IMG/VR virus record: IMGVR_UViG_2690316347_000010
Source of the DNA: a virus
Taxonomy: Duplodnaviria > Heunggongvirae > Uroviricota > Caudoviricetes
Length of the DNA stretch: 10,375 nt
Reading direction: 5' to 3' (one strand)
The position numbers were made by a program, and so were the translations under genes. Of the stretch, positions 1 through 10,375 are shown one piece after another (positions within the stretch are counted from its first letter, which is position 1; each line of letters begins with the position of its first letter). Under the pieces are notes generated by a model. The model was not told the origin of the DNA and made no database searches. It saw only the letters and a program-made list of their open reading frames with translations.

Positions 1-142
1 CACGTTTTAATCCAGGTCGGCCTGTCCTTGTTCCGCTTAATTTATCTTCAAATATTTGTTCATATCCTGCACAAACAAGAGCGTTTCGTTGCAGGTCTGT
101 ATTCTGGTCATTTGTTGATACCCTTACATAGCCAATCAGCAC
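1..142 (-). CDS. pin: Serine DNA invertase (Pin/Gin/Hin/Cin family), N-terminal 47 codons only; partial, runs off the left window edge
   Basis: Reverse complement of 1..142 is identical to 5776..5917 and encodes MLIGYVRVSTNDQNTDLQRNALVCAGYEQIFEDKLSGTRTGRPGL, which matches the N-terminus of e14 Pin and Mu Gin-type invertases as I recall them, including the catalytic-serine region (VRVSTNDQ). GTG start at 140..142 (minus) with a GGGAG Shine-Dalgarno 7 nt upstream. Whether this copy is intact cannot be seen from the window. Confidence 0.65.
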   Translation of the reverse strand, partial: MLIGYVRVSTNDQNTDLQRNALVCAGYEQIFEDKLSGTRTGRPGLKR

Positions 143-196
143 GCTGAATCTCCCGTCCAAAAGCACAAATCATGCCATGCAGGCCAGAAACCGCCA

Positions 197-222
197 TTAT
201 CTAAAACCTCGGTTTACAGGAA
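197..222 (-). other. 26-bp invertase crossover site (gix/pix-like), pixA, inverted orientation
   Basis: Sequence ttatctaaaacctcggtttacaggaa is the exact reverse complement of the site at 5696..5721. It has two imperfect 12-bp half-sites around a central tc/ga dinucleotide and closely matches the Mu gix / e14 pix consensus as I recall it. It lies between the pin 5' end and the start of the fibre cassette, the canonical position. Confidence 0.8.
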
Positions 223-267
223 ACGGTAAACAAGGCTGGTAACGCCGTTCAGCGTTCCGGCGATAAA

Positions 268-1110
268 ATGACCGGAGAACTGAAAATTGGCACGGTGAAT
301 GCGCTGCGAATTTTCAATGATACCTTCGGTCTAATTTTCCGTCGTTCAGAAGATTTTCTTCATTTCATTCCGACGGCTGAAGGACAAGGCGAAAACGGTA
401 ATATCGGCCCATTAAGGCCATTCGCTATAAATCTGAGAACAGGTGCTATATCTGTCAGCCACGGGGCCAAAATTAAAGGAGGTCTAGCTATTGGAGCTAC
501 TGATAACGCACTGGGTGAAAACTCCATTGTTCTGGGAGATAACGACACCGGATTTAGGCAAGATGGAGATGGTATTATTAGCTTCTATTCAAATGGTTCG
601 CGCATCGGACATATTGATGAGTTAGGATTACATCTTTATAAAGATATTGAATCTAATGGCAGCAATTTTAGATTAAAAAGTAATTACCGCCACCACATTA
701 CATTCGCCAACGAAGACGGAAGAATTCGTATGTTTTTGTGGAAAGATAACGGTGGTGATGGTGTTCATATTAATAACGGTTCAGATGGTGGTGGTGATTT
801 CATTTTTAAAACAGATGGGGGATTTGCGCTGGGAAGTGGTGCGCAAGTTGCGTCTAGTGGCGATATTTATGGTTCAGTGTGGGAAAACAACTGGTTAAGC
901 ACATGGCTGCATAATCATGTCGTTCGGGATATTCGTCTTGGCAGCATTGAATATAAAAACGTATGGCGCGACTACGGCTTTGGCGATGCGTCAGGTTATG
1001 TTTTAACAGCCGCAATTAACAGCAATGCGGATGATATTGTCGACACTGTTGCCAGAAGGCCAATTCAGAAATTGATTGGGGGAATATGGTACAACGTGGG
1101 GAGTGTTTAA
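268..1110 (+). CDS. Alternative (silent) tail-fibre C-terminal variable cassette, 280-aa ORF; frame is open from 205, just inside the crossover site
   Basis: Contains the phage tail-fibre repeat [20 protein letters not shown] (compare [20 protein letters not shown] in stf) and a glycine-rich C-terminal domain. No Shine-Dalgarno before ATG 268, and an in-frame TAA at 202..204 sits inside the outer half-site, as expected for a promoterless cassette expressed only after fusion to the stf constant region. Followed immediately by a tfa gene. Confidence 0.8.
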
Positions 1111-1111
1111 G

Positions 1112-1639
1112 ATGATGCACCTGAAAAATATTAAGGCCGGGAATCCGAAAACACCGGAACAATACCAGCTAACTAAAAAAGCGGGCGTGGTATGGCTCTT
1201 TTGCGAAGATGGCAAAAACTGGTATGAGGAACAAAAGAATTTTCAGCCAGACACCATAAAAATTGCTTACGATGAGAACAACATCATCGTTGCTGTCAGT
1301 AAAGACGTTTCAACTATTAATCCTGAAGGGCTAAGCATAGTTGAAGTTCCTGATATTACGGCAAATCGTCACGCAGACAATAACGGAAAATGGATGTTTC
1401 TGGATGGTAAAGTAGTAAAGAGGGAATATACAGAACAGGAACTGCAACAACAGGCCGAATCACAAAAGGCCGCATTGCTTTCCGAAGCTGAATCAGTCAT
1501 CCAGCCGCTGGAACGCGCTGTCAGGCTGAATATGGCGACGGACGAGGAACGCACACGACTGGAAGCATGGGAACGCTACAGTGTTCTGGTCAGCCGTGTG
1601 GATACGGCAAATCCTGAATGGCCACAAAAGCCTGAATAA
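1112..1639 (+). CDS. tfa: Tail fibre assembly chaperone Tfa (ORF track starts at 1076; the start is more likely ATG 1112 or 1115, giving MMHLKNI/MHLKNI)
   Basis: N-terminus [23 protein letters not shown] and overall sequence resemble lambda Tfa / Mu U family chaperones. GGGAG Shine-Dalgarno at 1098..1102. Start lies 1 nt after the cassette stop (TAA 1108..1110). Paralogous (about half identical by eye) to the convergent 177-aa ORF. Confidence 0.88.
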
Positions 1640-1672
1640 AAATTAAGGCCCGATAGCGGGCCTTCTCTCATT
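1631..1672. terminator. Bidirectional intrinsic terminator between the convergent tfa genes
   Basis: Perfect 8-bp stem aaggcccg (1645..1652), loop atag, cgggcctt (1657..1664). On the minus strand the stem is followed by ttaatttttatt; on the plus strand by a weaker ctctcattct run. It sits exactly between the stop codons of the two tfa genes (1637..1639 and 1668..1670). Confidence 0.6.
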
Positions 1673-2201
1673 CTGGTTGTTCGGGAAACGTTACTGGCAG
1701 GCTGGAGGTGTCTGTGGATTCAACCTTCTGCGCATAGAGCATCCACTCGGTTAATTTTTGTTTATTCTCATCGGAAATGATGCCCAGCTGTAGCTGAGAG
1801 TCCCACAGCTGGGTTTTATCCCTGACGAGCTGCAGCAGGCTCTGCTTTTCATTTTCCGCTTGTTGCCTTTGCTCTTCCTCGGTATAAGTTCGCTTTATCA
1901 CCGCACCATCTTTGAACATCCAGTTGCCCGAAATATCAGCCCGGCGATTTGCTGTAATATCAGGCAACTCAACGACACTTAAACCTTCTGGATTAATTGC
2001 TGATACATCCTTGTCTATAGCAATAATTATTCCCTCAACTGTGTAAGCCAGTTTTATTGTATCCTCCTGAAAGTTTTTTAATTCCTCATGCCAATTTTTT
2101 CCATCTTCGGACCATAACCAGATAACATCAAAATTCTTTGTTAGCTGGTATTGTTCAACGGTTTTTGGATTACCTGCGACAATGTTTTTTAAATGCTGCA
2201 T
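1668..2201 (-). CDS. tfa: Tail fibre assembly chaperone Tfa, second allele (177 aa), presumed partner of the stf-resident C-terminal domain
   Basis: [23 protein letters not shown]...; Tfa/Mu U-like, convergent with the 187-aa tfa. ATG at 2199..2201 lies 2 nt after the stop of the 48-aa ORF (translational coupling). Confidence 0.88.
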
Positions 2202-2203
2202 GA

Positions 2204-2350
2204 TTATACCTGCGATACGTTATACCATGTTCCGTTAATTAACTTTTGTATTGGTCTGAATACTGCCGGATCATCACCATCGACTTCACCGATAATACCA
2301 AGCCCCGTGATTACATGGCCTGATTTTTCATACATCACGCCTTTCTTCAT
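2204..2350 (-). CDS. 48-aa ORF in frame with stf, separated from it only by TAG + ACC; likely the detached ancestral C-terminal tail of the fibre
   Basis: [48 protein letters not shown]. Its C-terminus ([17 protein letters not shown]) parallels the C-terminus of the 280-aa cassette ([18 protein letters not shown]). Below the ORF-track size cutoff; found by manual translation. Confidence 0.45.
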
Positions 2351-2353
2351 GGT

Positions 2354-4282
2354 CTAAACAACTCGTGTGCCAAGTCTGACATCTCTCACATAGCGGGAAT
2401 CAAAGTTACCGTAATCCGAGGGATTAACACGTCCCGTAATATTTATGGTTTTATTACTTTGAATGCTTCCGGAGACAAAGCGCATAACATGGACGTTATT
2501 AGCATAAACATCCAGATTACCATCGCCTTTTTGTTTAAAGCCCGTGTCATTATCACCCAATACAATCGAATTACCGCCAAGAGCACTGGATGTTCCGATA
2601 CCCAGTGCACCATTCAGTTGACCACCAGATAACGGCAGTGCACCAACATCTCCTGCTGAAGGTTTTCTGGTGGTGTAAAATTCGGACCAGTCGGCTTCAA
2701 AACCATAACCATCACGGGCTGAACGATAAAAAATACCGCCATTTTTATAATTAATCCGAAACTGAGCTGCAGGACAACTTCCTTCTCCCATATAAAAATG
2801 AATAATTAACGTTGATGCACCACTAATAGTTGCGTTATAGGCTCCGCTACTCCAGTTCCATCCAACTGCTTTATCATTCGCAACGGTGCTTCCTGTTTTC
2901 CCTAAGGCAAACGCACCAACATGACTTGCTTTTAATGTGATATCGGAGGAACCATCAAAAGCCACATTGCTTATTTTCCTGGCAGTTTTTAATTTTGCAG
3001 CTGTAGAAGCATTGCCGGATAGTTCACCAGAAAGGCCACCGCTGAATGTTTGTCGATTAGTCCAGGTATTCGCTGTACTGAGTAACGGTATTTTCTCCCC
3101 GCTTGTGCCGAGTTCTCGTAAACCGAGGTATTCGATAACGGCAGCAACGGTCGATTTCGCAAGAATATCCCGCCCGACTTTTGTCAGGGTTGCCAGGCTG
3201 GCGACATCATTCCCCGTAAAATACGGAAACTTGCCTGCCGCAGTAGTAAGTCCGGCCAGCGCCGTCAGGGTGGCATCTTTCGGTTGCTTACCCGCAAGCG
3301 CGTTAGTCATGGTGGTCGCAAAATTCGGGTCGTTGCCCAGCGCCGCAGCCAGCTCGTTCAGCGTGTTCAGTGCATCAGGTGACGAATCTACAAGGGCGGC
3401 AATCGCAGCCATAACGAAAGCCGTGCTTGCGATTTGGGTATTATTCGTTCCCTGTCGCGCAGTTGGTGTTGTTGGCGTTCCGGTCAGTGCAGGACTATTT
3501 AAGGGCGCTTTCTTGTTCGTTTCACCCATTACCGCCTTAACCGCTTTTGGCGTTGCCGCCAGTGACTCGGAAGTGCTGTTGGTCGCACTGCTGAGCTGTA
3601 CTATCCCCTTTTTCGTCGTGCTCGCATCCTCCAGCGCCACGGCGGATGCAATATCCTCTGCCCGTTTTGCTGCTGTCTCGGCGCGCGTTGCCGCGGATTC
3701 AGCAGCAACTTTGCTCTGAGATGCAGCCGTCGCACTGCCTGCCGCCTCTGATGCTTTCGTTGTTGCTGTCGTGGCACTACCTTTCGCTGCTGACGCTTGT
3801 CTGGTCGCCTCATCTTTTGAAGCAGACGCAGATGATGCCGATGACGCCGCTGAACTGGCTGACGATGCGGCTGCTGCCTTAGAGGAAGCAGCATTGTCTG
3901 CTGAAGTCTTTGCATTTGTTTCAGAGGTTTTTGCTGCAGAAGCAGACCTCGCTGCTGCAGTGGCTTGCTCAGTGGCTTTGCCAGCCTTCGTTGTGGCTGT
4001 TGAAGCGGATGATGCGGCGCTTTCTGCCGATTTTCCGGCGGCGGTGGCACTGGCTGAGGCCTGCCCGGCACTTGTTGACGCGGCACTGGCAGATAATGCA
4101 GCCGCTGTTTTTGAACCTGCCGCAGCTGAGGCGCTCTGTCCCGCTGCTGTTTCAGAAGACTTAGCGTTCGTCTCGGACGTTTTTGCCGCCTTCGCGGAAT
4201 TTCCTGCCGCCGTTGCCGAGGAAGCTGCACTACTGGCACTTGATGATGCATTCGTTTCTGAATATCGGGCCTTAATTTTTAT
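2354..4282 (-). pseudogene. stf: 5'-truncated duplicate of stf (about residues 241–875); no start codon or N-terminal domain
   Basis: 2183..4262 matches 6801..8880 (offset 4618). The open frame runs upstream to an in-frame TGA at 4283..4285, with no ATG/GTG/TTG until GTG 3640, which is why the ORF track reports only 428 aa. The 5' junction lies 17 nt after the stop of the right-hand tfa copy. Confidence 0.65.
3113..3138 (+). other. gix/pix-like crossover site inside the truncated stf copy (pixB), at the constant/variable junction
   Basis: ttctcgtaaaccgaggtattcgataa matches pixC at 22 of 26 positions with the same central GA dinucleotide. Encodes ...VIEYLGLRE... in stf. Inverted relative to pixA. 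Confidence 0.7.
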
Positions 4283-4806
4283 TCAGGCTTTTGTGGCCAT
4301 TCAGGATTTGCCGTATCCACACGGCTGACCAGAACACTGTAGCGTTCCCATGCTTCCAGTCGTGTGCGTTCCTCGTCTGTTGCCATATTCAGCCTGACAG
4401 CGCGTTCCAGCGGCTGGATGACTGATTCAGCTTCGGAAAGCAATGCGGCCTTTTGTGATTCGGCCTGTTGTTGCAGTTCCTGTTCTGTATATTCCCTCTT
4501 TACTACTTTACCATCCAGAAACATCCATTTTCCGTTATTGTCTGCGTGACGATTTGCCGTAATATCAGGAACTTCAACTATGCTTAGCCCTTCAGGATTA
4601 ATAGTTGAAACGTCTTTACTGACAGCAACGATGATGTTGTTCTCATCGTAAGCAATTTTTATGGTGTCTGGCTGAAAATTCTTTTGTTCCTCATACCAGT
4701 TTTTGCCATCTTCGCAAAAGAGCCATACCACGCCCGCTTTTTTAGTTAGCTGGTATTGTTCCGGTGTTTTCGGATTCCCGGCCTTAATATTTTTCAGGTG
4801 CATCAT
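4279..4806 (-). CDS. tfa: Tail fibre assembly chaperone Tfa (identical copy of 1112..1639)
   Basis: Protein identical to the left-hand 187-aa ORF; part of the inverted repeat R1'. Confidence 0.85.
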
Positions 4807-4807
4807 C

Positions 4808-5650
4808 TTAAACACTCCCCACGTTGTACCATATTCCCCCAATCAATTTCTGAATTGGCCTTCTGGCAACAGTGTCGACAATATCATCCGCATTGCTGTT
4901 AATTGCGGCTGTTAAAACATAACCTGACGCATCGCCAAAGCCGTAGTCGCGCCATACGTTTTTATATTCAATGCTGCCAAGACGAATATCCCGAACGACA
5001 TGATTATGCAGCCATGTGCTTAACCAGTTGTTTTCCCACACTGAACCATAAATATCGCCACTAGACGCAACTTGCGCACCACTTCCCAGCGCAAATCCCC
5101 CATCTGTTTTAAAAATGAAATCACCACCACCATCTGAACCGTTATTAATATGAACACCATCACCACCGTTATCTTTCCACAAAAACATACGAATTCTTCC
5201 GTCTTCGTTGGCGAATGTAATGTGGTGGCGGTAATTACTTTTTAATCTAAAATTGCTGCCATTAGATTCAATATCTTTATAAAGATGTAATCCTAACTCA
5301 TCAATATGTCCGATGCGCGAACCATTTGAATAGAAGCTAATAATACCATCTCCATCTTGCCTAAATCCGGTGTCGTTATCTCCCAGAACAATGGAGTTTT
5401 CACCCAGTGCGTTATCAGTAGCTCCAATAGCTAGACCTCCTTTAATTTTGGCCCCGTGGCTGACAGATATAGCACCTGTTCTCAGATTTATAGCGAATGG
5501 CCTTAATGGGCCGATATTACCGTTTTCGCCTTGTCCTTCAGCCGTCGGAATGAAATGAAGAAAATCTTCTGAACGACGGAAAATTAGACCGAAGGTATCA
5601 TTGAAAATTCGCAGCGCATTCACCGTGCCAATTTTCAGTTCTCCGGTCAT
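4808..5650 (-). CDS. Alternative tail-fibre C-terminal variable cassette (identical copy of 268..1110); frame open up to the crossover site
   Basis: Protein identical to the left-hand 280-aa ORF; lies directly downstream (minus strand) of pixC. Confidence 0.8.
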
Positions 5651-5695
5651 TTTATCGCCGGAACGCTGAACGGCGTTACCAGCCTTGTTTACCGT

Positions 5696-5721
5696 TTCCT
5701 GTAAACCGAGGTTTTAGATAA
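5696..5721 (+). other. 26-bp invertase crossover site (gix/pix-like), pixC
   Basis: ttcctgtaaaccgaggttttagataa; sits between the pin remnant and the fibre cassette. Direct orientation relative to pixB and pixD, inverted relative to pixA. Confidence 0.8.
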
Positions 5722-5775
5722 TGGCGGTTTCTGGCCTGCATGGCATGATTTGTGCTTTTGGACGGGAGATTCAGC

Positions 5776-6102
5776 GTGCTGATTGGCTATGTAAGGGTAT
5801 CAACAAATGACCAGAATACAGACCTGCAACGAAACGCTCTTGTTTGTGCAGGATATGAACAAATATTTGAAGATAAATTAAGCGGAACAAGGACAGGCCG
5901 ACCTGGATTAAAACGTGCTTTAAAGCGCCTTCAAAAAGGTGACGCACTGGTTGTCTGAAAACTGGACTGACTGGGTCACTGTATGCGGCATCTTGTCGTG
6001 CTGGTGGTGGAAGCCTAGAAAAAGTATCGGGTGTTGCTGAACCGTGTTGATACATCAACTGCACCTGATATTGAGTGGCCTACGAACCCTGTCAGGGAGT
6101 AA
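5776..6102 (+). pseudogene. pin: Pin/Gin-family serine invertase, decayed: first 60 codons intact, then in-frame TGA, TGA, TAG and TAA; 3' part divergent and cut short by the methyltransferase gene
   Basis: Translation from GTG 5776 gives MLIGYVRVSTNDQ...LQKGDALVV*KLD*LGHCMRHLVVLVVEA*..., against a remembered Pin sequence ...[29 protein letters not shown].... Stops at 5956..5958, 5968..5970, 6016..6018 and 6100..6102. The ORF track's 5752 start is an upstream in-frame GTG; homology points to 5776. Confidence 0.7.
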
Positions 6103-6156
6103 TCATTGGGATTATGCCGCAGCACGTCTTAAGCAAGAACGTGCTGCGGTTGGATG

Positions 6157-6819
6157 CTATTTTTTCCCTGAAGCGGAAAACATTACTACAGTACCTTGAA
6201 CCTTGGTTTTAACATTCTCGAAATGCTCTGAGAGTATATGTGTTAAGCCTTCTTCGGAATCTTTTGTGTTTGAAAAGATGCCTTTCTGATTGTAAATGCG
6301 CATCAGTTTTTGACCGAAGCTATTGTGCACAACTCCATCGCCAAGAATTGTGGCTCCGTATAGAGTTCCATCGTCAGTTAAGGCCTGCGCCGCATTGCGT
6401 ATTACACAGCTTTTTGTAGATATATTTCCAGGCAGGCAGTGAAGAAGGTAAAACATGGAAATGGAATCAAATTGACCATGTAACGCCGCGGGATAAGGTT
6501 CAAAAACATCATGGCTAATTTTATGTTTAATTTTTGATTCCCCAGCCCTTGTAGATGCCGCGTTCAGGCTAGCTTCGTTCAAATCCATTAAAGATATCAG
6601 ACTACTCTCAGGTACGTGAGTAAGGTAAAACCCAGTTCCAACACCAATATCCAGATGGTTGTTACCTAAATGTTCCAGAAAGTGTGGAAGAAGGTGTTCC
6701 TTTGTAGGACATCCCCATGCAAGCCGATTTGATACTCCCAAAACCCACCAGTCATAAAGCTTTAGGGTAAGTGGTGTGTAAATTTTAGCCCCATCATCTG
6801 TGTTTATTAAATGCTGCAT
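6157..6819 (-). CDS. Putative class I SAM-dependent methyltransferase (220 aa) in the position normally held by tfa
   Basis: Glycine-rich motif-I-like segment LDIGVGTGF. Shares start codon, Shine-Dalgarno context and first codons (MQHL-N) with the 177-aa tfa, then diverges. ATG lies 2 nt after the stop of the 48-aa ORF. May be related to the DLP12 prophage YbcY methyltransferase-like gene that sits among tfa remnants in E. coli K-12; this is from memory and unverified. Confidence 0.6.
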   Translation of the reverse strand: MQHLINTDDGAKIYTPLTLKLYDWWVLGVSNRLAWGCPTKEHLLPHFLEHLGNNHLDIGVGTGFYLTHVPESSLISLMDLNEASLNAASTRAGESKIKHKISHDVFEPYPAALHGQFDSISMFYLLHCLPGNISTKSCVIRNAAQALTDDGTLYGATILGDGVVHNSFGQKLMRIYNQKGIFSNTKDSEEGLTHILSEHFENVKTKVQGTVVMFSASGKK

Positions 6820-6821
6820 GA

Positions 6822-6968
6822 TTATACCTGCGATACGTTATACCATGTTCCGTTAATTAACTTTTGTATTGGTCTGAATACTGCCGGATCATCACCATCG
6901 ACTTCACCGATAATACCAAGCCCCGTGATTACATGGCCTGATTTTTCATACATCACGCCTTTCTTCAT
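6822..6968 (-). CDS. 48-aa ORF (copy of 2204..2350), in frame with stf after a single TAG
   Basis: Identical to the copy at 2204..2350; separated from stf only by TAG (6972..6974) + ACC. Confidence 0.45.
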   Translation of the reverse strand: MKKGVMYEKSGHVITGLGIIGEVDGDDPAVFRPIQKLINGTWYNVSQV

Positions 6969-6971
6969 GGT

Positions 6972-9599
6972 CTAAACAACTCGTGTGCCAAGTCTGACAT
7001 CTCTCACATAGCGGGAATCAAAGTTACCGTAATCCGAGGGATTAACACGTCCCGTAATATTTATGGTTTTATTACTTTGAATGCTTCCGGAGACAAAGCG
7101 CATAACATGGACGTTATTAGCATAAACATCCAGATTACCATCGCCTTTTTGTTTAAAGCCCGTGTCATTATCACCCAATACAATCGAATTACCGCCAAGA
7201 GCACTGGATGTTCCGATACCCAGTGCACCATTCAGTTGACCACCAGATAACGGCAGTGCACCAACATCTCCTGCTGAAGGTTTTCTGGTGGTGTAAAATT
7301 CGGACCAGTCGGCTTCAAAACCATAACCATCACGGGCTGAACGATAAAAAATACCGCCATTTTTATAATTAATCCGAAACTGAGCTGCAGGACAACTTCC
7401 TTCTCCCATATAAAAATGAATAATTAACGTTGATGCACCACTAATAGTTGCGTTATAGGCTCCGCTACTCCAGTTCCATCCAACTGCTTTATCATTCGCA
7501 ACGGTGCTTCCTGTTTTCCCTAAGGCAAACGCACCAACATGACTTGCTTTTAATGTGATATCGGAGGAACCATCAAAAGCCACATTGCTTATTTTCCTGG
7601 CAGTTTTTAATTTTGCAGCTGTAGAAGCATTGCCGGATAGTTCACCAGAAAGGCCACCGCTGAATGTTTGTCGATTAGTCCAGGTATTCGCTGTACTGAG
7701 TAACGGTATTTTCTCCCCGCTTGTGCCGAGTTCTCGTAAACCGAGGTATTCGATAACGGCAGCAACGGTCGATTTCGCAAGAATATCCCGCCCGACTTTT
7801 GTCAGGGTTGCCAGGCTGGCGACATCATTCCCCGTAAAATACGGAAACTTGCCTGCCGCAGTAGTAAGTCCGGCCAGCGCCGTCAGGGTGGCATCTTTCG
7901 GTTGCTTACCCGCAAGCGCGTTAGTCATGGTGGTCGCAAAATTCGGGTCGTTGCCCAGCGCCGCAGCCAGCTCGTTCAGCGTGTTCAGTGCATCAGGTGA
8001 CGAATCTACAAGGGCGGCAATCGCAGCCATAACGAAAGCCGTGCTTGCGATTTGGGTATTATTCGTTCCCTGTCGCGCAGTTGGTGTTGTTGGCGTTCCG
8101 GTCAGTGCAGGACTATTTAAGGGCGCTTTCTTGTTCGTTTCACCCATTACCGCCTTAACCGCTTTTGGCGTTGCCGCCAGTGACTCGGAAGTGCTGTTGG
8201 TCGCACTGCTGAGCTGTACTATCCCCTTTTTCGTCGTGCTCGCATCCTCCAGCGCCACGGCGGATGCAATATCCTCTGCCCGTTTTGCTGCTGTCTCGGC
8301 GCGCGTTGCCGCGGATTCAGCAGCAACTTTGCTCTGAGATGCAGCCGTCGCACTGCCTGCCGCCTCTGATGCTTTCGTTGTTGCTGTCGTGGCACTACCT
8401 TTCGCTGCTGACGCTTGTCTGGTCGCCTCATCTTTTGAAGCAGACGCAGATGATGCCGATGACGCCGCTGAACTGGCTGACGATGCGGCTGCTGCCTTAG
8501 AGGAAGCAGCATTGTCTGCTGAAGTCTTTGCATTTGTTTCAGAGGTTTTTGCTGCAGAAGCAGACCTCGCTGCTGCAGTGGCTTGCTCAGTGGCTTTGCC
8601 AGCCTTCGTTGTGGCTGTTGAAGCGGATGATGCGGCGCTTTCTGCCGATTTTCCGGCGGCGGTGGCACTGGCTGAGGCCTGCCCGGCACTTGTTGACGCG
8701 GCACTGGCAGATAATGCAGCCGCTGTTTTTGAACCTGCCGCAGCTGAGGCGCTCTGTCCCGCTGCTGTTTCAGAAGACTTAGCGTTCGTCTCGGACGTTT
8801 TTGCCGCCTTCGCGGAATTTCCTGCCGCCGTTGCCGAGGAAGCTGCACTACTGGCACTTGATGATGCATTCGTTTCTGAAGATTTCGCTGCCTCTTTTGA
8901 GGCCGCCGCACCCCGTGCCGAGGTGGCAGCTTCTGACGCCTTCGTGGTCGCTGTGGATGCAGAAGTGGCTGCCGATTTTTGTGATGCTGCGGCATTCGTT
9001 TCTGACGTTTTCGCGGCACTGGCGCTGGTAGCTGCCGCGCTTTTTGATGACTCTGCAGCAGCACTTTTTGCTGCTTCACGGGCCTTTGTCGATGCCGTTC
9101 CTGCGCTGGAAGACGCTGACTGAGCCGACGACGCGGCCTGTCCGGCTGACGTGCTGGCGGCACGTGCTGAGGCTGCAGCATCGGTTGCATGAGTTGCCGC
9201 CTCGCTGGCTGATTTTTTCGCGGCTGCCGTATTCTGTGCAACCGCGGAGGCGTTACGTGACACCTCTTCCACCATCTGCTCAAAGCGGCGCAGTGCCTCC
9301 GGTCGGACATCATCCTCCGTCATGGCACCGAGAAAATCATTCAGCGTACCTGGTCTGGAACCTTCATAGACGGTAATGGTCCCGGCATGTGAAGGCGGAA
9401 AACCTTCAACCAGCAGGGTGACGCTGTACTGACCATGCTCAACATCCATGCTGTAACGTCCGGCTTCATCCGGATTTTCAGAGGCCACCGTGTTCACCAC
9501 CATCGTGCTGCTGGTTCGTCTGGCCTTCAGCACAATGGTGCAGTTCTGTACTGGTTTTCCTGTGCCATCTTTAAGCACGCCAGAAATTTTTACTGTCAT
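6972..9599 (-). CDS. stf: Side tail fibre protein Stf, full length (875 aa): conserved N-terminal domain, Ala/Ser-rich repetitive shaft, C-terminal receptor-binding domain
   Basis: N-terminus MTVKISGVLKDGTGKPVQNCTIVLKARR...GQYSVTLLVEGFPPSHAGTITVYE closely matches lambda/Rac Stf as I recall it. Long SETNA/Ala-Ser repeat region; C-terminal [14 protein letters not shown] fibre repeat. Lies downstream of lom as in lambda. Confidence 0.92.
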   Translation of the reverse strand: MTVKISGVLKDGTGKPVQNCTIVLKARRTSSTMVVNTVASENPDEAGRYSMDVEHGQYSVTLLVEGFPPSHAGTITVYEGSRPGTLNDFLGAMTEDDVRPEALRRFEQMVEEVSRNASAVAQNTAAAKKSASEAATHATDAAASARAASTSAGQAASSAQSASSSAGTASTKAREAAKSAAAESSKSAAATSASAAKTSETNAAASQKSAATSASTATTKASEAATSARGAAASKEAAKSSETNASSSASSAASSATAAGNSAKAAKTSETNAKSSETAAGQSASAAAGSKTAAALSASAASTSAGQASASATAAGKSAESAASSASTATTKAGKATEQATAAARSASAAKTSETNAKTSADNAASSKAAAASSASSAASSASSASASKDEATRQASAAKGSATTATTKASEAAGSATAASQSKVAAESAATRAETAAKRAEDIASAVALEDASTTKKGIVQLSSATNSTSESLAATPKAVKAVMGETNKKAPLNSPALTGTPTTPTARQGTNNTQIASTAFVMAAIAALVDSSPDALNTLNELAAALGNDPNFATTMTNALAGKQPKDATLTALAGLTTAAGKFPYFTGNDVASLATLTKVGRDILAKSTVAAVIEYLGLRELGTSGEKIPLLSTANTWTNRQTFSGGLSGELSGNASTAAKLKTARKISNVAFDGSSDITLKASHVGAFALGKTGSTVANDKAVGWNWSSGAYNATISGASTLIIHFYMGEGSCPAAQFRINYKNGGIFYRSARDGYGFEADWSEFYTTRKPSAGDVGALPLSGGQLNGALGIGTSSALGGNSIVLGDNDTGFKQKGDGNLDVYANNVHVMRFVSGSIQSNKTINITGRVNPSDYGNFDSRYVRDVRLGTRVV
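7731..7756 (+). other. gix/pix-like crossover site inside full-length stf (pixD)
   Basis: Identical to pixB (offset 4618); 22 of 26 match to pixC with the same central dinucleotide; encodes VIEYLGLRE. Confidence 0.7.
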
Positions 9600-9610
9600 A
9601 CTTTTCCACC

Positions 9611-9646
9611 AATAAAAAAAGCCCGCAGCAGTGACGCCACGGGCTT
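9611..9646 (-). terminator. Putative intrinsic terminator downstream of lom, just upstream of the stf start
   Basis: On the minus strand: 7-bp stem aagcccg/cgggctt with a 14-nt loop, followed by a run of T (A-run 9614..9620 on the plus strand). Confidence 0.5.
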
Positions 9647-9750
9647 CAGGACAGTGTAACTTTACGTTTCCTCAAACGCAGTTCACCCCATAAGGTGGAT
9701 GAACCTGCGTATCATAACAATATTTACAGAAGATAAATCGGCGTCTGTTG

Positions 9751-10350
9751 TCAGATACGGTATCCGATACCAACAATAAATGCATCCGTTCGCCAGTCAC
9801 CACTACCGGAACCTTCATAAGCAAGGTCAATGGTCACGGATTCGGTCGGGTTAAACTGCACGCCAGCCCCCCACGCCAGAGACGTGTTGCTGTGGCGACC
9901 GTCATCACTTCCGGTCAGCACATCGTGCGTTTTCCCCTTGTTGTCAGTTACGCGGAGATAATCCCCGGAGAAAGTCGACACACGGCTGTAAGCCACACCC
10001 ACCATCGCATACGCGCTGAACCATTCATTCACGCGTACAGACGGCCCCGCCATCACGCTGAACCAGCGGTTACGCACGGAATCTTCATGCCAGCGGGTAT
10101 CGCTGTAGTGCGTTTTTTGCTCATCCTCAGCATTGGCATAACTGAAGGACGTAATCAGCCCCAGCGCGTCCGTAAACTCATAACGGTATTTCACGTTAAT
10201 CCCGTTCAGATTATCGCTGCCGGGAGCGTTCGTACGGGCATGAAGATACCCCGCGCTCAGTGTGGACTGATGTTCAGACGCCCATGCAGGCGCACCGGAT
10301 ACGGACAGACAGATGGCTGCGGACAAAATGGCTGCACAAACTTTACGCAT
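9751..10350 (-). CDS. lom: Lom outer-membrane protein (Ail/PagC/OmpX family), with signal peptide
   Basis: MRKVCAAILSAAICLSVSGAPAWA signal peptide followed by SEHQSTLSAGYLHA...; near-identical by recall to phage lambda Lom. GAGAGG Shine-Dalgarno upstream of the ATG. Lies upstream of stf as in lambda. Confidence 0.93.
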   Translation of the reverse strand: MRKVCAAILSAAICLSVSGAPAWASEHQSTLSAGYLHARTNAPGSDNLNGINVKYRYEFTDALGLITSFSYANAEDEQKTHYSDTRWHEDSVRNRWFSVMAGPSVRVNEWFSAYAMVGVAYSRVSTFSGDYLRVTDNKGKTHDVLTGSDDGRHSNTSLAWGAGVQFNPTESVTIDLAYEGSGSGDWRTDAFIVGIGYRI

Positions 10351-10375
10351 AATTACCTCTCGCTTTTCTGCAATA

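Follow-up and report, generated by a model that had tools for sequence, protein, structure and literature searches.

Kilobase-scale repeats in a prophage tail-fiber scaffold are very probably overlapping pieces of one single-copy locus

The kilobase-scale repeats described here are almost certainly an assembly artifact, in which overlapping pieces of one single-copy locus were chained over two unsequenced gaps and no duplication exists in the genome. The window, by which we mean the whole stretch of 10,375 bp that was analyzed, was compared with public records and proved to be the reverse complement of an entire contig from a draft assembly of the Shigella sonnei lineage, CXDU01000179.1 (GCA_001248965.1); an exact-protein look-up with a 428-aa fiber fragment had led to this contig. 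The two differ only at positions 4262 and 6806, where the record has N and the window has A, and each N falls precisely on one of the repeat junctions. Rather than contiguous sequence, the window is thus a scaffold in which three pieces follow one another (1-4261, 4263-6805, and 6807-10375). A first-pass annotation had offered two readings: that the copies arose very recently by duplication or gene conversion, or that they were misjoined during assembly. The evidence strongly favors the misjoin, since both junctions are single-N gaps and the pieces collapse to the single-copy locus of complete genomes. The same observations speak against duplication or gene conversion.

Exact self-comparison of the window confirmed the coordinates and lengths that had been given for a direct pair of about 2.08 kb and an inverted pair of about 1.65 kb, at an identity far above chance. 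The direct pair measures 2080 bp at an offset of 4618, and the mismatch noted at first pass (2188 versus 6806) is indeed its only difference. However, position 6806 is N in the record, so that this is no substitution, and the inverted pair of 1655 bp contains two mismatches of its own, at 1537 and 1540 (G,G) versus 4381 and 4378. The inverted repeat reaches base 1 of the window, so that where it ends on the outside is dictated by the contig boundary, not the sequence. At junction 1 (4262) the flanks are without homology and the right-hand piece starts inside a terminator hairpin, which is thereby split in its loop; junction 2 (6806) splits the methyltransferase gene 20 nt past its start. Homology between the flanks at the two junctions amounts to 0-5 bp at most. 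The A shown at 6806 fits neither parental sequence, as tfa177 has T and the methyltransferase gene has G. Continuous sequence over both novel junctions, as expected of a genuine duplication, was not found; both are N. The features of the window are collected in Table 1.

Table 1. Features of the 10,375-bp window, with scaffold pieces, gaps, repeats, and genes
Feature	Position	Strand	Description
Scaffold piece a	1-4261		pin' (partial), crossover site, Sv', tfa', tfa177, Sv arm, second crossover site, stf constant part back to ~codon 240; right bound is the N at 4262
Scaffold gap, junction 1	4262		N in CXDU01000179.1, A in window; separates copy A of the direct repeat from arm 2 of the inverted repeat
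Scaffold piece b	4263-6805		Redundant inverted copy of tfa'-Sv'-crossover site-pin', followed by 888 unique bp (remaining pin' remnant, methyltransferase)
Scaffold gap, junction 2	6806		N in CXDU01000179.1, A in window
Scaffold piece c	6807-10375		lom, full stf gene, 48-aa ORF, first 19 nt of tfa177
Direct repeat, copy A	2183-4262		Truly shared part 2189-4261
Direct repeat, copy B	6801-8880		Native context, contiguous with stf N terminus and lom
Inverted repeat, arm 1	1-1655		Native context beside tfa177; G at both 1537 and 1540
Inverted repeat, arm 2	4263-5917		A,A alleles, as in all complete genomes
Partner crossover site	193-222		Inverted orientation, upstream of Sv'; redundant copy 5696-5725
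Sv', alternative tail-fiber C-terminal arm	268-1110	+	280 aa; PF20744; redundant copy 4808-5650 (-)
tfa', tail fiber assembly protein for Sv'	1112-1639	+	175 aa; PF02413, E = 8e-37; redundant copy 4279-4806 (-)
Hairpin terminator	1645-1664		Between convergent tfa' and tfa177; piece b ends within loop
tfa177, tail fiber assembly protein for Sv arm	1668-2201	-	PF02413, E = 5e-34
Redundant stf copy, codons ~240 to 875	2354-4261	-	Own start first at GTG 3640
pin', serine-invertase pseudogene	5752-5958	+	68 codons then TGA; partial redundant copy 1-166 (-)
Class I SAM-dependent methyltransferase	6157-6805	-	Interrupted by scaffold gap 20 nt past native start
stf, side tail fiber gene	6972-9599	-	875 aa; PF08400, E = 3e-69
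Crossover site inside stf	7731-7760		Codes AAVIEYLGLRE; redundant copy 3113-3142; from self-comparison and the recombinant joint at the site in L024
lom (Ail/Lom outer membrane protein)	9751-10350	-	PF06316, E = 2e-125

The stf gene stops at an amber codon, and its equivalent in E. coli NCTC86 continues for ~50 residues further; 72 blocks of the collection contain the exact 875-aa protein. The tfa paralogs of the window had been described as substantially different from each other. This is true of the two genuine tfa genes, whose products are 55% identical, but it does not extend to the ORF at 6157-6819 (220 aa). This ORF was rejected as a tfa paralog, as it is the methyltransferase gene fused over the N with the opening codons of tfa. 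Its exact protein sequence gave no match in a look-up, even though the source record includes a gene call of this kind.

For a collapse test, the overlaps of the three pieces were merged, giving 6645 bp, and the merge was aligned to seven related records (L031, L032, L002, L004, L006, L010, and L011), four of which are multi-megabase. It aligned end to end with every one of them at 99.93-99.97% identity (2-3 mismatches and 0-2 gaps) and left no remainder. The locus was present once in each, including S. sonnei ATCC 29930 (L031, CP026802.1; PMC9430107). Piece a taken separately is collinear with complete genomes at 99.9% identity, and piece b is 100% identical to L010 and 99.96% identical to several complete genomes. 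In the related complete genomes the locus is single-copy, and its order in the direction of the tail-fiber gene is lom, stf, the 48-aa ORF, tfa177, the oppositely oriented tfa' and Sv', a crossover site, pin', and the methyltransferase gene. When 5,426 complete E. coli genomes were searched, using junction probes as well as the entire window, no place covering either junction was located. The arrangement of the window was absent from every record of these genomes and of the phage collection, where only the canonical single-copy layout was seen, at 96-97% identity (NCTC86, ST131). Exact k-mer searches, run on genome_contigs for junction 1 and on metagenome_contigs for junction 2, gave 0 matches each.

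We considered whether the scaffold might nevertheless record a real and very recent rearrangement in the isolate. In that case the start of tfa177 would be followed by an insertion made up of an inverted tfa'-Sv'-pin'-methyltransferase copy and of the distal 2.08 kb of stf for a second time. The template could, for instance, have been switched twice during replication, once at the hairpin that terminates tfa' and tfa177; the scaffold order would be correct and the Ns would represent tiny real gaps. A template-switch duplication that includes an inverted insert would be expected to give this topology. The near identity of the copies also fits, as do the junctions, with 0-5 bp of microhomology and one of them in a hairpin loop. 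However, both junctions are unsequenced Ns, the pieces collapse onto the single-copy locus of complete genomes with nothing left over, and neither junction was seen in another record of the sets searched (the 5,426 E. coli genomes, with junction 1 also sought in genome_contigs and junction 2 in metagenome_contigs). Moreover, the contig end in the methyltransferase gene (window position 6805) recurs in five independent draft assemblies, joined to a different partner each time, as expected of a boundary in the assembly graph and not of a biological breakpoint. Once the Ns had been found and the 6805 end had been seen to recur with different partners, template switching was dropped as a real mechanism. 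We judge a real rearrangement to be very unlikely, and there is correspondingly little chance that the scaffold order is right and that a duplication with an inverted insert arose days to years ago. Were it true, the isolate would offer a caught-in-the-act case of tail-fiber cassette multiplication.

Twelve related draft assemblies hold the same locus in inflated scaffolds, with N gaps, nearly all of them single, at other coordinates. In sister drafts, a P2-like prophage also contains a nearly identical cassette, which measures at least ~1.8 kb (2.2 kb at most, where gap extension has lengthened the scaffold) and is 100% identical to window positions 1444-3653. This prophage has a 328-aa arm and an intact 195-aa invertase, which was seen only there. 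A look-up of tfa177 among complete genomes returned the lambdoid locus alone, the second cassette being documented from draft scaffolds only. The G,G at 1537 and 1540, the sole internal differences between the inverted arms, are the alleles of this paralogous P2-like copy, a pattern typical of a collapsed or mixed repeat. It is only from these two SNP alleles that a P2-like prophage is predicted in the source isolate as well. If it is present, the part of the direct repeat that the two prophages share would show ~2x depth despite the wrong scaffold, and a depth check would be misleading.

The P2-like cassette raises the question of whether both copies of the direct repeat are real but lie in separate places, one in the lambdoid and one in a P2-like prophage, the two loci having been misjoined. 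The full identity of the sister-draft cassette to the window and the P2-like alleles carried by piece a are consistent with such an origin; the ends of piece a are not. The left end bears the lambdoid-specific 280-aa Sv' and truncated pin', where the P2-like prophage has its 328-aa arm and an intact invertase, and positions 3262-4261 are identical to the lom-contiguous copy of stf, whereas the P2-like fiber gene is only 93.5% identical over 3261-3601 (L014). As piece a is lambdoid-specific at both ends, copy A is not the P2-like locus, and its assignment to a P2-like prophage cassette was rejected. Two separate loci are thus an extremely unlikely source of the repeat. Although the two SNPs and the confusion can be traced to the P2-like prophage, the second copy cannot.

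The real locus is the tail-fiber locus of a defective lambdoid prophage with an invertible host-range segment of a known type (Mu G/P1 C/e14 P). Two inverted crossover sites flank alternative arms with one tfa gene each, Sv/tfa177 and Sv'/tfa' being convergent, and the sites at 193-222 and 3113-3142 are 83% identical over 30 nt with the common core AAACCGAGGT. Both orientations occur in related complete genomes, L031 encoding an 875-aa fiber and L024 a 918-aa fiber; in the inverted isomer L024, Sv' supplies the C terminus of the 918-aa stf product through an in-frame fusion of AAVIEYLGL to QET. An intact adjacent serine invertase, with catalytic domain and HTH, was not found, as pin' runs for 68 codons and then stops. 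In a profile search, the PF00239 match of pin' covered the N-terminal half only and HTH_7 was absent, and RefSeq labels the equivalent in E. coli "recombinase, incomplete." With a pseudogene of 68 codons as its own invertase, the locus can be inverted only by an enzyme provided in trans. The pseudogene keeps the 5' 204 nt of the gene, and a candidate Fis-dependent enhancer could be located there.

The first-pass reading of misjoined inversion isomers or repeats is right about the misjoin but not about isomers. The concatenation of both orientations of one segment, assembled in succession, is scarcely credible even though the segment is found in either orientation among complete genomes of the lineage and several sister scaffolds contain recombinant crossover joints, since all four crossover-site copies in the window are parental (stf-site-Sv twice and pin'-site-Sv' twice), no recombinant joint (stf-site-Sv' or pin'-site-Sv) was found in the window, and the repeat boundaries at 4262 and 6806 lie away from the crossover sites. 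With all four copies parental, mixed orientation is a likely cause of wrong links, yet no isomer is present in the sequence.

The scaffolding artifact that we favor consists of three short-read pieces chained via two one-base gaps. The "direct repeat" is then the ~2.08-kb overlap of pieces a and c, and the "inverted repeat" the 1.65-kb overlap of pieces b and a, with b set in the wrong orientation; redundant overlapping pieces in the wrong order and orientation make up the artifact. Two causes seem probable. An invertible tail-fiber segment would be hard for short reads, and cultures may well be mixtures of orientations, given that both are found among related complete genomes. A near-identical P2-like cassette, as in the sister strains, would likewise confuse short reads. 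Conflicting read-pair links may then have led a greedy scaffolder to join contigs wrongly, after which a gap filler would have extended the contig ends base by base into a gap that could not be closed, resynthesizing neighboring sequence and leaving one N. GapFiller leaves a single N where a gap fails to close after the estimated gap is exhausted. The pipeline of GCA_001248965.1 was probably Velvet, SSPACE, and GapFiller. SSPACE and GapFiller are greedy tools that are capable of false joins and inserted Ns (PMC5320598); in GapFiller, both contig edges grow by one nucleotide per step, and a gap is closed only if the extensions overlap (PMC3446322). As a counterpoint to an artifact, the scaffolder had read pairs linking the pieces in the given order, and hence some signal of physical linkage.

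A duplication that is absent from the genome has no biological significance. The display of the N gaps as A hid the clue that would settle the question at sight, and sequence windows should retain or flag Ns. Many public Shigella sonnei-lineage drafts hold a variously inflated version of the locus, which will mislead copy-number, pangenome, and tail-fiber diversity analyses that draw on them. Other structural readings of the window need redoing on the 6645-bp single-copy locus, including its extra crossover sites, its truncated second fiber gene, and the methyltransferase ORF that can be mistaken for a third tfa.

The scaffold resembles drafts made with SSPACE and GapFiller (PMC5320598, PMC3446322) in its N-joined contigs, whose ends were apparently extended into a never-closing gap with one N left, and in the inflation of one locus differently in each isolate of a series, a likeness that assumes the probable pipeline for GCA_001248965.1 and the single-N convention of GapFiller. 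With recent segmental duplication or gene conversion of phage tail-fiber cassettes it shares kilobase tracts of near-100% identity, but the second copies here can be reached only by crossing an unsequenced gap. Two prophages of the sister drafts, one lambdoid and one P2-like, do share a genuine cassette in nearly identical form, outside CXDU01000179.1.

The underlying locus resembles the systems of the Din family (Gin/Cin/Pin/Hin; the Mu G segment, P1 C segment, e14 P segment, and p15B Min) in that a constant fiber part is joined at a ~26-bp crossover site to either of two arms. Its crossover site, TTCCTGTAAACCGAGGTTTTAGATAA, is one base off Mu gix. As in that family, each arm has its own tfa, the arms are oppositely oriented, a serine invertase gene adjoins them, and both orientations are observed. 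The locus differs from these systems in that the invertase here is a 68-codon pseudogene, and also in the amber stop in one of its arms. In contrast to Mu, P1, and P2, the host prophage is lambdoid (J-lom-stf).

Self-alignment of the window, as proposed in the first-pass annotation, recovered both of the near-identical kilobase repeats described there. The direct repeat (2183-4262 and 6801-8880; copies A and B) spans 2080 bp at an offset of 4618, with one mismatch at 2188/6806, and the inverted repeat (1-1655 and 4263-5917) has two mismatches, at 1537 and 1540. The single mismatch originally reported therefore holds for the direct pair but not for the inverted pair. The two tail fibre assembly genes do differ substantially, as had been noted, being 55% identical. 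Since the inverted repeat reaches base 1, its outer limit is simply where the sequence stops, and since its second arm begins at 4263, immediately after the last base of copy A, five blocks tile the whole window.

Coordinates of blocks, scaffold pieces, genes and crossover sites in the window
Feature	Coordinates	Strand	Annotation
Block X	1-1655
Block U1	1656-2182
Block D	2183-4262
Block rcX + 883-bp extension	4263-6800
Block D + remainder	6801-10375
Piece a	1-4261
Piece b	4263-6805
Piece c	6807-10375
lom	9751-10350	-	PF06316
stf	6972-9599	-	lambdoid side tail fibre, 875 aa; PF08400
48-aa ORF	6822-6968 (copy 2204-2350)	-	in-frame fibre remainder beyond amber codon
tfa177	1668-2201	-	PF02413
tfa'	1112-1639	+	PF02413
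Sv'	268-1110	+	alternative fibre arm; PF20744
pin'	5752-5958; partial copy 1-166 (-)		serine-invertase remnant; 68 codons then TGA; N-terminal half of PF00239 only
Methyltransferase ORF	6157-6819		class I SAM-dependent
30-nt site in stf	7731-7760; copy 3113-3142		core AAACCGAGGT
30-nt site upstream of Sv'	193-222; copy 5696-5725	inverted	core AAACCGAGGT

An exact look-up of a 428-aa fibre fragment led to CXDU01000179.1 (GCA_001248965.1), a contig of exactly 10,375 bp. The window is the reverse complement of this contig except at 4262 and 6806, where it has an A and the source record has an N. The two Ns fall exactly on the junctions where the repeats start and stop, indicating that the window is a scaffold of three pieces. 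The mismatch seen at 6806 in the first-pass annotation is one of these positions; the N at 4262 was overlooked because the substituted A chances to match the other repeat copy. The junction flanks share 0 to 5 bp of homology, and piece b has one end in the loop of the tfa'/tfa177 terminator hairpin (1645-1664) and the other 20 nt within the methyltransferase gene. Replacement of N by A before scanning conceals scaffold gaps and yields false mismatches and false ORF fusions.

Merging the pieces by overlap, as rc(5918-6805) + 1-4261 + 8880-10375, gave a 6645-bp sequence that matched seven related records (four of them multi-megabase) end to end at 99.93-99.97%, with 2-3 mismatches and 0-2 gaps. 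The single-copy locus accounts for everything in the window, with no remainder. No place in 5,426 complete Escherichia coli genomes reached at least 80% coverage of the window; the best records in that search (NCTC86, 97%) carry a 5.8-kb single-copy version adjoining trpA, in which lom, stf and tfa are followed by tfa' and Sv' on the other strand and then by a truncated recombinase and the methyltransferase. Matches to junction-spanning probes in these genomes end exactly at 4265 and 6805, and k-mers across junctions 1 (4262) and 2 (6806) were absent from GTDB species genomes and JGI metagenome contigs, respectively. Exact look-up of the 875-aa fibre found multi-megabase records CP044151.1, CP179990.1 and UGZF01000005.1, all with the single-copy layout, and tfa177 added CP026802.1, which is S. 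sonnei ATCC 29930 (PMC9430107), identifying the lineage as Shigella sonnei. The repeats are an assembly artefact, not a real genomic feature: with Ns at both junctions and pieces that collapse to a locus matching single-copy records, the suggestion of a recent duplication fails and its alternative, mis-joining during assembly, is correct.

Twelve further drafts of the lineage (accessions FT.., FU.. and CX..) hold inflated scaffolds of the locus, with nearly all gaps a single N at coordinates different from those of the window. Five independent scaffolds (L005, L007, L016, L018 and the source record, L021) share the contig end at 6805, each with a different partner, and three share the end at 6372. 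Recurring ends with changing partners are the pattern that assembly-graph boundaries followed by scaffolding produce and are not expected of biological breakpoints. The topology would also suit a genuine duplication carrying an inverted insert and generated by template switching, but this is highly improbable: both unsequenced gaps would have to conceal true novel joints, and the recurrent end at 6805 would be left unexplained.

Two sister drafts, L003 (15617-19838) and L014 (4015-10654), contain a P2-like prophage with baseplate J/I, GpU, tape measure and an intact 195-aa invertase (Resolvase + HTH_7). Its cassette in L003 is 100% identical to window 1444-3653, although an N interrupts that scaffold at 3653 and gap extension may have lengthened it; the fibre gene in L014 is only 93.5% identical over 3261-3601, which suggests that near-identity truly ends near 3262. 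The lambdoid and P2-like myovirus-type prophages thus appear, from draft scaffolds only, to share a near-identical cassette of ~1.8-2.2 kb. Copy A cannot be the cassette of the P2-like prophage itself, because both ends of piece a are lambdoid-specific; the divergent fibre gene also contradicts this reading. At 1537/1540, piece a has G,G, the P2-like alleles (as in L003 and L007), and the counterparts in piece b are A,A, as in every complete genome compared; the G,G may reflect either a consensus mixed from two paralogous copies or gene conversion over a short tract. Were the P2-like cassette also present in this isolate, it would confound the read-depth comparison suggested earlier. Concatenated inversion isomers are excluded for the window, all four crossover-site copies being in parental context.

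Mis-assembly may have arisen because read-pair links would conflict where an invertible segment, possibly in mixed orientations, is combined with a two-copy cassette. A published Sanger-type pipeline runs Velvet, SSPACE and 120 rounds of GapFiller, and its own authors call it greedy and liable to make false joins, with Ns put in where contigs are joined (PMC5320598). GapFiller lengthens the contig edges on both sides of a gap by single nucleotides, and the gap is closed only when the two extensions overlap (PMC3446322). At a false join they would never overlap, and each edge would grow by sequence already elsewhere in the scaffold. We regard this pipeline as a candidate maker of CXDU01000179.1.

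The stf stop is an amber TAG at 6972-6974 (copy 2354-2356), where E. coli NCTC86 has CAG. Because this codon ends stf and the rest of the fibre tip lies in the 48-aa ORF, the lineage's Sv arm is apparently a pseudogene, unless the stop is suppressed. The fibre shaft (8376-9017; copy 3758-4273) contains degenerate ~33-nt periodic units (64-82% identity, spacings of 84-150 nt) coding for Ala/Ser/Thr-rich sequence (…SETNAKSS…, …SASAAKTSETNA…), a composition that creates long spurious opposite-strand ORFs, such as a gene-caller 244-aa ORF at 8389-9123. The ORF at 6157-6819 was ruled out as a third tfa; it is a 220-aa chimera (MQHLIN…) of the first codons of tfa177, the N and the methyltransferase (native 222 aa), a cargo gene that neighbours the invertible segment in trp-locus prophages of E. 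coli and Shigella. The pin' frame reads …GDALVV and then TGA in place of the family's W, with degenerate sequence beyond. In complete or near-complete S. sonnei-lineage records (L013, L023 and L025-L030), IS1 and HTH_Tnp_1/rve element insertions truncate or delete stf; such repeated hits indicate ongoing prophage decay.

The 30-nt sites differ from the Mu gix site by no more than one base. In CP032523.1 the segment lies in the opposite orientation, and a 918-aa fibre fuses the constant part in frame to Sv' between AAVIEYLGL and QET; recombinant joints are also present in several sister scaffolds. Both orientations thus occur among the lineage's complete genomes (CP032523.1 versus CP026802.1) although pin' is a 68-codon remnant, and an invertase acting in trans is presumably needed for inversion. 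The layout is that of a Gin/Cin/Pin-type invertible host-range segment, and the real content of the window belongs to an already known type: a decayed lambdoid prophage with an invertible tail-fibre segment, whose invertase is dead and one of whose fibre arms carries an amber stop.

Follow-up and report, generated by a model that had tools for sequence, protein, structure and literature searches.

Can a prophage side tail fibre be retargeted by deletion of a segment that lies between two directly repeated crossover sites? This question is raised by a 10,375-nt stretch of viral DNA (IMGVR_UViG_2690316347_000010, hereafter the window), in which the pattern TTCNNGTAAACCGAGGTNTTNGATAA has exactly four matches, at 197-222 (−), 3113-3138 (+), 5696-5721 (+) and 7731-7756 (+), against a chance expectation of 0 sites (200 shuffles). 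The third match, the 26-bp gix/pix-type site pixC (5696-5721, + strand; TTCCTGTAAACC GA GGTTTTAGATAA), has the variable domain V2 on its left and a pin remnant on its right. The fourth, the likewise 26-bp pixD (7731-7756, + strand; TTCTCGTAAACC GA GGTATTCGATAA), lies within a full-length stf ORF, where it encodes ...AVIEYLGLRE.... Both carry the asymmetric GA core on the + strand and are direct repeats, spaced 2,035 bp from start to start.

The initial annotation proposed that deletion between these sites would retarget the fibre, or else that the pair represents a frozen state. As a description of the window, it is accurate: pixC and pixD do share one orientation, and according to ORF calls and Pfam the segment between them holds the Stf V1 domain, a 48-aa ORF (o48), a methyltransferase gene and the pin remnant. 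The predicted excision product also holds up in silico, where C×D deletion loses 2,035 bp and fuses the constant part of Stf to V2 between ...AVIEYLGL and QETVNKAG..., giving an in-frame Stf-V2 protein of 918 aa followed by tfa187. All but one of its residues (917/918) are identical to P0012, a protein annotated in real assemblies of S. sonnei.

The sites are of the kind recognised by serine invertases of the Gin/Pin type: each consists of two 12-bp half-sites of imperfect symmetry that flank an asymmetric 2-bp core, and matches the gix/pix consensus. The remaining two are copies of the first pair: pixA (197-222, − strand) is identical to pixC but inverted, and pixB (3113-3138, + strand), within a partial second copy of stf, is identical to pixD. 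Against the full 26-bp gix sequence, pixA and pixC show one mismatch. Their core (CTGTAAACCGAGGTTTTAGA) is one base off the native gix core CTGTAAACCGAGGTTTTGGA (checked against PMC5175349). Together, pixA and pixB form an inverted pair that bounds a 2,950-bp segment (window 193-3142), which corresponds to positions 11840-14789 of the closed S. sonnei chromosome CP179990.1 (hereafter K); pixA is the genuine left site of this canonical invertible segment. Resolvase-type deletion systems, by comparison, use direct res sites whose accessory subsites assemble a synaptosome specific for deletion, whereas the pix sites are simple 26-bp gix-type sites inside coding sequence.

Finished genomes show what the locus normally looks like. 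Six closed S. sonnei chromosomes with the cassette are collinear with K, itself included (CP044151.1, CP179990.1, UGZF01000005.1, UGZB01000001.1, CP026802.1 and CP041511.1), and each has just two pix sites, inverted around the 2,950-bp segment, with one V2-pin′ joint and one V1-Stf joint; the identical 875-aa Stf is encoded by three of the six. This does not support the reading of pixC and pixD as a genuine direct-repeat pair. The canonical order is J - lom - stf(const) - pixR - V1 - o48 - tfa177, then, convergently, tfa175/187 - V2 - pixL - pin (pseudogene) - methyltransferase, the tfa genes matching PF02413. The methyltransferase gene of this canonical locus lies outside the invertible segment, past pin and convergent with it, and has its own start (MVKSMK...).

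Both orientations of the segment exist, with breakpoints exactly at the pix sites. Two N-free contigs (L022 and L023) show K11840-14789 cleanly inverted at its exact limits, with overlaps of 25 nt at the sites, and encode the 918-aa Stf-V2 (P0012) followed by tfa175, while V1, o48 and tfa177 are kept, flipped and adjoining pin′. In several drafts (six loci besides these two), recombinant 46-mers occur beside parental ones, and both recombinant joints, V2-Stf and V1-pin′, are present in other assemblies, which speaks against a frozen state. The coding frame is preserved across LGL(R/Q)E in either orientation (Stf-V1, 875 aa; Stf-V2, 918 aa). The real element is probably a conventional tail-fibre switch of the Gin/Cin/Pin type, carried by a defective lambdoid prophage of S. 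sonnei, in which a serine invertase would flip the 2,950-bp segment and thereby fuse the constant 622-residue N-terminus of Stf in frame to V1 or V2, each isoform being paired with its own assembly chaperone. The fallback offered in the initial annotation, retargeting by inversion with an inverted site, agrees with the clean isoform of the two contigs.

What remains for deletion? That pixC and pixD form a functional direct pair, whether as an active means of removing the 2-kb segment and retargeting the fibre or as a dead-end route, appears extremely improbable to us, even though the in-silico product is in frame, the protein exists in nature and, in hyperactive invertase mutants that do not need Fis, deletion between direct sites is as rapid as inversion (PMC4817059). 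The wild-type enzymes, which depend on Fis and the enhancer, are specific for site orientation (PMC3798978, PMC4817059), and the reservation of the initial annotation that Gin/Hin-type enzymes disfavour deletion is sound (PMC4817059). Moreover, the natural 918-aa isoform comes from loci that are cleanly inverted and still have V1, and the deleted configuration was not found among 22 related loci: where Stf-pix-V2-tfa does occur, V1, o48 and tfa177 are kept, flipped, next to pin′. The direct orientation itself rests on joins that are probably artefacts, since pixC is parallel to pixD only because a 2.5-kb block has been flipped at two non-pix joins seen nowhere else.

These joins become apparent when the window is tiled onto K, which yields three blocks, each at least 99.9% identical to the chromosome: K9226-12796, then K15869→13327 in flipped orientation, then K10720-14981. 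Block 1 (6807-10375, − strand; K9226-12796) holds lom (9751-10350), the full-length stf for the 875-aa protein (6972-9599) and o48 (6822-6968); it contributes the copies of o48 and of the Stf C-terminal domain V1 (6972-7730) that lie between pixC and pixD. Block 2 (4263-6805, + strand; K15869→13327), flipped relative to its neighbours, comprises tfa187 (4279-4842, −), V2 (4808-5650, −), pixC, the pin pseudogene (5767 to ~6050, +; a resolvase-type remnant) and a class I SAM-dependent methyltransferase gene (6157-6819, −). Block 3 (1-4262, − strand; K10720-14981) has the canonical arrangement and extends from a partial stf (2354-4262), with pixB and V1, through a second copy of o48 (2204-2350), tfa177 (1668-2201), the convergent tfa187 (1076-1639, +), V2 (268-1110, +) and pixA to the 5′ end of pin (1-151, −). 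As a result, about 2 kb of stf/V1/o48 is present twice, and the window has a direct repeat of 2,080 bp (2183-4262 and 6801-8880; 99.95% identical) as well as an inverted one of 1,655 bp or more (1-1655 and 4263-5917). A scan of the window for promoters and terminators returned nothing beyond chance except the hairpin between the tfa genes.

Both block junctions lie away from any pix site. At J1 (4262/4263), the Ala/Ser-rich part of stf runs, without microhomology, into the loop of the hairpin terminator after tfa187. At J2 (6801-6808), the start of tfa177 (ATGCAGCATTTAA) is joined to codon 7 of the methyltransferase gene (AAACACAGATG...) at an 8-nt A-rich microhomology; the reading frame is kept, yielding a hybrid methyltransferase N-terminus (MQHLINT...). 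Base 6806 (T on the gene strand, A on +) agrees with neither parent and falls at the exact position of an N in a sibling scaffold (L005). Searches for the two junctions were negative in 5,426 complete E. coli genomes as well as in genome_contigs (one genome per species) and metagenome_contigs (JGI metagenomes). Phages yielded no second instance either, and no record exactly matches the hybrid methyltransferase protein. A site-specific origin of the mosaic was rejected, as J1 and J2 are not at pix and all four sites are in parental configuration. Also rejected was a real methyltransferase-after-o48 operon from another prophage, this adjacency occurring in none of the genomes searched and the canonical methyltransferase having a different N-terminus.

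Sibling assemblies point to a technical origin. Seven drafts (L003/L013, L005, L007, L008, L009/L020, L016 and L021) are mutually different mosaics of K blocks, in which nearly all non-pix joins lie at, or a few bases from, a single N (one join in L007 is without N). Three of the five block ends of the window (K12796, K15869 and K14981) are no more than 2 nt from N-flanked block ends of these siblings, K15869 matching L005 exactly and K14981 being window position 1; in simulations, the chance of such coincidence was ~1e-4. We therefore consider it probable, on evidence that is circumstantial rather than drawn from reads, that the window consists of pieces of the canonical invertible Stf locus that were wrongly joined during scaffolding or gap closure of a draft assembly, and that the fibre is retargeted by inversion. 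Three blocks of the locus would have been concatenated, the middle one (methyltransferase-pin′-pix-V2-tfa187) flipped and ~2 kb of stf/V1/o48 duplicated, the assembly having been misled by the paralogous cassettes of several prophages and by the presence of both orientations in the culture. Since the window would then be a mosaic and not a natural variant, both the 2-kb 'deletable' segment and the parallel orientation of pixC and pixD are most likely artefacts. With junction overlaps of at most 8 nt, a de Bruijn misjoin via shared k-mers was not accepted as the only cause; scaffolding or gap closure gives a better fit.

Some features sit less easily with misassembly. The window has zero Ns; the A-rich microhomology and in-frame hybrid ORF at J2, together with the hairpin loop at J1, could fit a replication-based template switch; and recurrent block ends may partly mark repeat boundaries, which are prone to contig breaks and to real recombination alike. 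A real double template switch of the DUP/INV-DUP type, giving rise to a four-site locus in one S. sonnei isolate, would have copied the methyltransferase-pin′-pix-V2-tfa187 module in inverted orientation and duplicated o48-V1-pix-stf′. It would account for the base change and preserved frame at J2, and the full-length Stf would be retargeted by A×D inversion or, rarely, by C×D deletion, both of which yield the natural 918-aa fusion. We nevertheless regard such an event as unlikely: neither junction occurs in any collection searched, the closed genomes are all canonical and the block ends coincide with N-flanked joins of sibling drafts. Furthermore, the long direct and inverted repeats would be unstable to homologous recombination, and losing 4,618 bp gives back the canonical locus exactly. 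It is correspondingly doubtful that the window is true of one isolate, with a four-site Stf switch in which a methyltransferase, its N-terminus derived from tfa, takes the chaperone position after Stf-V1; if it were, a trans-acting invertase could shuffle the locus among several inversion states and rare deletion states.

A sub-variant of misassembly, with the same biological conclusion, would attribute the mosaic to long-read consensus or chimeric reads instead of short-read scaffolding or gap closure. While repeats of more than 2 kb without Ns go beyond plain de Bruijn output, the block ends coincide with those of short-read scaffolds joined by Ns, and fold-back chimeras are usually simple palindromes, not three-block mosaics, making this variant very improbable. 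Misjoining in a short-read draft remains the preferred explanation. It resembles known scaffolding and gap-closure errors at phase-variable or repeated prophage regions in the N-marked joins of the siblings, the duplicated flanks, the inconsistent mosaics and the recurrence of sibling block ends in the window. Unlike the siblings, however, the window itself is free of Ns, and its identification as a misassembly is indirect.

If the genuine locus inverts, which enzyme acts on it? No functional serine invertase (Resolvase plus HTH_7 domains) is encoded next to the sites. The first ~190 nt of the pin pseudogene are ~95% identical to the intact gene of a 195-aa invertase, beyond which in-frame TGA stops appear and the similarity is gone; ~63 N-terminal codons are intact and the region of the catalytic Ser is retained, the remaining catalytic domain and the HTH being lost. 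Invertases of this family depend on a Fis-bound recombinational enhancer in cis, which is normally found within the 5′ portion of the invertase gene, at a distance of ~100 bp from one of the two sites. A putative Fis enhancer may lie in the retained 5′ part of pin, and the ~95% identity over this stretch is compatible with its retention. The intact 195-aa paralogue (PF00239 and PF02796), with the same crossover site, is encoded in a P2-like prophage of S. sonnei, from which the enzyme for the Stf switch would be supplied in trans. Such cross-talk has precedent, as PinQ acts in trans on the segment of another prophage, e14 (PMC12529663).

How does this locus compare with known switches? Its closest likeness is the e14 P segment with Pin of E. 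coli K-12 (stfP/ycfK-tfaP / tfaE-stfE-pinE), which also belongs to a defective prophage in the chromosome of an enterobacterium, has its crossover site inside the side-tail-fibre ORF and carries two convergent cassettes of variable domain plus tfa, such that inversion joins a constant N-terminus to alternative C-termini. In e14, both orientations are found side by side in cultures (PMC4272514), and paralogous invertases can work on it in trans (PinQ, PMC12529663). By contrast, the S. sonnei locus has a pseudogene as its cis invertase, a segment of 2,950 bp rather than 1,797 bp, an additional 48-aa ORF in the V1 cassette and a lambda-like J-lom-stf module beside trpA and IS1. The Mu G segment with Gin and the P1 C segment with Cin share near-identical 26-bp gix sites (CTGTAAACCGAGGTTTTAGA versus CTGTAAACCGAGGTTTTGGA), the layout Sc-site-Sv-U / U′-S′v-site-invertase and the host-range switch by inversion, but they concern myovirus fibres, whereas the S. 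sonnei gene encodes a lambdoid side tail fibre (PF08400 N-terminus) without a functional adjacent invertase. The four related sites and duplicated cassettes of the window superficially recall Min of plasmid p15B (six mix sites) and the shufflons; yet closed S. sonnei genomes have two sites only, and the extra sites are by-products of the duplication of blocks at non-pix joins rather than members of an evolved array. More than two sites with distinct cassettes, as in a multiple-inversion system, were not found in finished genomes.

These findings identify phase-variable tail-fibre regions with paralogues in several prophages as hot spots for scaffold mosaics, which can mimic exotic multi-site recombination systems and hence constitute a quality-control point. 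Even if the arrangement were real, it would represent a one-off rearranged locus and no new recombination mechanism. Beneath the mosaic lies a textbook host-range switch of the Gin/Pin type, one of a kind recently linked to phage defence through Stf inversions of cryptic prophages in E. coli (PMC12529663). Of mild interest is that the S. sonnei switch still flips although its own invertase gene is dead.

The window carries four 26-bp matches to the gix/pix-type crossover sequence TTCNNGTAAACCGAGGTNTTNGATAA, where none would be expected by chance: pixA (197–222, minus strand) and pixB (3113–3138), pixC (5696–5721) and pixD (7731–7756), all on the plus strand. pixA equals pixC and pixB equals pixD in sequence, the former pair being one base apart from the gix site of phage Mu, whose native core is CTGTAAACCGAGGTTTTGGA (PMC5175349). 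Since the asymmetric central dinucleotide reads GA on the plus strand in pixB, pixC and pixD and TC in pixA, pixC and pixD are direct repeats in the window as given, as the initial annotation had stated.

By ORFs, translations and Pfam, the segment between these two sites holds everything that had been ascribed to it: the resolvase-type remnant pin′ (from 5767; PF00239 match confined to the first 68 codons), a class I methyltransferase gene (6157–6819, minus; ORF and Pfam), the 48-aa ORF o48 (6822–6968, minus) and V1, the variable C-terminal part of the 875-aa side tail fibre encoded by stf (6972–9599, minus; PF08400 N-terminus). To the left of pixC lie V2, a 280-aa fibre-tip cassette (4808–5650, minus), and the tail-fibre assembly gene tfa187 (4279–4842, minus; PF02413). 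When pixC and pixD are recombined in silico at the core, 2,035 bp are lost and the proposed fusion of Stf to the other cassette results, an in-frame 918-aa Stf-V2 protein (joint ...AVIEYLGL/QETVNKAG...); a computed pixA×pixD inversion gives the same product. o48 (6822–6968 and 2204–2350, minus) resembles the extreme C-terminus of V2 (268–1110, plus), with 46% identity over 41 aa and a common motif, ...RPIQKLI(N/G)G(T/I)WYNV..., so that the V1 fibre tip consists of two ORFs and that of V2 of one continuous ORF.

The window itself is built from repeated pieces. Self-comparison uncovered an inverted repeat (1–1655 versus 4263–5917, two mismatches) and a direct repeat (2183–4262 versus 6801–8880, one mismatch). 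Positions 1–4262 form a canonical module in the style of Mu G and e14 P, i.e. pin′-pixA-V2-tfa187 followed by convergent tfa177-o48-V1-pixB-stf; beyond 4262, pieces of this module recur, one of them flipped. Relative to K, the canonical Shigella sonnei locus on the closed chromosome CP179990.1, the window resolves into three blocks of at least 99.9% identity each: 10375→6807 (K9226–12796), 6805→4263 (K15869→13327, flipped) and 4262→1 (K10720–14981). It is the flip of the middle block alone that makes pixC direct to pixD. Site-specific recombination was rejected as the origin of this arrangement, since the joins lie off the pix sites and all four sites have parental flanks (V2-pin′ and V1-Stf). 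The two tfa187 copies differ by two synonymous changes (1537/1540 versus 4381/4378), the left copy departing from K; further differences from CP179990.1 are one inserted nucleotide (9669) and one substituted base (6203).

At the first join, J1 (4262/4263), stf, in its Ala/Ser-rich part, runs into the loop of the hairpin terminator downstream of tfa187. The hairpin, AAGGCCCG-CTAT-CGGGCCTT, is terminator-like and separates the convergent tfa genes (1645–1664; 4263–4273), and J1 cuts its second copy (4263–4273) in the loop. The centre of Stf (8376–9224; copy 3758–4273) is an Ala/Ser-rich tract of degenerate ~33-nt repeats (...AAKTSETNA...); such low-complexity repeats, which other prophage fibres have as well, are places where contigs are likely to break. 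At J2 (~6806), the first 13 nt of tfa177 (ATGCAGCATTTAA) abut methyltransferase codon 7 (AAACACAGATG...), separated by a single base (6806) that matches neither parent, and the methyltransferase start thus becomes a hybrid MQHLINT... instead of the canonical MVKSMK....

We consider this mosaic most likely an assembly artefact. Seven drafts from a single series of S. sonnei assemblies (GCA_9001xxxxx; loci L003/L013, L005, L007, L008, L009/L020, L016 and L021) present the same locus as differing, mutually inconsistent mosaics of K blocks, both duplicated and flipped in each draft. Nearly all of their non-pix joins fall at N or a few bases off—one join in L007 without N being the exception—and such N-marked joins are a signature of scaffolding or gap closure. 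The same block ends turn up in assemblies where their partners differ (e.g. K15436 in three), and for three of the five window block ends an N-flanked end of a sibling draft is no more than 2 nt away: K15869 coincides exactly with a block start in L005, K12796 lies 2 nt away from K12798 of L003, and K14981, at which the window begins (position 1), lies 2 nt away from K14979 of L005. For a fourth, the nearest sibling end is 22 nt away. In simulation, the probability of at least three of five random ends falling within 3 nt was ~1e-4. The unmatched base 6806 is also the exact position of N in L005. In favour of a real, isolate-specific rearrangement by template switching are the N-free sequence of the window, the location of J1 in a hairpin loop and, at J2, an A-rich microhomology together with an in-frame hybrid; however, homologous recombination would make the 2,080-bp direct repeat (99.95% identity) unstable, and K is recovered exactly when 4,618 bp are lost. 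Moreover, probes for J1 and J2 found no place with at least 80% coverage of either in 5,426 complete E. coli genomes, the joins were not found in phage records, a one-genome-per-species set or JGI metagenomes, and the hybrid methyltransferase has no database record. We therefore regard such a rearrangement as unlikely, and likewise a real four-site locus with a tfa-methyltransferase hybrid. The proposed feature, two direct repeats around a 2-kb segment that could be deleted, is most likely not real.

S. sonnei has sequences identical to both the 875-aa Stf and the 280-aa V2. On all six closed chromosomes carrying the locus (CP044151.1, CP179990.1, UGZF01000005.1, UGZB01000001.1, CP026802.1 and CP041511.1), the order is J-lom-stf-pix-V1-o48-tfa177, then convergent tfa175-V2-pix-pin′-methyltransferase-tfa remnant-IS1 ... 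trpA, with only two pix sites, inverted. The prophage is clearly defective: stf is interrupted by an IS element in some closed genomes, and the remnant past the methyltransferase is bordered by IS1 copies (L017 14431–15587, CP041511.1; L002/L004 16288–19250). The locus in E. coli NCTC86 is organised in the same way, save for another left-hand cassette. Both of its cassettes (L001 3193–3968, ~5249–6020) are V1-like, window 2370–3142 matching both at 97.7%, one inverted, and inverting the segment in NCTC86 would leave the fibre tip almost unaltered.

That the sites recombine is evident from an annotated 918-aa S. sonnei protein, P0012, identical to the predicted Stf-V2 fusion at 917 of 918 positions. 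Its two contigs (L022 and L023) contain no N and equal K with exactly K11840–14789 inverted, a 2,950-bp segment corresponding to window 193–3142 with 25-nt overlaps at the sites at both ends. Their order is Stf-V2 then tfa175, with V1, o48 and tfa177 retained, flipped and adjoining pin′. Recombinant 46-mers (V2-Stf and V1-pin′), which do not match the site flank of the P2-like prophage, occur alongside parental ones in several drafts. Together, these contigs and joints indicate a recombinogenic locus that switches by inversion, not the frozen state that had been suggested; the deleted configuration proposed as a check was seen in none of 22 related loci. The suggestion that retargeting depends on inversion with pixA holds as to inversion, the pixA-pixD pairing itself being an in silico result. 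In L019 (9413–12875, JAACXM010000015.1), a Mu-like baseplate/tail-fibre module leads into V2, apparently via pix, with V1-pix-pin′ downstream, which reflects either recombination of different prophages at their pix sites or a misjoin in the assembly.

The premise that Gin/Hin-family invertases disfavour deletion is borne out by the literature: wild-type Fis/enhancer-dependent invertases are orientation-specific, and equal readiness to delete between direct sites and to invert is confined to Fis-independent mutants, Hin-H107Y among them (PMC3798978, PMC4817059). Were the window real, pixC×pixD deletion would still be disfavoured.

As for the enzyme, the first ~190 nt of pin′ share ~95% identity with the gene for an intact 195-aa serine invertase (Resolvase and HTH_7) that a P2-like prophage of this species carries (L003 19142–19838); further downstream, TGA stops accumulate and similarity is lost. 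Judged from its sequence, the pin gene in cis is dead. The crossover site and V2-side flank beside the P2-like invertase are identical to pixA/C, and this enzyme is a candidate for acting in trans on the lambdoid segment, while the retained 5′ region of pin′ may still provide a putative Fis enhancer in cis. For action in trans there is precedent in the e14 P segment, which is inverted by PinQ of Qin (PMC12529663) and occurs in both orientations together in cultures (PMC4272514).

With two sites per finished genome, a resolvase-type deletion system and a Min- or shufflon-type multi-site system were both rejected. The mode of action of the real element is that of the Gin/Cin/Pin invertible tail-fibre segments, with which it agrees in most of the features compared, except that it lacks a functional adjacent invertase; e14 P/Pin is closest in context and Mu G/Gin in site sequence. 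A real four-site locus with a tfa-methyltransferase hybrid would, if true, be of modest importance, and the underlying biology, an invertible tail-fibre segment, is already known in kind.

Follow-up and report, generated by a model that had tools for sequence, protein, structure and literature searches.

A truncated Gin-family invertase gene fused to tfa beside an invertible tail fibre cassette of a lambdoid prophage

Introduction

The wild-type invertases Gin, Hin and Cin require an enhancer located in cis on the same supercoiled molecule. In phage Mu, the Fis sites lie inside the coding region of gin (PMC3378877). In the Salmonella Hin system, the hix crossover site is accompanied by two Fis sites within the 5' part of the invertase gene, and the proximal one lies about 100 bp from hixL (PMC3798978). 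Regulatory Fis sites carry pyrimidine-purine steps at ±3-4 (PMC4784862). An example of an invertase acting on another element is given by PinQ, encoded by a cryptic prophage other than e14: it flips the P segment of e14 (PMC12529663).

The closest described system is prophage Phi4 of the Escherichia coli ST131 strain EC958, for which a truncated DNA invertase, EC958_1582, has been reported (Forde et al. 2014, PLoS One, PMC4134206). The invertible segment of Phi4 measures 3,106 bp and was found in both orientations among the PacBio reads of one culture (PMC4134206). The invertase of a second prophage, Phi1, was proposed as the likely enzyme acting in trans because the crossover sites of Phi1 and Phi4 are nearly identical, and the Phi4 protein was stated to lack the C-terminal DNA-binding domain (PMC4134206).

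Here we analyze a stretch of 10,375 nucleotides, hereafter the window, taken from the Caudoviricetes virus record IMGVR_UViG_2690316347_000010 of IMG/VR. It contains the relic of an invertase gene, which an initial annotation had interpreted from the sequence alone, and we show below how this locus compares with the described systems.

Results

The features of the window are collected in Table 1. The reading frame of the relic begins with GTG and runs through 60 sense codons, its product on plus-strand translation being VLIGYVRVSTNDQNTDLQRNALVCAGYEQIFEDKLSGTRTGRPGLKRALKRLQKGDALVV. These codons are followed by a TGA, the codons for KLD, a second TGA, 16 codons, a TAG (6016-6018), 27 codons and a TAA (6100-6102). 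The 60-residue frame matches the Pfam Resolvase profile with an E value of 2.9e-15, so its homology to invertases is not due to chance. DNA alignments with Mu gin, SfMu gin, e14 pinE and the Phi1 invertase gene of EC958 revealed that nucleotides 1-79 of the relic are identical to Mu gin and to the Phi1 gene. Identity to Mu gin is about 97% over approximately the first 190 nucleotides, and nucleotides 208-232 (ATGCGGCATCTTGTCGTGCTGGTGG) are identical to e14 pin. The E value and the identity to Mu gin establish the descent of the relic from the Gin/Hin/Cin/Pin family. The first TGA occupies the place of the tryptophan of the VVWKLD motif, which is present in Mu Gin, SfMu Gin, the Phi1 invertase and e14 Pin. 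The relic peptide keeps the Ser9 motif VRVSTNDQ, and the amino-acid changes relative to Mu Gin are C27Y, D41G, T56A, R68H and S69C.

Table 1. Features of the 10,375-nucleotide window (s1 to s4, crossover sites; C1 and C2, alternative fibre cassettes)
Feature	Coordinates	Strand	Evidence or remark
Left-hand relic copy, first 142 nt	1..142	-	within 1,655-nt inverted duplication
Crossover site s1, opposite in orientation to s2, s3 and s4	197..222	-	
Crossover site s2, within truncated fibre-gene copy, TTCTCGTAAACCGAGGTATTCGATAA	3113..3138	+	
Silent alternative fibre C-terminal cassette C2, adjoining the relic; own tfa at 4279-4842	4808..5650	-	
gix-type crossover site s3, 26 bp, TTCCTGTAAACC GA GGTTTTAGATAA	5696..5721	+	matches Phi4 sites
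Invertase relic, first 232 nt (77 codons) of a Gin-family serine invertase gene	5776..6007	+	DNA alignments, Pfam, PGAP
Candidate proximal Fis core TATCAACAAATGACC	5798..5812	+	identical to Mu gin, SfMu gin and EC958 Phi1 invertase
Candidate distal Fis core GTGCAGGATATGAAC	5846..5860	+	one base changed relative to Mu gin, G to A at 5855
TGA in place of Trp61	5956..5958	+	TGG in Mu, SfMu, Phi1 and e14
TGA in place of Arg65	5968..5970	+	found in all relic alleles examined
tfa 3' end, last 95 nt, in-frame fusion to relic	6008..6102	+	PhiR26_1 identity, Pfam Caudo_TAP, PGAP
Class I SAM-dependent methyltransferase, lambdoid backbone; first 5 codons from tfa at J1	6157..6819	-	
Side tail fibre gene, constant part and cassette C1, early TAG at 6972-6974	6972..9599	-	
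Crossover site s4, within full-length fibre gene, direct orientation with s3	7731..7756	+	

The similarity to invertases stops sharply at 6007, and the junction 6007/6008 is in frame. From about 6005 to 6805, the window is 99.8% identical to phage PhiR26_1, and identity is 99.4-99.8% when several other lambdoid phages are considered with it. The gene order in these phages is stf, tfa and an opposite-strand methyltransferase gene, and the invertase is absent. Within the tfa piece, the TAG results from a TGG-to-TAG change (intact tfa reads EAWKKYRV) and the TAA is the natural stop of tfa; the nonsense codons derived from the invertase are the two TGAs only. When the stops were repaired, the translation matched positions 2-91 of 145 of the Resolvase profile and then, directly, positions 104-130 of 131 of Caudo_TAP. 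A full-length Caudo_TAP domain is absent from 6008-6102, which holds the last 27 of the 131 profile positions and the internal TAG. PGAP labels the relic of JJ1886, NCTC86, 4/0 and EC958 as a 'recombinase family protein', incomplete and missing its C-terminus, and the fused piece as a 'tail fiber assembly protein, missing N-terminus'. The letters DTST, considered as a Pin-like match, were rejected as a coincidence since they belong to the C-terminus of tfa (KKYRVLLNRVDTSTAPDIEWP).

Pfam searches detected neither a complete Resolvase catalytic domain (PF00239) in the relic, even with the stops repaired, nor the C-terminal helix-turn-helix domain (PF02796), the sequence past codon 77 being derived from tfa. 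There is likewise no uninterrupted invertase ORF of about 185-200 codons, the frame being stopped at codons 61 and 65 and the gene truncated at 77/78. No active enzyme is possible, because positions 92-145 of the Resolvase profile and the C-terminal DNA-binding region are missing. Judged from its sequence, the feature is a non-coding remnant of a Gin-family invertase gene, disabled mainly by truncation rather than a full-length gene riddled with nonsense codons.

Several statements of the initial annotation can be set against these data. The 60 codons, the TGA at the VVWKLD tryptophan, the second TGA, the TAG and the TAA are all present in the translation and in the alignment of homologues, and the conclusion that the enzyme is dead stands. 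The picture of a multi-nonsense pseudogene with fading homology is half right: the stops are real, with two TGAs in the invertase part, but the homology ends abruptly at 6007 and is followed by tfa. The relic was also placed beside the expressed fibre, a position that has to be corrected as it adjoins the silent cassette C2 in the window instead.

The order of these events was approached by scanning metagenome contigs for the exact fusion junction, and 15 contigs matched. All 15 carry the fusion together with the TGA at codon 65. The TGG is kept both at codon 61 and at the tfa tryptophan in six of them (L012, L016, L017, L022, L024 and L025), L014 has the TGA at codon 61 with the tfa TGG still intact, and the remaining contigs display all three premature stops, as in the window. 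Alleles with the same junction and fewer stops imply that truncation of the fragment preceded no fewer than two of the three premature stops. The allele series thus suggests truncation by fusion first and nonsense changes afterwards. A search for the pin-tfa fusion in GTDB representative genomes gave no matches.

The surroundings of the fusion vary among these contigs. In L016 and L024, an e14-type crossover site (TTCTCCCAAACCAACGTTTATGAAAA) and an e14-type upstream region stand ahead of the fusion of relic and tfa, and the changeover from e14-type sequence lies at about 5796, just before the proximal candidate Fis core. Different sequence, without the methyltransferase gene, is found 3' of the tfa end in L012 and L024. 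The joining of the fusion to varied flanks fits a possible spread by recombination among prophage fibre modules.

Of the 5,426 complete E. coli genomes, about 409 have the arrangement of relic, tfa and methyltransferase with at least 99% identity; EC958, JJ1886 and NCTC86 belong to this set. The window allele differs from that of NCTC86 at one base (5823) and from those of EC958 and JJ1886 at three (5823, 5975 and 6036), and the same four stops are present in the independent assemblies of these three strains. The host prophage is lambdoid, with gpJ, lom and a side tail fibre containing Pfam phage_tail_N, and is located at ompW beside the trp operon. EC958 positions 1487945-1488124 correspond to the relic of prophage Phi4. 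The likeness to Phi4 is close: the relic is the same, with 3 base differences in 335 nucleotides and the four stops shared, and fibre cassettes and tfa genes have the same mirror layout. The 26-bp crossover sites listed for Phi4 in Table 3 of PMC4134206 match those of the window. The duplicated arrangement, in contrast, is the window's own and is absent from EC958, and the window allele is nearest to that of NCTC86.

We then considered whether the cassette inverts. The complete E. coli genomes were queried with two 705-nucleotide sequences ending at the relic-tfa junction, with either C2 or C1 beside the relic. Among relic-bearing genomes, 144 have C2 in this position, as in the window, and 239 have C1, the inverted state. 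Two isolates of one Swedish series, 4/0 (urinary tract infection) and 4/1-1 (faeces), offer a direct comparison. Their flanks are 100% identical over 3,689 and 6,949 bp, and the sole difference between them is an exact inversion of 3,119 bp, in which six mismatches correspond exactly to exchanged half-sites. The sites TTCCTG...TTTTAG and TTCTCG...TATTCG of one isolate become TTCTCG...TTTTAG and TTCCTG...TATTCG in the other. Such a half-site swap characterizes conservative exchange at the core of the site as opposed to homologous recombination, and the same two site hybrids were seen in metagenome contigs. Both orientations thus exist in nature, with the exchange exactly at the sites. An inverted pair of 26-bp sites with identical central GA is present as s1/s2 and also in 4/0, 4/1-1 and EC958. 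Between s1 and s2, C2 and its tfa (268-1639) face a second tfa and C1 (1668-3112), giving mirror-image cassettes each with its own assembly gene, and this layout is also observed in JJ1886, NCTC86, 4/0 and EC958. Since s3 and s4 are in direct orientation, recombination between them would delete rather than invert, and the invertible pair in the window would be s1/s2.

The relic keeps 232 nucleotides, and the whole enhancer region is for this reason included in it. By positional homology and by comparison with the Hin sites, we take 5798-5812 and 5846-5860 to be candidate Fis cores. They are 48 bp apart centre-to-centre, the distance at which the two Hin Fis sites reportedly lie (Johnson, Glasgow and Simon 1987), and both have pyrimidine-purine steps at ±3-4. 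The centre of the proximal candidate core is about 96 bp from that of s3, a site located 55 bp upstream of the relic start codon. The G to A difference at 5855 falls at position +2 of the distal candidate core, and the stretch is otherwise identical to Mu gin, SfMu gin and the Phi1 gene. A degenerate pattern for the Fis pair (YR-N5-YR-NN-C, 33 nucleotides, G-NN-YR-N5-YR-NN-C) matches only the two relic copies in the window, and this pattern alone is not above chance, with 2 matches against 1.15 expected. Comparison of the relic alleles gave no signal of selection on the enhancer stretch (variable positions at 3 of 63 nucleotides against 3 of 146 elsewhere), the substitutions being few. In agreement with the initial annotation, the 5' end is retained together with a Gin/Hin-type candidate enhancer region, nucleotides 1-79 being those of Mu gin and the stretch with the two cores differing by one substitution.

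Intact invertases that could act on the cassette are found elsewhere in relic-bearing genomes. In EC958, the P2-like prophage Phi1 contains an intact invertase of 199 residues beside its own invertible fibre segment. The first 79 nucleotides of its gene are those of the relic, the adjacent crossover site is TTCTCGTAAACCGAGGTTTTAAATAA, and the gene is about 530 kb from the relic. Its 3' part, which is absent from the relic, was found with 100% identity in many relic-bearing ST131 genomes, in both orientations. Strain 4/0 has two other intact recombinase genes in a variant P2-like remnant. This rearranged remnant (L027, NZ_CP023849.1 955013-958406) occupies the Phi1 position; its recombinases WP_001375851.1 and WP_000904922.1 flank tail protein genes, in an invertible module unlike that of EC958.

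The window itself has an unusual structure, unlike that of any comparator prophage examined. Seen from the minus strand, positions 1-4262 have the canonical prophage layout. The stretch 1-1655 recurs in reverse complement at 4263-5917 with 2 mismatches, and positions 2183-4262 are repeated directly at 6801-8880 (2,080 nucleotides) with 1 mismatch. A second, inverted copy occupies positions 4263-6800. It spans the tfa of C2, C2 itself, the crossover site, the relic, the tfa fragment and the methyltransferase gene, and it sits between two direct copies of the 3' part of the fibre gene. Junction J2 (4262/4263) is located within a terminator-hairpin loop between convergent tfa genes and junction J1 (6800/6801) in an 8-nucleotide microhomology, TGTTTTTT. 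Neither junction was found in the 5,426 complete E. coli genomes, and J2, the sole junction scanned there, is absent from GTDB representatives and JGI metagenomes. Because the canonical prophage would be recovered by homologous recombination between the two 2,080-bp direct repeats, the duplication is either a very recent private rearrangement or an assembly artefact. A warning that assemblies of flipping regions can carry artefactual duplications has been issued (PMC4134206). An artefact of mixed orientations was rejected as a simple explanation: the junctions are off the crossover sites and the two copies share one switch state.

The inverted copies differ only at 1537/1540 versus 4381/4378, with synonymous changes in tfa (GCGACGGAC versus GCAACAGAC). 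Both variants are natural, the first resembling Mu and the second being that of NCTC86 and of EC958 Phi1, which suggests gene conversion, or reads mixed in from a paralogous prophage. Where C1 has its premature TAG (6972-6974, copy at 2354-2356, minus strand), NCTC86 has a glutamine (RVVQTMKKG). The last 49 codons of C1 are cut off and left as a separate ORF of 48 codons (6822-6968 and 2204-2350), so the 'expressed' fibre is itself damaged in the source of the window.

The N-terminus of the methyltransferase is chimeric at 6805-6819 (minus strand), where MQHLINTDDG replaces the MVKSMKKNTDDG of JJ1886; its start region and first codons are those of the tfa usually located after the fibre gene. 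This gene is flanked on both sides by 3' fragments of tfa that are 89% identical (6005-6151 versus JJ1886 L001 10455-10602), which hints at repeated recombination at tfa ends. Imperfect 33-nucleotide repeats (family D2) occur in the constant part of the fibre, at 3758-4273 and 8376-9017. They are presumably the internal repeat motif of the fibre, and 4262/4263 falls inside one of them.

Discussion

Taken as a whole, our analysis makes us confident that the feature is a truncated Gin-family relic whose enzyme is dead, whose cis elements are kept and whose cassette is flipped in trans. We propose the following scenario. An invertible fibre cassette similar to the Mu G segment would have been grafted into a lambdoid prophage (Phi4, in ST131, at ompW next to trp). 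Of the invertase, only the first 77 codons are left, in frame with the last 31 codons of the tfa of the backbone, and stops accumulated in the remnant after the fusion. The cis elements left are the 26-bp crossover site and the 5' stretch that serves as a Fis-dependent enhancer in Gin and Hin. The cassette could then invert whenever a compatible invertase is provided from elsewhere in the genome, the obvious source in ST131 being the intact Phi1 invertase acting with host Fis.

We propose that flipping of the cassette requires an invertase provided in trans, as the orientation polymorphism of relic-bearing genomes indicates. The initial annotation had advanced the same dependence, which this polymorphism and the proposal in PMC4134206 support, but it had also suggested the left-hand copy as a donor, for which this copy is a poor candidate. 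The left-hand copy shares the lineage of the right-hand relic, from which it does not differ over the 142 visible nucleotides, the relic-specific nucleotides 80 and 122 of the gene included, and each of the comparator genomes examined has this relic at the left-hand position. The similarity of the sites and the co-occurrence of the two prophages suggest that the Phi1 enzyme may be the one acting on Phi4.

A parallel can be drawn with three known systems. Like Mu and SfMu, the locus has a gix-type site with central GA and alternative fibre C-termini each with an assembly gene, and the 5' part of the coding region, in which Mu has its Fis sites, is identical to Mu gin over the first 79 nucleotides of the relic. 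Mu, however, has a complete gin gene of 193 codons in cis whereas the relic has only 77 codons, and the relic is hosted by a lambdoid prophage whose side tail fibre has a lambda-type N-terminus (Pfam phage_tail_N). The e14 Pin/P segment is likewise a chromosomal fibre switch of a cryptic prophage, on which an invertase from elsewhere in the genome can act (PMC12529663), and it is close to the relic in sequence through nucleotides 208-232 and through the e14-type site and upstream region of L016 and L024. On the other hand, e14 keeps its own intact pinE; the gene present in cis in Phi4 is dead, which makes supply in trans obligatory. Finally, Salmonella Hin/hix shows the succession of crossover site, interval and paired Fis sites that is predicted for the relic, but it controls a promoter instead of fibre cassettes and its enzyme is intact.

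A different history has been considered for the relic, in which point nonsense mutations, acquired one after another, killed a full-length pin gene whose homology was then lost by drift ahead of the methyltransferase gene. The two in-frame TGAs of the invertase part are genuine, and differences from Mu Gin are enriched in amino-acid changes, both of which speak for such a decay. We nevertheless find it very unlikely in view of the sharp 6007/6008 junction with the 3' end of tfa beyond it (99.8% to PhiR26_1), of the location of the TAG and TAA in tfa-derived sequence, and of the alleles that share the junction and have one TGA; the latter also contradict the initial annotation, which had attributed the death of a full-length gene to point nonsense. 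As for the possibility that the stops are errors of sequencing or assembly in a gene that is intact in the organism, the odd duplicated structure of the window may itself be an artefact of assembly, which lends it some credit. This possibility is refuted, as the changes are substitutions rather than homopolymer indels and identical stops with the fusion recur in hundreds of independently sequenced genomes (EC958, JJ1886 and NCTC86 among them) as well as in metagenome contigs; the stops had rightly been taken as real. One could also imagine that the 60-codon frame (5776-5955) is expressed as a functional short peptide, for example one interfering with invertase dimers, since the GTG start and the upstream region are conserved with functional gin and the Ser9 motif is kept. 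This seems highly improbable: the position of the first stop varies among alleles (codon 61 or 65), amino-acid changes affect conserved positions and nothing points to expression.

The most serious alternative concerns the role of the relic, which could be inert junk while inversion relies on another enhancer, on a Fis-independent variant of the invertase or on contacts independent of Fis and the enhancer. Fis-independent invertase mutants do exist, such as Gin M114V (PMC3575834). The 5' end could have been kept by an accident of the deletion endpoint, in line with the lack of a selection signal on the enhancer stretch, and the relic could spread with a cassette bounded by fibre-gene and tfa homology, as the occurrence of the fusion with differing flanks would allow. 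We regard this alternative as rather unlikely, though less so than the preceding ones. Against it, the wild-type enzymes need an enhancer in cis, the relic is the nearest candidate enhancer, lying at the native distance (about 96 bp) and almost unchanged from the functional Mu gin sequence, and the enhancer of Phi1 is some 530 kb away in EC958. Given the cis requirement and this distance, it is probable that the enhancer of the relic supports the observed inversion. A retained enhancer would be a sensible corollary of the well-known biology of Gin and Hin. A bolder reading is that the relic is kept as a stand-alone enhancer, the Phi4 fibre switch being a satellite of the invertase of another prophage and the cassette spreading as a unit among lambdoid phages, with fibre-gene and tfa homology as its bounds. 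This is possible, but we put it forward only tentatively.

Conclusions

The dead enzyme and the proposed trans dependence have already been published for the same locus (PMC4134206), a study that is silent on the tfa fusion, the internal stops, the enhancer and Fis. There is little new in the case of the relic, which is an ordinary and already known prophage feature. For those who annotate such regions, it can be retained that automatic annotation renders the relic as a partial recombinase and the silent cassettes as 'hypothetical' or 'tail fiber protein, incomplete', and that the window may be one example of artefactual duplication in assemblies of flipping regions.

The relic illustrates that cis-acting elements can outlive the gene in which they are embedded, and that prophages residing in one cell share recombination machinery. 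If the idea that only the enhancer has been kept were true, which experts of Gin and Hin would largely expect, the relic would be an orphan enhancer, through which the fibre switch of its prophage would rely on another prophage of the same cell.

Follow-up and report, generated by a model that had tools for sequence, protein, structure and literature searches.

The fiber gene and its neighbors in the window

The window (the whole 10,375-nt stretch of DNA analyzed here, from the virus IMGVR_UViG_2690316347_000010) carries a lambdoid side tail fiber gene, stf, of 875 codons on the minus strand (9599..6972). It was recognized from the ORF call, from a match to PF08400, and from the identity of its first 621 residues with those of a 918-aa fiber that is discussed below. 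The PF08400 match (phage_tail_N; Pfam, E 3.7e-69) covers residues 1–134 at the N-terminus. Residues 1–621 make up the constant part of the protein, and the remainder is the variable cassette of an invertible segment. In the databases, the 875-aa product goes by the name “prophage tail fiber N-terminal domain-containing protein” and is assigned to Shigella sonnei.

The gene closes with NFDSRYVRDVRLGTRVV-TAG, the last residues before the stop being RDVRLGTRVV, with the amber codon at 6972..6974 on the minus strand. A single ACC codon lies between this stop and a 48-codon ORF (6968..6822, same strand), and the frame is unchanged. The first-pass annotation had claimed that one in-frame TAG separates the last 48 codons from the rest of the fiber, and this is what the minus-strand translation of 6822–7121 displays. 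The fiber is thus ended 50 codons early.

Other genes of the window were recognized using Pfam. The tail fiber assembly gene tfa (2201..1668, minus strand; 177 aa) matches PF02413 (Caudo_TAP, E 4.8e-34), and a second Caudo_TAP tail fiber assembly ORF lies at 1076..1639. An Ail/Lom protein is encoded at 10350..9751 and a SAM methyltransferase at 6819..6157. The serine invertase gene pin is represented by a remnant, a 68-codon ORF on the plus strand (5752..5958) that matches positions 2–69 of the 145 positions of the PF00239 profile and thus covers only the N-terminal portion of the Resolvase domain.

Both the stop and the short ORF occur twice. The second TAG (2354..2356, minus strand) and the second 48-codon ORF (2350..2204, minus strand) are identical in sequence to the pair described above and lie in a 2080-nt repeat (2183–4262 equals 6801–8880, with one mismatch). 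There, the 48-codon ORF is followed by its natural downstream neighbor, tfa. The earlier statement that both stf copies carry the TAG is accurate as to its presence in each, but the copies are not independent, as they represent one locus. When the window was mapped to complete S. sonnei chromosomes, all of its parts fell on one single-copy locus, with 1–4265 on one strand, 4263–6805 on the opposite strand, and 6801–10375 on the first strand again. Thus, the second TAG is a repeat view of one mutation, brought about by a duplication or a chimeric arrangement of that locus, and the duplicated layout of the window does not represent two independent copies.

This zig-zag arrangement was absent from the complete chromosomes examined, where the gene order is stf (875 codons), the 48-aa ORF, and tfa (177 aa), and the joints do not coincide with the invertase sites described below. 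The methyltransferase ORF of the window starts with MQHLIN, its first codons being derived from tfa; the real gene starts with MVKSMKTN. In megablast searches, the junction of the methyltransferase, the 48-aa ORF, and stf (6157–7400) was never matched in one piece in E. coli genomes (86% in two pieces). The methyltransferase–stf junction was considered as a gene neighborhood and rejected because it is chimeric. Draft contigs of one assembly series carry other scrambles of the same pieces.

The stop position in related fibers

At the position of the stop, a CAG (Gln) codon is found in E. coli OZ040035 (locus L003), in E. coli NCTC86 (L012), and in gene H of Yersinia phage L-413C (L002), whereas the window and all of the S. 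sonnei loci L004–L011 have TAG. The two E. coli sequences are prophages in which the Sv region is 98.9% (OZ040035) and 98.8% (NCTC86) identical to the window; for L-413C gpH, the DNA identity is 87% over the fiber end, the 48 codons, and the start of tfa. When these sequences are aligned, the bases around the stop codon are otherwise equal between the window and the relatives with CAG, and C versus T is the sole difference at the codon itself. The fibers of OZ040035, NCTC86, and L-413C are annotated as a single continuous CDS ending just before tfa. Because these nearest relatives, with CAG, read through the position, the ancestral fiber was presumably continuous and was then interrupted.

The same pattern is found at the protein level. 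We considered the 43 proteins with LGTRVV that were fetched by the database search and by a look-up of the 48-aa cluster. The residue after this motif is Q in 41 of the 43 and K in one; the one remaining protein, which ends there, is the 875-aa protein of S. sonnei. The proteins from the initial homolog search were no longer than 221 aa; the long members of the 90% cluster of the 48-aa ORF are continuous fibers of 413–1401 aa. The proposal that a single amber codon broke a continuous fiber, one that homologs read through with CAG, is thus sustained. It had been noted that homologous fibers commonly ending at GTRVV, together with a conserved separate small gene, would make this a normal two-gene arrangement. 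Among the 43 LGTRVV proteins, no fiber family of this kind was found.

The continuous C-terminal ends of the homologs also identify the 48-codon ORF (6822..6968) as a cut-off fiber end. Its start codon, ATG, corresponds to an internal Met that is conserved within the QTM(K/Q)KG of intact fibers, and the severed end has the appearance of an ORF because the intact fiber has this Met two codons past the mutated Gln. Pairing with the anti-Shine-Dalgarno sequence in the 25 nt 5′ of the ORF amounts to −2.5 kcal/mol, as compared with −8.3 kcal/mol for tfaA and −7.1 kcal/mol for lom. The ORF has no Pfam family of its own, and in S. sonnei annotations its product is named “phage tail protein.” Judged by its sequence, the 48-codon ORF is a 3′-terminal piece of stf left orphaned by the stop and not a gene in its own right.

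The TAG allele was met only in sequences labeled S. sonnei. A 61-nt probe centered on the TAG matched none of 5426 complete E. coli genomes exactly; the near matches, one or two bases off, were in six E. coli genomes in which the fibers are annotated as continuous. All of the independent S. sonnei assemblies examined have the TAG, among them the complete chromosomes CP044151, CP179990, HE616528, and UGZF01000005, and the 48-aa product occurs on at least 1000 contigs that carry the S. sonnei label. CP179990 is the genome of S. sonnei 830292 (PMC12511311). Since none of the 5426 complete E. coli genomes probed has the allele, the C-to-T change might be usable as an S. sonnei marker, subject to a survey across S. 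sonnei lineages.

The C-terminal module, the invertible segment, and the prophage

The stop falls within a conserved C-terminal fiber module of ~65 residues (DSRYVRDVRLGTRVV followed by QTM...WYNVSQV; 6822..7019, minus strand). The module starts with DSRYVRD(V/I)RLGTRVVQ, ends with WYNV(A/S)QV, and is common to fibers with several unrelated upstream regions (alignment of P0022; P0031 with P0042; P0039; and P0108 with P0111). The stop position is ~16 residues into the module and not at its edge, and the stop takes away about three quarters of it. A resemblance between the 48-aa C-terminus and the end of a 280-aa cassette elsewhere in the window had been claimed previously. The BLASTP similarity is real and spans the stop, the read-through end (VRDVRLGTRVVQTMKKG...WYNVSQV) matching the end of the cassette at 268–1110 (...WYNVGSV) at 40% over 62 aa (E 2e-9). 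Alignment to fiber S of phage Mu (PDB 5YVQ, residues 424–502 of 504; E 5.6e-16) is also unbroken across the stop, and it requires the 48 codons past the stop. A further match of the fiber is to 8JU3 (E 1.4e-54). On these alignments, the resemblance of the fiber end to both the cassette and Mu fiber S is well beyond chance.

The Mu counterpart of the module belongs to the distal fiber region that was crystallized with the chaperone Tfa (5YVQ). According to the part of PMC9608196 that cites North et al. 2019, Mu Tfa remains bound to the distal fiber and is required for its correct folding and trimerization. Given the loss of the module and the homology to Mu, the 875-aa product most likely lacks a foldable tip and cannot fold or trimerize into a working fiber tip. 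A cleavable C-terminal chaperone of the Peptidase_S74 type (e.g., as in K1F endosialidase and T5 pb1) was also considered for the fiber end. It was rejected, as Pfam searches (E up to 0.01) found no Peptidase_S74 or intramolecular chaperone domain in the read-through fiber or in the 48-aa ORF.

Within stf, a 26-bp crossover site of the Gin/Pin type (TTCTCGTAAACCGAGGTATTCGATAA; 7731..7756, and again at 3113–3138) separates the constant part from the variable part. A partner 26-bp site (TTCCTGTAAACCGAGGTTTTAGATAA; 5696..5721, with a mirror copy at 197–222) lies beside the pin remnant. The two sites, one of them within stf, are in inverted orientation and both have the core GA; they resemble the gix sequence of Mu. 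Inversion breakpoints between S. sonnei genomes coincide with the 26-bp sites. The protein switches after VIEYLGL, and the first 621 residues are identical in both orientations. The alternative, intact C-terminal cassette lies at 268..1110 on the plus strand (mirror copy 5650..4808) and includes the 280-aa ORF. This cassette is the C-terminus of the intact 918-aa fiber in S. sonnei HE616528 (L016) and has its own tfa. The tfa at 2201..1668 pairs with the amber-bearing cassette and occupies the same place as L-413C gpG and the tfa of E. coli.

Both orientations are represented among the S. sonnei loci. The 875-aa orientation, with the TAG, was found at L004, L006, L008, L019, and L020, and the 918-aa orientation at L016, L018, and L021 (HE616528 and two other assemblies). 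Because only one of the alternative C-terminal cassettes carries the stop, the amber codon affects just one of the two orientations, and the other encodes the intact 918-aa fiber. No intact serine invertase gene was found beside the segment, where there is a pin stump only. With pin truncated, the segment would depend for its inversion on an invertase provided in trans.

Other parts of the prophage are damaged as well. Exact-protein look-ups place the fiber after lambda-like tail genes (tape measure, M, L, K, I, J, and lom), in a prophage that adjoins the trp operon. Compared with E. coli, where J is intact, all of the S. sonnei loci tested have a frameshift in J near residue 494/495. The pin stump is 60–68 codons long in the S. 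sonnei loci, and pin is also annotated as incomplete in the E. coli relatives. The region is flanked or truncated by IS1 and other IS elements, and several genomes have the cassette separated from the constant part of stf, from lom, and from J. These lesions, as read from the genomes, indicate a defective and decaying prophage in which the amber codon is one lesion among several. Because the prophage carries the J frameshift, the pin truncation, and the IS insertions, the lesion in stf would be tolerated.

Origin of the stop and its alternatives

We consider it very probable (roughly 0.93) that a CAG-to-TAG nonsense mutation truncates one alternative side tail fiber end of a defective S. sonnei prophage. 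A single C-to-T transition would have turned a Gln codon (CAG), located 50 codons ahead of where stf naturally ends, into an amber codon (TAG). The last 48 codons would have been orphaned behind the stop, and the truncated product probably lacks a working fiber tip, a step that draws on homology. The mutation would then represent neutral decay in a defective prophage and not a regulatory device. A recent nonsense mutation, amber suppression or read-through, and a genuinely split C-terminal module had been offered initially as the possible readings. Only the recent nonsense mutation finds support, with the relatives differing by C versus T. The 48 codons past the stop are undamaged, which would fit a recent event and also retained use. 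Read-through, a true split gene, and a sequencing error are, even when taken together, improbable.

If the stop were leaky or suppressed, a suppressor or near-cognate tRNA-Gln would read the UAG, and long and short products would be made in a fixed, low ratio. Suppressors of the supE type and near-cognate tRNA-Gln insert Gln at UAG, and UAG followed by A is regarded in the older suppression literature as a comparatively suppressible context. Because the ancestral codon at the site is Gln, a Gln-inserting suppressor would rebuild exactly the ancestral protein, and the intact state of the 48 codons past the TAG could be seen as pointing the same way. However, a recoding device should be conserved, and the stop is not conserved outside sequences labeled S. 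sonnei, every other homolog having a sense codon at the site. A suppressor scan found no tRNA gene within the window. Moreover, selection for such a device is not to be expected in a prophage with other inactivating lesions. We thus regard a leaky stop as very unlikely.

More unlikely still is a two-gene arrangement, in which the 48-aa product would be made separately (e.g., by termination and reinitiation) and would act in trans as a chaperone-like or complementing piece. The ATG is only 3 nt past the stop (stop-ACC-ATG), and S. sonnei annotations do call the ORF a gene. However, no homolog among the 43 LGTRVV proteins is organized in this way, and the cut lies inside a conserved module and not at its edge. 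In intact fibers, the residue that would be the start Met is internal and conserved, and the weak pairing upstream of it (−2.5 kcal/mol) leaves the ORF with no Shine-Dalgarno sequence. Pfam detects no cleavable chaperone domain such as Peptidase_S74, and in fibers of this class the dedicated chaperone is the separate tfa directly downstream. There is a slim chance that the UAG is leaky through Gln insertion, or that a reinitiated 48-aa piece complements the truncated fiber; if either were true, the “dead” cassette would still supply a minor fiber species. Least probable of all is an error of sequencing or assembly in the window. Admittedly, the window follows one locus in an unusual zig-zag and has chimeric junctions, but the same TAG is in every independent S. 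sonnei assembly examined, complete chromosomes among them, and at least 1000 contigs carry the exact 48-aa product. Recurrence on this scale refutes an error.

A nonsense mutation in stf, as favored here, is an ordinary lesion. The open reading frame does not continue through the C-terminal module, being interrupted by the TAG at 6972–6974, and this is a pseudogene-type allele of the tail fiber family. Its significance is limited to little beyond annotation. In the many S. sonnei assemblies where they are called, the 875-aa fiber and its 48-aa “phage tail protein” should become a single pseudogene, flagged for its internal stop. More generally, small in-frame ORFs behind tail fiber genes can be mutational debris rather than chaperones.

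Among textbook cases, the closest is the frameshift in stf of laboratory lambda. In lambda PaPa, a viable laboratory phage, the lesion is reportedly a one-base frameshift located mid-gene. In the part of PMC9608196 that cites Hendrix and Duda 1992, it is likewise a point lesion that splits stf into two ORFs, with the working fiber lost and the rest of the gene intact. The lesion in the window differs in being a nonsense mutation, in lying 50 codons from the end, and in affecting one of two invertible cassettes of a defective prophage.

Phage Mu, with its fibers S/S′ and Tfa proteins U/U′ (5YVQ, 8JU3; North et al. 2019), has a homologous C-terminal module, and here too a Caudo_TAP gene is directly downstream. 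As in the Mu G segment, for which the G(+) and G(−) orientations are described (PMC11915804), two fiber ends with their chaperones lie between 26-bp gix-like sites, one of which is in the fiber gene. Unlike in Mu, the N-terminus here is that of a lambdoid Stf (PF08400), the invertase of the segment is truncated, and one of the ends carries an amber codon. The P2-family pair gpH/gpG of Yersinia phage L-413C has the C-terminal module and the order of fiber and tfa found here; however, gpH is continuous, with CAG at the site, and is a myovirus baseplate fiber rather than a lambdoid side fiber. Also comparable is the P-region/Pin system of e14 in E. coli K-12, a defective lambdoid prophage with an invertible fiber-end segment and an adjoining pin gene. 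Compared with e14, the locus described here has only a remnant of pin, and a methyltransferase gene lies beside it.

Layout of the window and its joints

The window (1-10375) is a zig-zag of one single-copy Shigella sonnei locus, with blocks in the order A B C A' D C E, so arranged that 1655 nt recur as an inverted repeat (1-1655 and 4263-5917) and 2080 nt as a direct repeat (2183-4262 and 6801-8880). The zig-zag junctions, at 4262/4263 and 6800-6805, fall elsewhere than the invertase sites and were not found in the complete chromosomes examined. Those sites, at 197-222, 3113-3138, 5696-5721 and 7731-7756, are crossover sites of the Gin/Pin type, each 26 bp long with GA as its core. The layout probably arose when an invertible region was misassembled; the alternative is a rare rearrangement.

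The methyltransferase ORF (6157-6819, minus strand) begins MQHLIN in the window, its first four codons coming from the tail fibre assembly gene (tfa), whereas in complete chromosomes the start is MVKSMKTN. The MQHLIN start results from the chimeric joint.

Segment orientation and the pin remnant

In window 5752-6156, the local serine invertase gene, pin, ends early, after about 60-68 codons, and is followed by a tfa scrap and a 45-codon ORF, then by the methyltransferase; E. coli relatives have the same layout, including the pin stump. Nonetheless, S. sonnei genomes show the segment in both orientations, one giving the truncated 875-aa side tail fibre (Stf) and the other the intact 918-aa fibre. 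In one case, a single 4.96-Mb contig (UGZB01000001.1) carries the prophage region at each of its two ends (loci L018 and L019), with one inversion state apiece, which suggests that the sequenced culture was a mixture of inversion states. Both states on this contig and a mixed culture in turn suggest that inversion continues in S. sonnei despite the truncated local pin; this would require a trans-acting invertase. Locus L005 has an intact 195-aa resolvase adjoining P2-like tail genes.

Other damage in the prophage

Every S. sonnei locus compared with the intact E. coli gene has a frameshift near residue 494/495 of J, which encodes the tail tip (6004-9182 in L004, and the equivalent region in L006 and L016, the latter HE616528). 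In several S. sonnei chromosomes (L013-L015, L017 and L022), an IS element (HTH_Tnp_1 / rve; at about 9241-10750) shortens the alternative cassette to 104 codons, and in these same loci the stf constant part, lom and J no longer adjoin that cassette.

Follow-up and report, generated by a model that had tools for sequence, protein, structure and literature searches.

A probable Mu-type invertible tail-fibre segment, with two crossover sites, in the stf gene of a degraded lambdoid prophage

The window analysed here, a whole stretch of 10,375 nucleotides (IMG/VR record IMGVR_UViG_2690316347_000010), contains a side tail fibre gene (stf) with a 26-bp site inside its reading frame. The locus raises the question of whether this site belongs to a switch between alternative fibres, how many sites take part and whether the switch still operates. 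The reading that we favour, with a probability of about 0.9, is that the site is one of the two sites of a Mu-type (Gin/gix) invertible tail-fibre segment on the stf gene of a decayed lambdoid prophage, most likely from Shigella sonnei, that any flipping today would occur in trans and that the layout of four sites seen in the window arose from scaffolding.

The pattern TTATCNNNNACCTCGGTTTACNNGAA was found four times in the window and in none of 200 shuffled versions:

7731-7756, minus strand: stf crossover site (gix-like) at the boundary of the constant part (Sc) and the variable part (SvA) of the fibre gene, TTATCGAATACC-TC-GGTTTACGAGAA, core TC at 7744-7743
197-222, plus strand: cassette-side (invertase-proximal) crossover site, TTATCTAAAACC-TC-GGTTTACAGGAA, core TC at 209-210
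3113-3138, minus strand: second representation of the stf site, in contig 1-4261, with the same sequence as 7731-7756
5696-5721, minus strand: second representation of the cassette-side site, in contig 4263-6805, by pattern match

Each site is composed of two 12-bp half-sites in imperfect inverted repetition (7–9 of 12 positions matching) with a 2-bp core between them. The core dinucleotide is TC in every copy, as it is in the gix site of phage Mu (TTATCCAAAACC TC GGTTTACAGGAA), from which the cassette-side site differs at one position and the stf site at four. A sequence-only reading of this DNA had proposed four sites to be aligned; the four are two real sites, each represented twice. The stf site has its true inverted partner in the cassette-side site at 197-222 (+), which shares one N-free contig with the copy at 3113-3138 (-). 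Inverted 26-bp sites flanking a segment in this way have equivalents in the closed genomes L002, L004, L006 and L013.

The fibre gene, its cassettes and their chaperone genes were delimited as follows:

7743-9599, minus strand: Sc, constant N-terminal part of the side tail fibre Stf (Pfam PF08400 phage_tail_N, E = 3e-69)
6972-7742, minus strand: SvA, variable C-terminal part now fused to Sc, with a premature amber TAG at 6974-6972
6822-6971, minus strand: remainder of SvA, 48 codons past the amber, a separate 48-aa ORF according to gene callers
205-1110, plus strand: SvB, silent alternative variable cassette, 301 codons after a TAA (Pfam gp37_trimer)
1112-1639, plus strand: tfaB, tail-fibre assembly chaperone paired with SvB (Caudo_TAP, E = 1e-36), called as a 175-aa gene
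1668-2201, minus strand: tfaA', tail-fibre assembly chaperone paired with SvA (Caudo_TAP, E = 5e-34)

Pfam domains over the locus comprised phage_tail_N, gp37_trimer, two matches to Caudo_TAP and Resolvase, and an Rfam scan of the window gave no match. Besides the lambda-type phage_tail_N domain, Sc has an Ala/Ser-rich repeat region. SvA includes a stretch 84% identical to S' of Mu (BLASTP), and its amber removes the 48 C-terminal residues: the orthologue in NCTC86 has CAG at this codon and continues for 48 aa. The C-terminus of SvB is intact and of the canonical type. This cassette has neither a start codon nor the Sc part of the gene, and its frame, from position 205 on, stays open up to the terminal stop at 1108-1110, the only one it has, versus 14 and 31 stops in the other frames. 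The SvA-tfaA' and SvB-tfaB cassettes converge, with a terminator-like hairpin at 1645-1664 between the convergent tfaA' and tfaB genes, and the crossover site lies inside the fibre ORF at a point where the cassettes can be swapped in frame.

This last property was the core of the sequence-only reading, and here it stood up well. The stf site falls within the 875-aa stf ORF (6972-9599, -), which is translated there as ...AAVIEYLGLRELGTSGEK..., and both the stf site (VIEYLGLRE) and the cassette-side site begin at codon phase 1 (TT ATC ...), as had been described. Exchange at the central dinucleotide had been predicted to give a complete alternative fibre; when Sc (9599 to 7743, -) and SvB (211 to 1110, +) were joined in silico at the shared TC, the product was open over 918 codons with 0 internal stops, and its junction peptide, AVIEYLGLQETVNKAGNAVQ (also given as AVIEYLGLQETVNK), was the one originally written. 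Re-translation across the recombinant junction revealed neither a frame shift nor a stop, and the core TC is common to the sites. The reciprocal product places SvA behind the same TAA.

That TAA, which is in frame with SvB and lies within the fixed outer half-site of the cassette site, had been credited with keeping the cassette silent until recombination. It does halt read-in toward SvB from an upstream ATG at 172-174, but it is not a required element of the design, since Mu carries CAA (Gln) at the same position in both of its gix sites; the idea of a necessary, designed silencer was therefore dropped.

The predicted recombinant is also found in nature. In E. coli IPCEC48, the same prophage locus, on the trp/ompW side, has TTATCGAATACC-TC-GGTTTACAGGAA as its stf site and TTATCTAAAACC-TC-GGTTTACGAGAA as its cassette site, a reciprocal swap of half-sites with the segment inverted. 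The hybrid ORF, encoding the junction peptide as predicted, is present in sister S. sonnei assemblies; the recombinant junctions in these drafts are exact over 226 nt, and one contig (L019) spans the stretch between lom and SvB, with the start codon of Stf and the recombinant site in it. The flipped state occurs in sister drafts L019, L008, L020 and L022, whose flanks are ~99.9–100% identical, implying recent inversion within the lineage, and the presence of both states in one isolate (L008) is suggested by error-prone scaffolds. Across complete E. coli genomes, the Sc-SvB junction is present in 243 and the Sc-SvA junction in 330 (at least 80% coverage). Each of the four closed S. sonnei genomes has the segment in the SvA orientation, so flipping may be rare. 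The natural recombinants show that the segment has inverted by exchange at the sites.

Two further features bear on the enzyme that would carry out such an inversion:

5776-6105, plus strand: Gin-type serine invertase pseudogene with 60 good codons (VLIGYVRVS9TNDQ...), then TGA, TGA and TAG
5794-5865, plus strand: homologue of the Fis-dependent recombinational enhancer, in the invertase 5' coding region, identified by alignment, with a repeat at 53-124 (reverse complement)

No intact adjacent serine invertase (Resolvase with Ser9 plus HTH_7) was found in the window, only this pseudogene remnant, the 5' end of which is repeated at 144 to 1 (-). The remnant keeps the Ser9 motif and matches positions 2-69 of 145 in Pfam Resolvase, with the E-helix and HTH domain missing. 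Its orthologues are annotated by NCBI as an incomplete recombinase, and the same truncation is found in both orientation states (NCTC86, IPCEC48 and S. sonnei). Mu-like phages have a gin region with 92–95% identity to the site plus the invertase 5' region; the enhancer homologue matches Mu gin at 71/72 positions and the annotated enhancer of the P1 cin record at 54/72. Because the adjacent invertase gene is a pseudogene, inversion here would depend on an invertase in trans, and we infer that the cis invertase is dead in this genome and that, if the segment still flips today, the catalyst must act in trans. An intact paralogue of 195 aa (Resolvase plus HTH_7) is encoded in a P2-like prophage of the sister isolates L003 (19251-19838) and L014, where it is flanked by identical 26-bp sites, and this prophage has 1,471 nt in common with SvA and its site at 99.9% identity. 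This Gin homologue, known only from the sister isolates, is the candidate trans invertase.

Under the favoured reading, the two inverted 26-bp sites lie ~2.9 kb apart, one at the Sc/Sv boundary in stf and the other just upstream of the invertase gene, with the convergent cassettes SvA-tfaA' and SvB-tfaB between them. As established for this family, a serine invertase of the Gin family would make cuts staggered by 2 bp at the TC of both sites, followed by rotation and religation, and religation after the 180-degree rotation would require an identical central dinucleotide. Each flip would set Sc in frame with SvA or SvB, with that cassette's own chaperone gene next in either case, and the trans invertase would use the enhancer homologue left in the 5' end of the pseudogene.

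How far do other explanations account for the same observations? It is very improbable that the window portrays a true four-site multi-inversion locus of the shufflon or p15B Min kind, in which a duplicated 3' part of stf and an inverted duplicate cassette would allow several fusions and deletions. As given, the window does show four sites, an inverted repeat of 1655 nt (1-1655 and 4263-5917) and a direct repeat of 2074 nt (2189-4262 and 6807-8880), and the two tfaB copies are not byte-identical, differing by two synonymous changes. However, the window is the reverse complement of CXDU01000179.1, a whole draft scaffold, except at two positions where N has become A:

4262, no strand: scaffold gap between contig 1-4261 and contig 4263-6805; N in CXDU01000179.1, A in the window
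6806, no strand: scaffold gap between contig 4263-6805 and contig 6807-10375; N in CXDU01000179.1, A in the window, unlike either parental sequence

Both novel junctions, J1 (4262/4263) and J2 (6806), coincide exactly with these single-N gaps. The scaffold consists of three overlapping contigs, so the sites at 3113-3138 and 5696-5721 are repeat representations, and no continuous molecule in the window holds three or more sites, the four being spread over the three N-joined contigs. No copy of either junction was present among 5,426 complete E. coli genomes; a search of GTDB species representatives, made with J1 only, did not find it. The two-site layout is seen in four closed genomes of the lineage at 99.9% identity, S. 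sonnei 830292 among them, and sister drafts show differing scrambles of the locus, each at an N. Only two of the sites are real, and the four-site layout is a scaffolding artefact. Several ideas raised by the layout fall with it. J1 lies within the loop of the tfa terminator hairpin, hence the idea of a genuine inverted duplication by replication template switching, which was dropped on finding N at both junctions in the public record. A 220-aa methyltransferase ORF across J2 ('MQHLINTDDG...') is not on record and is a chimera made by the gap; the native protein begins MVKSMKTNTDDG. A deletion product expected from the direct orientation of 5696-5721 and 7731-7756 is moot, as that orientation is uninformative given the scaffolder's arbitrary placement of contigs.

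It is just as hard to credit that the alternative arrangement arose from tail-fibre paralogues by RecA-dependent homologous recombination or by gene conversion. The genome offers substrates in several near-identical fibre modules, for example the stretch in common with the P2-like prophage, yet the only inverted homology between the segment ends is the 26-bp site, with unrelated flanks on either side of it. Among the natural recombinants, both reciprocal products occur, and the exchange maps exactly to the site, between its positions 9 and 22. A more serious alternative, though one that we consider unlikely, is that the switch is a fossil, frozen after decay of the cis invertase, and that the orientations seen among strains predate this decay or come from lateral transfer of flipped prophages. 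The identically shortened pseudogene in both orientation states fits this explanation, as do the uniform SvA state of the closed S. sonnei genomes (4/4) and the signs of decay in the SvA amber and the split J. Against it stand the near-identity of the flanks in the flipped sister drafts, the intact Gin homologue with identical 26-bp sites in the P2-like prophage of the same lineage, an enhancer homologue that has kept all but one of 72 positions relative to Mu, and the documented flipping of a segment in trans by the Pin of another prophage in E. coli K-12 (PMC12529663).

We therefore retain the Mu-type two-site segment, with any present-day flipping in trans, as the best explanation, and the remaining issue is what it does. 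The sequence-only reading had seen direct support for a working host-range switch. The sites, their phase and the hybrid ORF uphold that view, and the invertase pseudogene, the SvA amber and the split J weaken it. Since the prophage J gene is split in closed S. sonnei genomes and SvA is shortened by the amber, it is doubtful that the segment works as a host-range switch for a live phage, and it may have ceased to be of use to a phage. As a tentative suggestion, to which we attach rather little weight, the lambdoid prophage of S. sonnei might still be flipped by the Gin of the co-resident P2-like prophage, with the first ~180 nt of the dead gene kept for the cis-acting enhancer in them, and the switch might be maintained because it benefits the host, as for PinQ/StfE2, rather than for phage host range.

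The gain for biology is small, the locus being near-identical to phage Mu in its sites. Of modest interest is the apparent recent flip within S. sonnei despite a dead invertase of its own, likely another case of control in trans across prophages. The locus also carries a caution: invertible fibre segments, together with near-identical prophage fibre modules, lead short-read scaffolders to duplicate or mis-orient contigs, and the replacement of gap Ns by bases then turned a two-site switch into an apparent four-site shufflon with fake fusion ORFs.

The design of the switch is already known and is the textbook tail-fibre inversion of phage Mu by Gin at gix; textbooks have covered in-frame exchange of tail-fibre C-termini at gix, cix or pix sites since the 1980s. 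With the Mu G segment (Gin-gix; also D108 and Shigella phage SfMu), the locus shares near-identical 26-bp sites with a TC core and the codon phase in the fibre gene (F/IQNLGLQE in Mu, V/IEYLGLRE here). The order also corresponds, S-U-U'-S'-gin in Mu and SfMu and Sc-site-Sv-tfa / tfa'-Sv'-site-invertase here, and the gin-proximal site of SfMu is the cassette site found here, TAA included. Unlike in Mu, the constant part is a lambda-type Stf on a lambdoid prophage and not Mu S, SvB is related only distantly to Mu Sv, the invertase is a pseudogene and SvA is shortened. Published work describes how Gin acts and what the G segment does (PMC3575834, PMC4406740).

The C segment of P1/P7 (Cin-cix) is alike in family and architecture; its enhancer is inside the invertase 5' coding region, and 5794-5865 of the window can be aligned with it. 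However, identity to P1 is only 74.5% where the invertase 5' region aligns (window 5777-5913) and 75% over the enhancer stretch, the cixL region (AATCCTAAACCTTGGTTTAAGAGAA region) differs in sequence and cin lies on the opposite side of the segment relative to S. Plasmid p15B Min and the R64 shufflon, which are multiple-inversion systems, are superficially similar to the window as given, with more than two sites and several cassettes, but only two sites and two cassettes exist at the real locus. Lastly, the P segment of the E. coli K-12 prophage e14 (Pin) is likewise an invertible stf/tfa segment on a cryptic lambdoid prophage with a Gin-family serine invertase. e14 retains its own pin gene, whereas the cis invertase gene of the present locus is dead. 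In E. coli K-12, the invertase of another prophage (PinQ or PinR) can flip the segment in trans to give a chimeric fibre protein, and PinQ/StfE2 has an anti-phage effect (PMC12529663).

The crossover site in the side-tail-fibre gene stf (window 7731-7756, minus strand) reads TTATCGAATACC-TC-GGTTTACGAGAA and lies within an 875-codon open reading frame (ORF; 6972-9599, minus strand; local translation ...KSTVAAVIEYLGLRELGTSGEK...) that begins with a side-tail-fibre domain of the lambda type (Pfam phage_tail_N, E = 3e-69). The degenerate pattern TTATCNNNNACCTCGGTTTACNNGAA matched four times in the window, versus zero matches in 200 shuffles. These sites and other features of the locus are as follows:

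3113-3138 and 7731-7756, both minus strand: stf-type sites, mutually identical
197-222 (plus) and 5696-5721 (minus): cassette-type sites, TTATCTAAAACC-TC-GGTTTACAGGAA, by pattern match
5776-6105 (and 1-144, minus): Gin-type invertase pseudogene, Pfam Resolvase positions 2-69 of 145
6822-6968: remainder of the variable fibre part SvA, called as a separate 48-aa ORF
2354-2356: second copy, in the window, of the amber codon that ends SvA

Both kinds of site start in codon phase 1 (TT/ATC/...), as the sequence-only reading had held, and the cassette site leads into an open frame of 301 codons (205-1110) with a terminal stop only; the alternative frames contain 14 and 31 stops. The Ala/Ser/Thr-rich middle of Stf (8376-9017, and 3758-4273) carries an imperfect 33-nt unit in 11 copies (64-100% identity, variable spacing of about 84-150 nt), which is typical for such fibres.

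The four-site layout, and with it half of the apparent structure, was created by scaffolding. Reverse-complemented, the 10,375-nt record CXDU01000179.1 (assembly GCA_001248965.1) equals the window over its full length except at 4262 and 6806, where the public record has N and the window has A; these are exactly the two novel junctions (J1, 4262/4263, and J2, at 6806), and the A at 6806 agrees with neither parent. Three contigs (1-4261, 4263-6805 and 6807-10375) are thus scaffolded in the window, representing one locus redundantly, and the single-N gaps account for the four sites and for all large repeats (1655 nt inverted, 1-1655/4263-5917; 2074 nt direct, 2189-4262/6807-8880). Both junctions were absent from 5,426 complete E. 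coli genomes, and J1, the sole junction searched there, was absent from GTDB species representatives. The simple two-site layout is found at ~99.9% identity in four closed genomes (CP044151.1, CP179990.1, UGZF01000005.1 and CP041511.1; CP179990 is S. sonnei 830292 (PMC12511311)), and other drafts of the lineage are scrambled differently, each at an N.

We rejected three readings of the window as biology: the direct orientation of 5696-5721 relative to 7731-7756, which follows from the scaffold; the promoter-less second stf fragment, a scaffold artefact; and the 220-aa 'MQHLI...' methyltransferase ORF, a scaffold-gap chimera. This last ORF (6157-6819, minus strand; class I SAM-methyltransferase) borrows its MQHLI start from the chaperone gene tfaA', the native protein in closed genomes having 222 aa and starting MVKSMKTNTDDG; the gene is widespread prophage cargo with tfa remnants on its flanks. 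The loop of a terminator-like GC hairpin between the convergent tfa genes (1645-1664; AAGGCCCG-CTAT-CGGGCCTT on the minus strand) is exactly where one scaffold contig stops (window 4263 corresponds to 1655 in reverse complement). The two representations of tfaB differ by two synonymous G/A changes (1537 and 1540 versus 4381 and 4378), which point to a polymorphic population or to reads drawn from another copy that differs slightly.

To build the recombinant in silico, the constant fibre part Sc (9599 to 7743, minus strand) was fused to the silent cassette SvB (211 to 1110, plus strand) at the common TC core. The hybrid is a 918-codon ORF with no internal stop, and its junction translates exactly to the peptide expected by the sequence-only reading, which had predicted a complete alternative fibre from exchange at the central dinucleotide; the junction has neither frameshift nor stop, and the core dinucleotide is common to the sites. 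In the reciprocal product, SvA lands behind the same in-frame TAA.

Natural recombinants corroborate this in-frame swap as the correct reading. The in-silico 400-nt Sc-SvB junction was found in 243 complete E. coli genomes (at least 80% coverage) and the parental Sc-SvA junction in 330. E. coli IPCEC48 carries the segment inverted at the same chromosomal locus (prophage between lom/J and an ompW remnant plus trpA), and its stf site (TTATCGAATACC-TC-GGTTTACAGGAA) and cassette site (TTATCTAAAACC-TC-GGTTTACGAGAA) are an exact reciprocal half-site swap. This places the exchange somewhere between positions 9 and 22 of the site, which fits a crossover at the central dinucleotide; homologous recombination seems an unlikely cause because the two sites lie in unrelated flanking sequence. 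Exact 226-nt recombinant junctions also occur in sister S. sonnei assemblies (~99.9-100% identity): in L019, lom, the Stf start codon (MTVKISGV...), the recombinant site and SvB follow one another on a single N-free contig, and in another assembly (L020) the 395 residues of one ORF are identical to the C-terminal part of the in-silico hybrid. A further sister draft, L008 (13481-18175 versus 9225-13479), has Sc-SvA as well as Sc-SvB contigs, all of them preceded by >1.1 kb of lambdoid-specific Sc. This is a hint that the sequenced culture was a mix of the two orientations; gap filling could also have produced the pattern.

Whether the switch works is a separate matter, and here the claim of a working host-range switch stood in part: the in-frame swap and natural recombinants favour it, but the cis invertase is dead, the expressed SvA is truncated and the tail-tip gene J is split. 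The site-adjoining invertase keeps 60 good codons (VLIGYVRVSTNDQ...) including Ser9, followed by TGA, TGA, TAG and unrelated sequence, and lacks the E-helix and HTH domain; NCBI labels its E. coli orthologues incomplete recombinase. SvA is cut short by an amber codon (CAG to TAG, 6974-6972), losing 48 residues (TMKKGV...) kept in the E. coli NCTC86 orthologue, and J is split in two in closed genomes of the lineage, both of which weigh against a live switch. The J fragments in these closed genomes are 547-aa and 513-aa ORFs (L002, 6004-9182), another assembly (L010, 5703-9182) keeps an uninterrupted J of 1159 aa, and in the closed L013 stf is interrupted by an IS element. The prophage that carries the switch is degrading: its cis invertase is dead and the fibre it expresses is truncated. 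The proposal that the TAA of the cassette site keeps the cassette silent also held only partly: it lies in the fixed outer half-site and would block read-in from the upstream ATG (172-174) regardless of which cassette is parked there, but Mu works with CAA at this position, and TAA is therefore not required.

Flipping in trans is a plausible possibility for the window's own genome: in sister isolates, a P2-like prophage encodes an intact 195-aa invertase (Resolvase + HTH_7) that has the same pair of 26-bp sequences on its flanks (L003 15617-22628, N-free), and the flipped state of sister isolates supports such flipping. PinQ of prophage Qin, which inverts the e14 P segment, is a precedent (PMC12529663). 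A stretch of 1,471 nt, covering SvA, the site and 528 nt of constant region, is 99.9% identical between the P2-like and lambdoid prophages, and the P2-like prophage is a likely source of both the trans invertase and the assembly confusion. That prophage has its own invertible fibre segment, whose second cassette differs (328 aa, Gp34_trimer). The first 180 nt of the pseudogene match the intact paralogue at 172/180, similarity collapsing beyond, and contain an enhancer homologue (5794-5865; 71/72 versus Mu gin, 54/72 versus the annotated P1 enhancer); this conservation could reflect selection on a cis-acting enhancer or merely a recombination breakpoint.

The site and adjoining 5' end of the recombinase gene match the gin region of Mu-like phages, among them SfMu, Mu_3F6 and Yersinia Mu-like phages, at 92-95% identity. 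How this family inverts DNA is well established: Gin binds as dimers at each gix site, Fis at the enhancer activates the synaptic tetramer, and Ser9 makes 2-bp staggered double-strand cuts, followed by 180-degree rotation of one dimer pair and religation. The outcome is a changed C-terminus of the tail fibre and a changed host range (PMC3575834; PMC4406740). By homology, the same binding, cutting, rotation and religation would apply at this locus. Both Mu gix sites read TTATCCAAAACC-TC-GGTTTACAGGAA, in codon phase 1 of gene S (F/IQNLGLQE) like the window sites; the cassette site is one base away (C6 to T, turning CAA into TAA) and identical, TAA included, to the gin-proximal site of SfMu, whereas the stf site is four bases from Mu gix. 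One stretch of SvA is 84% identical to Mu S'. The locus order (constant fibre part, site, SvA, tfaA'; converging tfaB, SvB, site; then invertase) is that of Mu and SfMu, S-U-U'-S'-gin. The in-frame arrangement is the defining design of the known Gin/gix family, and the element is an ordinary, already known member of this long-known Mu G-segment class.
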